Below are positions 1 through 64,000 of a DNA stretch of 64,000 nucleotides, one piece after another. Numbering within the stretch: the stretch's first letter is position 1; each line of letters begins with the position of its first letter. This stretch comes from Deltaproteobacteria bacterium (GTDB lineage: Bacteria > Desulfobacterota > Desulfobulbia > Desulfobulbales > Desulfurivibrionaceae). The position numbers and the translations under genes were made by a program. Below the pieces are notes generated by a model, which saw nothing but the letters and a program-made list of their open reading frames with translations, was not told the DNA's origin and ran no database searches. The DNA lies in contig JAJZRF010000005.1 in NCBI GenBank assembly GCA_021847425.1, forward strand, positions 13 to 64,012, written 5' to 3'.

Positions 1-538
1 GGGTGCCGATGCCGGTGGAAATCTTGTCCCAGGCAATATTGGAGGTTTCCTTAGTGGGGTCTTCATGGCCGGTGATAAAGGCCACCGAGGCGGTGTATTC
101 CCGATGGGTGATGGGTACGCCCGCATAGGTGGCCGCAGCGGTGGCCGAGGTGACGCCCGGCACCACCTCAAAGGCGATGCCGTGTTTGGCCAGTTCCTCG
201 ATCTCCTCACCGCCCCGGCCAAAGATGAAAGGATCGCCGCCCTTCAGCCGCACCACGATCTTTCCGGCGCTGGCATGATCCACCAGCATCTGGTTGATCT
301 CCTCCTGGGTATGGGCGTGGCACTCCCCGCCCTTTTTTCCGGCGTAGATCAGCTCGGCTTCCTTGGGCACGTATTTGAGCAGCTTGGGGGTGGCCAGGTA
401 GTCGTAGACCAATATCTCGGCCCTTTTAAGAAGCTCCAGCCCTTTCACCGTGATCAGGGTGGGGTCGCCGGGACCGGCGCCGATGAGATAGACCTTGCCC
501 CTGGAACGTGTTGTTTTTTTGTCGTTGTGTGCTGTCAT
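1..538 (-). CDS. cobA: Uroporphyrinogen-III C-methyltransferase (probably CobA/HemD fusion); 5' part only, runs off the window start
   Basis: Not in the ORF track. Manual minus-strand translation from ATG 538 (alt. 550): MTAHNDKKTTRSRGKVYLIGAGPGDPTLITVKG...VVRLKGGDPFIFGRGGEE...VVPGVTSA. Lies directly downstream of hemC. Confidence 0.92.
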   Translation of the reverse strand, partial: MTAHNDKKTTRSRGKVYLIGAGPGDPTLITVKGLELLKRAEILVYDYLATPKLLKYVPKEAELIYAGKKGGECHAHTQEEINQMLVDHASAGKIVVRLKGGDPFIFGRGGEEIEELAKHGIAFEVVPGVTSATAAATYAGVPITHREYTASVAFITGHEDPTKETSNIAWDKISTGIGT

Positions 539-554
539 GATTTTTCTCATTAAC

Positions 555-581
555 AAAAAACCGGCCCGCCTGGCCGGTTTT
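555..581 (-). terminator. Intrinsic terminator-like hairpin between hemC and cobA
   Basis: AAAACCGGCC-cgcct-GGCCGGTTTT 10-bp stem; T-run follows on the minus strand. Confidence 0.55.
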
Positions 582-618
582 GATTCTTATGCTGTCCGAA
601 GGAGGGGCGGATACGCTC

Positions 619-1557
619 TCAGTGCATTTCGTGACCATACACCTCGGAGAGAATCTCCTTGCCGCCTGTCGCCAGCAGCCTTTCCGCCAGTTGCACCCCC
701 AGCCCCTCGGGATTGGCGGTGTCCCCTTGTAAGGAAAGCCGCACCATTTTCTCTCCGGTTACGGAAGCAACCAGGCCGGTCATCTGCAGGGTCTTGTCCT
801 CGACCAGCCGGGCAAATCCGGCGATGGGCACCTGGCAGCCGCCCTGAAGCCGGTGAAGAAAACCGCGTTCCGCCCGAACCGCCAGGGAGGTTTCCTGATG
901 ATCCATGAACATCAGCCCGGCCAGCAGCGTTGAATCGGCTTGGCGCAGTTCGATGCCCACCGCGCCTTGGGCCACGGCAGGCAGCATCTCTTCTTCCGTG
1001 AAAAAAGACTTGGCCCGGTTGCTGAACGACAACCGGTTCAGCCCGGCTGCGGCCAGAATGATCGCATCGTACCGGCCCTCGTCGAGCTTGCGCAGCCGGG
1101 TATCCAGATTCCCCCGCAGGTCTTCAATGACAAGGTCCGGCCGGATATTGGCCAGCTGTGATTTGCGCCGCAGGCTGCTGGTGCCCACGGTGGCGCCCTG
1201 GGGCAGCTCGCGGCAGCTGGTGCATTTATTCGAGATAAAGGCGTCAAGCGGGTTTTCCCGCTTGGTGATGATGCCTATGTGCAACCCTTCGGGCAATTCC
1301 GCAGGCACATCCTTCATGCTGTGCACCGCGATGTCAACCGCACCGGCGAGGAGAGCCTCTTCGATCTCCTTGACGAACAGCCCCTTGCCGCCCACCTTGG
1401 CCAGAGGAACATCAAGGATCTTGTCGCCCTTGGTGATGATCTTCACCAACTCAACCGTGGTTTCCGGATAGCGGCCCTCAATCAGTCCTTTGATCCAATT
1501 GGATTGAGCCAGGGCCAACAGGCTCGCCCGGGTACCGATTCTGATTATTTTCTGCAT
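619..1557 (-). CDS. hemC: Hydroxymethylbilane synthase (porphobilinogen deaminase)
   Basis: IRIGTRASLLALAQ, GGKGLFVKEIE, AVHSMKDVP, GTSSLRR, LRGNLDTRL, GGCQVPI motifs. Confidence 0.97.
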   Translation of the reverse strand: MQKIIRIGTRASLLALAQSNWIKGLIEGRYPETTVELVKIITKGDKILDVPLAKVGGKGLFVKEIEEALLAGAVDIAVHSMKDVPAELPEGLHIGIITKRENPLDAFISNKCTSCRELPQGATVGTSSLRRKSQLANIRPDLVIEDLRGNLDTRLRKLDEGRYDAIILAAAGLNRLSFSNRAKSFFTEEEMLPAVAQGAVGIELRQADSTLLAGLMFMDHQETSLAVRAERGFLHRLQGGCQVPIAGFARLVEDKTLQMTGLVASVTGEKMVRLSLQGDTANPEGLGVQLAERLLATGGKEILSEVYGHEMH

Positions 1558-1593
1558 CAACTGTTCCCCTGGTGTGATTTCGAACAGACCGTT

Positions 1594-1812
1594 TTAATGA
1601 CAGGTGGTGCAACTTCCGCCTGCACAGCCGGAACATCTGTTGCCGCCCGAGGTGCCCGAGCTCTCCTTGGTGCCGGTACGGCTGGCAAAGGTGGACATCT
1701 GCTTGCTCAGCTCCTTGCTGCCGCATTGCGGACAGGCTGGCTGCTCCTTGCCCATGACCAGTGCCTCGAAACCATGTCCGCAACCGCGGCAGACAAAATC
1801 ATGCAAGGGCAT
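1594..1812 (-). CDS. FmdB-family zinc ribbon protein
   Basis: MPLHDFVCRGCGHGFE...CPQCGS...KQMSTF followed by Cys-rich tail CSGCAGGSCTTCH; start trimmed to MPLH. Confidence 0.85.
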   Translation of the reverse strand: MPLHDFVCRGCGHGFEALVMGKEQPACPQCGSKELSKQMSTFASRTGTKESSGTSGGNRCSGCAGGSCTTCH

Positions 1813-1861
1813 GGAGGCGACTCCGTTCTTTATCTTTTTTCCGCTGATTGCGCAAGATAAC

Positions 1862-2824
1862 TCATTCTCCGGCAACATTTTGTTGCAGATGATCGAGCAG
1901 GGCAGCGGCCAGGAGCGGGATCAGAAGCTCATGGTGGCCGATGATATTGTAGCCCTTGCCGCCCCCCATGGTCGGCCGGTTGACCACGTTGGTCATGGTC
2001 CGGTAATGGCGGATAAAATCGAAGTTGGCCGTGGTGAAATTGTTCACCACATGCCCCAGGTTGCGGGCCACGGTGAGGGCCTTTAAAAAAACCTCGGGCA
2101 GGAGCACGGCGGAACCGAGGTTAAGGTAGGCGCCGCCCTCCAGCTCGGCAACCAGGGAGCAGAAGAGCCGGAAATCCTGATGGCTGGTCTGGCCGATGGC
2201 CGCGCCGTTGGCGGAAGGGTGGATGTGGACGATGTCGGTGCCCATGGCCACATGCACGGTGAGCGGAATCCCCAGCCGCTTGGCCGTGGCCAGCAGACTC
2301 ATGTTGTTGTACGGGAAATTCTGGGCCAGCAGATACTCGCCTAACCCCTCGCCCAGGCCAAGTCCTTTTTCCGCGCCAAGGTTGATCCCGGCGTTGACCA
2401 CCTCGCCGGTCTCCCTGGCCGCGCCAAAGGCACCGCTGCCCAGCACGTCGCCCACCTCTTCCGAGGTGCGGCCCACCATGGCGATCTCGGTGTCATGGAC
2501 GATGCCGGCGCCATTGAGGGCAATGGCGCTGATGATGCCCCGCTCCATGAGGTCGATGAGGATGGGATTCAAGCCCACCTTGATCACATGGGCGCCCATG
2601 CCGACCACGATGGGGTGCCCATTAAGATGGCTGGCGGCCAGCCGTCCGACCAGCTCGGGAAAATCCAGGCCCAGAAGCTGTTTTGGCAGGGAGGCGATGA
2701 ATTCCTTGAGCGTGGAGCCGGGCAAAAGCGGCTTGGCGAAATTATCCACCGTGACCTTGCTGTAACGGTCGTGGATCGAATAGGTGTTGAGGCCGGAAAA
2801 ATCCAGAGGCTGGTATTTTTTCAT
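1862..2824 (-). CDS. Conserved hypothetical protein, deoxyhypusine synthase-like fold
   Basis: GMGAHVIKVGL, ALNGAGIVHD, TVHVAMGTDIVH, NLGSAVLLPEVFLKA, GHHELLIPLL; start trimmed to MKKYQ. Confidence 0.65.
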   Translation of the reverse strand: MKKYQPLDFSGLNTYSIHDRYSKVTVDNFAKPLLPGSTLKEFIASLPKQLLGLDFPELVGRLAASHLNGHPIVVGMGAHVIKVGLNPILIDLMERGIISAIALNGAGIVHDTEIAMVGRTSEEVGDVLGSGAFGAARETGEVVNAGINLGAEKGLGLGEGLGEYLLAQNFPYNNMSLLATAKRLGIPLTVHVAMGTDIVHIHPSANGAAIGQTSHQDFRLFCSLVAELEGGAYLNLGSAVLLPEVFLKALTVARNLGHVVNNFTTANFDFIRHYRTMTNVVNRPTMGGGKGYNIIGHHELLIPLLAAALLDHLQQNVAGE

Positions 2825-2840
2825 GAGATTGTCCAGGAAA

Positions 2841-3425
2841 TTAGGCGGAAACGCCGCGGCCGTACAACGCCTCATCCACGATCTGGCAGAGCAGGTGCTC
2901 CACCCAGAGATGCGCCTCCTGGATGGCCGGAGTCACCTGCGAGGGCACGTTGATGGTCAGGTCTGCCAGGGTGATGAGCCTGCCGCCGTCCTTGCCGGTG
3001 AGCACCGCGGTTTGCATGCCCAGCCCCTTGGCCGCCTCCACCGCCTTGATGACATTGGGCGAGTTACCGCTCGTTGAGATGCCCAGAGCCAGATCCCCTT
3101 CTTTGCCCAAAGCCAGAATCTGTTTGCTGAAGATATCGTCGAAGGAAAAGTCGTTGCCGATGCTGGTCAGGATGGAGCTGTCCGTGGTCAGAGCGATGGC
3201 GGCCAGGGGTGGCCGGTCGATCATGAAGCGGTTGACGAATTCGGCCGCCATGTGCTGGGCATCCGCGGCGCTGCCGCCGTTGCCGAAGATCAGCAGCTTG
3301 TTGCCGCGCTTGATGGTATCGATCATCCGTTGGGCCAGCTGCTTGATGGTGTCGCGCTGACTGACAGCCAACGCTTCTTTGGCGGCAAGGGAATGTTGCA
3401 GACTTTCGCTGATAAGACGGTCCAT
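2841..3425 (-). CDS. gmhA: D-sedoheptulose 7-phosphate isomerase
   Basis: FGNGGSAADAQHMAAEF, SIGNDFSF, GISTSGNSPN, IQEAH motifs. Confidence 0.96.
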   Translation of the reverse strand: MDRLISESLQHSLAAKEALAVSQRDTIKQLAQRMIDTIKRGNKLLIFGNGGSAADAQHMAAEFVNRFMIDRPPLAAIALTTDSSILTSIGNDFSFDDIFSKQILALGKEGDLALGISTSGNSPNVIKAVEAAKGLGMQTAVLTGKDGGRLITLADLTINVPSQVTPAIQEAHLWVEHLLCQIVDEALYGRGVSA

Positions 3426-3472
3426 GAATACCTCTTGGGAATAAAAGGACTGGAACAAAAAAAGTTGGCGGA

Positions 3473-3501
3473 AGCTTAGTACAGAGGAGATTCTTTGTCA
3501 A
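3473..3501 (-). promoter_or_regulatory. Putative sigma70 promoter for gmhA and downstream genes
   Basis: Minus strand TTGACA-N17-TAAGCT, about 50 nt upstream of the gmhA ATG. Confidence 0.5.
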
Positions 3502-3523
3502 CAAACAGGGTGGAATCGCGGCC

Positions 3524-4357
3524 CTACACCCTGAGGCGCATGCTGATATCCACGGCCCTGGCGGAATGGGTGAGCGCCCCCACGGAGATGAGATCAACCC
3601 CGGTTTCGGCAATCTCCCGGACATTGGCGAGATTTACTCCGCCGGAGGCCTCTACCAGAGCCCGGCCGGAAATCAGGCTCACGGCCTGACGCATCAGGGC
3701 AGGGGCCATGTTGTCCAGCATGATGATCTCGACCCCGCAGGCCAGACATTCCTCAACCTGGGCGAGATTTTCGGTTTCCACCTCGATCTTCAGGGTATGC
3801 GGCGCCTTGTCCCGAAGGATTTGTACCGCCTGGGTGATGGAGCCGCAGGCCGCGATGTGGTTGTCCTTGAGCAGGATGCCGTCTGCCAGACTGAACCGGT
3901 GGTTGTGGCCCCCGCCGGCCCGCACCGCGTATTTCTCATAAGCCCTGAGGCCAGGGGTGGTCTTGCGGGTGTCGATGATCCTGACCGGCAGCCCCTCGAC
4001 TTCACGGACAAACGCGGCGGTCAGGGTGGCGATGCCGCTCATCCGCTGCACCAGATTGAGAGCCAGCCGCTCAGCGCTGAGCAGATCCCGCACCGGACCT
4101 TGCGCGGAAAAGATTTGCTCGCCTGAGCGGACTGCCGCGCCGTCTTTCTTCATGGCCGCACAGACAATTTTGGGATTGCGGGTGGCAAACACCAAGGGAG
4201 CGATTTCGTCGAGCCCGGCCACCACGAAGTCTTCCTTGGCGACGAAGACGGCCTTTCCTTCCTGAATCGGCCCGAACACCGAATCGGTGGTGATGTCGCC
4301 CAGGCCGATGTCCTCCTCAAGAAACTGCTGCAGCTGCCTTGTCACATGTGTGTCCAT
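3524..4357 (-). CDS. nadC: Nicotinate-nucleotide diphosphorylase (carboxylating)
   Basis: EDIGLGDITT, RMSGIATLT, DTRKTTPGLR, LLKDNH, IMLDNM, EASGGV, ISVGALTHS. Confidence 0.97.
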   Translation of the reverse strand: MDTHVTRQLQQFLEEDIGLGDITTDSVFGPIQEGKAVFVAKEDFVVAGLDEIAPLVFATRNPKIVCAAMKKDGAAVRSGEQIFSAQGPVRDLLSAERLALNLVQRMSGIATLTAAFVREVEGLPVRIIDTRKTTPGLRAYEKYAVRAGGGHNHRFSLADGILLKDNHIAACGSITQAVQILRDKAPHTLKIEVETENLAQVEECLACGVEIIMLDNMAPALMRQAVSLISGRALVEASGGVNLANVREIAETGVDLISVGALTHSARAVDISMRLRV

Positions 4358-4464
4358 ACCACGCTCCCGGATCGCCCTTATCGTTATCGCACGAAAATCT
4401 CTTGATATCTGCCCGGCAGGCCCCATGTCAAGAAGAAAGGGGGACTAACGAGATGTTTCAATGT

Positions 4465-4570
4465 TTGTTGAAATCGCAAAAAACCGCGATTACAACGGTT
4501 ATTGCTTTATAACTTATTGAGTTGTGTCGCGGACCTGGAACTTTTTGAGGTTGTTGCAAGACCTCCAATG
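4465..4570. repeat. Dispersed ~100-bp hairpin repeat, copy 1 (copy 2 at 9613-9730)
   Basis: TTGTTGAAATCGC-A-rich loop-GCGATTACAACGGTT...AACTTATTGAGTT...GCGGACCTG..ACTTTTTG aligns by eye with 9613-9730. Confidence 0.7.
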
Positions 4571-4747
4571 TTTGCTGGCAAATTGGCCGGGCCTATGGTA
4601 CAGAGAGATTCTGTTTGAGTAAAGTCAATGACTTCGGGGGGTTGGATGCATGATTTTTCCGTGCTCAATATTTTTCTGCTGGTCCTTGGTTGCGGGTTGC
4701 CCGGGTTTGCCACCCTGGTCGGCTACGGCCTCTTGGTGAAATAAGCC

Positions 4748-6004
4748 ATGTTCACCTTTCTCCATGGTGCGGATATCCATCTCGACAGCCCGTTGCGCGG
4801 CCTGGAGTCTTACGCCGATGCCCCGGTTGATCAAATCCGCCAGGCGACGAGAAGGGCGTTCGACAACCTGATCGCCCTGGCCATTGAGGAGCGGGTCGCC
4901 TTTGTGCTTTTGTCCGGTGATCTCTACGATGGAGAGTGGAAGGATTACAATACCGGCCTGTTCTTTGTCAATCGCATGGGCATGCTGCGCAAGGAGAATA
5001 TCCGGGTCTTTTTGGTCTCCGGCAACCATGACGCGGCAAGCCAGATCACCAAATCCCTGCGCTTGCCGGACAATGTCCACCTCTTTTCCACCAAACAGCC
5101 CGAGACCGTAATCTTCGAAGAGTTGGGGGTTGCGGTGCATGGCCAAGGCTACCACACCAGGGGGCTGGCCGAAAACATCGCCCGCAATTATCCCCAGGCT
5201 CTGCCGCATTATCTGAACATCGGGTTGCTCCACACCTCCCTCACCGGCAGACAGGGACATGAGCCCTATGCCCCGTGCACCCTCGACGATCTTTTGGCCT
5301 GCGGCTATGATTACTGGGCCCTTGGCCATGTCCACCAGCGGGAGGAAGTGAGCCGCTCCCCCTGGATCGTTTTCCCCGGCAATATCCAAGGCAGACACAT
5401 CCATGAGACCGGGGCCAAAGGAGCCACCCTGGTGCGGGTGGAGGAGGGGCGCATCAATGCGGTCGAGCACCGCGAGCTTGACGTGCTGCGCTGGTCCCTG
5501 TGCCGGGTCGATCTCTCGGTCTGCGCTACGATGGATTTGGCCATTGACGCTGTCCGGCAGGCCATGGAAACGGAACAAGCTCACGCCGAGGGAAGGCCCC
5601 TGGCGATTCGTCTGCAACTGATTGGTGAAACCCAGGTTCATGCCGAGCTCCACCGGGAATCCGCGTCCCTGACCGAAGAATTCCGCGCCCTTGCCGCAGG
5701 GCTGGGCGAGATGTGGCTGGAAAAGGTGGCCTTTGCCACCCACCGTCCCGTGACGCTTGACGAAAGCCTCGGGACGGAAACGCCCATGGCTGATCTGATC
5801 CAGGCCATTGACCGGTTGGATTTCCAGCCCGCAGCGCTCATGGAGCTGATCCCGGAGATCGGGATGCTCCGGAGTAAATTGCCGCCGGAACTTCTGCATG
5901 AGGGCGAGCTGATAGCTGCCTCTCCGGGCGGGGCAAGCTCTCTCGGCGAAGAGGTCAAGGAGCTGCTCATCGCCAGACTGCTGGGACAGGGGACAAGCCG
6001 GTGA
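4748..6004 (+). CDS. SbcD/Mre11-like DNA repair exonuclease (YhaO-type metallophosphoesterase)
   Basis: HGADIHLDSP, SGDLYDG, SGNHDA, LLHTS, WALGHVH, PGNIQGRH phosphoesterase motifs. Confidence 0.9.
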   Translation: MFTFLHGADIHLDSPLRGLESYADAPVDQIRQATRRAFDNLIALAIEERVAFVLLSGDLYDGEWKDYNTGLFFVNRMGMLRKENIRVFLVSGNHDAASQITKSLRLPDNVHLFSTKQPETVIFEELGVAVHGQGYHTRGLAENIARNYPQALPHYLNIGLLHTSLTGRQGHEPYAPCTLDDLLACGYDYWALGHVHQREEVSRSPWIVFPGNIQGRHIHETGAKGATLVRVEEGRINAVEHRELDVLRWSLCRVDLSVCATMDLAIDAVRQAMETEQAHAEGRPLAIRLQLIGETQVHAELHRESASLTEEFRALAAGLGEMWLEKVAFATHRPVTLDESLGTETPMADLIQAIDRLDFQPAALMELIPEIGMLRSKLPPELLHEGELIAASPGGASSLGEEVKELLIARLLGQGTSR

Positions 6005-9000
6005 GGATTGCCAGACTCGAACTCAAGGCCTTTGGCCGTTTCACCGAGCGCACCCTGACTCTGGGCCCCGGTCTGCACATCGTGCACGGCCCCAACGAGG
6101 CGGGGAAAAGCACCACCCTGCGGGCGCTCAAGGCGTGGCTTTTCGGGTTTCCCGAAAGAACCCGCGACAACTTCCTCCACGCCAACGACCAATTGCTGGT
6201 GGGCGGATGCCTGGAGACGGAAGATGGCCGGGAACTGGCCTTTTACCGGCGCAAAAAACGAAAGGACGATCTTCTTGGTCTGGATGGCAACCCGCTTGCC
6301 GCAGGTGCGCTGGCCGGATTTCTGCCCATGGCCGAGCAGGCGGTTTTTGAATCGCTGTATGGCTTGAGCCACGAGGATCTCATCCGGGGCGGGGAGGATA
6401 TCCTGGTCCAGAAGGGCGAGGTGGGCCAGGCCCTGTTTTCCGCCGGATCAGGGATTTCTTCCCTGCGCGGAGTTCTCGCCGGGCTGGAAAGCGAAGCCGA
6501 GTCCCTGTTCACGGCGCGCGGCACCAAACGGGAGATCAACGAGGCCCTGGCAGCCTATAAGGAAACGCAAAAAATCGTGCGTGATTTCTCCCTTTCCAGC
6601 CGGGAGTGGCACGAACTCAACAACAGTTTGGCCGAGGCACAGGCGGCCCTCCAAGCCATTGAGGAGCAACATGGGGCAAAAGACCGGCGCAGGCGGCAAT
6701 TGGAGCGCATCCACCAACTGTTGCCCCAGCTTGCCCTGCGCAATGCCCTGCGGCAACAACTTGCCGGATTGGGCGAGGTTGCGGAGCTGCCGGCTGATTT
6801 TTCCGCCCGACGCCAGGAGGTTGAAAGAGCGCTCCACACCCTGACACGCCGGGAGGCAGACCTTGCCGGAAAACTGGCCCAGCGCGAGAGAATGACTGCT
6901 ACCTCCCCGTATCAGGCGGTGCTCGAGGCGGAGGATGCCATTGAGGATTTGCACCAGCGTCTGGGCAGTTACAATACGGCCAGAAAGGACCTGCCCGAGC
7001 GCGAGGGGATGCGGATCAGCTGCAAGAGCGAGGCTTCGGAGTATTTGAAGATGGTGCGCCAGGATATATCCCTGGAACAGGTGGAATCCCTCCGGCCTGT
7101 TTCCGGCCGGAGAAAGATCATCGGGGATCTGGCCGCCCGGCATGAAGGGTTGCAGCAGGGGATTGCCCAGACAGAAAAAAGCCTGCGGGAGATTCAGCGG
7201 GAGATCACGGTAATCGACGGCGAACTCGCCCTGCTCCCCGAAGCAAAAGATGCAGCAGGCTTGAGCCAGGCTTGCCGTCTTGCCCAAAAGGGTGGGGCAA
7301 TCGATGAGGATCTGACTGCCCGGGCGCGGCTGATCGAGGATAAAAAACGTGACTGTCTTGTTGCCCTGGACAGGCTTACCCTTTGGTCCGGCGGTCTCGA
7401 AGGGTTTTTATCCCTAAGCTTGCCCCTGCTCGAAACTGTGCAAAAATACGAGACGGCTTTTCAAATCCATGATGAACGGCAGAGAGATATCCAGAAGGAA
7501 AGGGAACGGCTGCACAAAGAGCTGGATGAGACGCTCGCTGGCATCCGGCAGCTTGAAACCTCGGGAAGCACACCAACGGAAGAAGAGCTCGTCCTGATCC
7601 GGAGCCAACGCGACCGGGGCTGGGAGCTTCTCCGCCGACAGTGGCTTGAAGGCGAAGATCTCGCCGGGGAAGATGATGCGTTCGGGCCGGGTCTGCCTTT
7701 GCCCGAGGCCTTTGAAAAAAAGATGGCCTTGGCGGATACCATGGCGGATCGTCTCCGGTATGAAGCAGACCGGGTCCAGGTCTTCGCGGCCCTACGCACA
7801 AGACAACAGAGCCTCACCGAGGCCCTTGCCGAGCTGGAAACAGCGGCGGCACAAAATGCCTTTGCCCGCACGGCCCTGGACACGGAGTGGCACAGCCATT
7901 GGGACCCGTGCGCCATTATTCCGCTTTCCCCGAAAGAGATGCTGGCCTGGCTCGTCAAGGCCGTTGCGTTGAGGGGCAGGATTGAGGAGCTTCAAACCGA
8001 TGAGCGTGAGCTGGCACGAAAGGGGGCCGAGCGACAGGAGCTGAAAAAAGCCTTGTCCAGCGAACTTGCGCTGTTCTCCGAAACGCAGCCTGCAGAAACG
8101 GTCAAGAGCGAACTTCACCCCCTTATCCTTCAAGGAGAGGCGGTTCTTTCCCGGCTCACGGCCCTTGAGGACAAACGGAGCCGGCTCCTTGAAAAAAAGG
8201 CGGCTTCCCTGAAAAACGCCAGGCTGGCGGAGGGGAAGAAGGCTGATTTTTCTGAAGAGCTGGCGGCCTGGCGGCGGCAATGGCAGGAGGTGGTTGCTGA
8301 TCTTGGAGGCGGCAGGGATATCCATCCTGGCGAGGCAGGGGATCTTCTGGACAATCTGCGCAGCTGTTTTACCAAACTGAAGGAGGCCGAAGAGCTGCGC
8401 AAACGCATCGATGGCATGGCGCGCGACATCCGGCTATTCGAGGAGGCCGCCTTGTCTCTAGCTAAAAAGATTTCCCCTGCCTGCGTGGACCAGTCGGCAG
8501 GGGAAATCGTGGCGCAGCTCAAGACCCTACTTAATCAGGCCCGGACAGATCGAACCATCCGGGAAGAACATCTCGAGAAAGAGAAACAAGAGGCAAAGGA
8601 AGTGATCCTCCTGGCCGGGGAACGGAAAGATCTGGAGCATGCGCTTGCGGAACTCTGCCGACTGGCCGGGAAGGTGTTACCGGAGGAACTGGAGGCCGCG
8701 GAGAAGCGCTCCGCCCAGTTTCGCAGCCTTGTTGCAAGCCTCGCGCAAACCGAGAAAATTCTCATCGAGGGAGCGGGCGGCCTTCCCCTTGCCGACCTGG
8801 AGGCTCAGGCAGCGAAGATCGACCCGGAGGCCCTCCCCGAGGAAATCGCCCGGCTGACCCAGGAAATCGAGCAGGAGCTGGCCCCGGAGAGCAAGCACCT
8901 CTCCGTGCTCATCGGAGAAAAACGAAACCAGCTCCGGCAGATGGACGGCAACGCCAGGGCTGCCGAGGCTGCGGAGCAGGGCGCCCAGCTGCTTGCCAAA

Positions 9001-9504
9001 ATACGACGGCTGGCTGAGCGCTATATCCAGCTCAAGGTGGCCGGGCATGTCCTGAAAAGCGAGATCGAACGGTTCCGTAGCGAAAACCAGACCCCGGTGC
9101 TGGCCATCACCTCCCGGTATTTCAGCGAACTCACCCTGGGCTCCTTTGCCGGCTTGCTGACCGATGAAAACGATCAGGGCGAGCCGGTATTGGTCGGCAC
9201 ACGACCAAACGGCGCCAGGGTTTTTGTGGAACGGATGAGCTCCGGTACCAGGGACCAGCTCTATCTTGCCCTGCGTCTGGCCTCCTTGGAGTGGCGTCTG
9301 GCCGGCCATGAACCAATGCCCTTCATCCTGGACGACATCCTGGTGAACGCGGACGATGCCCGTTCCCGTGCCGCCCTGAAGATATTGGCAGAACTGGCCG
9401 CCGGAACCCAGGTCATCCTTTTTACCCACCATCGCCGGATTGTTGAGGAGGCGCTGCAGCTTGCCTCAGTATCCGAAATCCAGGTGCATGAGTTGGGGGC
9501 ATGA
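6001..9504 (+). CDS. SbcC/Rad50-like coiled-coil ATPase (YhaN-type)
   Basis: Walker A GPNEAGKST, long coiled coil, signature MSSGTRDQLYLALRLA, Walker B PFILDDILVN, FTHH; GTGA overlap with the nuclease gene. Confidence 0.9.
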   Translation: MRIARLELKAFGRFTERTLTLGPGLHIVHGPNEAGKSTTLRALKAWLFGFPERTRDNFLHANDQLLVGGCLETEDGRELAFYRRKKRKDDLLGLDGNPLAAGALAGFLPMAEQAVFESLYGLSHEDLIRGGEDILVQKGEVGQALFSAGSGISSLRGVLAGLESEAESLFTARGTKREINEALAAYKETQKIVRDFSLSSREWHELNNSLAEAQAALQAIEEQHGAKDRRRRQLERIHQLLPQLALRNALRQQLAGLGEVAELPADFSARRQEVERALHTLTRREADLAGKLAQRERMTATSPYQAVLEAEDAIEDLHQRLGSYNTARKDLPEREGMRISCKSEASEYLKMVRQDISLEQVESLRPVSGRRKIIGDLAARHEGLQQGIAQTEKSLREIQREITVIDGELALLPEAKDAAGLSQACRLAQKGGAIDEDLTARARLIEDKKRDCLVALDRLTLWSGGLEGFLSLSLPLLETVQKYETAFQIHDERQRDIQKERERLHKELDETLAGIRQLETSGSTPTEEELVLIRSQRDRGWELLRRQWLEGEDLAGEDDAFGPGLPLPEAFEKKMALADTMADRLRYEADRVQVFAALRTRQQSLTEALAELETAAAQNAFARTALDTEWHSHWDPCAIIPLSPKEMLAWLVKAVALRGRIEELQTDERELARKGAERQELKKALSSELALFSETQPAETVKSELHPLILQGEAVLSRLTALEDKRSRLLEKKAASLKNARLAEGKKADFSEELAAWRRQWQEVVADLGGGRDIHPGEAGDLLDNLRSCFTKLKEAEELRKRIDGMARDIRLFEEAALSLAKKISPACVDQSAGEIVAQLKTLLNQARTDRTIREEHLEKEKQEAKEVILLAGERKDLEHALAELCRLAGKVLPEELEAAEKRSAQFRSLVASLAQTEKILIEGAGGLPLADLEAQAAKIDPEALPEEIARLTQEIEQELAPESKHLSVLIGEKRNQLRQMDGNARAAEAAEQGAQLLAKIRRLAERYIQLKVAGHVLKSEIERFRSENQTPVLAITSRYFSELTLGSFAGLLTDENDQGEPVLVGTRPNGARVFVERMSSGTRDQLYLALRLASLEWRLAGHEPMPFILDDILVNADDARSRAALKILAELAAGTQVILFTHHRRIVEEALQLASVSEIQVHELGA

Positions 9505-9612
9505 AGAAAGCATCATTTTTCAGGAACATTTATCCTGCCGCGCGTGTCTGAGAGACGTGGCGCTTGACAATCGCAGTTCAGTTGCCGGTAACGGTTTGAC
9601 CCCATCGCGTTA

Positions 9613-9730
9613 TTGTTGTAATCGCAGAAAAAAAAAGATGCAATTACAACGGTTCTTGCTTCGTTGCTGTAACTTGTTGAGTTTATCTTGCGGACCTGTG
9701 ACTTTTTGTGGGTGTTACGAGTCCATCATT
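9613..9730. repeat. Dispersed ~100-bp hairpin repeat, copy 2
   Basis: TTGTTGTAATCGCA-loop-TGCAATTACAACGGTT...AACTTGTTGAGTT...GCGGACCTGTGACTTTTTG; same orientation as copy 1. Confidence 0.7.
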
Positions 9731-9764
9731 ATGCAACCCCAATCGAGGAAGGAGATTTCACGCC

Positions 9765-10388
9765 ATGGCATCACAACCAGAGCAATCATCAGCAGACGTT
9801 TTTAAAAAAGAAACCGTGCTGCTCATCGGCCTCTGCTGCCTGATCATCGGCTTTCTCTCCGGAATCGTCTTCACTGTCTACAAAACCCCGGCTGGCGTGG
9901 GAGCGGCCAAGGTTGCCACGGACCAACAGGCAGCCCAGTCCGGAAAACTCGACGCCGAACAGACCCAGCATCTGTTGCAGCTTGAACTCGAGGTGCAGAA
10001 AAACCCTCAAAACGTCGAGGCCTGGACCAACCTTGGACATCTCTACTATGACTCCGACCAGGTGGAAAAGGCCATCACCGCCTACAACAAATCCCTGGCC
10101 CTGGCCCCGGATAATGCCGATGTGCTCACCGACCTCGGGGTCATGTACCGGCGGGCGGGCAATCCACGGCAGGCCATCGCTTCCTTCGATCGTGCCATCC
10201 AGGTAAACGCCAAGCATGAAACAGCCCGGTTCAACAAGGGGATTGTTTTGCTCTATGACCTTAAGGATCAGGCTGGAGCCATTGCCGCCTGGCAGGGGCT
10301 GGTCAGCTTAAACCCAATGGCCACGGCGCCCAATGGCCAATTGGTCAGCGAAATAATTAAGGAAATACAGAGCAAAAAAATAAACTGA
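9765..10388 (+). CDS. Membrane-anchored tetratricopeptide repeat protein
   Basis: AAGGAG RBS; N-terminal TM helix; TPR repeats (NPQNVEAWTNLGHLYYD, PDNADVLTDLGVMYRR, ARFNKGIV). Confidence 0.85.
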   Translation: MASQPEQSSADVFKKETVLLIGLCCLIIGFLSGIVFTVYKTPAGVGAAKVATDQQAAQSGKLDAEQTQHLLQLELEVQKNPQNVEAWTNLGHLYYDSDQVEKAITAYNKSLALAPDNADVLTDLGVMYRRAGNPRQAIASFDRAIQVNAKHETARFNKGIVLLYDLKDQAGAIAAWQGLVSLNPMATAPNGQLVSEIIKEIQSKKIN

Positions 10389-10434
10389 CCGGCTTTTTTT
10401 CGGGAGGTTTGGCCGGTACTTTGGAAAATTTTCT

Positions 10435-10466
10435 TTGACATCAACGTGTTACAGGAATATCCTGTA
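10435..10466 (+). promoter_or_regulatory. sigma70-like promoter with an overlapping palindromic operator
   Basis: TTGACA-N17-TATCCT; TACAGGA-ata-TCCTGTA palindrome covers the -10. Confidence 0.55.
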
Positions 10467-10505
10467 CAATGAATTTATGAGGAGGACAGGGCTGCATTAA
10501 ACGGC

Positions 10506-10973
10506 ATGGGGGGAGAGACCCCGGGGCGAATCTGTATGGGTCGAGAACACCGACGAGCAAAACGATTCAACGTCAGCATGGCGGTCTCGCTCATTCTGCA
10601 CGATACGAAAAACAGGCTGGTTCTTGCCGACCCTGTGCCAGGAAAATTGGTGGACATCTCGTTTTACGGAGCCCGGCTGTCCGTCCCCCACATCCGGACC
10701 GGCAACTATCATCTTTTCTATGCCTGCAAGGATGACCTGGACAAGATCATTGAGCTTGAGGCAATAGACAGGGAAAAGGGAGACAGGCTTGTCATTCCCG
10801 CCCATCCTGTCTGGTTCGACCACGTTCTTTCCGCCCCGGACAAGCACTTTGAACTTGGAATGGAATTTCTTGTCCCCCCCGAAGACCCCAACATTACAAG
10901 GCTGCGCGCTTTCCTTGCCGTACAGCCCTCATTGAACAACGGCTGGCTGAAACGGCTTTTCCGGCTTGGTTAG
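10506..10973 (+). CDS. PilZ domain protein (c-di-GMP receptor)
   Basis: RxxxR (EHRRAKRF) and DxSxxG (DISFYGA) motifs, GMEF end motif; start may be 10536. Confidence 0.85.
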   Translation: MGGETPGRICMGREHRRAKRFNVSMAVSLILHDTKNRLVLADPVPGKLVDISFYGARLSVPHIRTGNYHLFYACKDDLDKIIELEAIDREKGDRLVIPAHPVWFDHVLSAPDKHFELGMEFLVPPEDPNITRLRAFLAVQPSLNNGWLKRLFRLG

Positions 10974-11311
10974 GCCATGGATTTCCGCAGATTACGGATC
11001 TCGGAAAATCTCTGCCGCAGCCCCTCTACCTCGGGAGCCGTGTCCAGCCACTGATCGACAAGGGCGAGCATGGTCCGGGCCTGTTCCCGGCACTCACCGT
11101 TCAGCCGATAGATGATCCAGTTGCCCTCCTTGCGAAAGGAAACAAGCCCGGCATCCTCAAGAATACGAAGATGCTTGGATACCGTGGGCTGGGCCACGCC
11201 AAGGAGAAAAGTCAGCTCGCAGACGCACAGCTCCCGCACTCCCAGCATCGTAATGATCTTGACCCGGTTCGGGTCGGACAGCGCCTTCATCAGCCGAACA
11301 AATTCCTGCAT
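10970..11311 (-). CDS. ArsR/SmtB-family transcriptional regulator
   Basis: KALSDPNRVKI...ELCVCEL...QPTVSKHLRILEDAGLV...GNWIIYRL. Confidence 0.93.
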   Translation of the reverse strand: MQEFVRLMKALSDPNRVKIITMLGVRELCVCELTFLLGVAQPTVSKHLRILEDAGLVSFRKEGNWIIYRLNGECREQARTMLALVDQWLDTAPEVEGLRQRFSEIRNLRKSMA

Positions 11312-11406
11312 GGATATCCCCATATCAATAGCCGGCAATACCGCCTTGGTTAAGAGCCATAATGAAATAACCGCGTTCTTGCCAATACCGTTAACCCTGT
11401 TCGTGA

Positions 11407-14400
11407 CTATGGCTTCTTTTCAGGCTCCGGGGCCGCATCGGGTAAGATTGGGGAAAGAATGTTAAATGGCAGAAGCAGTGTTCTTTTGACGATATTCAGC
11501 AGGCCCTCGCCCACCGCGCCGGGAGGCAGGAGAGTGACCTGAGGGTCGCTTGCCTTGCCGGTGACTCCAACCGGGAAGGTGACAAGGGTGGCGGTGTCCC
11601 CGCCAATGATCCTGCCCAGCAGCGGCACCTTGCTGACAATGGCGTCAAGGGTTTTGAACGGGGAGATCATGACCACGACGTCCAGATCAAAGGTGCTGAG
11701 ATTCATCTTGCCCCTGGCAAACAGATTTAGCCCTTGCCCGCGCACCACCGCCTCGTCGATGATCAGTTCGTTGTCCTTCACATGGGCCTTGAAAAGAAGA
11801 TCCGTGTAAGGGAATCCCTTGGTGGACGGTGCGGCGCCGTCTCCGCCCTGGCTCGCGCTGAAAAGATCCGTGATGTTGACCACGCTGAAAATTTTTGAAA
11901 GAAGCTTCATGCGCAGAATCCGTCCGTGGTGGGAGTCGATCTGCAGATGCCCGTCCTTCCAGTTGTCCAACATCCCATCCAACTGACCATTGAGGGAGAA
12001 TTCCCCTTCAATGATGTCCTGAGGGTAACCAAGACAGGGCAGGACCGTCTCAAACCGGGGCGGGGTGGTACAGGCGCTCTTTAAGGAAAAATGGCTTTTG
12101 CCAAGCTCCGGGGTGGAGAACCATTCGCCGGTGGTATCCAGACAGCAGAGACGGCCATTGGTTATGAGCGCGGACAACTTCCACTGGGGATGAATCCTGA
12201 TTTCTCCCTGCAACGGTTGCCACGCCAAGGTGGAAATAGCATTGTTTTCCCCGGTCTTGTGACTGGAAGTGAACTCGGCCACATCAAAGGCCACGGTCCC
12301 GGTAATATTCCAGGGAGATGTCTCGGAGGGCTTATTGCCGTTGTCCTTGATCCGTTTCAGCGTTTCTTTGAAATCGAGCAGTGTTTTCTTGGAAAGCGCC
12401 GGAGAGGTGAGGCCAAGCTTCACCGCAAGGCCGTTGGCAACCCGGGAAACCAGCCCGTTGATCACCACGGATTCCCTGTCGTTAAAGGCGCAGGCCAGGC
12501 GTGTTACCTTGAGATCCTTGCCGATCCCCACAAGGCGAAGCTCCTGAATATCAATAAAGCGTTGCGCCTCCTGATCCAGGAACCAGCGCAGATCTTTCGC
12601 CTCAAGTTGTCCTGTAAAGGCAACCTTGTTGGGGTCATGGGGCAGATAGAGCTGAAAATCTCCGGCGATCTTGCCCCGCAGCAGGTCTTTGCGATCCAAC
12701 AGCTGGTCAACGGTATTTTTGGATAATGCCCCCTTCCAGGAGAAGAGAAAGGCCTCCCTGGTTTTGTCCAGAAAATCCAGGGAAATCGTGGCATTCTCCT
12801 TGCCGCCGTAAACATGCACCGACATTTTAAGCGGGTCATCCTTGGTGAATTCCAGGGAAAAATCAGCCTTTGGAGCGTTGAACAGAGGGCCATCCGGTCG
12901 GATCAGCCCCTTGGCATACGTTTTTCCTTCCTGCAGATCGATCTGCAATGATTCCACCTGGAAAGGAAGATGCGGAAAAAGGGCTGGAGAAATAAGATGC
13001 CGGTTCTTGAGCCATTGCCCCAAGCCCTGTCCGACCTTTCCTTGCAGGAATATCTTGCCGCGTAGCGCGGCAAAGGCCTGGTGGGTCAGGGAAGCGCCCA
13101 TGGTGAACGAGTCGCCGAAAATGGAGCCCGTGACCTCGGAAGCCGTGATTGCCTTGTCCGAGACATGGGCCTTTCCCTGTTTTATCTGGATCGGTTCCGG
13201 CAAAAATGGCGTTTCCACGGCAAGATTCTGCACAATAACGTCTGCCTCCGCCTGCCACAGTTTAGGCTCCGAAGCCTTCCCTGAAATCGTCGTATTGCGC
13301 AATTCTATCCTGCCGTCCGCCCGGGTAATATATTCGTGCAGACCACCGGTTATTTCCTTGAAATAGGCAAGATTTTCTTTTTCCAGCTCCTTTGCGGCCA
13401 ACACTGCATCAAGTTGGGTTACATCAAGAAGAATGTCGTCGGCCCAACGCACCTGCCCGGTTGTTTTTTTCACCACATGGGGGCCGTAGGCGCCATGCAC
13501 GTTCCGCCATTGCACCAGGGGAGGGGCAATCGTCATCTCTCCCCCATCAACGGTGAAATCCCAAGCCAGTGGCGCGTAGTGCCCCTTGCCCTGCATGCTG
13601 GCAACTTCAAGGGCGACCTTGAAATCATGCAGATGGTCGCCCAGATGAAGATGGCCCTTCGCCCGGCCGGAAACCCCGCTGAACTTGGCCAGTTCCGCGA
13701 GAAAAGGCTGGTGTTCGATGACCCGCCCCAGAACCCCTGGCAGTTCGGCCAGATCGGCGTCAAGATCAACGTCCAGCTTGAAGGTGAAATCATCGTCCGG
13801 CAGCCCCAGAATCAGGTGGCCGTTCTTGCCCCGGCTATTGCCCATTCGGGCCTCGTCGGCATCCACGATAAGAAGGCCTTTTTCGATCCGCATCCTGCCC
13901 TTGGCGTTGGTCAGAACCAGCCCTCCCGCCGGGATCTTGATCGAGGCGTCAATTGCCTCGGCGGTGAGGTGCATGTTTCGCGTGTACCTGAGATCGGCCT
14001 CTGTGCCATGAAAACTGTAACTGGCCTTGCCGGCCGTACCACTTTGCACGATTTCCGTTATTTTTTTAACAATCTCGTTCTCTCCCCAGGTGGAGAGAAC
14101 AGCGGCGCGGATTCCGGTCAGATCAAGATCCTTGCCCTTGAGATCGATTTGCCACACCGGCGCCGGGTTCGCCTTGCTTCCGGCGGAACGTCGGATCGTG
14201 CCGGTAAGCTTCAACCCCGGTTCATGCATTTCAAATTCATTGAGAGTCAACAGCAGGTCGTCTCCATTTTTGGCAAAGGCCAGATCGACAACCCCGCAGT
14301 TCAGCGGAATCTTTTTATCCTTGGGGTAAACGAGCAGACAGGGGGAGTCGCCAACAATTTTGCCGGTGATTTTTTCAAACCCGCGCCCTGTAAAACTGCC

Positions 14401-15120
14401 TGTAAGATTGAGCGGGGTATCGGATGGCGCCAGTTTTCCCTGGGCAAAGGAATGGAATACTTTCTGCAAATTGAAGTTGCGGCAGGCAAATTTCATGCGG
14501 TAGGATCCATCCTCCCGCAGATAGTTGCCGGATACGGCAAGATGCGCCTCCTCCTGGGGTTTGCCGAAAAAGTCAAAATCAATGGCGGCAAGGCCTACAG
14601 ACATGCTGCCGTTCAGGTCTTTCAGGGAGAAATCCTTACTGTGCAGCTCGGGCCATTGACTGTTGGCGTCAACCTGCAATATGCCCTTGCGGATCACAAC
14701 TTTCAGCCCGGCAAGTTCAGGATCGGGGGGTTCGGCCAGCGAGGCCGGAAACCGTTTCACCCGGATCTCCGGGTTGATCAGAACAACCGTGCCGATCCGA
14801 ACCTGGCCGTGAAACAGAGCCCACCAGTCCGGATATACCTTGACCATGGGCGCAACCAGCCCAGTATCCTCGCCGGCAAAACGGGTGTTGCGCAGGTCCA
14901 GATGGGGCAAGGGCAGCCAGGCCCATTCCAAGCGACCGGTTTGCAGGGCGCCTTCCAGTCTGGCGTTTACCTGGGTGCTCATCCGCACCTTGAGCGCGTC
15001 AAGATCAATGAATCTCGGAAGCAGCAAGATCGGGCCGAGAATCCCCAGGAGAAGAAATATGGCACAGGCAAGGATGATCCGGGTTCTGATCCGCAGGCTG
15101 GAAATTCGTGGCAAATTCAT
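11407..15120 (-). CDS. AsmA-like/YhdP-type envelope bridge protein
   Basis: 1237 aa, N-terminal TM anchor, beta-rich body, AsmA-like C-terminus (PFKTLDAIVSKVPLLGRIIGG...V.G...DPQV). Confidence 0.75.
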   Translation of the reverse strand: MNLPRISSLRIRTRIILACAIFLLLGILGPILLLPRFIDLDALKVRMSTQVNARLEGALQTGRLEWAWLPLPHLDLRNTRFAGEDTGLVAPMVKVYPDWWALFHGQVRIGTVVLINPEIRVKRFPASLAEPPDPELAGLKVVIRKGILQVDANSQWPELHSKDFSLKDLNGSMSVGLAAIDFDFFGKPQEEAHLAVSGNYLREDGSYRMKFACRNFNLQKVFHSFAQGKLAPSDTPLNLTGSFTGRGFEKITGKIVGDSPCLLVYPKDKKIPLNCGVVDLAFAKNGDDLLLTLNEFEMHEPGLKLTGTIRRSAGSKANPAPVWQIDLKGKDLDLTGIRAAVLSTWGENEIVKKITEIVQSGTAGKASYSFHGTEADLRYTRNMHLTAEAIDASIKIPAGGLVLTNAKGRMRIEKGLLIVDADEARMGNSRGKNGHLILGLPDDDFTFKLDVDLDADLAELPGVLGRVIEHQPFLAELAKFSGVSGRAKGHLHLGDHLHDFKVALEVASMQGKGHYAPLAWDFTVDGGEMTIAPPLVQWRNVHGAYGPHVVKKTTGQVRWADDILLDVTQLDAVLAAKELEKENLAYFKEITGGLHEYITRADGRIELRNTTISGKASEPKLWQAEADVIVQNLAVETPFLPEPIQIKQGKAHVSDKAITASEVTGSIFGDSFTMGASLTHQAFAALRGKIFLQGKVGQGLGQWLKNRHLISPALFPHLPFQVESLQIDLQEGKTYAKGLIRPDGPLFNAPKADFSLEFTKDDPLKMSVHVYGGKENATISLDFLDKTREAFLFSWKGALSKNTVDQLLDRKDLLRGKIAGDFQLYLPHDPNKVAFTGQLEAKDLRWFLDQEAQRFIDIQELRLVGIGKDLKVTRLACAFNDRESVVINGLVSRVANGLAVKLGLTSPALSKKTLLDFKETLKRIKDNGNKPSETSPWNITGTVAFDVAEFTSSHKTGENNAISTLAWQPLQGEIRIHPQWKLSALITNGRLCCLDTTGEWFSTPELGKSHFSLKSACTTPPRFETVLPCLGYPQDIIEGEFSLNGQLDGMLDNWKDGHLQIDSHHGRILRMKLLSKIFSVVNITDLFSASQGGDGAAPSTKGFPYTDLLFKAHVKDNELIIDEAVVRGQGLNLFARGKMNLSTFDLDVVVMISPFKTLDAIVSKVPLLGRIIGGDTATLVTFPVGVTGKASDPQVTLLPPGAVGEGLLNIVKRTLLLPFNILSPILPDAAPEPEKKP

Positions 15121-15304
15121 AGGGTATCGAGGGCTGGGCCGCTGGCGGCCGACATATGGCTTGGACCGGATGCGAACTGAAATAAAAAAACACGCATGAC
15201 AACTCGCAAAAATATCAGAAAGGATAGTAGCACAACTTGTTGTCTCTATAAATTGATTTCCTCGGATCTGCCAAAGTATATTGTCAGGCGCAAGGCTAAA
15301 GAAA

Positions 15305-15380
15305 AGGTAAAAGGTAAAAGGCTAAAGGCTAAAGGAGCAATGCCTCGCACCTTTGGCCTTTAGCCTTTTACCTCTCACCT
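15305..15380. repeat. Inverted arrays of 7-nt tandem repeats (AGGTAAA/AGGCTAA) forming a 31-bp stem
   Basis: Left arm 15305-15335 versus right arm 15350-15380: 28 of 31 positions complementary, 14-nt loop. Confidence 0.8.
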
Positions 15381-15454
15381 GTCTTTTACCTTGTCAGTTC
15401 CCGCGCAATGGCGTAATTTCACAGGAAATTCAAGCTCACAGGAAAATGGAGAAT

Positions 15455-16423
15455 ATGGCCAAAACACGCATCGGGGTAATCGGGGTAGGATATCTCGGCA
15501 AGTTTCATGCCCAAAAATACATGGCAAACCCGGAGGTGGAACTGGTGGGGGTGGCGGATCTCAACCCGGCCTACGCCGCCGAGGTTGCCCATGCCTGCAA
15601 TACCACCCCTTTCAGTGATTACCGGGAACTGCTCGACCAGGTCGATGCGGTGAGCGTGGTGGTGCCCACCAGCCTGCACCACGAGGTTGCTTCTGTCTGT
15701 CTGCTGGCCGGAAAGGATGTCATGCTGGAAAAGCCCATGACCACCACCCTGGCCGAGGCGGATGCGCTTATTGCCTTGGCCGGCCAGGGGCAGCGCATCC
15801 TGCAGGTCGGCCACATCGAGCGATACAACCCGGCGGTGCTGGCCATGGCCGAACACCTCACCCAGCCGCTCTTTATCGAATCGCATCGGATCCATGTCTT
15901 CAAGCCACGGGGCCTTGATGTTGATGTGGTGCTCGACCTGATGATCCACGACATCGACATTATCCTGAGTCTGGTCAAATCGCCCATTGCCTCCATGCAC
16001 GCAGTGGGCATGCCGGTTTTCACCAAGACCACCGACATCGCCAATGTCCGGCTGATCTTTGCAAACGGCTGCACCGCCAATCTCACGGTGAGCCGCATTT
16101 CCCGGGAGAATATCCGTAGGCTCCGTGTTTTTCAGCCCAATTCCTTCCTGGCGGTTGATTACGGCAAAAAGGAGCTCACCGTGATCAAGCCCACCAAGGA
16201 GCTGGACGCGAACGGCATGCCCCAAGAGGAGATCACCTCTTCCTGCTACCTGCCCCAGGACGCCTTGGAAATGGAGCTCTCGGATTTTGTCAAAAATGTC
16301 CGCAACCGCACCCAAGCAAAGGTTTCCGGCAGGGAAGGGCGGCTGGCCCTGGCCGTGGCCCAGGAAATCATGGCCCGGATCAAGGCACATGCCGATACCC
16401 ATTGCCAACTGTTCAATGGCTGA
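15455..16423 (+). CDS. Gfo/Idh/MocA oxidoreductase, GnnA-like UDP-GlcNAc 3-dehydrogenase
   Basis: GVIGVGYLGKFHA, LEKPM, QVGHIERYNPA, DVVLDLMIHDID; overlaps the lpxB start. Confidence 0.8.
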   Translation: MAKTRIGVIGVGYLGKFHAQKYMANPEVELVGVADLNPAYAAEVAHACNTTPFSDYRELLDQVDAVSVVVPTSLHHEVASVCLLAGKDVMLEKPMTTTLAEADALIALAGQGQRILQVGHIERYNPAVLAMAEHLTQPLFIESHRIHVFKPRGLDVDVVLDLMIHDIDIILSLVKSPIASMHAVGMPVFTKTTDIANVRLIFANGCTANLTVSRISRENIRRLRVFQPNSFLAVDYGKKELTVIKPTKELDANGMPQEEITSSCYLPQDALEMELSDFVKNVRNRTQAKVSGREGRLALAVAQEIMARIKAHADTHCQLFNG

Positions 16424-17594
16424 GACCAGCAAACCCATGCCATCTTTGAACACCCCCCGGATTATGATCGTGGCCGGCGAGGCTTCCGGCGACATGCACG
16501 GGGCAAAGCTCATCGCCGCCCTCAAGGGACAAGCCCCCGAAGCGCGGATCTGCGGCATCGGCGGATCGGAACTGGCGCGCCAGGGCGTGGAAATCCTGTA
16601 CGATGCCTCCCAGCTTGCCGTGGTGGGCATCGTTGAGGTCATCAGCCATTTCCGTTTTATTCGTGAAGCCATGCGCGCCCTTGAAAAACGGCTCAAGGAA
16701 CAGCCCCCCGGCCTGTTGATCCTCATCGACTATCCCGACTTCAACCTGATCCTGGCCAAAAAGGCCAAACGGCTCGGCATCCCGATTTTTTACTACATCA
16801 GCCCGCAGGTTTGGGCCTGGCGCAGCGGCCGGGTGAAAACCATCAAAAAACTGGTGGATCGCATGGGCGTGATCCTGCCCTTTGAGCAGGATTTTTACCG
16901 GAAATTCGGGATGGCGGTGGATTTTGTCGGCCACCCTCTCATGGATGCGGTGCAAACCACCAGGACGCGGGAGGATTTTCTGCAGTCCCTTGGCATTGCT
17001 CCGGAAAGCACGGTGATCGGCATTCTGCCCGGCAGCCGGAAACGGGAAATAGCCGGGATGCTCCCGGTATTCCTGGCGGCGGCAAAACGGCTGCAGGAGC
17101 AATTGGTCAAGCCGGTTTTTCTCCTGCCCCTGGCCCCCACCCTGAGCGAGGATGATCTTCTGGCCAACGGCCTGGCGGACGCGGGGGTCGAGGTGCGGGT
17201 GGTCAGGGAGAACCGCTATGATCTCATGGGTGCCTGCGGCGCGGTAATGGCGGCTTCGGGCACGGTTTCCCTGGAACTGGCCATTCTGAATGTGCCCATG
17301 GTTATTTCCTACCGGGTTGCGCCGCTCACCTATTTTCTGGGGCGCCGCCTGATCAAGGTCCAATACGCCTCCCTGGTCAATCTGGTGGCCGGGCGTGAAG
17401 TGGTGCCGGAGCTGCTTCAGGACCAGGCGACCCCGGAGCGGATTGCCGGGGCAGTCTTAAGCCTGCTCACGGACCCCGGCCGCCGGGCTCGCATGCTGGC
17501 AGGTCTGGCCGAAGTCCGGGAACAGCTGGGCGGGCCAGGGGCCTCGGCCCGGGCCGCGCGCTTGGCCTTGGACCTGGCACGGGGCAGAAGCTGA
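16416..17594 (+). CDS. lpxB: Lipid-A-disaccharide synthase
   Basis: VAGEASGDMHGA, IDYPDFN, YISPQVWAWR, ILPFE, FVGHPL, LPGSRKRE, SGTVSLE. Confidence 0.97.
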   Translation: MAETSKPMPSLNTPRIMIVAGEASGDMHGAKLIAALKGQAPEARICGIGGSELARQGVEILYDASQLAVVGIVEVISHFRFIREAMRALEKRLKEQPPGLLILIDYPDFNLILAKKAKRLGIPIFYYISPQVWAWRSGRVKTIKKLVDRMGVILPFEQDFYRKFGMAVDFVGHPLMDAVQTTRTREDFLQSLGIAPESTVIGILPGSRKREIAGMLPVFLAAAKRLQEQLVKPVFLLPLAPTLSEDDLLANGLADAGVEVRVVRENRYDLMGACGAVMAASGTVSLELAILNVPMVISYRVAPLTYFLGRRLIKVQYASLVNLVAGREVVPELLQDQATPERIAGAVLSLLTDPGRRARMLAGLAEVREQLGGPGASARAARLALDLARGRS

Positions 17595-17595
17595 G

Positions 17596-18258
17596 TTATT
17601 CCCCCTCCTGCGCTCCTTCTCGGAGCAAGCGCATATTTTCTGTCATCGCCTTATCGTAGCAGTGGGGGCAGATACCATGGGTAAAGAGAATGTCGTTATG
17701 CCGGAGCAGATAGACCTCCAGCTCGTGCCAGGCGTTCTTGTCGTCCCGGACCTTCCGGCAGTAAGAGCAGATGGGCAGCAGGCTCTGGAGGTTTTTCAGC
17801 TCCATGGTCCGGGAGCGGACCAGCTCCTCCAGTTCGGCGTTTTTTGCCTCCAAGGCTGAAAACAGGGCCCGGTTCTCCTCCTTGAGCTGATAGCGCTCCA
17901 CCGCATGGATGATGGCGATGCGCAACTCTCCGCTGGCCCAGGGCTTGAGGATGTAACGGTAGACCTGCCCCTGGTTGATGGCGGCCATGATATCCTCCGG
18001 CTCGGAATAGCCGGTGATCATGATCCGTTCCGCATGGGGAGCAATTTCCCTGGCCCGGGCCAGCACCTCGGCCCCGGACAGGCCGGGCATGCGCTGGTCG
18101 GAGAGGATCAGGGCGAGGCCGTCCTCCCGGGCCATGACCTCCAGAGCCTCCTCCCCGGAGGAAGCCAGCAGGATCTCATACTCATCCGCAAAGGTCTGCT
18201 GGAAATTGCTCCGGTTAACCTCCTCGTCGTCGATGAACAGCAGGCGGGGTCGATTCAT
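17596..18258 (-). CDS. Response regulator with C-terminal CxxC...CxxC domain
   Basis: REC domain (IDDE, SDQRMP, YILKPW), coiled coil, then LPICSYCRKVRDD...THGICPHC. Confidence 0.88.
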   Translation of the reverse strand: MNRPRLLFIDDEEVNRSNFQQTFADEYEILLASSGEEALEVMAREDGLALILSDQRMPGLSGAEVLARAREIAPHAERIMITGYSEPEDIMAAINQGQVYRYILKPWASGELRIAIIHAVERYQLKEENRALFSALEAKNAELEELVRSRTMELKNLQSLLPICSYCRKVRDDKNAWHELEVYLLRHNDILFTHGICPHCYDKAMTENMRLLREGAQEGE

Positions 18259-18719
18259 TCCCTGTCTCCTTCAAGCCTTCGCATGCGCTCCGCCATCTGT
18301 TTTCGCCCTTGTTCGACAAAGGCCTTGATCTCCTGCCCCAGGGCATAGGTCCCCACCGCGTTGCCGATGCTGAGCCGCAGCTGTTCCTCCTTCCAGGGCT
18401 TGACGAAATACCGGTAGACTCCCGCCTTGTTGATGGCCTCGATCAGCTCATGAACCTCGGTATAGGCGCTGATGATCATCCGGATGGTCTCCGGGTATGC
18501 TTCCCTGACCCTGGCCAGGAGTTCGATCCCGCTCATCCCCGGCATCCGCTGGTCGGAGACCACCAGGGCCATTTCCCCCTCCCGCCCGAGAAGGGCCAAC
18601 GCCTCATCCCCGGAAGCGGCGGTGAAGATCTCGAAATCGTCACATAGGGTTTCGCGAAAGTTGATCAGATTGATCTCCTCGTCGTCCACATACAACACCC
18701 GTCCTTTCTTTTTGCTCAT
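18255..18719 (-). CDS. Single-domain response regulator
   Basis: YVDDE, SDQRMPGMSG, YFVKPW. Confidence 0.92.
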   Translation of the reverse strand: MSKKKGRVLYVDDEEINLINFRETLCDDFEIFTAASGDEALALLGREGEMALVVSDQRMPGMSGIELLARVREAYPETIRMIISAYTEVHELIEAINKAGVYRYFVKPWKEEQLRLSIGNAVGTYALGQEIKAFVEQGRKQMAERMRRLEGDRE

Positions 18720-20419
18720 CTTTTGTTTTCCTCGTGTGGTGATGCGCTCGGTTCTTGTCCGGCGGGGAGGATCACCTCGAACTCTGCTCCCTGGCCTGGT
18801 TCGCTGCGAACCAAAATTCTGCCCCGGTGTTTGGCGATGATGCCAAAGGAGACGCTCAGTCCCAGTCCCGTGCCCTTGCCGACCTCCTTGGTGGTGAAAA
18901 ACGGATCGAAAATTCGCTCCTGGATCTTTTTGGGAATACCCACCCCCTTATCGGTAAAAATCACATGCACTTCATTCTCAACGCAGAAAGTGCGGATCAG
19001 CAGGGAGCCCTTGTCCGGCTGGGCGTGAACCGCGTTGATAATCAGGTTCATGAATACCTGACAGAGCTGTCCCTGGGAGCCGGACACCGCGGGCAGTTTC
19101 GGGGCAAACTCCTTCATCACCTCCATCCTGTGCCGGTACTCGGGCAGGGCCAGGGCCAGGGTGCTTTCCAGGCACTCATTGATGTCTATGGGCTGGGCGA
19201 TATCCTGGTCGGGCCGGGAAAAATTCTTGAGATCGGTGACGATCTTGCTGGTGCGCCGCGCTCCTTCCCGGACATTGCCCATGAGCAGGTCGATGCTCTG
19301 CATCAGCTCACTCACCCGGTTTGAATCCGGGCAGCTCTGCTCCCCGTGGCCCTCCAGGATCATCCGCAGCTCGTCCAGCCTTTTTTCCAATGGCGGCAGG
19401 GCGCCGGTGATAAAATTGGTGGTGTTGTTGACTTCGTGGGCCACCCCGGCCACCAGTTGGCCCACGGCCCCCATCTTTGCCGATTGCACCAGCTGGGACT
19501 GGGCCTCCTTGAGTTCGTGCATGGTCATGGTGAGTTCGGCGGTGCGAGCGGCCACGGTTTCCTCAAGCCTCTCGTTCATCTGGGCGATGGTGACAAAGGC
19601 TTGGTCGAGCTGACCGATCAGCTGTGTGAGGCTGATTTCAAGCTGGCCGAGTTCATCGCTTGCCTCTTCTTCCGTCTTCCCCAGCCGGGTTTTCAGAGTA
19701 GCGACCAGGGCGCGCAACGGCCTTATCACGTCCCGCGCCAGGATAAGGGACATGATAAAGGAGATGGGTAGGAAGGAGAGAAAAACCAGCACCGCATGGC
19801 GGATGATCCGTTCCATACCCTCTTGGTACTGGGCGCGGCTTAAAATAATCTGCACGTCGCCGAGCCTGGTGGTCGCGCTCTGTTCCATCTTGCCCGTGTC
19901 AAAATACAGGGAGGCCTTGTCTTTGGACTGGCCGACGGTGATGATCTGTTTGCAGAACACGAAGTAGCGATCCTGACGCCAGTTGGGGCTGGGAGCATTT
20001 TCGCGGGCGGTTCGGTGTTCCGCCATGATTTGAGCAAGACGGCCCATTTCCTTCGGCCGGAGGGCATCCTCTCCGGCCTGGGGCACAAGGCGGGAAAAAA
20101 TCAGACCACCGTCCTTGTTGTAGATGAGAACGGCCATGACCCCGGTTTCCCCGAGTACCGCCTCCACGTCTTCGCTGATTCGAGGCATGTTCATGAAAAA
20201 AAGCGGGGTCTCCAGGTTGCGGGCCAGGATCGAGGAGATAAATTTCCCCTTGTGGTAATTTTCATCCAGCAGAGTCTGTTTCTGGCTATGGCCGAAAAGC
20301 AGGATCAGTCCGCCGCCGCAAAGAACCAGAACCCCCAGAAAAGTGAGAAACAGCTTCAAGCGGTAGCCCAGCGGCAGCCAGAATCTTTTCTTGAGCCAGT
20401 GCAGGTCCAGTGGGGTCAT
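18716..20419 (-). CDS. Membrane sensor histidine kinase
   Basis: Two TM helices around a periplasmic domain, HAMP-like linker, H-box AGVAHEVNN, N-box QVFMNLIINA, D.G.GI, FDPFFTTK, GTGLGLS. Confidence 0.95.
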   Translation of the reverse strand: MTPLDLHWLKKRFWLPLGYRLKLFLTFLGVLVLCGGGLILLFGHSQKQTLLDENYHKGKFISSILARNLETPLFFMNMPRISEDVEAVLGETGVMAVLIYNKDGGLIFSRLVPQAGEDALRPKEMGRLAQIMAEHRTARENAPSPNWRQDRYFVFCKQIITVGQSKDKASLYFDTGKMEQSATTRLGDVQIILSRAQYQEGMERIIRHAVLVFLSFLPISFIMSLILARDVIRPLRALVATLKTRLGKTEEEASDELGQLEISLTQLIGQLDQAFVTIAQMNERLEETVAARTAELTMTMHELKEAQSQLVQSAKMGAVGQLVAGVAHEVNNTTNFITGALPPLEKRLDELRMILEGHGEQSCPDSNRVSELMQSIDLLMGNVREGARRTSKIVTDLKNFSRPDQDIAQPIDINECLESTLALALPEYRHRMEVMKEFAPKLPAVSGSQGQLCQVFMNLIINAVHAQPDKGSLLIRTFCVENEVHVIFTDKGVGIPKKIQERIFDPFFTTKEVGKGTGLGLSVSFGIIAKHRGRILVRSEPGQGAEFEVILPAGQEPSASPHEENKR

Positions 20420-21360
20420 CGTCCGGTCTCCGGAGGGTAGGTGGCGTCGATGGCCTCGGGGGCGTAAAAAACGCCCAGCCGGCCAAGCACCTTGGGGTTG
20501 GCCACCACCCTGACCTTGCGGGGCGGGGTCAGAGCGGGAGTATCATTGCCCAGGCCGGCGCGCAGGATATGCGCGCCAAGTTCGGCTGCCTGGGCACCGA
20601 GGTCGGTGGTGTCGAAGGTGACCGCCATGGCCGCGCCCTGCGCCAGGTACTTTTCCGAAAAACTGATGATGGGGACGCGGTTTTTCATGGAAAATTCAAG
20701 AAGGCTGCCCAAGACCTGCGGTGCGGTGAGCTGGGGGTCGGGCAGCAGCCAATAGGCGTCGATCTTGCCGGCCAGCTCCTGGAGCGCCCCCGGCACGCTG
20801 GTCTGGTTGTCGAACTGCTTGAAAAGCAGGGTCTGGATCGAGGCCACCGGCGAGAGCAAAGCCTCCTGCACCCACTGGCCTGACTGGGCCGGATTGTACA
20901 AAACGCCGATGGCATGGACCCTGGGCAGCGCCTTGTTGATCGCGGCCAGCTGACGAGAGGGCTGGATGCGCATCTCGATGCCGGCAAAGTTTCGGGGCAG
21001 GGATGCGGCGGCGGCCGAGGGCGCCAGCAGGTAGACCACCGGCACCTCCCGAAGCTCCTTGATGAAATCCAGGGCCTGATCGCCGATGGCCACCACCAGC
21101 CGTGCGTCTTGTAGCTGTTTTTTAAGGGAAAAAGTATCCGTTGCCTGTTGCTCGGAAAGCAGCACCTGTGTTACGGTATTGCCGCTGATGCTTTTCGGGC
21201 CCGAGGCCGGATGCTGAACGAGCCAATCCCTTTCAAAGCCCAGCCGGGCCTCCTCGTAGGGTTTGAGCGGCGAAGACTGGAGCAGGACGCAGTCCAGCGC
21301 CCAGGCCGTGGAGGCAAAGGCCAGCAGCAACGGCGCGATGAGGAGAAGACACTTTTTCAC
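20416..21360 (-). CDS. Periplasmic ABC-type substrate-binding protein with no cognate permease/ATPase nearby
   Basis: Signal peptide; VAIGD, IGVLYNP, DAYWLLPD, PIISFSEKYL..GA motifs; GTG start. Confidence 0.8.
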   Translation of the reverse strand: MKKCLLLIAPLLLAFASTAWALDCVLLQSSPLKPYEEARLGFERDWLVQHPASGPKSISGNTVTQVLLSEQQATDTFSLKKQLQDARLVVAIGDQALDFIKELREVPVVYLLAPSAAAASLPRNFAGIEMRIQPSRQLAAINKALPRVHAIGVLYNPAQSGQWVQEALLSPVASIQTLLFKQFDNQTSVPGALQELAGKIDAYWLLPDPQLTAPQVLGSLLEFSMKNRVPIISFSEKYLAQGAAMAVTFDTTDLGAQAAELGAHILRAGLGNDTPALTPPRKVRVVANPKVLGRLGVFYAPEAIDATYPPETGR

Positions 21361-21576
21361 CGGCGAATCGACCCTGTTGATTGAAAAAAAGGGAGAACCA
21401 AATCTGACTGCAAATAACCTGCAATAATCCTAGAACCTTGCGCGCCATTGCGCAAGCATGAGATCACTTTCCCCGCGTGCGGGAAAAGTGCCTGCAACCC
21501 TGGGGGGGGGGACAAGACAGGATGCATAACCGTTTGGGATCATGCATAATAATTATTTTTTTCCTGGGAGCCCCCA

Positions 21577-23505
21577 ATGACTTATCCGTATTTTTTCCGT
21601 AATCGCACCTCCGCCGGAACCGCCTTTTTTCTCCTCGCCCTGCTGCCGGCCCTGAGCAACGCTGCCGAAACGGACAAGGCGCAAAACCCCATGACCATGT
21701 ACTTCGATGACTCCCAGATGGTGGAGGTTGCCACCCGCGCCCCCAAACCCATGGCCCAGGTGGCGGAGAATGTCAGCGTAATCACGGCGGAGGAGATCGA
21801 GGGGATGCACGCCCATACCCTTGGCGAGATTCTCGACCGGGTGGCTGGCATGTTCGTTGAGTTTGATGGCCGGGATTTTCTGGGCATGGAAACGATGAGA
21901 ATTTCCGGAACCCGCAGACAGCACGCCCTGTTTTTGCTCGACGGCGTACGTATCAACCAAAATTCAAGCGGGTATGCGCAGTTGTCCTTTGTGCCGCTGG
22001 GCATCATCAAACGCATCGAGATCATCAAGGGGCCTGCCTCATCCTCCTGGGGCTCCGCCCTGGGCGGGGTGGTGAACATCATCACCAAGGATACCGGCAC
22101 AACCCCGGTGCCCAAAGCCACGGCAAGCGCAAGCTATGGCAAGGCAAACAGCCGGGAAGTCTCCCTCGATCTTGCCGGAGGCGGGGAGAAGGTGGGATAT
22201 TACCTGTATGGCGGCAATATTGATTCGGACGGGCTGAAGCTCGACCGTTATGGCGAGCGTAATTCCGCCTATGGCAAGCTTCAGGTCAAGTTGCCGAACA
22301 ACTCCTCCCTCACCGCTGCAGGCGGCTACAGCGATCCGAACTACAAATTACTTGATTGGGGCAATGCCTGGGGCATATCGGACCTGAATGTTTACGATGA
22401 TGTCGGTACGCACAACTTCTGGGGCACGGTATACTATGATGCGGAACTCGCCCAAAAGCTCAACCTGCATCTGGCCATTCAACGCTACAAAAACGAATTC
22501 ATGGACGATTTTCGTTCCCTGGGCACCGGCAATGGCGGACCCAATGGAGATTTCATCTACCGCCAAAACTGGGACGATGAGGTCAACAGTTTTTCCAGCA
22601 ACCTCAATTGGGCTGGCGAAAACCTTGCCTCAAACATCGGCTTTGAATCAAGCCGCAGCAAGATGGTCTATTCCAGCGCCACGGGCGTTCTTTTTGGCGG
22701 CCCATCTTCCTCAACCGATGATCCGGCGCAGGAGGAACGCCGGGGGCTCTATGCCAACACCACTTACACTCAGGGCAAGTTTTCCCTCACCCCCGGGATC
22801 AGGTATGACTATAATTCCAACTCCCAGGCATTTACCAGCCCCTCCCTTGGCGCGACCTACCAGCTTGCCAACGACACCCTGCTCCGCGCCTCTGCAGCCC
22901 GCGGCTTTTCCGCCCCCTACCTTTCAGCAATACAAAATTCGCCGGGGCTGAAACCGGAAACCATCACAGCTTACCAGGCAGGGATCGAAACCCACCGGGT
23001 GCCGGATCTCCTGCTCAAGCTCACTGTCTTCCAGTACAATATTTCCGATGCCTGGAATATGTCCTCTGTCCCTTGGGTCAATGCCGGGCACATCCGCTTG
23101 CACGGCGTGGAGTTCGAGGCGACCACCAACGAATACCACGGCCTTACCCTCACCGCCAACTTCACCCTTGCCTCGGAAAACAGCATGGGCGATGGGGATA
23201 CCGATCGAAAAAACGATGCGACCTATACCGCCAACCTCATTGCGGACTACAGACTCCGGGAATATGGGCTTCGCGCCGAACTGGCCGGCCATTATTACTG
23301 GATGAACGGGGATCTCATAAATGATAACCCGATCTGTAATACGTTTCTCTGGGATGCGTTGCTCAGCAAAGAGCTTGCCCTGCCTTTGTTGCAAACCGAA
23401 ATTTTTCTCAAAGCCCATAATATCTTTAACGGCAGCCAGTACTGGGACTTCGCATATCCCAACCCGGACCGCTGGGTGGAAGCCGGTGTAGTCTTTAAAT
23501 TTTAA
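21577..23505 (+). CDS. TonB-dependent outer-membrane receptor
   Basis: Signal peptide; plug (VATRAPK...VSVITAEEI, LLDGV, IKRIEIIKGPASSSWGSALGGVVNIITK); beta-barrel; C-terminal aromatic (VVFKF). Confidence 0.93.
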   Translation: MTYPYFFRNRTSAGTAFFLLALLPALSNAAETDKAQNPMTMYFDDSQMVEVATRAPKPMAQVAENVSVITAEEIEGMHAHTLGEILDRVAGMFVEFDGRDFLGMETMRISGTRRQHALFLLDGVRINQNSSGYAQLSFVPLGIIKRIEIIKGPASSSWGSALGGVVNIITKDTGTTPVPKATASASYGKANSREVSLDLAGGGEKVGYYLYGGNIDSDGLKLDRYGERNSAYGKLQVKLPNNSSLTAAGGYSDPNYKLLDWGNAWGISDLNVYDDVGTHNFWGTVYYDAELAQKLNLHLAIQRYKNEFMDDFRSLGTGNGGPNGDFIYRQNWDDEVNSFSSNLNWAGENLASNIGFESSRSKMVYSSATGVLFGGPSSSTDDPAQEERRGLYANTTYTQGKFSLTPGIRYDYNSNSQAFTSPSLGATYQLANDTLLRASAARGFSAPYLSAIQNSPGLKPETITAYQAGIETHRVPDLLLKLTVFQYNISDAWNMSSVPWVNAGHIRLHGVEFEATTNEYHGLTLTANFTLASENSMGDGDTDRKNDATYTANLIADYRLREYGLRAELAGHYYWMNGDLINDNPICNTFLWDALLSKELALPLLQTEIFLKAHNIFNGSQYWDFAYPNPDRWVEAGVVFKF

Positions 23506-23583
23506 TTATCCGTTGTGGAAACCGTGATATGATTGTTTGGTCGAGGGATTTTTTTTAAACAACCCATTACCACAGGAGGAAAC

Positions 23584-23679
23584 ATGAAAACGATGACTAT
23601 TCTTACCCAGGGAAAAACCGTCAAGACCGTGGCTGCAACAAGTGGATGCTGTGCAGGTGTACCTTCAGCAGTAAAATGA
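23584..23679 (+). CDS. 31-aa putative RiPP precursor peptide (geopeptide-like), MKTMTILTQGKTVKTVAATSGCCAGVPSAVK
   Basis: Below the ORF-track cutoff. Strong RBS AGGAGGA 3 nt before the ATG; Cys-Cys motif; sits directly upstream of a radical SAM/SPASM gene. Confidence 0.85.
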   Translation: MKTMTILTQGKTVKTVAATSGCCAGVPSAVK

Positions 23680-23693
23680 TCTCCAAAGTTTTA

Positions 23694-23738
23694 GAGAACA
23701 AAAAAAGGAGAGCTATCGGCTCTCCTTTTTTTGTTCTC
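23694..23738 (+). terminator. Perfect 20-bp stem-loop between precursor and maturase genes
   Basis: GAGAACAAAAAAAGGAGAGC-tatcg-GCTCTCCTTTTTTTGTTCTC. Confidence 0.8.
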
Positions 23739-23761
23739 GCGGCAAACCAGAGGGCCCCCCT

Positions 23762-25078
23762 ATGCAGCTTACCCCATACCATGTTGTCTGTCCCTATCCT
23801 GACGATCCTGAGCAGCTCCTTCTCTTTGCCACCAAAACCGGCGCCCTGGTTGTCCTTCCGGTAGAGGTTTTTGCCGGCCTGCGAGAGGGGCTTGTCGCAA
23901 AGGGCGCTCTTGAGCCGCTCACCGAAATGGGATTTCTTGTTTCCGACCCCGATCAGGAACGCCGGGCGGTGTACGGATATCTGGCGGAAGTCAACAGAGT
24001 CAATCCCAATCTGACCGTGGCCCTCATCCTGGGGATGGAGTGCAACTTCGCCTGCAGGTACTGCTTCCAAGGCGGTCAGAAAGACAGGGCGGCCATGAGC
24101 GATGCCACGGCGGACCGGCTCGTTGCCTTTATCCGCGAATGTTTCAGGCCGGGCAAGAAAAAGCTCCTGCTTCAAATTTACGGGGGCGAGCCGCTGCTCT
24201 ACACCAAACGGATCATCTCCTTGGCTCGGCAGCTTAAACCATTTGTAGAAGGGCAGGGGGCAGAACTTGTCATAGATATTGTTTCCAACGGCTCGCTCAT
24301 CACTCCCCAGGTGGTGGATGAATTGAACCAGTGGGGGCTTGACGGGATCAAGATTACCATCGACGGCCCACCGGAAAACCACAACTATTTCCGGCCATTC
24401 AAGTCCGGGAAACCGAGTTTTGAAATAATTGTCCGCAATCTGAACGCGGTTCGCGGCAAGACCAAGATCCGCCTGGGCGGCAACTATACCATGGCGAACT
24501 ACCAAAGTTTCCCCCCCGTTCTCGACCTTCTGGCCGCGCAGGGACTCACCCCGGACACGGTGGAACTGGTCAACTTCAACATCGTCATGCAGGTGCGGGA
24601 GACAGCTGCCGGCAATATCTATCGCGGCGGCTGTTGCACCGTCAACGAGCCATGGCTGCAAGATGCCGCCCTCCATGTCCGGGAAGAGGTGTTCAAGCGG
24701 GGCTATATGATTGCGGAGCTCGGCCCGCAGCCCTGTGCCGTTGAGGTGGAGGACGCCTTTACCGTGCATTACGATGGCAGTTTGTACAAGTGCGTGATCT
24801 GGGCAGGGCAGAAACAGTTCAGAATCGGCGACATCTGGCAGGGGATCGACGAACAGTATAAAGAAATCCATCATCTTGGCCACTGGCAGAGGGAAGAAAA
24901 ATGCCGGAAATGCGTTTACCTGCCCCTCTGCTTCGGCGGCTGTCGCTCCATGGCCTATCAGCGCGACGGGCACATGGCGAATGTGGACTGCAAGAAGGAA
25001 TTTCTGGATGCAACCCTGGAAAAAATGCTGGCCCAGGATCTGCAATACCGTTACGGGGCAGCGGCGGAAAAATCGTGA
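23762..25078 (+). CDS. Radical SAM/SPASM peptide maturase (geopeptide maturase-like)
   Basis: CNFACRYC SAM cluster motif, YGGEPLL, TIDGP; SPASM C...DGSLYKC...IGDI...CRKCVYLPLCFGGCR...C; N-terminal extension typical of peptide maturases. Confidence 0.9.
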   Translation: MQLTPYHVVCPYPDDPEQLLLFATKTGALVVLPVEVFAGLREGLVAKGALEPLTEMGFLVSDPDQERRAVYGYLAEVNRVNPNLTVALILGMECNFACRYCFQGGQKDRAAMSDATADRLVAFIRECFRPGKKKLLLQIYGGEPLLYTKRIISLARQLKPFVEGQGAELVIDIVSNGSLITPQVVDELNQWGLDGIKITIDGPPENHNYFRPFKSGKPSFEIIVRNLNAVRGKTKIRLGGNYTMANYQSFPPVLDLLAAQGLTPDTVELVNFNIVMQVRETAAGNIYRGGCCTVNEPWLQDAALHVREEVFKRGYMIAELGPQPCAVEVEDAFTVHYDGSLYKCVIWAGQKQFRIGDIWQGIDEQYKEIHHLGHWQREEKCRKCVYLPLCFGGCRSMAYQRDGHMANVDCKKEFLDATLEKMLAQDLQYRYGAAAEKS

Positions 25079-25106
25079 CCGGTTACCGGAAAGGTGTCAG
25101 CCAGTT

Positions 25107-25571
25107 TCACTTATTCTGCCTGATCGCCTCGTAGAGCACCACCGATGCGGCCATGCCCAGATTGATGCTGCGGATGTTGGGGTTGCTCATGGGGATGGTG
25201 GCGCACCGTTCCCGGTACAGGGAGATGATCTCTTCGGGCAGCCCTTTGGTTTCGCGGCCGAAGACCAGATAATCACCGGGCTGGTAGCACACTTCGGTGT
25301 AAGGCCGTTCCACCTTGGTGGTGAAAAAGTGCAACCGCAGCTCATCCTGGGCTGCGAGAAATTCTTCGAAACTGTCCCAATAGCGGATATCGACAAACTT
25401 CCAGTAATCAAGGCCAGCCCGCTTCAGATGCTTGTCATCGGTGGAAAAACCCAAGGGCCGGACCAGGTGCAGGATCGTGTCCGTGGCTCCGCACAACCGG
25501 GCGATACTCCCGGTGTTGGGGGGGATCTCCGGTTGGACCAGGACAATATGAAAAGGGGCAGGGCAGGGCAA
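25107..25571 (-). CDS. trmL: tRNA (cytidine(34)-2'-O)-methyltransferase
   Basis: VQPEIPPNTGSIARLC, LKRAGLDYW, FGRETKGLP, IPM...RSINL. Confidence 0.93.
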   Translation of the reverse strand: MPCPAPFHIVLVQPEIPPNTGSIARLCGATDTILHLVRPLGFSTDDKHLKRAGLDYWKFVDIRYWDSFEEFLAAQDELRLHFFTTKVERPYTEVCYQPGDYLVFGRETKGLPEEIISLYRERCATIPMSNPNIRSINLGMAASVVLYEAIRQNK

Positions 25572-25575
25572 GGGA

Positions 25576-26976
25576 TTAGAGCAGGGAGATCGGGTTGTCC
25601 GGGGTCACCACCACATTTTTCACCATGATGATCTTGGGATTATCAAGATTTCTGGCCAGTTTGGTGAGCGATTGGAGTTCCTGATGAAAAAGAACCAACT
25701 GGGTTCCTGCCAGCTGGGAGCGCGGGCGAAACTTGACATTGAAGGGGTTGGCGAACACCCCGTTCTGTGCCATCCGGTAATCGAGATGCGGGCCGGTAGC
25801 TATACCGGTGGCGCCGACATAGCCGATGATCTGCTTTTGCCGGACTCTGGCCCCGGCCTTGATATTAGCGGCAAATCGGGAAAGATGCCCATAGTAGGTC
25901 TTGTAGCCGCCGCTATGGTCAAGAATGATCTGTTTGCCAAAGCCGCCTTTCCAGCCGGCAAACTCCACCCGGCCATCGGAGGCGGCCATGATCGGGGTGC
26001 CCACCGGCGCGGCCAGATCAACGCCCAGATGGGGCCGGATAATATCCAGGACCGGGTGTAAACGGTGATAGGAAAAACCGGAAGTGACCCTGGCCATGGG
26101 CACGGGGGAGCGGATAAACGATTCGCCGAGCTCAAAGCCTCGGTGATCGAAATACGTTGGCTCTTCCCTGCCATTATCAAAACAAAAGCCCTCAAGCGGG
26201 CCGACTTCCTTGCTGTTATACCGCGCCATCAAAATCTTGCCATAGCCGACAAACTGGTTCTTTTTGTAATATTTTTCAAAAACCAGCTCAAAGCGGTCGC
26301 CAAACCGGGTCTCGGTGTTGAAATCGATCTTTGAGGCAAAGATATCGGCAAAGCTGTAGATCAGTTTGGGGTCTTCATGAAAAGCGGAGAGTGCGGCAAA
26401 AAGGGACGATTCAACGGTGCCTTGCAATTTCACCGTCCGGCAATCAAGGGAAACATCAAGTTTCTTGGCTTTAAAAGAACCTCCGGCGGTGCGTTCGATG
26501 GCATGCACTTCAAGAGGGCCTGATTCGTACAAACATTTCACCAGGCCGCCATCGTCATCAAGGGTCAGGGTGTAACGGTCATGGGGCTTCATGTCCCGGA
26601 AATTCACCTGGCCTTCAAAGGCGGATATTACCGATTGCTGAACCTCTTCATCAACCCCGTTGGAGCGAAAGGAAGAGGCCAGCGAATCTCCCGGATGGAT
26701 CTCGCCGATAATCTCCCGGACGTTGGGCAAAAAATCTTCTGTTTCGCCGGCAACGGAAGGATTGGCCGCGGTCCGCGGCAGGAGGGATTCCCCAGCCACG
26801 GCACAGAGAAAAAAAGCAGCAACCAGCGCAAGGGAAACACCAACGGTGAGAAAATGGGAGCTGTTTAAAAAAAGAACCAGATGTCTTTTGGTGTTGCTGC
26901 CGAAGCGGGATGCCTTCTGGAGGCAAGCGGCCAAACACACCGGGCATACCCTGAATTTCTTGATTTTTTTCGTCAT
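25576..26976 (-). CDS. M23-family peptidoglycan DD-metalloendopeptidase
   Basis: HLGVDLAAPVGTP, YYGHLS, GATGIATGPHLDY; N-terminal TM; start uncertain (26976-27018). Confidence 0.9.
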   Translation of the reverse strand: MTKKIKKFRVCPVCLAACLQKASRFGSNTKRHLVLFLNSSHFLTVGVSLALVAAFFLCAVAGESLLPRTAANPSVAGETEDFLPNVREIIGEIHPGDSLASSFRSNGVDEEVQQSVISAFEGQVNFRDMKPHDRYTLTLDDDGGLVKCLYESGPLEVHAIERTAGGSFKAKKLDVSLDCRTVKLQGTVESSLFAALSAFHEDPKLIYSFADIFASKIDFNTETRFGDRFELVFEKYYKKNQFVGYGKILMARYNSKEVGPLEGFCFDNGREEPTYFDHRGFELGESFIRSPVPMARVTSGFSYHRLHPVLDIIRPHLGVDLAAPVGTPIMAASDGRVEFAGWKGGFGKQIILDHSGGYKTYYGHLSRFAANIKAGARVRQKQIIGYVGATGIATGPHLDYRMAQNGVFANPFNVKFRPRSQLAGTQLVLFHQELQSLTKLARNLDNPKIIMVKNVVVTPDNPISLL

Positions 26977-27300
26977 TAACACTCTATTCCATAGAGATTT
27001 CAGCGGACACTCATGCATCTGCCTGGATGTCGACTTTAGTTAAGCTGCTATTGTTTAGCAAGATCGGACGACTATTACAAGTTTCTTTTGCCTTTTTTTC
27101 CAGGCGGAATGCTTTCCCTTTGTTTATCGCTGGAAAAACCTGCCCGAACAATTTGTTCGGTTGAAAAAAAATAAAAATTGTTGCACACTGCATTTTCGGA
27201 ATTTTTCCGGCTTCAACAGAAGTGCGGGGCCGGATATCATTAAATGGAACCTCCCCTCCGGCAGATTTTTTAACATAAATATCAGGAGCGACAGGCAGCA

Positions 27301-28617
27301 ATGGCGTTAATCGTGCAGAAATTCGGCGGAACCTCGGTGGCGAATCCGCAAAAAATCAAGGCGGTGGCCGAACGGGTCATGGGCTACAGCCGCAAGGGGC
27401 ACCGGATGGTGGTCGTGCTCTCGGCCATGGCCGGCGAAACCAACCGTTTCGTCGATCTGGCCAACCAGATGCAGGCCATTCCCGACCCCCGGGAAATGGA
27501 CATGCTCCTGGCCACCGGTGAACAGGCGACCATCGCCCTGTTCACCATGGCTGTCAAGGAAGCGGGTCTCGATGCCATCTCGCTTCTGGGCGATCAGGTG
27601 AGGATCACCACCGACCGGATGCACACCAAGGCCAGGATCCTGAATATTGACTCGAACCTGATCAACCGCCACCTGGACGCGGGCAGGATCGTGGTGGTGG
27701 CCGGGTTTCAGGGCGTCACCAAGGACGGCGACCTGACCACCCTGGGCCGGGGCGGCTCAGACACCACGGCGGTTGCCTTGGCCGCGGCCTTGAAAGCCGA
27801 CGAGTGCGAGATCTACACCGATGTGGAAGGGGTGTACACCACCGACCCAAACATCTGCAAGAATGCCCGCAAGATTGACCGTATCTCCTATGATGAAATG
27901 CTGGAACTGGCCAGTCTCGGCGCCAAGGTGCTGGATATCCGCTCGGTCGGTTTTGCCAAACGATATAAAGTTCCTGTCCATGTTCGTTCCACCTTCACGG
28001 AAACCGAAGGAACATGGGTGGTAGAGGAGGATAAAGAAATGGAATCAAATCCCGTATCCGGAGTAACCTGCAGCAAGAACGAAGCACGCATCACCATCAG
28101 CAAGGTCCCGGACGTTCCGGGCACCGCGGCCCGGGTTTTCAACCCGATCACCAGCCAGGGGATCGTGGTTGACATGATCATCCAGAACACCCGGGAAGGT
28201 GAGCTCACCGACATGACCTTTACCGTGCCGCGCACCGACTACAAGAAGACCATGCAAATCATGAAAAAGGTTGTGGCGGACATCGGCGCCGATGGGGTGA
28301 CCGGGTCGGAGAACATCGCCAAGGTCTCCATCGTCGGAGTCGGCATGCGCAACCACGCGGGCATCGCCTCCACCATGTTCAAGGTGCTCTCCGACGAGGG
28401 GATCAACATCCTGATGATCTCCACCTCGGAGATCAAGGTTTCCTGCGTCATCGAGGAGAAATATACCGAGCTGGCGGTCCGGGCGCTGCACGACGCATTC
28501 AACCTGGAAAAGGGCCCGGCCAAGAAGCGGCCGGGCAAGAGCATTGCCCCGGCGAAAACCAAGGCAGCCCCAAAGGCCAAAGCGGCAACGCCGAAAGCCA
28601 AAAGCAAAAAAAAGTAA
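27301..28617 (+). CDS. lysC: Aspartate kinase with Lys/Ala/Pro-rich C-terminal tail
   Basis: MALIVQKFGGTSV, VAGFQG, TLGRGGSDTTAVALA, YTDVEGVYTTDP, two ACT domains. Confidence 0.96.
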   Translation: MALIVQKFGGTSVANPQKIKAVAERVMGYSRKGHRMVVVLSAMAGETNRFVDLANQMQAIPDPREMDMLLATGEQATIALFTMAVKEAGLDAISLLGDQVRITTDRMHTKARILNIDSNLINRHLDAGRIVVVAGFQGVTKDGDLTTLGRGGSDTTAVALAAALKADECEIYTDVEGVYTTDPNICKNARKIDRISYDEMLELASLGAKVLDIRSVGFAKRYKVPVHVRSTFTETEGTWVVEEDKEMESNPVSGVTCSKNEARITISKVPDVPGTAARVFNPITSQGIVVDMIIQNTREGELTDMTFTVPRTDYKKTMQIMKKVVADIGADGVTGSENIAKVSIVGVGMRNHAGIASTMFKVLSDEGINILMISTSEIKVSCVIEEKYTELAVRALHDAFNLEKGPAKKRPGKSIAPAKTKAAPKAKAATPKAKSKKK

Positions 28618-28626
28618 GGAACGAGA

Positions 28627-30219
28627 ATGGCCGGAAAAGTCTCCATCTACGACACCACCCTGCGGGACGGAACCCAGGCCGAGAATTTCAACCTCTCGCT
28701 GGAGGACAAGCTGCGCATCACCCTGAAGTTCGACGAACTGGGGATCGACTTTGTCGAGGGCGGCTGGCCGGGCTCCAACCCCAAGGACGTGGAATACTTC
28801 AAGGAGATTCGCAAGTACGAACTCAAACACACCAAGGTCACGGCCTTCGGCTCCACCAGGCTCTTTGCCAACCCGGCGGAGCAGGATGGGAACCTCAATG
28901 CCCTGATTGCGGCAAAAACCCCGGGCATCACCATCTTCGGCAAAACCTGGGACATTCATGTCCGCGATGCTCTGCGCATCGAGCTGGATGACAACCTGCT
29001 GATCATCGAGGAATCGCTAAGATACCTGCGGCCCCATGTCCAGCATCTGTTTTACGATGCCGAGCATTTTTTCGACGGCTTCAAGGCCAACCGGGAATAT
29101 GCTTATGCCACCCTGGACCGCGCCATTGCCGGCGGGGCCGACTGTCTGGCCCTCTGCGAGACCAACGGCGGTACCCTGCCCACCGAGCTTTCCGAGATCA
29201 TCAAGGCGGTGAAGGCACATCTGAAGGCAAAAAAGGCCAAGGTAGATTTCGGCATCCACGCCCACAACGATTCCGAGTGCGCGGTGGCCAACTCCCTGAT
29301 CGCCGTCACCCTGGGCGCCTCCCAGGTGCAGGGCACGGCCAACGGCTTTGGCGAGCGGTGCGGCAACGCCAACCTCACCTCGATCATGCCGGCCCTGACC
29401 CTGAAGATGGGCTACGACTTTACGGCGGCCGCCAACCTGCACCGGCTCACCGAGGTCTCCCGGTTTGTCACCGAGCTGGCCAATCTCTCCCCCAACAAGT
29501 ATCAGCCCTACGTGGGGCAGGCCGCCTTTGCCCACAAGGGCGGCATCCACGTCAGCGCCGTGCAGCGCAACCCCCTGACCTACGAGCACCTGGAACCGGA
29601 AAAGGTGGGCAACGTGCGGCGGGTGCTGATCTCGGATCTTTCCGGAAAAAGCAACGTGCTGGTCAAGGCGAAAAAAATCGGTTTGGACTTGGACAGCAAG
29701 GACCCGGTGGTCAGCGCCATCGTCAAGGAGCTGAAGGATCTTGAGAACCAGGGCTTTCAGTACGAAGGAGCCGAGGCGTCCTTTGAGCTGCTCATGCGGA
29801 GGGCCATGGGAACCCCGAAGAAGTATTTCGACCTGCACGGCTTTCGGGTGATCAGCCAGAAGTCTCCGGACGGCGTGCTTCAGGAGGAGGCCACCATCCG
29901 GCTGGCTGTCGGCGGCGAGGAGGTGCATACCGCAGCCCTTGGCAACGGCCCGGTCAACGCCCTGGACAGGTCGCTCAGAAAAGCGCTCACCCGGTTCTAC
30001 CCGAATCTCAAGGAGATGGAGCTGCGGGATTACAAGGTGCGGGTCCTGGCCAGCGAACACGGCACCGAGGCCCGGGTGCGGGTGCTGATCGAATCCCGCG
30101 ATCAAGACAGCATGTGGGGCACGGTGGGAGTCTCCCCGGACATCATCGAGGCAAGCTGGCAGGCCCTGGTGGACAGCATCACCTACAAGCTCATGAAGGA
30201 TGAACGAAACAAGCAGTGA
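28627..30219 (+). CDS. cimA: Citramalate synthase
   Basis: [55 protein letters not shown]. Confidence 0.93.
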
Positions 30220-30697
30220 TACCGGGAGAAAGGATCTGCGCCCGCTGGTGCTGGTCCTTTTCGCCGTGACCATCCTGACTGTTACCGCCGTCCGCATGGG
30301 CTGGCTTTTCAAGCCTCCCAGCCAGGTTTCCGCCCCGCAAAAACTTGCCTGGTGCGACGGCTCCGTCGCCACCGGTCTCTATCGGGTGCCAGCCGATTTC
30401 GCTTATCCGGCCGAGGAAGAGCAGTCGCAGGCCGAACCCGCTTCTGGACACGAAACCAAAACATCAAGAAAACCCCCGGCAAAACTGGCCCCCCTGTTTT
30501 TCAGACCCATCCCCGTCAATCAGGCCGATGAAGAACTGCTGATCACCCTTCCAGGCATCGGCCCGGTCCTTGCCCGGAGAATCATCGAGTTTCGCGGGCA
30601 GCACGGCAGGATCACTTCCATTGATGAGCTGGACGAGGTCAAGGGGGTCGGCCCGGCCAAGCTCAAGATATTAAAGGCTCACTTGGTTGTCGATTAA
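30200..30697 (+). CDS. ComEA-like helix-hairpin-helix DNA-binding protein
   Basis: N-terminal TM; [26 protein letters not shown]...[11 protein letters not shown]. Confidence 0.85.
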
Positions 30698-30877
30698 GAG
30701 CTTGTCCGTAAATAAGCTTTTCAGGGATCGCGCCGGATTTTGAGACGGATTTGGTCGGGACGATTGAGCAAAACCACAGGCGTAGCAGCGCTACGGCGAG
30801 GATTTTGCGATTGAGGAGCGGCCAAAGACGGCCAAAAGCTGGATGCGAGCACCAAAGATTTATTTACGGACAAGCTC
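30698..30877. mobile_element. 180-bp MITE-like element, 18-bp perfect terminal inverted repeats, TAA target duplication
   Basis: TAA|GAGCTTGTCCGTAAATAA...TTATTTACGGACAAGCTC|TAA; central hairpin CGTAGC-agc-GCTACG; no ORF. Confidence 0.8.
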
Positions 30878-30932
30878 TAAGCCGTTGAGCAAAAACAACT
30901 TGAACATCGAGTCCTGCCAAGACACAGCATAA

Positions 30933-30982
30933 GGAGCCGTAAAGTCGAGGCAGAACAGTACAAGTTATTTTCGCACGGCTCC
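30933..30982. mobile_element. 50-bp degenerate MITE-like remnant
   Basis: TAA|GGAGCCGT...GTTATTTTCGCACGGCTCC|TAA; right end resembles the TIR of the neighbouring element. Confidence 0.5.
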
Positions 30983-31006
30983 TAAACAGAACGGCTCCTC
31001 AACGTA

Positions 31007-32251
31007 CTACGCTAAAAAGAGCCGCCCCTGGGCCAGGCATTGGCCCAGCTCCCGGTACACCTCCTCGAACCGCTCCCGGTCGGGCTTGGTGCCCAGCGCC
31101 CGGATGAGCCGCCGGGACAACGGCCCCTGCGCCAGCATGGTCTCCACGGTCTGCCGGATACCGTGTCCGGCCGCGACCAGCTCCGGGGTGCAGTCCGCGG
31201 CCAGCTCCTGCCAAAGCTCTCCCGCGGTCATGGCCGCGTGTCCTGCTCTGCCAAACAGGCTCAGGTAACGACGGCCGTTGATCACCGCCTCTTCGCCATC
31301 CCTGACCGTGCCGGTAAAAATCTCCGCCAGCCCCCCGGTTTTCGTTGCCATCTGCTCCGCCAACCCGGACCAACGTTCAGCGGTCAACCCTTTGAGCACC
31401 GCGCAGATCAGCACGGCCAGGGAAATATCGGCCAGCGGGCACTCCTGGATATCCAAGACGCGAATCTCGATGGCGCTGCGGTCGAACCGGGCAATGGCCC
31501 CTCGGGAGTTGAGCCATTCCGCTTCCAGCACCCCGTCCGGATCAAGGGGCGCAATGTCGCGGCGCAGACGCTGGTATATCTGCCGTTCATACTCGGCCTC
31601 GCTGAACACCGGCTCCGGGATGACCTGACCGGTGATGAAGGGAATCCGCTTTTGGTTATTCCGGTAATACTCCAGCCGGGTGTCCAGCCAGCCGGTGAGC
31701 GCGCCGTCCGCCGCAGGCGAGCTTGCGGCTATGGCCGGAAGGATGGGCAGCAGCAGCCGGATCGCCGCATGCAAACACCCAAACCCCTCGTCCGTGCCAA
31801 AGCCCAGGTTGAGATGGGTGGACTGCAGATTGGACCAGCCATGGCCCTGGCAGTTGAAGATCCGGTTGTAGGTATTGTAGATGTCCTTGTTGCCGTGAGG
31901 CCAGAGAAGGGTTTCGCTGTGCGGGTCCATCCAGGGGTGCATGGCCGTGGGCAGGAGGATTGCCCCCTCTTGGGCCGCCACCCGGCCAAGTTCCTCAACC
32001 TCTTTCTGAAGTTTTTCCGCCAGCCCCGGCAGCCCAGGAGCCGGAACGCTGTTTTTGATCTCGATCACATGCAGGGCCAGTTCATTGGACCAGGCCATGA
32101 TCCCCCGTTTCACCTCGTTGGTGATGGTGCCCGCAACCCGTTCCAGAATGCGGTCGGCAATGGGCGCCACATCCAGGGTATCCTCGCGGACCAGCATGTA
32201 TTCCAGTTCAATGCCGAACTTTCGGAACAATTCCTCCTGGCTCATGCCCAC
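31007..32251 (-). CDS. Glutamate-cysteine ligase family 2 (GCS2) carboxylate-amine ligase
   Basis: FGIELEYMLV, NELALHVIEIK, LPTAMHPWM, QSTHLNL, NSRGAIARFDRSAIEIRVLDIQE. Confidence 0.85.
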   Translation of the reverse strand: MGMSQEELFRKFGIELEYMLVREDTLDVAPIADRILERVAGTITNEVKRGIMAWSNELALHVIEIKNSVPAPGLPGLAEKLQKEVEELGRVAAQEGAILLPTAMHPWMDPHSETLLWPHGNKDIYNTYNRIFNCQGHGWSNLQSTHLNLGFGTDEGFGCLHAAIRLLLPILPAIAASSPAADGALTGWLDTRLEYYRNNQKRIPFITGQVIPEPVFSEAEYERQIYQRLRRDIAPLDPDGVLEAEWLNSRGAIARFDRSAIEIRVLDIQECPLADISLAVLICAVLKGLTAERWSGLAEQMATKTGGLAEIFTGTVRDGEEAVINGRRYLSLFGRAGHAAMTAGELWQELAADCTPELVAAGHGIRQTVETMLAQGPLSRRLIRALGTKPDRERFEEVYRELGQCLAQGRLFLA

Positions 32252-33723
32252 AGCCCTCCGCCCTTGCGCTCGTCAACCCTGCGGGCGAACACCCGCATCA
32301 GCCGCAGGTAGAGTTCGTCTTTCAGCACCTTGTCTTCCACGCCTGCGTCGATATTGGGGTTGTCGTTGATCTCGATGAGAAAGAAACGGTTGCCCACCTG
32401 TTTGATGTCCACCCCGTAGAGGCCGTCGCCGATCAGGGTCGAACCCTTGAGCGCCAGCTTGATCAGGCCGGGCGGGCAATGCTCCACCGGCAGGGTTTCG
32501 GCGTCGCCATCGCTGAGCTTGCGCCCGGCGGAATCCCGTTTGATGATCTGCCAATGATTCCGGGCCATGAAATACTTGCAGGCAAAGAGCGGTTGCCCAT
32601 CAAAAACGCCGACCCGCCAGTCATAGGTGGTGGGCATGAACTCCTGGGCGATGATCAGCTCGGATTTCTGGAGCAGCTCCGTAACCTGCCTGGCCAGCTC
32701 TTCCTTGTTTTCCACCTTGACCACGCCTTGGGAAAAAGAGCTGTCCGGCTTCTTGAGCACACAGGGAAAGCCCAGCTCGGCGCTGAACTGCTGCCAGTTG
32801 CCCTGGTGGAGGATGCGGGTCTTGGGGATAGGAATTTTGTGCCTGGTCAGGATCTCGGCCAGAAACACCTTGTTGGTGCAGCGCAGGATGGATTCCGGGT
32901 CATCGATCACCACCAGACCTTCGGCCACGGCCCTGCGCGCGAAACGGTAGGTATGGTGCAGCACGCTGGTGGTTTCCCGGATGAACAGGGCGTCAAATTC
33001 GGCAAGCCTGCCGTAATCATCCTTTTGAATGAACTCCGCGCCAAAGCCCACCGCCTCGGCTGCCTTGACCATGCGCTGCAGGGCCTTGGCATTGGAGGGC
33101 GCTTCCGCCTCCGCCGGGTCGTGGAGAATGGCCAGATCGTAGCGGGCGGTTCGCCGCCGGTGAAAAATGCGATGCCGCCCCTTGAAATACTCACGGGCCA
33201 TTTCCACGGCAAAATCGCGGTGGTCCGGGGGAATATCGTTGGCAGCCATGGGGGTGATACCGGTCAGCTGCCATTTCCCTTCCTTTTCGTTATGGCTGAA
33301 ATTGGCGCGCAGGAAGGGCGCCTGGAAGATCTTGAACAGCTGCTGGGCAAGCCTTTCGTGCCTTTTTGCCACATTATGGCCGAAATAGATGCTCACCACA
33401 AACTCCGGCGATTTTATCTGGCCCAGGCTCTGCTGGATAATCTCGTCCAAATCATCGGAGGCGATGCGGATAATGGCCTGGGTCTTGAAATCCTGGATGG
33501 TGGCCACGTCCGGCAGGGGCTTGTGCCCCCTGGCCGCGGCCAGCAGCGAGACATAATAGCCGGTGCTCTGGTAGCGATAGGATTTACACAGGTTGAACAC
33601 CCTGGCCGAGGGCAGTTCCGCGTAGGCGGCATCGGTGAGGTAAGCGCGGGCCGGGACGATTTCCACATCGCTGATGGCAAGGGGCCAGTCCTTGGGATCG
33701 TTCACTACAATCAGCACCTTCAT
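32242..33723 (-). CDS. RimK-family ATP-grasp ligase with N-terminal accessory domain
   Basis: N-terminal NLCKSYRYQSTGYYVSLLAAARGH; ATP-grasp DALFIRETT, CTNKVFL, VLKKPDSSFS.GV, IAQEF, DWRVGV, GLYGVDIK, IEINDNP. Confidence 0.9.
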   Translation of the reverse strand: MKVLIVVNDPKDWPLAISDVEIVPARAYLTDAAYAELPSARVFNLCKSYRYQSTGYYVSLLAAARGHKPLPDVATIQDFKTQAIIRIASDDLDEIIQQSLGQIKSPEFVVSIYFGHNVAKRHERLAQQLFKIFQAPFLRANFSHNEKEGKWQLTGITPMAANDIPPDHRDFAVEMAREYFKGRHRIFHRRRTARYDLAILHDPAEAEAPSNAKALQRMVKAAEAVGFGAEFIQKDDYGRLAEFDALFIRETTSVLHHTYRFARRAVAEGLVVIDDPESILRCTNKVFLAEILTRHKIPIPKTRILHQGNWQQFSAELGFPCVLKKPDSSFSQGVVKVENKEELARQVTELLQKSELIIAQEFMPTTYDWRVGVFDGQPLFACKYFMARNHWQIIKRDSAGRKLSDGDAETLPVEHCPPGLIKLALKGSTLIGDGLYGVDIKQVGNRFFLIEINDNPNIDAGVEDKVLKDELYLRLMRVFARRVDERKGGGLWA

Positions 33724-34463
33724 GGAATCACCGCGTGAGTCATCGAGTTGTGCCCATTTTTTCTGCCGGGCTCGATGATGAGGAGGTTGGCGTCATAGGT
33801 GACGATGCCCAGCAGGATGGAGCAGATTACCCGGTCTATGGACATCTGGTAATTCTGGCTGGCGGACATGGGGTTGCCCATGTGCGGATCGGCGATGGCG
33901 ACCAATCTGTCCGGTCTGTTGTAGCCGCAGAGGAGTACAAAATGGCCGGAGGGGTTGCCGCGCACATCGTCATCCGCGCAGAGATCGCCGTATTCCCGCA
34001 TGCTCCGGTAGAGATAGGTGGAGCTTAAGCCGGTGAGCACCGGGATGGCGCGTTTCAGGTATTTGCGGAGCAGGGCAGGGGTGAGGTCGGCAAAACGCAG
34101 CTCTCCGCCGAGGTTGAGAAAATCGAGATAGCCCCGGGTGGCCAGGTGGAGTTTTTCGTCGTCCTTGGCCTCCATCTGGGCCAGGAGCCGCGCCTCGATA
34201 TAGTCCGGGTCATGCGAAAACCAGGTGGGGTCGAAAACCTGGAGGTTGTAGGTGTAGATCCGCGCCTTGTAGCCGCGCCGCAGGGCGTGGCAGGCGAGAA
34301 AGACATCCAGGGTGCCGCCGGTTTCCAGGCTTTTTACCTCGTCGATCACCCTGGCCAAGGGGATGTCGTCGCCGTAGTACTGGTACACGGCGTGGAGACA
34401 GGTCGGGCCGCAGGTGGTGAGGTCGGGTTGCGGCAGGATGGGGACGTCAAGGAAGGCTTCCAT
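33720..34463 (-). CDS. Peptidase C39-like (papain-fold) protein
   Basis: QPDLTTCGPTCL (catalytic Cys), GHFVLLCGY (His), IADP (Asp); RBS AGGAGG; start trimmed to MEAFLD. Confidence 0.8.
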   Translation of the reverse strand: MEAFLDVPILPQPDLTTCGPTCLHAVYQYYGDDIPLARVIDEVKSLETGGTLDVFLACHALRRGYKARIYTYNLQVFDPTWFSHDPDYIEARLLAQMEAKDDEKLHLATRGYLDFLNLGGELRFADLTPALLRKYLKRAIPVLTGLSSTYLYRSMREYGDLCADDDVRGNPSGHFVLLCGYNRPDRLVAIADPHMGNPMSASQNYQMSIDRVICSILLGIVTYDANLLIIEPGRKNGHNSMTHAVIP

Positions 34464-34494
34464 GGTGGTTTTCCTCCTGTCAATGTCGCGAGGA

Positions 34495-35145
34495 TCAGCC
34501 AGCCACTTTCGCGACCAGCGCCGCCATGGTTGTGCGAAGCCGGAGGTACTCCTCAGGGGAAAGACCGGCCCCCAGGGCGACCGTTTCCGCCATTTTTGCG
34601 GTGAGAAAGTCGCCGGGTCCATGGGCGTCGGCGTTCACCGCGAGCCCAGCACCTGCGGCCAGGGCCATCTTTGCCACATGGCCGTTGGTGAGCGAATGCC
34701 CCCTGCGACCGGACAACTCAACAAGAATGCCCTTGTCCGCCGCAAGCCGGGCCTCTTCCAGGGTAATGAAGCCGGGGTGGGCCAGAACATCAACGCCTGC
34801 CTCAAGGGCAGCCCGGTTGGTTCCAGGCCGCACAGGCTCCACCGGGGTTTCCCCGTGGCCGACCACGATCTTGGCCCCAAGCTGCCGAGCCCTGCGGGTG
34901 AGTTCACCGAACTGCTCCGGCGGCACATGGGTCAATTCGATGCCGGGCAGGAGCTGGGTCTTGGAATACCTGTTCAGATCAGCCGCCGCCTGCACGATAC
35001 GGGGGATGATGAAATCCAGATTGGAGGAGTCGGCGTGATCGGTGATGGCAACGGCGGAATAACCGAGAATTTCCACCCTCCGAAGATGCTCGGCCGGGAC
35101 GAGTTCGCCATCACTGAACAGGGAGTGGGTATGCAGGTCGATCAT
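34495..35145 (-). CDS. PHP-domain phosphoesterase (histidinol phosphatase-like)
   Basis: DLHTHSLFSDG, AITDH, GIELTH, VGHGET, LAHPG, NADAH. Confidence 0.88.
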   Translation of the reverse strand: MIDLHTHSLFSDGELVPAEHLRRVEILGYSAVAITDHADSSNLDFIIPRIVQAAADLNRYSKTQLLPGIELTHVPPEQFGELTRRARQLGAKIVVGHGETPVEPVRPGTNRAALEAGVDVLAHPGFITLEEARLAADKGILVELSGRRGHSLTNGHVAKMALAAGAGLAVNADAHGPGDFLTAKMAETVALGAGLSPEEYLRLRTTMAALVAKVAG

Positions 35146-35156
35146 GGGAGGTCTCC

Positions 35157-35221
35157 ATTTTTTCAGCCACGATTTTTTTAGCCACGATTTTTTTAGCCAC
35201 GAAAACCACGAAATACACGAA
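35157..35221. repeat. Three tandem 15-mers (ATTTTTT[C/T]AGCCACG) running into a CACGAA nonamer array
   Basis: Units at 35157, 35172 and 35187, then GCCACGAAAACCACGAAATACACGAA. Confidence 0.85.
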
Positions 35222-35242
35222 CTGATGCAGTAGAGTAGTAGA

Positions 35243-35274
35243 GTAGGTCGGGTAGAGCAAAGCGAAACCCGACA
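35243..35274 (+). repeat. GTAG-type REP, copy 1
   Basis: GTAGGTCGGGTAGAGCAAAGCGAAACCCGACA: GTAG head plus GTCGGGT...ACCCGAC hairpin. Confidence 0.92.
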
Positions 35275-35286
35275 TGACATTACGCC

Positions 35287-35829
35287 TTACTCATTCCCAA
35301 TATTTTTATCGAAATCAATCTCTTTATCCGCGCCCCAATCAAAAGGATACATCCCCTGCGTCACAAAACGATGAAACGTGGAATGCGGCCAGGCTTTGGG
35401 CGAAGTTGCCAAGCCATGTTTCACCGGGTTGAAATGAATATATTCAACGTGATTGACGAAGTCCATCTCATCCCTGATTTGATGTTCCCAAAAACGGGGC
35501 TGCCAAATCGGATGTTTGCCTGTAGCAAGATGGGCATCCGCTTGAGTACCCTTGGATTGATCACGGCATTTCCTGCTGAAATAACTCTTTATCTGCCGCC
35601 ACCGCATCGAGAAATCGGAATCGTTTTCCGGCAAGGTCCAAATACAATGCAGATGGTCGGGCAACAGCACAAAAGCCTCGACGGTAAAGGGGTGACGCGT
35701 GATAACATGCTGAAAGGCTTCCTTGATCAGCTTGATATTTGCTTCGTCACAGAGAAACCTTCGCCGCCCGTGAGTCACGACGGTAAAGAAAAAAGCTGCG
35801 CCTTTTGCCCTCGACCGCCGGTATTGCAT
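35287..35829 (-). mobile_element. REP-associated tyrosine transposase (RAYT/TnpA-REP, HUH Y1)
   Basis: FFFTVVT, LLPDHLHCIW (HUH), WQPRFWEHQIRD, YIHFNPVKHGL (catalytic Tyr), WPHSTF; flanked by inverted REPs. Confidence 0.93.
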
Positions 35830-35855
35830 GATTTGCCTTCTGTGTCCAGGTAACG

Positions 35856-35887
35856 TGTCGGGTTTCGCTTTGCTCTACCCGACCTAC
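35856..35887 (-). repeat. GTAG-type REP, copy 2 (inverted)
   Basis: Exact reverse complement of copy 1. Confidence 0.92.
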
Positions 35888-35907
35888 CGACTGTTGGTAT
35901 ATTTATA

Positions 35908-36219
35908 TCATTCGTGTTTTGAAATTATATAATAAACAAACATTGCAAAGAAATTGATAAAAACAAAAAACAGAATGAATGAGTAGGATAAGATGGTAAA
36001 TAAAGACAACCTAGTTAAGGGCAGTGGCGATAACAATTCTTTAGATAAAGAGACGCCAACGAATGATGAAAGAAAAAGGATAACCAACGGAAAAAGAAAG
36101 AGTCTCATATGGCGCATTGCCGTTTTTTTATCCGTAGCAAACTTGATATTAATCGTCATGAAATATGTACATCCGATAGTCAGCAATGCTAGTGCTACAC
36201 TTATAAATATATCCATCAT
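35908..36219 (-). CDS. AT-rich small membrane protein (three predicted TM helices), unknown function
   Basis: 103-aa hydrophobic ORF, preceded by an AGGA RBS-like motif; visibly far more AT-rich than the flanks; lies between REP copies 2 and 3. Confidence 0.6.
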   Translation of the reverse strand: MMDIFISVALALLTIGCTYFMTINIKFATDKKTAMRHMRLFLFPLVILFLSSFVGVSLSKELLSPLPLTRLSLFTILSYSFILFFVFINFFAMFVYYIISKHE

Positions 36220-36238
36220 TTTTATCCTGACTTAATTG

Positions 36239-36270
36239 GTAGGTCGGGTAGAGCAAAGCGAAACCCGACA
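36239..36270 (+). repeat. GTAG-type REP, copy 3
   Basis: Identical to copy 1 over 32 nt. Confidence 0.92.
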
Positions 36271-36349
36271 TTATCTTTACCGAAACACAAGCTGAAATTA
36301 TCTACATCATAACACAAGCATTGCCAGAATATTTCCTGACACTCGCGTC

Positions 36350-37678
36350 CTAAATCATTTTCCCCCGCAAGGAGTTCTGACAGGCACCCTCAATCTCCAC
36401 CATAAGCAACTGCCCAGACACCAACTTAGTTTCGCAGGAAAAATTCACAATCTGATTCCCACCGGTCCGACCGCTCCATTGATTGGCCGGAGCCTTGCTT
36501 GCCCCTTCCACCATAACCTCCACGCTCTTGCCGATCTCCGCCTGCTTAAGCGCAAGGGCGATCTCCTCCTGCCGCGCCTGCAAGCGGGCGAGCCGCTCGG
36601 TCTTGACCTCTTCGGCGACCTTGTCGGGAAAATCAGCTGCCTTGGCGTTGGGCCGGTCGGAATACTTGAAGGAATAAGCGCCGTGGTATCGCACCGTCTC
36701 CACCACCTGCATGGTGGCTCCAAAGTCATCGTCCGTTTCCCCTGGGAAACCCACGATGATATCGGTGGTCAGGGCGATGTCCGGCCTGTATTCCCGCAGC
36801 CTGGCCGCTTTGTCGAGATAGGCCTCGATGGTGTACTTGCGGTTCATGCGCTGCAGGATAGTGTTTGAGCCGGACTGAACCGGGAGATGGAAATGGGGGC
36901 AGAGCACGGGGATCTCGGCAAAACAACGCATCAGCTCTTCGGAAAGATCCTTGGGATGGGAAGAGGTGAAACGCAGCCGCTCCAAGCCGTCGATACCGGC
37001 CACCGCGCGCAGGAGTTCGGAAAAACTTTTGTTCTGCTTGGCGTCTCCTTTTTTTCCGTAGGAATTGACATTCTGGCCGATGAGGGTGATCTCCTTGACC
37101 CCTTGGCCTACGAGATGGGTCGCCTCGGCGAGGATATCATCAAAGTTCCGGCTGATCTCGCGGCCTCGGGTATAGGGCACCACGCAGTAGGTGCAGAAAT
37201 TATCGCACCCCTGCATGATGGTGATAAACCGTTTATGCGGGGTGGACTCCGCCAGGTTGGGCAGAAAGGGGGGGATGACAAAATCGGCGGAAAGATCCGT
37301 GGCCACCAGGGGCTTCTGGTTCCGGCGGAAAGCCGCCACCAGGGAGGGAAGGGTGTAGATCGACTGCGGACCCATGACGATATCGATATAGGGCATCCGC
37401 TCCAACAGGGCCGCGCCATCCTGCTGGGCCACGCACCCGGTCACGGCCAGGATGAGATTGGGGTGCGTCGCCTTGAGCTTCTTGTACCGGCCAAAGCAGC
37501 TGTACGCCTTGTGCGCGGCCTTGCCGCGGATACTGCAGGTGTTGACCACCACCACATCAGCCTGTTCGGGCTTATTGGTCCGGACATAGGAATGCTCGCC
37601 AAGAAGCTGAGCCATGATCTCGGAATCACGCTCATTCATCTGGCAGCCAAAGGTTTCCATGTAGAGAAGTTGTGTCAT
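36350..37678 (-). CDS. miaB: tRNA-2-methylthio-N6-dimethylallyladenosine synthase
   Basis: TFGCQMNERDSE, NTCSIR, GCVAQ, GCDNFCTYCVVPYTRG, LPVQSGS, TDIIVGFPGET, TRAM domain. Confidence 0.96.
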   Translation of the reverse strand: MTQLLYMETFGCQMNERDSEIMAQLLGEHSYVRTNKPEQADVVVVNTCSIRGKAAHKAYSCFGRYKKLKATHPNLILAVTGCVAQQDGAALLERMPYIDIVMGPQSIYTLPSLVAAFRRNQKPLVATDLSADFVIPPFLPNLAESTPHKRFITIMQGCDNFCTYCVVPYTRGREISRNFDDILAEATHLVGQGVKEITLIGQNVNSYGKKGDAKQNKSFSELLRAVAGIDGLERLRFTSSHPKDLSEELMRCFAEIPVLCPHFHLPVQSGSNTILQRMNRKYTIEAYLDKAARLREYRPDIALTTDIIVGFPGETDDDFGATMQVVETVRYHGAYSFKYSDRPNAKAADFPDKVAEEVKTERLARLQARQEEIALALKQAEIGKSVEVMVEGASKAPANQWSGRTGGNQIVNFSCETKLVSGQLLMVEIEGACQNSLRGKMI

Positions 37679-37743
37679 TCTTAATACGTTACCTTAACTA
37701 TATTAATATGCTCGCACCGCCATTAGCATCCGGGCATGACTTA

Positions 37744-37977
37744 CTAACTGCCCAAATATTCCAACCTGAGCCGTTGGGCCAGACTCTGCAACACGTGCTT
37801 CACATCCTGCTCCAACTCAGGGGGATATTTCAGTTCCATCACCCCCTCGCTTTGGTCCACGGTGGACATGATCGTCAGATTATCATAACCTTCAAGGATA
37901 AATTTCAGAAAATAGATCTGTTCCGGGTCAATGCGAATCCGGCAACTGGCCAGGGAACTTGCCGTTGCGTCCATCAT
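37744..37977 (-). CDS. Small conserved protein (DUF4911-like)
   Basis: RIDPEQIYFLKFILEGYDNL..MSTVD; in operon between purB and miaB. Confidence 0.7.
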   Translation of the reverse strand: MMDATASSLASCRIRIDPEQIYFLKFILEGYDNLTIMSTVDQSEGVMELKYPPELEQDVKHVLQSLAQRLRLEYLGS

Positions 37978-39419
37978 ACGGACAGGGCGGAATCAATGCC
38001 GCCGAGGATATCCTTATATTGGGCAAGCCGGGGCATGACAACCTCATCGAGGAATTCATCGGTCTGCTGCGGCGCTCGGCCGACAAACTCGCTGCCGTCA
38101 CCGACCAGCTCCTTGAGCTCCTGCACGGTAAAGGGCACAGCCGGATCATTGGCAAGCCGAACGAGCAGATCGTTTTCCTTGCCTTCTTCCTTCACCACCT
38201 TGCCCGCGGCTACCGAATGGACCTTGATCACCTCGTGCATCTCCTGACGGCTCTTTCCTTTCTCCACGCAGGCCATGAGAATCTTCTCCGTAGCCATGAA
38301 GGGGAGCTCCTGGGCAAGATGACGTCTAATTTGTTTCGGGTAGACAACCATTCCCTGAGAAACATTAAGAAACAACTTTAAGATTGCGTCGGTGAGCAGG
38401 AAGCCTTGTGGAATATCCATGCGCCGGATGGCCGAATCGTCCAGGGTCCGTTCAAACCATTGATTGGCGTAGGTTGCGCCGAAATTGCCCACCAGACCCA
38501 TGAGCTTTCTCGCCAAGCCGGTCATCCGTTCGGAACGCATGGGGTTGCGCTTGTAGGCCATGGCCGAGCTGCCAACCTGATTCTTCTCGAAGGGCTCTTC
38601 CTGAACCTTGAGATTGCTGAGCAACCGCAGATCCACGGCAAACTTGTGGGCGGTTGCGCCGATGCCAGCCAGGGTTTCCACGGTCTTCATGTCGAGCTTG
38701 CGGGTATAGGTCTGCCCGGTAACGGCAAAAATATCGGAAAATCCGAGCTTTTTAGCGACAAGCTCATCAAGTTTACGAACCTTATCGTGATCCCCTTTGA
38801 ACAGCTCGATAAAGGTGGCCTGGGTGCCGACCGTGCCCTTGACGCCCCGCGCCTTGATCTGCGATTCAAGGTATTCAAGGTAGTCAAGATCCATAAGGAG
38901 ATCCTGAATATACAGGGTGTTGCGCTTGCCAACCGTGGTGGGCTGGGCCGGCTGATAGTGGGTGTAACCCAGGGTTGCCAGACCCTTATGCTGGCGACAG
39001 AATCCAGCCAGGTTGGCAATGACATTGACCAAACTCTTCTTGATGAGCTGCAGACCCTTTTTCTGGAGAAGCAGATCGGTGTTGCACCCGACAAACTGCG
39101 AGGTTGCGCCGAGATGGATGATCGGCTCGGCAGTAGGGCACTTCAGTCCGTAGGCGTAGACATGGGCCATGACATCATGGCGGATCTCCTTTTCCTTGGC
39201 CGAGGCCACCTCGAAATCGATATCCGTGGCATGGGCCCGCAATTCATCGAGCATACCGCTGGTTACGAGATCGGTAAGACCCAACTCATGCTGGCCCTCG
39301 GCCAGGGCGATCCAACAGCGACGCCAGGTTTCAAACTTGGTGCGTTCGGAAAAAAGCTCCTGCATCTCGCGGCTGGTGTAGCGGCTAACCAAGGGCTCCT
39401 GATAGATATCACGATTCAT
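37974..39419 (-). CDS. purB: Adenylosuccinate lyase
   Basis: YQEPLVSRY, RHDVMAH, IHLGATS, GYTHYQPAQ, GSSAMAYKRNP, WFERTLDDSA; start trimmed to MNRD. Confidence 0.96.
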   Translation of the reverse strand: MNRDIYQEPLVSRYTSREMQELFSERTKFETWRRCWIALAEGQHELGLTDLVTSGMLDELRAHATDIDFEVASAKEKEIRHDVMAHVYAYGLKCPTAEPIIHLGATSQFVGCNTDLLLQKKGLQLIKKSLVNVIANLAGFCRQHKGLATLGYTHYQPAQPTTVGKRNTLYIQDLLMDLDYLEYLESQIKARGVKGTVGTQATFIELFKGDHDKVRKLDELVAKKLGFSDIFAVTGQTYTRKLDMKTVETLAGIGATAHKFAVDLRLLSNLKVQEEPFEKNQVGSSAMAYKRNPMRSERMTGLARKLMGLVGNFGATYANQWFERTLDDSAIRRMDIPQGFLLTDAILKLFLNVSQGMVVYPKQIRRHLAQELPFMATEKILMACVEKGKSRQEMHEVIKVHSVAAGKVVKEEGKENDLLVRLANDPAVPFTVQELKELVGDGSEFVGRAPQQTDEFLDEVVMPRLAQYKDILGGIDSALSV

Positions 39420-39572
39420 GACTATCTCCATATCTCTAACTAATGTGATTCGGTTCGCTTTAGAGCACCCGAAAATATCGGCTTCATTAACAGCGAATTC
39501 TTTACCAAGAAAACAGAAAAAATGCTCGTGAAAGGGGGCCTGTGGCAGATGCAAGTTTTACCTCAATACACA

Positions 39573-39600
39573 ACGTCGCATAATGTATATTATGTATACT
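39573..39600 (+). other. Putative chromosomal dif site (XerCD recombination)
   Basis: ACGTCGCATAA-TGTATA-TTATGTATACT versus E. coli dif GGTGCGCATAA-TGTATA-TTATGTTAAAT; intergenic, AT-rich surroundings. Confidence 0.8.
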
Positions 39601-39619
39601 AAAATAAAATTAAATAAAA

Positions 39620-41371
39620 TCAGGGTGGTATCTTCTTGAAATCAACCGCCTCCACCTGCCAGCTGGTTTTATTGCGGTAACTGTTACGGCGGAGCCTGAA
39701 CGCCACTCCCAGGAGCTGCCCATTCCCGATAAGGCTTTGAAAATCACCCAGACCGAAACCAATGCTGTCCAGAATCGCCCCGTTGAAACGCACGCTGAAT
39801 TTTAAATGATTGATGCCAACCTCACGGGGATTCTCCGGTATTCCCTGGGCACTGAAAACCGGCTCCGGATTGCCCATGCCGAACGGCGCCATCTTTTCAT
39901 ACATCTGCAAGAATCCCTGTTCAAAGATGCTGCCGTTTTCTTCATGCCAGGCGATGCCGACCTTGGGCACAAGCATCGTCTCCGTTACGATCTCGTCGAG
40001 GCGCCTCTGAAAATGCTCTTCAAGTTCAAGCATTTTCTCAACAGGCAGAGTCAGCCCCACAGCGGCTTCGTGCCCGCCAAAGGCCGTGAAAAGCTCAGAC
40101 TTCTCCTTAAGTATTCCGTACAGATTCACTCCGGGCACCGATCTGCCGGAGCCCTTTGCCATGCCATCCTGAAGCGCAAAAAACAGCGCAGGCCGGTTAA
40201 ATCTCTCCACCATTCTGGCCGCGCCAATGCCGATCACCCCGGGATGCCAGCGTTCCCCCTTGATAATGAGCCCTTTTTTGCCGGCTTTTACAGCAGTTTC
40301 CGCCTGGATAAACGCCTCCTGGCACATTGCCTCAAGCACGGATTTCCGCAGATCGTTTTCAGTGTTCAATTCATGGGCAAGCTCCATGGCGCGGGTATGA
40401 TCCTCTGCCACCAGCAGCTCCAGAGCCCGCCCGGCATCCCCCATTCGCCCGGCCGCATTGAGGCGGGGCCCGAGGCGATAGCCGATATCCTCACAGCTGA
40501 CCCCGGCGCCGGCAATGCCTGACACCCTGTTGAGCTCGGCAATGCCGGGCCGGACGGATGCGGCCAATACTTCAAGCCCTGCTTTAACCAGAACACGATT
40601 TATCCCTGTTATCGGGACCATATCCGCCACGGTGCCAATGGCGACCAGGTCAAGATAGGCTTTGAGATTGGGAATCTCCTGCCCCGGTCCTGCTCCATAC
40701 TGCCCCTGCTCATGGAGCGTTTTCCTGATTCCCATGGCCAGATAAAAAGCAACCCCGACCCCGGCCAGAATCTTCTCCGGAAACCCGCACTCGTTTTGCT
40801 GCGGGTCCAACACCGCTTCCGCCTGGGGCAATGTTTCCGGCGTTTGATGGTGATCCGTAACAATGACCTGGCAACCGAGATCCTGCAACTGTTGCACCTG
40901 AATATGATTTGAGATGCCGCAATCAACGGTAATTACCAGGGGAGCTCGATCCAGCACACCAGGCGGCACGGTTCGCCGGATCGCCTCAAGATGCAGGCCG
41001 TACCCATCAAGTAAACGATGAGGTTGGCACGTGTAACTCTCTGAAAAACCGATTTTCTTCAGAAATAGAAAAAGGAGAGCTACGCCGGTGGTGCCATCGA
41101 CATCATAGTCTCCATAGACAATCGCCGGGGCCTGCCGGGCAAGGGCCTGCAAGACAACCGCCACCGCCTCCTTCATCCCCTTCATGAGAAAGGGCGAAGG
41201 CAGATCGGCAAGGGAGGGAGAGAAAAACCGTTCCGCCTGGGCCCGGGTTTCCACGCCTCTGCCAAGCAGAATTGCCGCAAGCGGTTTGGGCAGGTCAAGT
41301 TCTTTTGCCAGAATACTTACGCGCTCGTGGTCAATGGGAGCTATCTCCCAGATTTTTTCAACTCTGGTCAA
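39620..41371 (-). CDS. recJ: Single-stranded-DNA-specific exonuclease RecJ
   Basis: YGDYDVDG, DGYGL, TVDCGI, TDHH, AIGTVAD, PRLNAAGR, GSGRS, GGHEAAVG. Confidence 0.95.
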   Translation of the reverse strand: MTRVEKIWEIAPIDHERVSILAKELDLPKPLAAILLGRGVETRAQAERFFSPSLADLPSPFLMKGMKEAVAVVLQALARQAPAIVYGDYDVDGTTGVALLFLFLKKIGFSESYTCQPHRLLDGYGLHLEAIRRTVPPGVLDRAPLVITVDCGISNHIQVQQLQDLGCQVIVTDHHQTPETLPQAEAVLDPQQNECGFPEKILAGVGVAFYLAMGIRKTLHEQGQYGAGPGQEIPNLKAYLDLVAIGTVADMVPITGINRVLVKAGLEVLAASVRPGIAELNRVSGIAGAGVSCEDIGYRLGPRLNAAGRMGDAGRALELLVAEDHTRAMELAHELNTENDLRKSVLEAMCQEAFIQAETAVKAGKKGLIIKGERWHPGVIGIGAARMVERFNRPALFFALQDGMAKGSGRSVPGVNLYGILKEKSELFTAFGGHEAAVGLTLPVEKMLELEEHFQRRLDEIVTETMLVPKVGIAWHEENGSIFEQGFLQMYEKMAPFGMGNPEPVFSAQGIPENPREVGINHLKFSVRFNGAILDSIGFGLGDFQSLIGNGQLLGVAFRLRRNSYRNKTSWQVEAVDFKKIPP

Positions 41372-41433
41372 AGGAACACCTCTTGTTTTACTTTATATTT
41401 TTATTGTAATAAGTTGGACTGGCGAAGCTATTC

Positions 41434-41997
41434 TTACTTTTTGTGTGCCTGACGCTGAGTCGCTGCATCGGGGTCGCCAAGAATGCCAAACCCCCTGATG
41501 ATGTAATGGACTCCCGAGAGGATGGTGAATCCCGCTGTGGCATAAATCAGATAGATTCCCACGGGGAAAATGGGCTGGAAATAGTCATGGCCAAGATAAT
41601 ACACCACGGTGAGCAGCTGCAGGAAGGTTGTCACCTTGCTGACCAGGGAGGGTTTTATCTTGAAATCGCGGTCATAGAGCATGAGAATGCCGATTCCCCC
41701 GCAGATGAGAACATCCCTGCTCACCACGATCACGGCCAGCCATTTCGGCAAAATGCCCAGCACAGCCAGGGTGATGTAGGAAGTGATCAGCAGCAGTTTG
41801 TCGGCAATGGGATCAATAAAAGCGCCGAAATCGGTTTTCTGTTTCAGCACCCTGGCCAGAAACCCGTCCAGGGCATCGGTAACCCCGGCCAGGACGAAAA
41901 CCCAGAAGGCGGCAAGCTCCCTGCCGTCAAGCAGGAAGATGACCAGGAGGGGGATCAGCAGAATCCTGGCGATGGTGAGAAAATTAGGGATGTTCAT
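41434..41997 (-). CDS. pgsA: CDP-alcohol phosphatidyltransferase (PgsA-like)
   Basis: NIPNFLTIARI, TDALDGFLAR...TDFGAFIDPIADK, SKVTTFLQ. Confidence 0.8.
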   Translation of the reverse strand: MNIPNFLTIARILLIPLLVIFLLDGRELAAFWVFVLAGVTDALDGFLARVLKQKTDFGAFIDPIADKLLLITSYITLAVLGILPKWLAVIVVSRDVLICGGIGILMLYDRDFKIKPSLVSKVTTFLQLLTVVYYLGHDYFQPIFPVGIYLIYATAGFTILSGVHYIIRGFGILGDPDAATQRQAHKK

Positions 41998-42004
41998 ACA
42001 CTGC

Positions 42005-42961
42005 TCATTTTCCTTGGGCTCCGGCAAGAAACGCCTCGACGCAGTCAAAAATCGCCGGAGTATCGGTGGGCCCAAACCAACGGATCTGCGGATCGCTGCC
42101 AAACCAGGTCATCTGCCGTTTGGCATAGCGCCGGGTATCCCGGGCCAGCTGAAAAAGGGTCTCGTCCCAGTCCCACTGGCCCTGGATAAACTGGAGCATG
42201 TGCCGGTAGCCGATGGACTGCATGGCTTTCAGGCTTGGATCATACCCCATGGCCAGCAATTTTTCCACCTCGGCAAGCAACCCCTCTGCAACCATCCGCT
42301 CCACCCGCAGGTTGATCCGTTCATAGAGCACGCTCCGTTCAGAGCGCAGGCCAAGCTGCAGCACCTTGGTCAAGGCGGGCCGGACCTGTTGCGCACGGAG
42401 ATGCTCGCTCCAGCTCCGGCCGGTGGCCTGGAAGATCTCCATAGCCCGCAACAAACGGTGGGTATCGTTGGGGTGGATGCGGCCGGCGGATTCGGGGTCG
42501 CAAAGGCTCAGCTCGGCAAAAAGCACCGCCCTTCCCTCTTCCGCCAGCCGTTGCCTGAGGCTGGCCCGCACCGTCTCCGGCACGGTGGGGATTTCAAACA
42601 GCCCTTCCAGTAAACTCTTAAGATACAACCCCGTGCCGCCGACCAGCAAGGGGCGGTTGCCCTGGTCGATGATCTGCCTGCAGGCCTTGGTGGCGTCCGC
42701 GACATAGCGGGCCACATGGTACTCCTCGTCCGGTTCGACCACATCGAGAAGATGATGGGGAACCCGGCCTCGCTCCCCGGCCGTGGCCTTGGCGGTGCCG
42801 ATGTCCATGTGCTTGTAAATCTGCATGGAATCGAGGCCGACGATCTCGCAGGAAAACCGCTCGGCCAGGGCGAGGGAGAGCGCGGTCTTGCCCACGGCCG
42901 TCGGGCCGATGAGGATAAGCACTGGTTCGGTAAGCGGCGATTCTGTGGCAGGCCCACCCAT
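42005..42961 (-). CDS. miaA: tRNA dimethylallyltransferase
   Basis: GPTAVGKT, DSMQIYKHMDIGTAK, VGGTGLY, SIGY, TRRYAKRQMTWF; exact start uncertain. Confidence 0.96.
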   Translation of the reverse strand: MGGPATESPLTEPVLILIGPTAVGKTALSLALAERFSCEIVGLDSMQIYKHMDIGTAKATAGERGRVPHHLLDVVEPDEEYHVARYVADATKACRQIIDQGNRPLLVGGTGLYLKSLLEGLFEIPTVPETVRASLRQRLAEEGRAVLFAELSLCDPESAGRIHPNDTHRLLRAMEIFQATGRSWSEHLRAQQVRPALTKVLQLGLRSERSVLYERINLRVERMVAEGLLAEVEKLLAMGYDPSLKAMQSIGYRHMLQFIQGQWDWDETLFQLARDTRRYAKRQMTWFGSDPQIRWFGPTDTPAIFDCVEAFLAGAQGK

Positions 42962-43000
42962 TGTCTTGCAGTACATCCTTATATATGACAAAGAAAAGAA

Positions 43001-43029
43001 TTGTTCTTCGGGCTGGCTTCCGGTACAAT
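43001..43029 (+). promoter_or_regulatory. Putative sigma70 promoter for serC
   Basis: TTGTTC-N17-TACAAT about 105 nt upstream of the serC ATG. Confidence 0.4.
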
Positions 43030-43135
43030 TACAAGTTTGCTATCCGTCCGGCTCGGGAGTGATCCGGGCCGGAAAAACCAGCATTATCAGCGAATACGAC
43101 ATCTATATACCATATATTCCACAAAGGAGAAGATC

Positions 43136-44218
43136 ATGCCCGAGAGAATTTACAACTTCAGCGCCGGACCGTCCACCCTCCCCGAGGAGGTTCTCGCCCA
43201 GGCTGCCAAGGACATTGTAAACTTCAACAACAAGGGCATGGGGCTCATCGAGATGAGTCACCGCTCCAAGGATTTTATCGCCGTGGCGGATGAGGCCGAG
43301 GCGAATCTCCGCGAGCTGATGAAGATCCCGTCCAACTACAAGGTGCTGTTCCTCCAGGGCGGCGCCTCCACCCAGTTCGCCATGATCCCCATGAACCTGC
43401 TGGGTCATGGCAAAACCGCCAGCTACCTGAACACCGGGGTCTGGGCCAAGAAGGCGATCAAGGAAGCCAAACTCTTCGGCAACATCCTGGTACCCTACAC
43501 CAGCGAGGAATCCACCTTCAACCATGTGCCCAAGGATACCGACTATACCGTTGATCCGGCGTCGGAATACCTCTACTTCGTGACCAACAACACCATCTAC
43601 GGCACCCAGTTTCCCAGCATGCCCAAGAGCGAGAAGATGCTCATCGCCGACATGTCCTCGGACATCCTTTCCCGCGAGTTCGACATCACCCCCTTCGGCC
43701 TGGTTTATGCCGGGGCACAGAAGAACATGGGGCCGGCCGGGGTAACGGTGGTCATCATCCGCGAGGACCTGTTGGCTCGCGCGCCGGAAAACCTGCCCAC
43801 CATGTTCAAGTACAAGACCCACGCGGACAACGGCTCCATGTTCAACACCCCGCCCTGCTTTGCCATCTACGTGGTGGGCTTGGTCCTGAAATGGCTCAAG
43901 AAACTCGGCGGCGTTGCGGCCATGGAGAAGATCAATAAAGAGAAGGCGGCCATCCTCTATGCGGCCATTGATGGAACCGATTTCTACCGGGGCCATGCCC
44001 TGCCCGGCTCCCGCTCGCAGATGAATATCACCTTCAACCTCTCCACCCCGGAGCTGGAGGCCCAGTTCATCAAGGAGGCCACGGCCAAGGGGATGGACGG
44101 CCTCAAGGGACACCGCTCCGTGGGCGGTTGCAGGGCGTCGATCTACAACGCCTTCCCCAAAGCCGGGGTAGAGGCGCTGGTTGGTTTCATGAAGGAATTC
44201 GAGAAGAAGAACAGCTGA
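43136..44218 (+). CDS. serC: Phosphoserine aminotransferase
   Basis: YNFSAGP, EMSHRS, FLQGGA, ADMSSD, YAGAQKNMGPAG, FNTPP, KGHRSVGGCRASIYNA; AAGGAG RBS. Confidence 0.97.
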   Translation: MPERIYNFSAGPSTLPEEVLAQAAKDIVNFNNKGMGLIEMSHRSKDFIAVADEAEANLRELMKIPSNYKVLFLQGGASTQFAMIPMNLLGHGKTASYLNTGVWAKKAIKEAKLFGNILVPYTSEESTFNHVPKDTDYTVDPASEYLYFVTNNTIYGTQFPSMPKSEKMLIADMSSDILSREFDITPFGLVYAGAQKNMGPAGVTVVIIREDLLARAPENLPTMFKYKTHADNGSMFNTPPCFAIYVVGLVLKWLKKLGGVAAMEKINKEKAAILYAAIDGTDFYRGHALPGSRSQMNITFNLSTPELEAQFIKEATAKGMDGLKGHRSVGGCRASIYNAFPKAGVEALVGFMKEFEKKNS

Positions 44219-44227
44219 TATTTAGTT

Positions 44228-44512
44228 GCCACGAAACCCACGAAAGGCACGAAAAATCAGCATCGTCCGCCTGGAACCTCGCAGACTGCAAGAAAGTCCC
44301 CTCTCCCCCTGCGGGAGAGGGCTAGGGTGAGGGGGAACATGCCGAATGTGATGCCTTTGGCAACTTCACCCACCCCTCAATCCCCTCCCGTCAAGGGAGG
44401 GGATGTCTAATGCAAAAAAAAACAACTAACAGGACACTGCGGACTTAACGGTACGATCAGCTGCGATGACGCAACCAATCGCCCAGCCATTTTTTCGTGA
44501 GTTTCGTGGCTA
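44228..44512. repeat. Inverted CACGAA nonamer arrays (44228-44256 and 44490-44512) bracketing the serC 3' intergenic region
   Basis: GCCACGAAACCCACGAAAGGCACGAAAAA ... TTTTTTCGTGAGTTTCGTGGCTA; same family as 35195-35221. Confidence 0.75.
44293..44404 (+). repeat. ~110-bp double-hairpin palindromic element, copy A (intergenic)
   Basis: CCCTCTCCC..GGGAGAGGGCTAGGGTGAGGGG-spacer-GCAACTTCACCCACCCCTC..CCCCTCCCGTCAAGGGAGGGG; homologous to 59543-59657 and 62445-62553. Confidence 0.88.
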
Positions 44513-44521
44513 ATCTCCCCT

Positions 44522-45394
44522 ATGCACTACGAAGGCGCCCACATCATCCGCCCGCCCAGCGAGGCGGACAGCATCATCCTCCAGGTGACGGTGGGCTGCT
44601 CCCATAACCAATGCACCTTCTGCGGCACCTATAATGAAGAACGCTTCCGCATCAAAGATCAGGCAATAGTCGAGGCGGACCTTGATTTTGCCGCCCAGTA
44701 CTGCACCAGACAGTCCCGGGTTTTCCTGGCCGACGGCGATGTGCTGGCCCTGAGCCAGCGCCGCCTGGTCGAACTGCTCACCAAGATCAGGCACCGGCTG
44801 CCCTGGGTGAACCGGGTCAGCCTCTACGGCAATGCCAAGGGTATCCGCAATAAAAGCGTTGCCCAACTCCTTGAGCTGAAAACGCTTGGGTTGCACCGGG
44901 TGTACATGGGGTTGGAGAGCGGCTTTGATCCGGTGCTTACGGCGATCAGCAAAGGTGCTGACTCCGCGGCCATGATCGAGGCGGGCCAGCGGGTTAAGGC
45001 GGCCAATCTTTTTCTCTCGGTCACGGCATTGCTCGGCATCGCAGGGACGGCGCTCTCCCTGGAACACGCCAGGGCCACCGGCCGGGTGCTCTCCGCCATG
45101 GAACCCAACCAGACCGGCATCCTCACCCTCATGCTGCTTGAAAATACCCCACTTTATCACCGTGAAAAAGCGGGAGAATTCGTGCTCCCAGATCAGCAGG
45201 GCATGTTGGCCGAGCTGCGCGCCATGGTGGAACATCTTACCCTGAAAAAAGGCCAGCTCCAGTCCAACCACGCCTCCAACTACCTGGCGATCAACGCCAG
45301 AATGCCCCGGGACAAAGAACCGGTGCTTGCGGCCATTGACCGCGCTCTGGCCGGACATACCCGACTGAAACCCGAGTACCTGAGAGCCCTGTGA
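44522..45394 (+). CDS. Radical SAM protein of unknown function
   Basis: IRPPSEA, GCSHNQCTFC, FLADGD, YMGLESG, SNHASNYL. Confidence 0.88.
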   Translation: MHYEGAHIIRPPSEADSIILQVTVGCSHNQCTFCGTYNEERFRIKDQAIVEADLDFAAQYCTRQSRVFLADGDVLALSQRRLVELLTKIRHRLPWVNRVSLYGNAKGIRNKSVAQLLELKTLGLHRVYMGLESGFDPVLTAISKGADSAAMIEAGQRVKAANLFLSVTALLGIAGTALSLEHARATGRVLSAMEPNQTGILTLMLLENTPLYHREKAGEFVLPDQQGMLAELRAMVEHLTLKKGQLQSNHASNYLAINARMPRDKEPVLAAIDRALAGHTRLKPEYLRAL

Positions 45395-46443
45395 TGGAAA
45401 CGGAAAAAATCGACCTCAAAAACCTTACCCTGGCCCAGATGCGCGATTGGGTCAAGGCCCAGGGCTGGCCAGCCTTCCGGGCCCAGCAGATCTTCGCCTG
45501 GCTCTACCGCCCAGCAATCAGCGATTTCTCCCAGATGACCGACATCTCCAAGGAGGTGCGGGCCAAGCTTGCGAAAATAGCGGTGATCAGCCGTCTCGCC
45601 CCGGCCATGGAGGAGCGCTCCCAGGACGGCAGCGTCAAGTACGGCTTTCGGTTGGCTGACGGGGCAATCATCGAGAGTGTGCTCATCCCCGAGGAGGAAC
45701 GGTTGACCCTGTGCGTCTCCTCCCAGGTGGGCTGCGCCATGGGCTGCAACTTCTGCCTCACCGGCACCATGGGCTTTGTCCGCAACCTGAGCGCTGGCGA
45801 GATCGTGGGCCAGGTTCAGGCGATCACCGAGATTGTCCAGGCACAAGGAAGAAACCGGATCAACAATCTGGTCTTCATGGGCATGGGCGAGCCCCTGGCC
45901 AACTTCGACAACCTGATCGACGGACTCAACATCCTCATGGAGCAGACCGGCCTCGATTTCTCCAGCCGGAGAATCACGGTCTCCACCTGCGGCATCATCC
46001 CCAAGCTCAAGGAACTGGGCGAGGCGGTGACGGTGAATCTTGCCATCTCCCTGCACGCAGCGGACGACGAAACCCGCACGCAGCTCATGCCCATCAACAA
46101 GACCTACCCGGTGGACGAGCTGCTCGCCGCCTGCCGCGCTTATCCCCTGCCCAGCCGCCGCAAGGTCATGATCGAGTACATCATGATCAAGGATCTCAAC
46201 GACTCCGTCCGCCATGCGCGCCTCTTGATCAAAAAACTGCACAAGTTGCGCTGCAAGGTCAACCTCCTGCCCTACAACGAGAACAAGACCTTTCCCTACC
46301 AAAGCCCACCGCGCGACCGGGTGGAGCTGTTCCAGCAAACCCTGCGCGATTCCGGCATCACCGCCTTGATCCGCGAGTCCCGGGGCGGGGATATCTCCGC
46401 GGCCTGCGGCCAGTTGGCGGCGGAGGCGGACGAGGAAGAATAG
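45394..46443 (+). CDS. rlmN: 23S rRNA m2A2503 / tRNA m2A37 methyltransferase
   Basis: CVSSQVGCAMGCNFCLTG, VFMGMGEP, TVST, LAISLHA, VNLLPYN, RGGDISAACGQL. Confidence 0.96.
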   Translation: METEKIDLKNLTLAQMRDWVKAQGWPAFRAQQIFAWLYRPAISDFSQMTDISKEVRAKLAKIAVISRLAPAMEERSQDGSVKYGFRLADGAIIESVLIPEEERLTLCVSSQVGCAMGCNFCLTGTMGFVRNLSAGEIVGQVQAITEIVQAQGRNRINNLVFMGMGEPLANFDNLIDGLNILMEQTGLDFSSRRITVSTCGIIPKLKELGEAVTVNLAISLHAADDETRTQLMPINKTYPVDELLAACRAYPLPSRRKVMIEYIMIKDLNDSVRHARLLIKKLHKLRCKVNLLPYNENKTFPYQSPPRDRVELFQQTLRDSGITALIRESRGGDISAACGQLAAEADEEE

Positions 46444-46619
46444 ACCAAACCCATTCCCCATTCATATCCATTTCAGGTTTTTCCATTGACTTCCCCGCGC
46501 CATTGGGCATACCATTCCGATGAAGAAAGCAGCAATGCTTTCACCTTTCCAACCCAGAAAATACGCAATGCCGGGCTGTTCCGGCACAGAGAACAAGAGA
46601 AGAATTCAAGGAGAACACC

Positions 46620-47231
46620 ATGATCCATTTCATCCATCGCCGTCGCAACCTGCTGGCCCTTTGTCTTATGACCCTGCTTTTCCTTGGGGGCTGCGCCACC
46701 TATACCCGTCAGGTTGTTCTGCGCTATGATCCCGTAACCAAAACGCGCTTTGGAGGCGGCGACCTCTATCTGGTCAATGCCGAACTGCAGCCGCCGACCG
46801 CCTCCGGGGCATGGGCCATCGGCAACACCAAGAATGGTGATGGCGTAATGATCGATACCCTGTGGAGCGGCGTCTCCCCCGCCGGCCTGGTGCAAAGCGC
46901 CTTGCAGCGCGAGTTGAGCCAGACCGGCTATTCGGTGATCCCGGCCAAAAAAGCCCCGGATCTTTCCAACAAGGTGGTGGAGATCACCGAAGCAAGCGTG
47001 AATGTCGATCAGATCTCCAAGATCCCCCAAGTTGACGCCACCTGCACCATCAGCGTTTCCCTCACCGTGATGAAGAACGGCTTGCCGGTGCGCAAGCTGC
47101 ACTACGAGGCAAAGGGCAGCGACCTGGCGATCAAGGACCGCGACCGGCTGGCAGAGACCATGCTCCGCAATACCATGCAGGATCTGATGAAGCAGGCGAT
47201 TCCGGATATTGTTGCGATTTTGGAGCAATAA
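46620..47231 (+). CDS. Putative lipoprotein
   Basis: AAGGAG RBS; lipobox LGGC; upstream TTGACT-N18-TACCAT promoter-like motif at 46486-46515. Confidence 0.75.
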   Translation: MIHFIHRRRNLLALCLMTLLFLGGCATYTRQVVLRYDPVTKTRFGGGDLYLVNAELQPPTASGAWAIGNTKNGDGVMIDTLWSGVSPAGLVQSALQRELSQTGYSVIPAKKAPDLSNKVVEITEASVNVDQISKIPQVDATCTISVSLTVMKNGLPVRKLHYEAKGSDLAIKDRDRLAETMLRNTMQDLMKQAIPDIVAILEQ

Positions 47232-47481
47232 AAAAATACGAGTAATGGCCCTACTTACTCCACAACAAACCGCCCACTCAAAGCACTTAAAACGGGAGAC
47301 ACGCTCAAAACGACAAAAGACAAATAAAAAAACACGAAACAAGCGCCGTGTCCAATCCGTCAACCTTCCCCGGTTTGGTGGCCACTCCGGGCCCACTGAG
47401 CCGGGGGGAGAGACAACAACCCCAAAAAAACCAGGCGACTCTCGACAGAGTTCAGTCCAAAATCCAAAAACCTGCTTCCTC

Positions 47482-48942
47482 TTAAAGATACGGGGAAAAC
47501 AAGCGGAAAAACCGGTTTCTTAATCTGACCGCGATTTTCTTTGACTCCAGGTCCCAGAGGGTCAGTTTCGTTGCGTTTTGTTCCTTTCCGTCAAGGATAC
47601 CTTCCACGGTCCGGGCAAGCCCGGTGTCGTAGCATTCCACATTAAACTCAAAATTGAGCGACAGGCTTCTTGTGTCCCAGTTCGCAGACCCGAGGAGCAC
47701 CCATTCTCCGTCAACCACCATCATTTTTGAGTGGTCGAACGGCGCCGCGGTGTAATGGATCACGCAACCGGCCCGGACCAGCTCCTCGACCAAGGCATCG
47801 GAGGCCCACTTGACCATGCGGAGGTTGGTTGTGCCGGGGAGCAGGATCTGGATCTTTATGCCGCGCAGAGCGGCAATCTGCAGCGCCGCCCGGAGTTCGT
47901 TGTCGGGCAGGAAATAGGGTGTCGCTATTCTTATGGAAGTACGGGCGACCGCGATCGCCCCCATCATCACGAAGCGGAGTTTGTTAAAGTCTTCATCCGG
48001 CCCGTCCGATATTCCCCGGGCGATCATCTCTCCCTGGAGTTCGTGAATCGGAAACCAGACCGGACCCGCCAGTTTTTCTCCGGTGCTGAAAACCCAATCT
48101 TCGGCAAAGACCTGCTGCAGTTCGGCAACCACCGGGCCCTGGATCTTGAAATGGATGTCCTGCAGCGGATAATCCGGCTTATCCCCCAGGACGCCGCCCT
48201 CCCTGACATTCATCCCCCCCGTGAAACCCGTTCTCCCATCCGTGACCATGATTTTCCGGTGATTTCGCAAATTCAGATAACGAAACCGCCAAGGCAGAAT
48301 GGTCTTCATGAATTCGGCAACCCGGACACCGTCACGGTCCAGCTCTCCGATGATGGAAGGAAACGAGTAGCGGGCGCCCACCGCATCAATCAAAACCCTG
48401 ACCTCGACTCCGCGCCGGACAGCATCCCGTAGCGCCCCCCTGAATTTCTTGCCCCAGGAATCGTTGTCGAAAATATACGTGGCCAGGGTGATCGAAACCC
48501 GGGCCTCCTCGATGGCTGAAAGCATTGCCGGATAGGCCTGATCGCCGTTTAGCAAAGCGGTGATCCTGTTGCCGCCAAGCAGCGGCCGGGTAGTCACCTG
48601 ATTCGTCAGGCTGTGGAGCGCCGGCATGCCGGAATTCTTCCAGCCAAACAGATGGCCAACCTGTTCCGCGGAAACCAAGGTGTCCAACCGGGGCAGCTCA
48701 ACCGCTATCCGGTCCGCGAACCTTGTTTTAGCACGCCGCTGAATCCGGTTGATACCGAACAGCCAGTACAGGCAGACGCCCAGGACCGGAGAAAACCAGG
48801 TCAGGCCCAGCCAGCCGATGGCCGCCCCGGGGTCGTGCTTGTACATGATGACATGCACGGCCGTCGAAGCCATTGCCAGAACGGTGACCGCCGTCAAAAA
48901 ATGGGGCCAGAAATCCTGAATGAATTTGAAGTAAATATCCAT
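47482..48942 (-). CDS. cls: Cardiolipin synthase
   Basis: Two N-terminal TMs; two HKD motifs (NHRKIMVTDG..GFTGGMN and HSKMMVVDG....GSANWD.RS). Confidence 0.92.
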   Translation of the reverse strand: MDIYFKFIQDFWPHFLTAVTVLAMASTAVHVIMYKHDPGAAIGWLGLTWFSPVLGVCLYWLFGINRIQRRAKTRFADRIAVELPRLDTLVSAEQVGHLFGWKNSGMPALHSLTNQVTTRPLLGGNRITALLNGDQAYPAMLSAIEEARVSITLATYIFDNDSWGKKFRGALRDAVRRGVEVRVLIDAVGARYSFPSIIGELDRDGVRVAEFMKTILPWRFRYLNLRNHRKIMVTDGRTGFTGGMNVREGGVLGDKPDYPLQDIHFKIQGPVVAELQQVFAEDWVFSTGEKLAGPVWFPIHELQGEMIARGISDGPDEDFNKLRFVMMGAIAVARTSIRIATPYFLPDNELRAALQIAALRGIKIQILLPGTTNLRMVKWASDALVEELVRAGCVIHYTAAPFDHSKMMVVDGEWVLLGSANWDTRSLSLNFEFNVECYDTGLARTVEGILDGKEQNATKLTLWDLESKKIAVRLRNRFFRLFSPYL

Positions 48943-49143
48943 GGTGCCTGCCGCAATGCCACGTTGAAGAGTATACGCTGAAAGCGTTCATGGGCCGCCC
49001 CGGAAAACCATGGGGGCGCCGCCACAAAAACGTTACCGGATGATCTGCCGAGTTAACGCTAGCAGAGAGCTGAAATTATTGACAGGATTTTCCCGGTGCG
49101 GGATCGAAAATGAAGTGCGGCAATTCAATGCCTGGGGCAGGCC

Positions 49144-50151
49144 TTACCCTTCCCCGCCGCTGATCAGATACTTGAGATAATGATAGAACGACAGGGCTGA
49201 AAAAATCACCAGCAGAATCAGGGAAACCTTCACCGCCAGCCGCTGGTAGCGGTCAACCACCCCACCCAGCCCTGCCTTGCCTCGCACCAGACCGGCAAGC
49301 GCTGCGCTGGCCCCGAAGAAAGCCGCCGGGATCAGGGCGCCATACAGGGCGAAGCCGAAATAATGATACTCCGGCTTGAGGATGCAGAACGGGCATTTAT
49401 GGTAGGGCATGGCATAGACATAGGATGAGATCACGTTGGTGATCATCACCAGGGAAAGGACGAAAAACCAGAGCCAGCCCGCGGCATAGAGGTCGGCCAG
49501 CCAAGCCTGCCAGCGCCGCAACAGTGTCCACCCCAGCACTGTTAATCCGATGATGGAACCGATAAAGGCGATGAGCAATCCCTGTTGCGAAAAGCCGGTC
49601 ATCAGATTGGTGGTGCTGCCGGGAGTGTCGCTGAAGACCACGGCGCAGCAGGAGGTGATGATGTCCGGCTTGATTCCGGCGATATAGAGGGTTTGCAGGG
49701 TGGCATCGAGAACAAGCAGAGGAAGAAGCAGGAGCAGGGCCAGATATTTGATCCGCACCAGGGGGTAATGCTCCGAGCGGATATCCAGCTGGTGGAGGAG
49801 AATCCAGAAGCCATAGAAGAAAACCCCCACCAGCTTGACCAGCAGTGCGGGCATGCCGAAAGGATTTGCCAGCAGGGCGCCGGTGGCGCACATGGCCCCG
49901 ACGATGACCTTGCAAAACTGATCCGCCGCCAGCATGAAGAGGATCAGGGTCATGATCTGGAAGCCCAGACCGTAGGCGACCAGGGTTGAAGAGAGCCAGA
50001 TCTCGTTTTCCAGCCGGATCTGGCGGTTGCTGTCGCTGCCCGGCTCCCAGAAGCGCAGAACCCGCACCGCGGTTTTTGCGGCCACCGCGCCGAGCACCAG
50101 CACCACCAGGCTGCAGAGCGTGAGGGCCAGGCTCCATGGGTTAAGAAACAT
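49144..50151 (-). CDS. Polytopic membrane protein with Cys motifs, unknown function
   Basis: About 8-9 hydrophobic segments; GAMCATG, ITSCC, HKCPFC motifs; last gene of the NosL operon. Confidence 0.75.
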   Translation of the reverse strand: MFLNPWSLALTLCSLVVLVLGAVAAKTAVRVLRFWEPGSDSNRQIRLENEIWLSSTLVAYGLGFQIMTLILFMLAADQFCKVIVGAMCATGALLANPFGMPALLVKLVGVFFYGFWILLHQLDIRSEHYPLVRIKYLALLLLLPLLVLDATLQTLYIAGIKPDIITSCCAVVFSDTPGSTTNLMTGFSQQGLLIAFIGSIIGLTVLGWTLLRRWQAWLADLYAAGWLWFFVLSLVMITNVISSYVYAMPYHKCPFCILKPEYHYFGFALYGALIPAAFFGASAALAGLVRGKAGLGGVVDRYQRLAVKVSLILLVIFSALSFYHYLKYLISGGEG

Positions 50152-50818
50152 GGATTCTGCCGTCCTTGATGGTGACAGTCCGCTCAATGGCCGGATGCTC
50201 AAAAACCAGGGGATCGTGGGAGGCGATGACAATGGTCTTGCCCCCTGCCTTCAGCTGCTGCATGATCTCCATGAATTCCCGGCTCAGGGCGGTGTCGAGA
50301 TGGGCCGTGGGTTCATCGGCCAGGATGATGGGCTGATTGTTGATCAGGGCCCTGGCAATGGCCACCCGCTGCAGCTCGCCGCCGGAGATCTGGCCGGCCG
50401 GGAACTGGGCCCGATGGGTTATGGCAAAGCGTTCCAGAAGCTCTTGGGCCCGCTGCTTGCGTTCCTTGGGCGGCACGCCCAGCGGCAGCAAGGGCAAGGT
50501 GATGTTCTCCAGCACGGTCAACTCAGGCAGGATATTGAAACGCTGAAAGATAAAACCGATGGTTTCCCGCCGATGCAGGGTGAGAAACCGGTCCGGGAGC
50601 CGGGCCAGCTGCCGGCCGGCAATGGCGGCCTTGCCGCTGGTGGGCGGGAAGATGCAGCCGATGATGGCCAGCAGGGTGGACTTGCCAGAGCCGCTCGGCC
50701 CCTTGAGGCAGACCATGCTCCCCTGCTCCACCCCAAGGTCGATGCCGGTAAGGGCTCGCACCTCGTTGGCCCGCCCCTGGTTGTAAATCTTGCTCACCCC
50801 GGAAAGTTCGATCAGCAT
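50141..50818 (-). CDS. ABC transporter ATP-binding protein (LolD/MacB-type)
   Basis: GPSGSGKST, ISGGELQRVAIARAL, ILADEPT, ASHD. Confidence 0.93.
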   Translation of the reverse strand: MLIELSGVSKIYNQGRANEVRALTGIDLGVEQGSMVCLKGPSGSGKSTLLAIIGCIFPPTSGKAAIAGRQLARLPDRFLTLHRRETIGFIFQRFNILPELTVLENITLPLLPLGVPPKERKQRAQELLERFAITHRAQFPAGQISGGELQRVAIARALINNQPIILADEPTAHLDTALSREFMEIMQQLKAGGKTIVIASHDPLVFEHPAIERTVTIKDGRIHVS

Positions 50819-50822
50819 CGCT

Positions 50823-52019
50823 TCAGCCTCCCAGCGCCGAATCGGCGGGAACCGTGGCGCTGCGCCAGGCCGGAATCACCGTGGCCGCCAGATAAGGAAC
50901 CACGGTAAAGGCCAGGATCAGCAGGATATTCCCCACCGCCATCCTGGGCACCAGATGCAGGTCAGGCCGGAGCACGGACCAGCCCATGAGCACCGGCCTG
51001 AAGAGGAAGGCGGCAAAATACACCACATGGATGTAAGCCGCGGTCATCCCCACAATGCAGGCCAGCCCGGAAACGATCACCGACTCCCAGAAACGGACGG
51101 CCAGGATGTCGCTGGTTTCCCAGCCCAGCACCTTGAGGATGGAGATTTCCCGCCGCTCTTCCGGGGAAAGACCGGAGGCCTTGTCCCAGGCCAGGATGAC
51201 AAAGGAGGCCAAGGCCGCCAGCAGGCAGATGGAGCCGAAGCCGCTGCGCCAGCCGAATACAACCTGATAGGTCTTCTGGATCTGCGGCCGGGTCAGCACC
51301 CGGACCCCGGGCAGGATTGCGGAGATTTTTCGGGCAATGGTCCCGATTTCCTTGGGGTTGGCCACGTACACGCAGAGGTCCGTGACCAGTCCGGCGGGAA
51401 TTTCGTAGAGATCGCGGGCATCGGCCAGGGACATGACGATGAGGTCGTTGGTCATGATATCCGTGTCCCGCGAGAACGCCCCGCTGACCGTAAAGGTTTT
51501 CAGGGAAAGATCCGGCCGGAACAGAGAGAAGGTATTGCGCTCGTCCAGATTCAACGCTTTTACTATGGATTGCCCGACAACCACTCTGCCCTGCTCTTCA
51601 GGCCCGGGTATTGTCCCCTTGGCCAGGGCCGTATCAAGACGGTCCCCTTCCGGCATCTCCCGTACATCCATCCCCATGACCGTGTAATTGGCCAGCCGGA
51701 CCTCGTCAAAGTAATAGCCCCAGATCCGGGGCACCACCCTGCGGATGCCGAAAATTCCGGCCAGCCGGTCCCGGTAAGCCAGGGGGATGGCTTCCTGGCG
51801 GCCGGCCGACATCTTCTGCAGGGTAATCTCCGGGGTATAGGCCAGCACCTGGGATGCCTTGTCCGTGAGGGCCTGGGTCACCATCTGGAAGGAGGCCAGC
51901 AGGAAAATAACCGCCGCAAAGACCAGCAGCACGCTGAGGCTTTTCATCCTCCGCCGCCACAGGGAAGAGAGGGCATAATCCAGGATATTGAGCTGTTTTT
52001 CGAGGTTGCGTGGAGCCAT
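50823..52019 (-). CDS. FtsX/MacB-type ABC permease
   Basis: TM1, large periplasmic domain, EERREISILKVLGW, three further TMs. Confidence 0.88.
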   Translation of the reverse strand: MAPRNLEKQLNILDYALSSLWRRRMKSLSVLLVFAAVIFLLASFQMVTQALTDKASQVLAYTPEITLQKMSAGRQEAIPLAYRDRLAGIFGIRRVVPRIWGYYFDEVRLANYTVMGMDVREMPEGDRLDTALAKGTIPGPEEQGRVVVGQSIVKALNLDERNTFSLFRPDLSLKTFTVSGAFSRDTDIMTNDLIVMSLADARDLYEIPAGLVTDLCVYVANPKEIGTIARKISAILPGVRVLTRPQIQKTYQVVFGWRSGFGSICLLAALASFVILAWDKASGLSPEERREISILKVLGWETSDILAVRFWESVIVSGLACIVGMTAAYIHVVYFAAFLFRPVLMGWSVLRPDLHLVPRMAVGNILLILAFTVVPYLAATVIPAWRSATVPADSALGG

Positions 52020-52027
52020 GGCTGGTC

Positions 52028-52309
52028 TCAGCGGGGAGGTGGCAGCCAGAAGGTGCCGGTGGGAAAATGTTCGATGGCGCCGGGATGATCCATAAAGGGG
52101 GCCATCGCGTCGCTCACCGCCGGATGCCGGGTGTAGCGGGCCTCGGTGGCCACGGCCGGATCGGTGAGCCCCAGTCCGCTGGTTGCCGCTTCCAAGCGGG
52201 CAAGGGTCGCGTCCTCACCCTTGCGCCTGACAAGGCCGTCGGCAAACAGCACCCCGTCAAGGGTCAGGAGCAGGCTCAGGAGCAGGCTGAAAACAAGAGC
52301 GGGCCGCAT
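52028..52309 (-). CDS. Small hypothetical exported/membrane protein
   Basis: Hydrophobic N-terminus; GLTDPAVATEARYTRH...DHPGAIEHFP; tightly packed in the operon. Confidence 0.65.
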   Translation of the reverse strand: MRPALVFSLLLSLLLTLDGVLFADGLVRRKGEDATLARLEAATSGLGLTDPAVATEARYTRHPAVSDAMAPFMDHPGAIEHFPTGTFWLPPPR

Positions 52310-52312
52310 TGT

Positions 52313-52834
52313 TTAGCGCATCTTCTGCCCATGGCGCAAGGACTGCACCATGGGCTCGGTGATTTCGTCAAAACGCACCACCTTGGTCCCTTTGTGGTCC
52401 TTGCGGAAATTTTCCGCCGCGGCTGCGGAGCTGAAGGGGATGAACTCATGGCCCATGGGCCCGTAAACATCACTGCCCATGACGTACCAGGCCGAACGGC
52501 CGTCGAGCCAGGCAAGGGTGTAGTAGTCTTTTACCCAGATTTCCTCAATCTTCTGCCCGGAGGCGCCGAAGGACGCCGGGTTGAAGGAGAAGGCCATCAT
52601 GTCCTTTACCCCGTCGAAAAATTTCACGGTGTTGTTGCTCAGCCGGACCTGGGTTACCCAATCCGGATATTTTCCCACAAACATCCCGCAGACCGAACAG
52701 CGCTCCCGGGGGGAGATCTCCTTGACAGGCTGGGCCAGAAGCGGGTTCCCCGCCAGGACAAAGGAAACGAGGCAGGCAAAAAACGCGCCCTTTCGGACAA
52801 TGTGATTTTTAAGAAATATTCTCATTATTTTCAT
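52313..52834 (-). CDS. nosL: NosL-family metal (copper) chaperone
   Basis: CSVCGMFV, FDGVKDM, VKDYY...WLD...YVMGSDVYGPMGHEFIPF, AENFRKDHKG. Confidence 0.88.
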   Translation of the reverse strand: MKIMRIFLKNHIVRKGAFFACLVSFVLAGNPLLAQPVKEISPRERCSVCGMFVGKYPDWVTQVRLSNNTVKFFDGVKDMMAFSFNPASFGASGQKIEEIWVKDYYTLAWLDGRSAWYVMGSDVYGPMGHEFIPFSSAAAAENFRKDHKGTKVVRFDEITEPMVQSLRHGQKMR

Positions 52835-52847
52835 TCAACCTGCCGAG

Positions 52848-53378
52848 TTATTGTTGCTTTTTTGTGTCTTTACTGAAATATCCGCCCAGGATGTCTTTCA
52901 GCTCTGCCTCGCTTACCCCGCCAAGCATGGCGCCAAGAATCTTGTGTTCCGGGCTGATTATGATGGTCTGCGGCTCCACCTTGATATTGTACCGGGTCGA
53001 AATCGCCCCGTCCTTGTCGATAAGCACCGGAAAACCAATATCCAGGTCAGCCACGAACCGGCGCACCGTCGCCTCGTCGGAATGCCGGTTGACATAAACC
53101 ACCCGCAGCCCGGCTTGCTTGTACTTTTCAAAATACTGATTGAAGATCGGGGTATCGGCCCGGCAGAATTTGCAATCCGTGGACCAGAAACGGAGAATGA
53201 CCGGCTGCCCTTGGTAGGCGGCCAGCGATACCGGTTGCCCGTTTAAGTCGGTACCGGAAAAATCAGGGGCCGGATCGCCGATCTTCAGTTTCTTGGCGGC
53301 CGAATCGCCACCGGAACAGGCGGCCAGGATAAAGAGCACGGAGCAGAGCAGAAACACCGGGACGATTTTTTTTAACAT
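52848..53378 (-). CDS. TlpA/ResA-like thiol-disulfide oxidoreductase lipoprotein
   Basis: Lipobox LAAC, APDF, FWSTDCKFC, cis-Pro loop VEPQT. Confidence 0.85.
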   Translation of the reverse strand: MLKKIVPVFLLCSVLFILAACSGGDSAAKKLKIGDPAPDFSGTDLNGQPVSLAAYQGQPVILRFWSTDCKFCRADTPIFNQYFEKYKQAGLRVVYVNRHSDEATVRRFVADLDIGFPVLIDKDGAISTRYNIKVEPQTIIISPEHKILGAMLGGVSEAELKDILGGYFSKDTKKQQ

Positions 53379-53415
53379 TATCAAGAGCCGCCTCAGTCTG
53401 AGGAATTCTAAAATT

Positions 53416-54093
53416 TCAGGCAGCCTGGCCGGAAAGAACGCCCTGCCGCATGGAAAAAACCCTGGCATCCTTCTGGGTGGCGGCCAGATCGCTGTTGTGG
53501 GTCACAACCACAAAGGTGGTTCCCTGTTCATTATACCTTCTGAACAGGGCCAGGATATCTCTTTCTGTTTCTTCATCCAGATCCCCGGTGGGTTCGTCGG
53601 CCAGAATGATATCCGGACAGTTGATAAAGGAACGGGCAATGGCCACCCGCCGTTGCTGGCCGCCGGAGAGCTGGGAGGGAAAGGCCTTACCCTTGTCCGC
53701 CAGACCGACCTGGTCGAGAATATCCAGGGCAAGATCACGGCTGCCCGCGGGATTTTCGCCAAAACTCAAGGGGAGCAAAATATTCTCCATGATCGAGAGG
53801 GTGGGAATCAGGCTGGCGAACTGAAAAATAAAGCCGATCTTGCTGTTGCGCATGGTGGAAAGAGCCCGGTCGGATTGCTGCCAGTTTTCTACCCCATCGA
53901 TAAAAACCTGCCCCTTGTCCGGGGAGGTCAAGCCGCCGATCAGGCTCAACAGGGTTGTTTTTCCCGAACCGGAATGCCCCAGGATGACAAGGAAATCCCC
54001 TTTGTTCACGGAAAGATTCACGGTGTCGGCGGCATGTACCATGGTGTTTTCCACCGCATAGCTCTTGGTGAGATTCTTGCATTCGATGATCAC
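53416..54093 (-). CDS. ABC transporter ATP-binding protein (LolD/MacB-type)
   Basis: GHSGSGKT, LSGGQQRRVAIAR, LADEPTGDLD, VTHN; start GTG 54093 (alt. 54117). Confidence 0.92.
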   Translation of the reverse strand: MIIECKNLTKSYAVENTMVHAADTVNLSVNKGDFLVILGHSGSGKTTLLSLIGGLTSPDKGQVFIDGVENWQQSDRALSTMRNSKIGFIFQFASLIPTLSIMENILLPLSFGENPAGSRDLALDILDQVGLADKGKAFPSQLSGGQQRRVAIARSFINCPDIILADEPTGDLDEETERDILALFRRYNEQGTTFVVVTHNSDLAATQKDARVFSMRQGVLSGQAA

Positions 54094-54246
54094 GATTTTC
54101 CCCAATGTAAAATTCAATGTTGTGTCATAACCAGGAGCAAAACGAGGCAGGAAAGGCCACCTGGCAGATCCCCTGCAAAATTATTTGCCTCTGCATAAAA
54201 ATGATGTTGCCAATATACCACTAAGTGGTAATATCGTAAACACTCA

Positions 54247-54278
54247 TGTGGCATTTTGTCGCATGGCAATTTGTCGCA
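54247..54278. promoter_or_regulatory. Tandem operator-like boxes in the divergent promoter region
   Basis: TGGCATTTTGTCGCA and TGGCAATTTGTCGCA back to back (14/15 identical). Confidence 0.5.
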
Positions 54279-54414
54279 CCAAATAAATCAGCCTTGGACA
54301 GCATCGGTGAGCTGACCGTGTTAGCCAAGGTCATTATAAGTGAACAGACAGTCATCAGCTGTCGGATGCAGGCACGGTACAAAACCAGCTGGCATTTACA
54401 ACGAGGAGAAAACA

Positions 54415-55593
54415 ATGCAAATCTGTAAAAAAAACTGGGTCAAGACCATGGTTGCAGGCGCCATGGGCGCTGGTCTTATCGCCGCGGGCGCTGCAACAAG
54501 CCAGGCGCAAACCTATGAGGCCACTTTCTATGTGGCTGCCATGGGCGGCCACTTTGCCAAGGCAGAATGTACCATTGATCCTGCCGCCAAAAATCCGATT
54601 CATCTCAACAAACTCACCAAAATCGATATCGGTGACGCCGAATCGCACCCGGTCCATGACGCCCGCATCGACGTAAATGACCCGAACATCATGTTCTGGT
54701 CCACCTACCATATCGATCCCAAGACCAAGAAAACCCATGTCGGAAAAACCGATCTCAGAACCGGCAAAGTTATCATGGATGTTGATGTAGACACCCCGGC
54801 TGCGGCTACCATCACAAATCACATGTACTGTGCGTCCGGTCAGACGAAGGATATGTACATGCCGGTCAGCATGGCCAACAAGGGCTATATCGACGTGTTC
54901 CGCAAATCCGACCTGAAGCGCATGCACACCGTATTTCTGGAAGGCACTGCCGCTGACATCAAAAAGCCCTATGTCTTCTACCATGGCAACACCTCTCCTG
55001 ACATGACCAAGTTCTTCATGACCATCAACGAAGCCGACAAGGATCAGGGCACCCCCATCGGCAAGATGGACCTGCTGATGCTTGACGCCAAGGAATTGGC
55101 AAAGGGCAAGGTCAAAGTCCTGAATACCGGCGTCGCCCCCGGCACCAAGGGCAAGACCTACAGCTTCCGGCAGTACTTTTCTCCGGACGGCAAACTCATC
55201 GCAAACTCCGGCGGCGACCGCATGTACCTGATCGATGCCAAGACCCTCAAGATCCTGGACAACCAGATGATGCTGCCGCTTGAAGAGAACCATGACGCGA
55301 TCTTTACTCCGGACAGCAAATACGTTATCGCCACTTCCCGGACCAAGTCCCTGGTCGGCGGCAACTACGAGAAAACCAACCGCAAGCACTCCGAGTGCGC
55401 CACCGAGCAACCTGCCAAGAAGGAGCTTGGCCCGGATGACTACTTCATGGACGGTCAGTTGAAGCTCTATGATGTTGCCGCCAAGAAGTTCATCGGCACC
55501 CCGACCTCTGTTTGCCTCGCTTGCCATAACGAGGAAGGGGTTGAACAGCATGCAGTACTCTGCGGTCTTGACGCCGTCTGGAAGAAGAAGTAA
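54415..55593 (+). CDS. Secreted His-rich beta-propeller-like protein with a C-terminal CxxCH
   Basis: GAGGAG RBS; Sec signal ending SQA; blade motifs SPDM/SPDGK/TPDSKY; HD/HG motifs; CLACH near the C-terminus. Confidence 0.8.
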   Translation: MQICKKNWVKTMVAGAMGAGLIAAGAATSQAQTYEATFYVAAMGGHFAKAECTIDPAAKNPIHLNKLTKIDIGDAESHPVHDARIDVNDPNIMFWSTYHIDPKTKKTHVGKTDLRTGKVIMDVDVDTPAAATITNHMYCASGQTKDMYMPVSMANKGYIDVFRKSDLKRMHTVFLEGTAADIKKPYVFYHGNTSPDMTKFFMTINEADKDQGTPIGKMDLLMLDAKELAKGKVKVLNTGVAPGTKGKTYSFRQYFSPDGKLIANSGGDRMYLIDAKTLKILDNQMMLPLEENHDAIFTPDSKYVIATSRTKSLVGGNYEKTNRKHSECATEQPAKKELGPDDYFMDGQLKLYDVAAKKFIGTPTSVCLACHNEEGVEQHAVLCGLDAVWKKK

Positions 55594-55643
55594 GCGGGAA
55601 ACAGCAGTTGTTGCTTGTTCCGTACGCAGTTGATTACCGAGTA

Positions 55644-55685
55644 CCGAAAGCCGGGGATGTTCCACATCCCCGGCTTTCGGCTTTT
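55644..55685 (+). terminator. Intrinsic terminator after the beta-propeller gene
   Basis: CCGAAAGCCGGGGATGT-tcc-ACATCCCCGGCTTTCGG perfect 17-bp stem followed by CTTTT. Confidence 0.8.
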
Positions 55686-55840
55686 ACCCAGTGGAGTCCA
55701 GCGATACCCCCTCCTCCCCCGCTCTCATTCGCTGCGCTGCCGATTAGTTAAGCAAAGGATCTGGACTCAAGGACACGGCAGCGCTGGGACGTGCAGCGCT
55801 GCAACTCCTTAACATATTGATTTATTACAGGATACTGACC

Positions 55841-57031
55841 ATGGCCGGCAAAAATGCATATCCCATCAGCACGATAGCTGCGAAAAGCGTATTCCGTAAA
55901 CTTTTCCGCAATACGACTCTGGTGCTGGCCGTCTCCATGCTGGTCGCCCTGCTAAACTTCGCCCTGCTCTTTAACAACGCGGTCAAGGAGAACATCGAAG
56001 CGACCGCCAAGAAATTGGGCGCCGACATTGTTCTTGTTCCGGCCCAGGCCATTGACAACGCCGAGGAGTTTATCCTGGAAAGCAAGGAGAAAACTTTTTA
56101 CATGGACAAATTCGTCTTTGACTCCGTGGCCGACATGCCGGAAGTCAAGGCCGCCACCTACCAAATCTACCTCAGCACTTTGGCCTCCGGCTGTTGCAGC
56201 ATTGTCGACGGCCAGGTTGTGGCCTTTGACCAGAAAAGCGATTTCGTCATCACCCCCTGGCTGGAGAAGGCAAAACCCCTGCAGGAAGGAGAGGTCTATG
56301 TGGGAAGCTATGTCTATGAATACCTTGGCCTGATCAACACCCCCTCACTGTTCGGGAAAAAGGTCAAGGTGGCGGGACATCTCAAAAAAACCGGAACCGG
56401 TCTGGACCATGGCCTGTTCATGCGAATCGAGGATTTGAACAAGGTATCCGCCGCGGCTGGAGGCCAGTACCAACCGGGGAAAATTTCCATCATCTTCCTG
56501 AAGATCAAAGACGGCTATGACCTCAATGCAGTGGTGGGAAAAATCCAGGGCATCAATCCCACCATCGGCATCATGACCAGAGGAAACATCGGCTCCAACA
56601 TCCGTTCCGCCCTCAAGGATATTCTCCAGATCTTTTCCATCACCATCATTATTTCCTCCCTGCTCGCCGCCCTGCTTGCCTGGTCCACCTTCACCGCCAT
56701 GGCCAACGAGCGTCGCCGCGAGGTCGGCATTCTCCGCGCCATCGGGGCGAACCGGGGACATATCATGAAAATTTTTCTTGCCGAGGCGGGTATTATCAGC
56801 CTTATCGGCGGAATCTTCGGTGTCGGCATCGGCCATTATCTCATGTACTATCTGGCCGGCAACTTCAATCTGCTCGCTAAATTGGGAGCGGTATCCTTGC
56901 TGACCACCAACACCATTCTCTCGAGCCTTATCAGTATGGCCGCAGGGATCCTGGTCTGTCTGATAGGAGCGGCCATCCCGGTCATCAGGCTTGCCAATAT
57001 GGAGCCGCTGCTGGCGATCAAGGATGCATGA
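55841..57031 (+). CDS. FtsX/MacB-type ABC permease with a periplasmic Cys-Cys motif
   Basis: LGADIVLVP, YLSTLASGCCS, NERRREVGILRAIGA, four TMs. Confidence 0.88.
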   Translation: MAGKNAYPISTIAAKSVFRKLFRNTTLVLAVSMLVALLNFALLFNNAVKENIEATAKKLGADIVLVPAQAIDNAEEFILESKEKTFYMDKFVFDSVADMPEVKAATYQIYLSTLASGCCSIVDGQVVAFDQKSDFVITPWLEKAKPLQEGEVYVGSYVYEYLGLINTPSLFGKKVKVAGHLKKTGTGLDHGLFMRIEDLNKVSAAAGGQYQPGKISIIFLKIKDGYDLNAVVGKIQGINPTIGIMTRGNIGSNIRSALKDILQIFSITIIISSLLAALLAWSTFTAMANERRREVGILRAIGANRGHIMKIFLAEAGIISLIGGIFGVGIGHYLMYYLAGNFNLLAKLGAVSLLTTNTILSSLISMAAGILVCLIGAAIPVIRLANMEPLLAIKDA

Positions 57032-57062
57032 GTTTAGCCTGACAGCTAGCAGCTAAAGGCTG

Positions 57063-57842
57063 TCAGCTGCCTTGCAACTCGTACTTTGCCGCATATCCCC
57101 GGGGGGTGACCATAAACCCCTGCCAGGCAAAGGTCATGGAGTTGCCGACGATAACGGTGGTCTGCATGCCGATCTCGCTTTCCAGCATCTTCTCCAGGGT
57201 GGTGAGTACGATCCGTTCAGTCTCCCGGGTGGCTGCGGTAACAATGCCCACCGGGGTTTCGGGTAAGCGGTGCGCCAGAAGGATTTCCCGGGCCCTGACA
57301 ATATGTTCGGCCCGTTTCTTCGATTTCGGATTATAGAGAACCACGACAAAATCCGCAGCCGCCGCAGCCTCAAGCCGTTGCTCGATCTTTTCCCATGGGG
57401 TCAGCAGGTCGGAAAGGCTGATCGCGGCGAAATCATGCATGAGCGGCGCACCCAAGCGGGCGGCGCAGGCATTGAGCGCGGCGATGCCTGCAATCACCTC
57501 GATCGCCACGAAATCGCCCTGTTCCCTGGCCAATTCAAAAACCAGACCGGCCATGGCATAGATGCCGGGGTCCCCGCCCGAGACCAGGGCCACTGTTTTC
57601 CCTTCCGATGCCAGGGCCAGCGCCTCGCGGCAGCGGTCGACCTCCTTCATCATTTGGGAGGCAATCACCTCCTTGCCCGCAAGAAACTCCGGGATCAAAT
57701 CCAGGTAGGTCTGGTAGCCGACGATCACCTCGGCTGCAGCAAGGGCCTCGCCCGCCGCAGGGGTCATATGTTTTGCAGAGCCCGGTCCTGTTCCGACAAC
57801 GTACAGTTTGCCCTGGCCACTGCCATGGTTACATTGCGCCAT
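57063..57842 (-). CDS. cbiH: Precorrin-3B C17-methyltransferase
   Basis: LYVVGTGPG, GYQTY, VSGGDPGIYAMA, LGAPLMHDF, SLSDLLTPW, YNPKS, TPRGY. Confidence 0.95.
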   Translation of the reverse strand: MAQCNHGSGQGKLYVVGTGPGSAKHMTPAAGEALAAAEVIVGYQTYLDLIPEFLAGKEVIASQMMKEVDRCREALALASEGKTVALVSGGDPGIYAMAGLVFELAREQGDFVAIEVIAGIAALNACAARLGAPLMHDFAAISLSDLLTPWEKIEQRLEAAAAADFVVVLYNPKSKKRAEHIVRAREILLAHRLPETPVGIVTAATRETERIVLTTLEKMLESEIGMQTTVIVGNSMTFAWQGFMVTPRGYAAKYELQGS

Positions 57843-58768
57843 TTTCTTTTCCCAACCAGTAAATCGTTACTCTGTGCGCTGAGCAGGGCAGCGGGTTCAG
57901 CCACCCCGACCGCGCCCACCGCCCGTAGCGCCGCCTCGGAAACCGCCACATCCGCAACCCTGTTCAGCTCTTCCTTGCTAAAAAAATCCATCCGCCACCC
58001 TTTTTCAGCGGCAAAGACCAGCAACCCCGCCTCGTCCTGCTTGAGGTCAATGGAGGCCAGATTGCGGATGCTCAACTGCGACAATCCCTGCTCGCGAAAC
58101 AACTCCTCACACGCCTGGTGGAGTTCTGCCGCCGGAACCCCCCGGTTGCACCCCACCCCCACCACCAGATTTCTGGGACGAAACACCACGGCTGCACCGT
58201 AATCGGCGATCCGTGACGAAATCACGATATCGGCCAGCTCCGGCCCAGCAACCGCCGCCAGCCCCGGGGGCAGCGAGACAACCGCCACCTCGGAAAAGAT
58301 TGTGAGGCTGCCGGTGTTGACCAGCCTGGCGCTGGCTTGCCTCAAGCCTTGCCTGCTTTCGCAGACCAGATCCTGAGCCCTGGCCCAAAGATCGAGGGGG
58401 GCAAGACCCAAGGTGTCGGAGGCGGTGGTGATTACTGCCTCGCCGCCGCACAGAGCCGCCACCCGGCGGGCCAGGTCGTTGCCGCCGCCCAGATGGCCGG
58501 AAAGCAGGCTGATGGCATGGCGCCCCTTTTCATCCACCACCACCACGCAGGGATCGCTTGCCTTGTCATGCAAAAGCGGGGCAATGGCCCGGGCCACAAT
58601 GCCGGCTGCCATGATGCAGACAAAACCGTCCATTTTCGGCCAGTGCTCGGCCAGCGCCTGGCCCACCCCTGCCTCATGCGGCAGCAGCAGAGACAATGGC
58701 ATTCTTGCTGCCAAATCGGCAGCCAATCTCTTGCCGCCGTCGGTTATGGCGAGAATCCCGATCTTCAT
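57764..58768 (-). CDS. cbiG: Cobalt-precorrin-5A hydrolase
   Basis: IMAAGIVAR.IAP..HDK..DP.VVVVDE, LLSGHLGGGN, VITTASD, GVGCNRG, GVAEPAAL. Confidence 0.94.
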   Translation of the reverse strand: MKIGILAITDGGKRLAADLAARMPLSLLLPHEAGVGQALAEHWPKMDGFVCIMAAGIVARAIAPLLHDKASDPCVVVVDEKGRHAISLLSGHLGGGNDLARRVAALCGGEAVITTASDTLGLAPLDLWARAQDLVCESRQGLRQASARLVNTGSLTIFSEVAVVSLPPGLAAVAGPELADIVISSRIADYGAAVVFRPRNLVVGVGCNRGVPAAELHQACEELFREQGLSQLSIRNLASIDLKQDEAGLLVFAAEKGWRMDFFSKEELNRVADVAVSEAALRAVGAVGVAEPAALLSAQSNDLLVGKRKWRNVTMAVARANCTLSEQDRALQNI

Positions 58769-58771
58769 GTC

Positions 58772-59605
58772 TTACCGGGCCGCATCCCGAAAACCGTGGG
58801 CGAAATGCCGGTCGTAGAGCTTGGACAGGGCCGGTGGCGGGCAGGAGGCCAGCACCTTGCCCACCGCGATGATCGCTGTTTTGGTGATCCCCGCCTCCTT
58901 GACCTGGGCCCCAATGGTGGCAAGAGTGCCGCGAATGATCCGTTCCTCGGGCCAGCTCACCTTTTCCACCACCGCCGCCGGGGTATCTTGCGGATAGCCG
59001 CCGCTGAGCAGCTCGGTCACGACCTGGTCGATCATGCCGATGCTGAGCAGGATCAGCATGGTGGCCCGGTGGCTTGCCAGGGATACCAGACTTTCCCTTT
59101 CCGGCACCGGGGTCCGCCCTGCCCTCCGGGTGATGATCACGGTCTGCGAGACCTCGGGCAGGGTCAGCTCGGTGGCCAGGGCCGCGGCAGAAGCAAAAGC
59201 CGAACTCACCCCCGGCACCACCTGAAAGGGAATATTGGCCGCGACCAAGCGGGCAATCTGCTCATTGATGGCTCCGTAAATCGAAGGGTCGCCGGTATGG
59301 AGCCGGACCACCTTTTGCCCATGCTGCCAAGCGCTGGTCACCAAAGCCATGACCTCGTCCAGGTTCAGACCGGCGGAATTATGCACCATACCGCTCACCC
59401 CGGCAAGCAGGGCTTCGGGCACCAGACTGCCGGTGTAGACGATGCAATCAGCCTCCCGCAGCAACCGCTCCCCCTTGACCGTGATCAGCTCCGGATCGCC
59501 AGGGCCTGCGCCTACGAAAAAGACCGGAAAGCGTTTTGTTTGACTCCCCCTCCCTTGACGGGAGGGGGCAGAGGGGAGGGTGAAATTGCAACTTGCCGAG
59601 CTCAT
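58772..59605 (-). CDS. cbiF: Precorrin-4 C11-methyltransferase; first ~20 aa are repeat-derived
   Basis: FVGAGPGDPELITVKG, YTGSLV, VRLHTGDPSIYGA, ELTLPEVSQT, SKLYD..F.HGFR. Confidence 0.95.
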   Translation of the reverse strand: MSSASCNFTLPSAPSRQGRGSQTKRFPVFFVGAGPGDPELITVKGERLLREADCIVYTGSLVPEALLAGVSGMVHNSAGLNLDEVMALVTSAWQHGQKVVRLHTGDPSIYGAINEQIARLVAANIPFQVVPGVSSAFASAAALATELTLPEVSQTVIITRRAGRTPVPERESLVSLASHRATMLILLSIGMIDQVVTELLSGGYPQDTPAAVVEKVSWPEERIIRGTLATIGAQVKEAGITKTAIIAVGKVLASCPPPALSKLYDRHFAHGFRDAAR

Positions 59606-59657
59606 AGGTGATCCCCCCTCTCCCTAGCCCTCCCCCGCCAGGGGGGAGGGAACTTTC
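59543..59657 (-). repeat. ~110-bp double-hairpin palindromic element, copy B (overlaps the cbiF start)
   Basis: Minus strand AAAGTTCCCTCCCCC..GGGGGAGGGCTAGGGAGAGGGG-spacer-GCAATTTCACCCTCCCCTC..CCCCTCCCGTCAAGGGAGGGG. Confidence 0.88.
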
Positions 59658-59688
59658 TAACCTTTTGCAATAGGTTCGCTGAATTCAT
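59602..59688 (-). other. 28-codon mini-ORF coupling the cbiL stop to the cbiF start (MNSANLLQKVRKFPPPWRGRARERGDHL)
   Basis: ATG 59688 overlaps the cbiL TGA (ATGA); its own TGA 59604-59602 overlaps the cbiF ATG 59605 (ATGA). Confidence 0.55.
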
Positions 59689-60416
59689 GACTTTCTCACA
59701 ATGATGGTGGAAAAGTAATGGGGCTCTTCATTAGGCGCAAGGGCGGTGGTCAGGTCGCGCCGGATCCGCTGGCCGGACTGGCTGGAGCGCTCCACCAGCA
59801 CCGCCTTGTCCAAGAGATTCATCTCCGCCAGCAGCGGCACCAGCCGGTCCATCACCCGGTGCACCTTCATGAGGACCACCGAATCGAACTGCTCCAGGAT
59901 TTCCCGCAACCGGCCATTTTCAAAGGTGGCCGGGATAACCACCAACCGGTCATCCCCCAGGCAGAGCGGCTGACCGGCAGCGGCAGCGGAAGCGCCGATG
60001 GCGGAAACCCCTGGAATGACCACCACCGGCAGATCAGGGGCCAGGTCGAACAGGGTTTCGCAGACGTAGAAGCCGGTGCTGTAAATGGCCGGATCGCCGA
60101 GGGTGGGGAAGGCCACATCCCTCCCTGCCTGCAAATGACCGACAATCTGGGCCGCCGCTGCATCCCAGGCCTTTTTCACCTCGGGGTCCGGGCTTTGTCC
60201 CATGCGAATCTTTTTCATGGGGAAATGGTGGGTGATGATCTCCTTGCCCCTGCGATCCACCACCCCTTCCGCAATCCCCAGGGCCGTGCTCTCGCCGTCC
60301 TTTTTTGCGGCCGGCGCAAGCCACACCCCGCAACGCTCCAGAATCCGTACCGCCTTGAGGGTCATGAGCTCCGGATCGCCCGGCCCCACCCCGACCACAT
60401 ATAATGTTCCCTTCAT
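59685..60416 (-). CDS. cbiL: Precorrin-2 C20-methyltransferase
   Basis: LYVVGVGPGDPELMTLKA, FPM, AFPTLGDPAIYST, IPGVSA, VLMKV, YFSTIIV. Confidence 0.94.
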   Translation of the reverse strand: MKGTLYVVGVGPGDPELMTLKAVRILERCGVWLAPAAKKDGESTALGIAEGVVDRRGKEIITHHFPMKKIRMGQSPDPEVKKAWDAAAAQIVGHLQAGRDVAFPTLGDPAIYSTGFYVCETLFDLAPDLPVVVIPGVSAIGASAAAAGQPLCLGDDRLVVIPATFENGRLREILEQFDSVVLMKVHRVMDRLVPLLAEMNLLDKAVLVERSSQSGQRIRRDLTTALAPNEEPHYFSTIIVRKS

Positions 60417-61630
60417 TTGCAACCTGTCATAACGGTTATGGGATTTAAAACCTTCCCCGGTTCTCTTTCCGGGAAAGTCGTTCGTTCAACCTGCAGCCGG
60501 GTCATTGCAACAACCAGACCCTGATCAACCATGCATTGCGGCGCCTCGGCCACAGTCCGGGGGATCACGCCGTTCACCACCATCCTTCCCCCGCTGGGCA
60601 GGCGATCGCTGGCCTGGCCGATGATGGCCGCCAATTTGCCGCCGCTGCCGCCGATAAAGACCCGGTCCGGGGCCGGCAAGGAGCATAACACCGCACTGGC
60701 CTCTCCCAGGACAGGGATGATGTTGTAGCAGCCGAATCGCCGGATATTGCGTTTCACATGGGCAAGGGCCTCGGGATGCTGGTCCACGGCAAAAACGGTC
60801 AAACCCGGCTGCAACCGGGCTGCGGCCACGGAAATGGAGCCGCTGCCCGCGCCGAGATCCCAGAACACCCCCCTGCTCGGCAGCCGCAGGGCGTGCAGGG
60901 TCACGGCCCGCACCGCATCCTTGGTGATCAGCCCCCGGCTGTGGCTGATCTCTTCTTCGCAAAGCCCGAACAACGGGATATTCTCTTGCGCAAGGCCCGG
61001 CCGGGTGACAATCAACACATTCAGTTCGGCAAAGTGCTCGCTTGCCGCCTCGGCCAGGGTTCCGGAAAAAAGGCGCTCTTCCCTTGCCCCCAGATTTTCG
61101 GCAACATGCATCCGGCACCCGGCCAGCAAAGGTGCGTCTTCGATCAACTCCAGATAGTCGACAAGCTGCCGGGCCAAGCTGGCTGGGGTATTGTGGCGAT
61201 CAGTGAAAACAAAGCTCTTCTCCCATCCAAGCAGCAGGCCGGGGGCATGGAGGGTTTTCCGGCCATGAAGGCTGACTTTTGCCATGTCGTCCCAGGGCAG
61301 ATGGAATCGGGCACACGCCTCCTGCATGGTGGAGAGCGCCGGGAGAACAACCAGCCGGTCCGGCCCAAACTCCTTGAGCAGCCTGCGCCCGATCCCGAAG
61401 AACAGGGGGTCGCCGCTGGCCAGCACCCCGACATCGCCGCTGACCAGCCCATGGCGGATGCTTTTCAGGGCCGGAGCCAGAGGGGTGATGGGATGTTTCT
61501 CCGCCGCCATCCCCTGCACCAGGGCAAGATGGCGGGGGGTGCCGACGATCAGTCCGCACCGGCCGAGCCTCCCGGTCTGTTCCTTGGTGAGCCCGGAGCA
61601 GCCGACTCCTGTCAGGACCAGATCAGACAT
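60413..61630 (-). CDS. cbiE: Bifunctional precorrin-6Y C5,15-methyltransferase (CbiE/CbiT fusion)
   Basis: LASGDPLFFGIG, SLHGR, ENLG...E, GLITKDAVR, WDLGAGSGSIS, DRVFIGGSGG, NPI. Confidence 0.93.
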   Translation of the reverse strand: MSDLVLTGVGCSGLTKEQTGRLGRCGLIVGTPRHLALVQGMAAEKHPITPLAPALKSIRHGLVSGDVGVLASGDPLFFGIGRRLLKEFGPDRLVVLPALSTMQEACARFHLPWDDMAKVSLHGRKTLHAPGLLLGWEKSFVFTDRHNTPASLARQLVDYLELIEDAPLLAGCRMHVAENLGAREERLFSGTLAEAASEHFAELNVLIVTRPGLAQENIPLFGLCEEEISHSRGLITKDAVRAVTLHALRLPSRGVFWDLGAGSGSISVAAARLQPGLTVFAVDQHPEALAHVKRNIRRFGCYNIIPVLGEASAVLCSLPAPDRVFIGGSGGKLAAIIGQASDRLPSGGRMVVNGVIPRTVAEAPQCMVDQGLVVAMTRLQVERTTFPEREPGKVLNPITVMTGCK

Positions 61631-62834
61631 GCGTCTCCACCCGGGTGTGGCTGTTCACCAGATAGACCCGCACCTTAAGGCCGGAAACCTCTTCGGCATA
61701 GCGGCGCGCCGCTTTACAGACAGCCAGGACCAGATCGTCCCTCCCCTGTTCCTGCAAACGTTCATAGATTTCCCGTGCGGTATTGACCTCGCTGAGACTT
61801 GCCAGCAAGACCGGGTCCGCCCCAAGGCCAGCAAGAAGCGCCAGCCCGTCCGTGACCTCCAGGGCGCCGTGCCGGACATGGGTCTGGGGAATCCGCAGGG
61901 CCGCCTTCATGATCTTGGCCCACATCCCGGCCAGATGTATTTTGGTAAAGCCACGCCGGGCTGCGGCCAGCAGGGAAAATTCCAGGTAATCGCCCATCAT
62001 GGCATACGCCTCTTCCGGCAGGGAAAGCAGGGTCTGCATCCCTTTTTCCGAGGTGCGGCCGGTGGAGAGCACCACCTCGCTGAGCCCTGCCTCCCTGGCC
62101 ACGGACAGGGAGGCCTCGATGGTGGCGGTCCAGGCCTCGGCGGACACGGGGTGGACAATGCCGGTGGTGCCGAGGATGGAAAGGCCGCCCACAATGCCCA
62201 ACCGGTTATTCAGGGTTTTCTCGGCCAATTCTTCGCCCCTGGGCACGGAAATCGTCACCTGCAAGGTCTTCGTCTCTGTGGCCAAACCCTCCAGAACCGC
62301 GGCCAGAATCATCCTCCGCGGCACCGGATTGATCGCCGGTTCCCCGGGCTTGACCGCAAGGCCGGGCTTGGTCACCCGGCCAACCCCTGGCCCGCCGCAG
62401 AGAAAGATGGCTGTCTGCTCATGCTCAAGCCGGACACAAATCAGCTCCCCCTCCCTCAACGGGAGGGGGCTGGGGGGTGGGTGAAATTGCGACCTGCCGC
62501 TCTGGCTATTCCCCCCCCGCCCTAACCCTCCCCCGCCGGGGGGGAGGGAATTTTGACAAGAAGATCCATCCGTCGGCAAAAAACCAACACTGGCCACGAT
62601 CTCCGCGCCGTTGGTCACATCCGGATCATCCCCGGCATCCTTGCGCACCGAAGACCAGGCCTCCCCGGCCCGGACCCCGGATTGATGCACAGCAAAGGCA
62701 TGGCGGCTGCCATCCGGAAAGGGAATCTCCACCGCCTCGGGCCGGGGGTGGCCCAAAAGCAGCAGCACCGCCGCCTTGGCCGCCGCAGCAGCACAGGCGC
62801 CGGTGGTATATCCGCTTCGCAGCCTGCGGGCCAT
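61623..62834 (-). CDS. cbiD: Cobalt-precorrin-5B C1-methyltransferase with an in-frame repeat insertion
   Basis: LRSGYTTGACAAAAA, KDAGDDPDVT, GGPGVGRVTKPGL, AINPVPR, TLNNRLGIVGGLSILGTTGIV. Confidence 0.95.
   Translation of the reverse strand: MARRLRSGYTTGACAAAAAKAAVLLLLGHPRPEAVEIPFPDGSRHAFAVHQSGVRAGEAWSSVRKDAGDDPDVTNGAEIVASVGFLPTDGSSCQNSLPPGGGGLGRGGNSQSGRSQFHPPPSPLPLREGELICVRLEHEQTAIFLCGGPGVGRVTKPGLAVKPGEPAINPVPRRMILAAVLEGLATETKTLQVTISVPRGEELAEKTLNNRLGIVGGLSILGTTGIVHPVSAEAWTATIEASLSVAREAGLSEVVLSTGRTSEKGMQTLLSLPEEAYAMMGDYLEFSLLAAARRGFTKIHLAGMWAKIMKAALRIPQTHVRHGALEVTDGLALLAGLGADPVLLASLSEVNTAREIYERLQEQGRDDLVLAVCKAARRYAEEVSGLKVRVYLVNSHTRVETHV
62445..62553 (-). repeat. ~110-bp double-hairpin palindromic element, copy C (in frame inside cbiD)
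   Basis: Minus strand TTCCCTCCCCC..GGGGGAGGGTTAGGGCGGGGG-spacer-GCAATTTCACCCACCCC..CCCCTCCCGTTGAGGGAGGGG, encoding NSLPPGGGGLGRGG...FHPPPSPLPLREGE. Confidence 0.9.
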
Positions 62835-62841
62835 GGGCTCT

Positions 62842-63480
62842 CTATGCCTCCCCGGCCAGACGGATCAAGGCGTTGACAATGGCCACCCCCACCGGTGTCC
62901 CGCCCTTCCGGCCCCTGCAGGTAACAAAGGGATATGCCTTCTGGCTGAGCAATTCCTTGGACTCAACGGCGTTGACAAAGCCAACCGGCACCCCGACCAG
63001 CAGGCCCGGACGAAGAGTTTCCGCCAGATCCTGCCAACAATCCATAATTTTTAGCAGGGCGGTGGGCGCGTTGCCCACCGAGACGATGCCGATATTTTCC
63101 TGCAACCCAATCTCTATGGCCACCTCGGAACGGGTAAGCCCCCGCTCTTTTGCACTCCGGGCCAGCTCCGGCTCCGCCACCTTGCAGATCACCTTGCCCC
63201 CCCAGGGTGCGAGCAGCCCCTTGCTCACCCCGGCCGCGCCCATGTTGACATCGGTCAGGATATTGCGTCCCGCCCGGATCGCAGCAATCCCTGCCTCAAT
63301 GGCCCGGGGATGAAAGATCAGGCTCTCGGCAAAGGAGAAATCGCCGGTGGCGTGGATCACCCGCTGCACCACCTTGAAGGTTCTGGGATCAAAGGAGGTG
63401 GGGCCAAGCTCCTCGGCGATGATCCGAAAGCTTTCCGCCTCGATCTCTTCCGGCCGTATCTTCCTGATGGTGCAATTCAT
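62842..63480 (-). CDS. cbiC: Precorrin-8X methylmutase
   Basis: PEEIEAESFRII, RVIHATGDF, TRS, VGNAPTAL, GVPVGFV.A.ESK, GRKGGT. Confidence 0.95.
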   Translation of the reverse strand: MNCTIRKIRPEEIEAESFRIIAEELGPTSFDPRTFKVVQRVIHATGDFSFAESLIFHPRAIEAGIAAIRAGRNILTDVNMGAAGVSKGLLAPWGGKVICKVAEPELARSAKERGLTRSEVAIEIGLQENIGIVSVGNAPTALLKIMDCWQDLAETLRPGLLVGVPVGFVNAVESKELLSQKAYPFVTCRGRKGGTPVGVAIVNALIRLAGEA

Positions 63481-64000
63481 TTTTTCACTCCCAGCGGGGC
63501 GGCAAACCGGCAGGCCCGGACAAAATTTGCCGCCATTTGCGGGTTAAAGCCGAAATGGAGATGCAGATACCCGCCCAGTACATTTTTATACCGATATCCT
63601 TCGCTGTCTTGGTCATTCACCGCGTAGATCCGTTCAATGTGCTCCGGCATCGCGTCGATCACCGAATAATGGAACTCATGGCCCCGGAGCACGGTGGAGG
63701 CCGGGCCGAAGAAGCAGTCCCTGGCAAGACGCACCTCCCGGTAGCCCAGACTGGCTCTCTTTTTCTGCATCCGGGCCGTCACCGGGAACACCCCGGCCAT
63801 GGGCAGCACCCCGAGATCATCCCCGGCGATGCCCTGGGTCAGATACATGAAACCGCCGCATTCGGCATAGATCGGCCGGCCGGATTGGGCCCAGTCGTAA
63901 ACCGCCTGCCGCATGCCTTGGTTGCCGGAAAGTTCCTGCGCATAAAGCTCCGGGTAGCCGCCGCCCAGATAGAGGCCGTCGAGTCCCTTGGGCAGGGTCC
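63477..64000 (-). CDS. cbiA: Cobyrinate a,c-diamide synthase; C-terminal part, runs off the window end
   Basis: Minus strand DGLYLGGGYPEL, YAECGGFMYL, LGYR, RGHEFHYS, YLHLHF (glutaminase domain). Confidence 0.93.
   Translation of the reverse strand, partial: TLPKGLDGLYLGGGYPELYAQELSGNQGMRQAVYDWAQSGRPIYAECGGFMYLTQGIAGDDLGVLPMAGVFPVTARMQKKRASLGYREVRLARDCFFGPASTVLRGHEFHYSVIDAMPEHIERIYAVNDQDSEGYRYKNVLGGYLHLHFGFNPQMAANFVRACRFAAPLGVKK

What the first reader, a model, noticed from the sequence alone, without database searches (positions are those of the whole stretch)
17596..25078. Candidate RiPP-based signalling circuit: peptide, rSAM maturase, TonB receptor, orphan binding protein, kinase and two response regulators
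Seen: a self-contained block between lpxB and trmL. Rightward are the TonB-dependent receptor, a 31-aa CC peptide, a 20-bp hairpin and a radical SAM/SPASM gene. Leftward, coupled by 4-nt overlaps, are a periplasmic binding protein, a sensor kinase and two REC proteins. There is no ABC permease/ATPase, protease, exporter or immunity gene. Established: rSAM/SPASM enzymes cross-link short peptides, and orphan binding proteins can present ligands to kinases. Inference: the modified peptide, or a metal-peptide complex, crosses the outer membrane via the receptor, binds the periplasmic protein and sets kinase activity. That would be a peptide-sensing or quorum-like loop in a Gram-negative anaerobe. 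I know of no characterised function for geopeptide-type RiPPs.
Basis: partly seen in the sequence, partly recalled or inferred. Interest (0 to 1): 0.85.

Follow-up and report, generated by a model that had tools for sequence, protein, structure and literature searches.

The report
Peptide receptor tail-swap kinase relay
A tiny two-cysteine peptide gene, its modifying enzyme and an outer-membrane receptor sit back-to-back with a periplasmic protein and a sensor kinase; the receptor likely recognises the peptide, and its short inner tail is predicted to plug into the periplasmic protein and would pull it off a look-alike loop on the kinase, a relay I found in no paper searched.

Summary
Observation confirmed. 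The maturase passes NCBIfam TIGR04280; the 31-aa CC peptide misses TIGR04229 but belongs to a wider family whose only invariant residues are the two cysteines. The genes are kept together across the phylum sample, but as two separately evolving parts: receptor + peptide + maturase swap as a cassette, while binding protein (SBP) + kinase stay with the host. The receptor's N-terminal tail (M-Y-F-D) and a flexible loop of the kinase sensor (L-Y-F-D) share a motif. At order level the tail tracks the SBP, not the cassette, and a complex prediction puts the tail in the SBP cleft (0.84, best control 0.00). Best reading (0.55): the peptide is read at the receptor and the SBP switches partner from kinase loop to receptor tail. 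Distant receptor-SBP-kinase triads with similar tails occur without any maturase, so the relay is generic. Peptide-receptor binding, SBP-loop binding, export and output are untested. The scan noted this module before on other DNA (29 notes; one had the tail idea). No paper on geopeptides was found.

The parts
17596..18258 (-). Receiver-domain protein with a C-terminal Cys/His-rich tail; no recognised DNA-binding domain
   Evidence: PF00072 only; sequence
18255..18719 (-). Single-domain response regulator
   Evidence: PF00072 only
18716..20419 (-). Two-TM sensor histidine kinase; periplasmic single-Cache-like domain; H328, N, G boxes intact
   Evidence: relatives hit sCache_4
19898..19912 (-). 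Kinase sensor loop motif S170-L-Y-F-D174, look-alike of the receptor tail; in a low-confidence hairpin loop
20416..21360 (-). Transporter-less periplasmic binding-protein-fold protein (PF04392), likely relay adaptor
   Evidence: only PF04392 gene in the genome
21437..21456 (+). Palindrome CTTGCGC-N6-GCGCAAG in the divergent promoter region, conserved in the genus; likely operator
21577..23505 (+). TonB-dependent receptor (plug + barrel, no STN domain); body co-varies with peptide and maturase
21688..21738 (+). Receptor N-terminal tail (M41-Y42-F43-D44) and TonB-box-like stretch; predicted to dock in the SBP cleft
23584..23679 (+). 31-aa geopeptide-type precursor, leader plus Cys-Cys core
   Evidence: no TIGR04229 hit
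23694..23738 (+). Terminator-like hairpin between peptide and maturase genes
23762..25078 (+). Geopeptide radical SAM/SPASM maturase
   Evidence: TIGR04280 454 bits, cut-off 400; 3 SAM-cluster and 7 SPASM-region Cys invariant in 42 of 42

Best explanation
The maturase likely cross-links the two-cysteine peptide, the matured peptide is likely recognised outside the cell by its co-inherited TonB-dependent receptor, and the receptor's short periplasmic tail is predicted to bind the cleft of the binding protein, which would pull it off a look-alike loop on the kinase and change kinase activity. SHOWN by sequence: gene linkage; two separately evolving parts; a shared aromatic-acidic motif in tail and loop. 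PREDICTED by a model: tail in the SBP cleft. INFERRED: thioether chemistry (by analogy with radical SAM/SPASM peptide maturases); peptide-receptor binding (from co-variation); SBP-loop binding (from motif likeness only); direction of the switch (ligand frees the tail and TonB-box region, recalled behaviour of TonB receptors). The design lets a lineage change peptide dialect by swapping one cassette while keeping the same SBP and kinase. Export route and output are unknown.
For: Split evolution. L032 vs L036: SBP 91%, kinase sensor 88%, but maturase 50%, receptor 42%. The window vs four loci outside its genus set: maturase 67-68%, receptor 60-63%, SBP 31-32%. In 27-taxon trees, maturase and receptor share 7 supported splits; each shares 1 with the SBP. 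Motif in 46 of 55 receptor tails and 30 of 36 kinase loops; background 2 of 220, 11 of 114 and 3 of 373 windows. A matrix built from tails picks the loop as best periplasmic site in 29 of 36 kinases. Five rows of one clade change tail, loop and SBP K216/Y89 (mature numbering) together. In the 26 order-level units the tail tracks the SBP (partial rho 0.49, vs 0.07 for the maturase), while from residue 76 on the receptor tracks the maturase (0.40-0.79). Tail-loop similarity in 59 loci: cognate 16.3, non-cognate 13.7, other windows 10.9, shuffled 11.5. Complex model: score 0.84, best of 3 controls 0.00; the mark was reached by 116 of 157 solved and 2 of 215 mismatched pairs (rough here, own alignments); runs agree in at least 78% of contacts, partner pLDDT at least 59; M-Y-F touches P13, P186, F213, S214, K216. 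The loop has low confidence when the sensor is folded alone, pLDDT 55-57.
Against: No experiment. SBP-loop and peptide-receptor binding were not modelled. Over all 42 units the tail is not separable from the cassette (partial rho 0.19 vs 0.56). In the 8 units where the receptor is co-transcribed with the SBP, receptor-maturase correlation (0.59) is no higher than maturase-SBP (0.69), so part of the coupling may be plain operon co-transfer, and the tail pattern could reflect a recombination boundary. The joint change is one clade, so one event; kin are not independent in any of these statistics. The SBP's nearest solved relatives bind aromatic amino acids, so the model may dock Tyr-Phe partly by likeness. 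No exporter or leader protease is conserved. No sigma-54 site was found upstream of the window's receptor, so feedback is not shown.
Confidence: 0.55

Rival explanations
1. Metallophore: the matured peptide chelates a metal, the receptor imports the complex as MbnT does for methanobactin, and the relay reports receptor occupancy. The relay would be the same as in the best explanation; the purpose would be nutrition rather than cell-cell signalling.
For: Invariant Cys-Cys. A RiPP precursor beside a TonB receptor whose sequence varies with the product is described for methanobactin (PMC3621798, passages). His80 and His116 are kept in 31 and 34 of 42 receptors.
Against: No conserved inner-membrane importer or exporter. 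No conserved Fur-like box upstream: 9-15 of 19 matches in 45 regions against a recalled consensus. If the cysteines become thioethers they would be poor ligands (inference). The genome's one TonB lies beside the other receptor.
Confidence: 0.18
2. One reading: the peptide is imported through the receptor, bound in the SBP cleft and presented to the kinase, as LuxP presents AI-2 to LuxQ.
For: Type I binding-protein fold, with LuxP and TorT among weaker fold matches. A sister architecture (L086, L089) pairs a related CC peptide with a family-5 peptide-binding protein, a dCache kinase and a receptor lacking the tail motif, where this model is plausible. The SBP could see only the invariant CC core.
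Against: SBP does not follow peptide class in either direction. The cleft is predicted to hold the receptor tail. Maturase-less triads keep the same kind of SBP, tail and loop.
Confidence: 0.12
3. The receptor senses an unrelated outside ligand or exports the peptide; peptide and maturase are an output or passenger and co-vary with the receptor only because they are one operon.
For: Triads exist without the peptide. An export role would explain the missing exporter. Weak receptor-maturase coupling where they are divergently transcribed. One locus has this receptor type with no maturase in the stretch fetched (L201).
Against: This receptor type and the maturase co-occur in 29 of the 33 genomes that have either, in several gene orders. 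Tandem units duplicate receptor, peptide and maturase together (L011, L013, L016, L022, L066). A cytoplasmic peptide would still need to cross the inner membrane.
Confidence: 0.1
4. Narrow-range antibacterial RiPP (fratricide-like, as proposed for streptosactin) that enters through the cognate receptor, the kinase giving warning or immunity.
For: Diversified peptide-receptor pairs; patchy presence in the genus, 14 of 24 genomes. Streptosactin precedent (PMC9389541, passages).
Against: No immunity gene or conserved exporter; the producer would encode the entry route for its own toxin.
Confidence: 0.05

Closest known systems
NCBIfam geopeptide system (TIGR04229 precursor + TIGR04280 maturase)
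   Same: Maturase passes TIGR04280; short CC precursor directly upstream.
   Different: This precursor scores no TIGR04229 hit. The receptor, SBP and kinase link and any function were not found in print.
YfiBNR of Pseudomonas aeruginosa
   Same: Works like it: an outer-membrane protein sequesters a periplasmic regulator from an inner-membrane sensor, using aromatic anchors on an N-terminal loop and an interface overlapping the sensor's (PMC4655355 abstract; PMC4887326 passages).
   Different: TonB receptor instead of a lipoprotein; PF04392 protein instead of YfiR; histidine kinase instead of diguanylate cyclase; the same short motif appears on both partners.
TonB-dependent cell-surface signalling (FecARI, MbnTRI)
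   Same: A ligand at a TonB receptor is signalled inward through the receptor's N-terminus (PMC3621798 passages).
   Different: No folded N-terminal extension (STN), anti-sigma or ECF sigma; a tail of about 15 residues, an SBP adaptor and a two-component kinase instead.
LuxPQ / TorTS (binding protein presents ligand to a kinase)
   Same: Transporter-less type I binding protein encoded against a Cache-type kinase.
   Different: Here the SBP does not track the presumed ligand and its cleft is predicted to bind a protein tail.
Methanobactin operons
   Same: RiPP precursor with cysteines, product-matched TonB receptor, sometimes a periplasmic binding protein.
   Different: Radical SAM/SPASM enzyme instead of MbnBC; no MATE exporter; kinase output.

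Membership tests
Geopeptide system | Maturase over the TIGR04280 cut-off | tested here: met
   454 vs 400 bits, full length
Geopeptide system | Precursor over the TIGR04229 cut-off | tested here: not met
   No hit at E<=10. 5 of 18 related peptides hit weakly, 11-20 bits vs cut-off 30; the model is narrow, so this is a geopeptide-type precursor, not a TIGR04229 member
Geopeptide system | Short CC precursor next to the maturase | tested here: met
Radical SAM/SPASM peptide maturase | CX3CX2C plus SPASM cysteines | tested here: met
   C94/98/101 and C325, 344, 381, 384, 390, 394, 410 invariant in 42 of 42; TIGR04085 53.7 vs 27 bits
Sacti/ranthipeptide | Cys thioether cross-links in the product | not testable with these tools
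   Nearest other models are CefB, TIGR04463 and PapB, all below cut-off
TonB-dependent cell-surface signalling (FecARI type) | STN/N-terminal extension domain, anti-sigma and ECF sigma | tested here: not met
   Receptor has plug and barrel only; no sigma or anti-sigma gene in the block
YfiBNR | YfiR-family periplasmic protein, OmpA-type lipoprotein, GGDEF sensor | tested here: not met
   PF04392, TonB receptor and kinase instead; YfiR not among the listed fold matches
YfiBNR | Mutually exclusive binding of the periplasmic protein to outer- and inner-membrane partners | tested here: inconclusive
   Tail binding predicted; loop binding inferred from the motif only
LuxPQ-type ligand presentation | Binding protein is specific for the signal | tested here: inconclusive
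   SBP does not co-vary with peptide class; binding itself untested
Quorum-sensing circuit | Signal is exported and induces its own synthesis | not testable with these tools
   No conserved exporter; no expression data available

The most novel reading that the evidence does not exclude
A general, undescribed class of cell-surface signalling: TonB receptors act as swappable ligand sensors whose short aromatic tail mimics a loop on a kinase and switches a repurposed amino-acid-binding protein between the two. In this branch the ligand is a strain-specific radical-SAM peptide. Because most lineages carry no exporter or protease for it, it may be released by lysis and serve as a kin-specific alarm or pheromone in anaerobic Gram-negative bacteria.
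Probability: 0.3. Interest if true: 0.92.

Novelty: new variant of a known kind. Interest (0 to 1): 0.78.

Why it matters
It gives the first concrete, cheaply testable mechanism for the geopeptide families, for which I found no function in print. It predicts a new way to signal across the outer membrane: a linear-motif partner switch from a TonB receptor to a two-component kinase. The same triad occurs widely without the peptide, so it would explain many orphan receptor-SBP-kinase clusters. Because specificity would sit in the receptor body alone, it would explain the cassette swapping seen between genera and offer a modular sensor design. Radical-SAM peptide signals are best known from Gram-positive bacteria (recalled); this would extend them to sulfur- and metal-cycling anaerobes.

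Tried and rejected
TIGR04229 membership: no hit. Fur box and sigma-54 promoter upstream of the receptor, against recalled consensus patterns: no conserved Fur match in 45 regions; sigma-54 pattern in 1 of 45, not the window. The sigma-70 and terminator scan was at chance level, 3 vs 3.1 and 7 vs 10.5, and did not list the long hairpin. Palindrome as a genome-wide regulon site: one perfect site, 20 others with 1-2 mismatches, not shown above chance. Natural SBP-kinase fusions, sought to fold the loop contact in one chain: none among 7991 candidates, weak evidence. Dedicated exporter or protease: no C39 peptidase in the genome, 81% complete; none common to the 191 neighbour ORFs scanned from 33 loci; a short MFS gene lies beside the maturase region in 10 loci of another lineage, with no close match in this genome. 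Lipoprotein signal in the precursor: rejected by eye, no hydrophobic core. Literature searches that found nothing on this module. The library lacks most subscription papers, including the original TIGRFAM descriptions as far as these searches show; no supplements were read.
Full report
OBSERVATION. The block is as described. The peptide starts at 23584. Family scans give two receiver proteins, a kinase, a PF04392 protein, a plug-and-barrel TonB receptor and a maturase that passes TIGR04280 at 454 vs 400 bits. The peptide does not hit TIGR04229. The hairpin is real (z -5.2) and looks like an intrinsic terminator that would give more peptide than enzyme (inference); 34 of 43 related peptide genes have a stem of 9 bp or more behind them. 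Record titles of the nearest maturase relatives are mostly Desulfurivibrionaceae and Desulfobulbia, so the host is likely of that group. The genome (81% complete) holds one such maturase, one PF04392 gene, two TonB receptors, one TonB and one ExbD.

LINKAGE. TIGR04280 is over cut-off in 29 of 61 relatives and 22 of 301 genomes of a phylum sample. After dropping three duplicate loci, 64 maturase units were scored: 55 have an intact receptor within 2.6 kb, 48 an SBP within 7 kb and 46 the sensor within 9 kb. Of the 9 without an intact receptor, 7 lie at contig ends, 1 has a split receptor and 1 is a second maturase in a tandem. Gene order varies across the phylum, as does the output: simple or hybrid kinases, and sigma-54, LuxR-type or receiver-only regulators. 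In 36 aligned precursors only C22 and C23 are invariant. In the converse test, 19 of 26 phylum SBP matches of 270 bits or more lie beside the maturase; 5 are on short contigs or at contig ends and 2 are clear exceptions. That profile was built from these loci, so the count is partly circular. Among 33 lower-scoring SBP loci fetched, 22 have a TonB receptor and none shows the maturase; L044-L048 and L051 are further maturase-less triads. So the triad is a general module, and one receptor type has been tied to the peptide.

TWO EVOLVING PARTS. Within the genus set the SBP is 71-91% identical throughout, while receptors fall into classes as far apart as 36-44% and maturases 46-53%. Across genera the window's cassette is 60-68% like those of L011, L013, L016 and L020, whose SBPs are 31-32% identical to the window's. 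FastTree trees of 27 units: maturase and receptor share 7 supported splits (4 of 12 conflict); maturase and SBP share 1 (10 conflict); receptor and SBP share 1 (15 conflict). An SBP that read the variable peptide should not behave this way. Against over-reading: in 8 units where the receptor is co-transcribed with the SBP, the three correlations are alike (0.55-0.69), so operon co-transfer explains some of the pattern.

SHARED MOTIF. The receptor's mature N-terminus, just before the TonB-box-like stretch, carries L/M-Y/F-F-acidic, and so does a loop between two strands of the kinase sensor. Counts: 46 of 55 tails and 30 of 36 loops; a matrix from tails picks that loop in 29 of 36 sensor domains and 26 of 36 whole kinases. 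In one clade (L063, L065, both L066 units, L070; calling it Geobacter-like is my inference from high TIGR04280 scores) tail and loop are both altered and SBP K216, Y89 and Q116 change too. L073, with the same gene order, keeps both motifs. Maturase-less triads show the same likeness, for example loops such as D-M-S-L-F-F-E. Over 59 loci, cognate tail-loop scores exceed non-cognate, other windows and shuffles (16.3, 13.7, 10.9, 11.5; permutation p 0.0002, overstated because kin are not independent). At order level the tail tracks the SBP and the receptor body tracks the maturase; over all 42 units this separation is lost.

MODELS. The SBP folds with pLDDT 91.5 and is nearest to 3LKV, CD0873 and the Trp-bound 3LFT. 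The Asn after the conserved Asp in those three is not kept here; its ligand-binding role is recalled. The sensor is a single Cache/PAS-like domain, best match the LapD-type 4U64 at E 9e-4, and the motif loop is low-confidence. The complex job SBP + 34-residue tail scored 0.84, with best of 3 controls 0.00. The mark was reached by 116 of 157 solved and 2 of 215 mismatched pairs, rough here because my own alignments were used; runs agree in at least 78% of contacts, partner pLDDT at least 59. M12-Y13-F14 of the tail touch P13, P186, F213, S214 and K216, and tail residues 18-25 also touch. K216 had been singled out beforehand by the clade comparison. The model supports binding and does not show it; likeness to aromatic-amino-acid binders may help the pass.

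MECHANISM. I commit to a partner switch (0.55): peptide binds the receptor outside, the tail becomes available, it captures the SBP from the kinase loop, and phosphate flow to the two receiver proteins changes. The reverse direction (TonB displaces the SBP from the tail) is not excluded. Export is unexplained: no C39 peptidase in this genome, no exporter common to 191 neighbour ORFs from 33 loci, and a short MFS gene only in another lineage. Release by lysis is therefore open. A sister architecture (L086, L089; similar order in L088, L091 without a peptide found) uses a family-5 binding protein and a dCache kinase with a related peptide, which independently ties this peptide family to sensing.

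KNOWN SYSTEMS AND PRINT. It works like YfiBNR (PMC4655355: abstract and opening text; PMC4887326: passages) and like TonB cell-surface signalling (PMC3621798: passages), but fails the membership features of both. PMC9389541 (passages) gave the range of radical-SAM RiPP chemistry. 'Geopeptide', TIGR04280 and TIGR04229 occur in no paper of the library (one listing mentions TIGR04081 only, not opened). Searches listed nothing on such a triad (listings only, apart from the papers named above). Earlier scan notes describe the same module in at least 26 genomes. One proposes receptor recognition and a tail relay; I had recorded my reading before opening them. A search for the tail-loop motif among notes found none.

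VERDICT. Real, conserved and not described in the papers searched. New variant of a known kind, interest 0.78.

Noticed in passing
L075:5019-7100, L076:12120-14300: Two maturases carry a 260-300 aa C-terminal extension, 49% identical to each other, with no Pfam hit and no match in the other loci fetched.
   Followed up: partly
L071:7028-7585, L075:7199-7759, L084, L138, L139, L143, L148, L152, L156, L180: A short (about 185 aa, half-size) MFS gene lies beside the maturase region in one lineage; candidate exporter there.
   Followed up: partly
L086:8157-15009, L089:118-6589, L088, L091: Sister architecture: receptor without the tail motif, family-5 binding protein, sub-cut-off maturase and dCache kinase; a related CC peptide in L086 and L089.
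   Followed up: partly
L044-L048, L188-L221: Receptor-SBP-kinase triads without a maturase, with matching tail and loop motifs; some genomes hold several SBP copies (7 matches in G110). Ligands unknown.
   Followed up: partly
L027:12260-13528: An MFS gene on the opposite strand separates two peptide-maturase pairs of different class behind a single receptor.
   Followed up: no
L029:7309-11525; L011, L013, L016, L022, L066: Tandem receptors or whole tandem cassettes of different class, which would let a cell read two peptide dialects.
   Followed up: partly
window 21437-21456: Genus-conserved palindrome in the divergent promoter region, with changes on both arms in L042; regulator unknown.
   Followed up: partly
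window 17596-17790: The C-terminus of the larger receiver protein has CxxC and HGICPxC motifs with no Pfam hit; possibly a zinc-binding output domain (inference).
   Followed up: no
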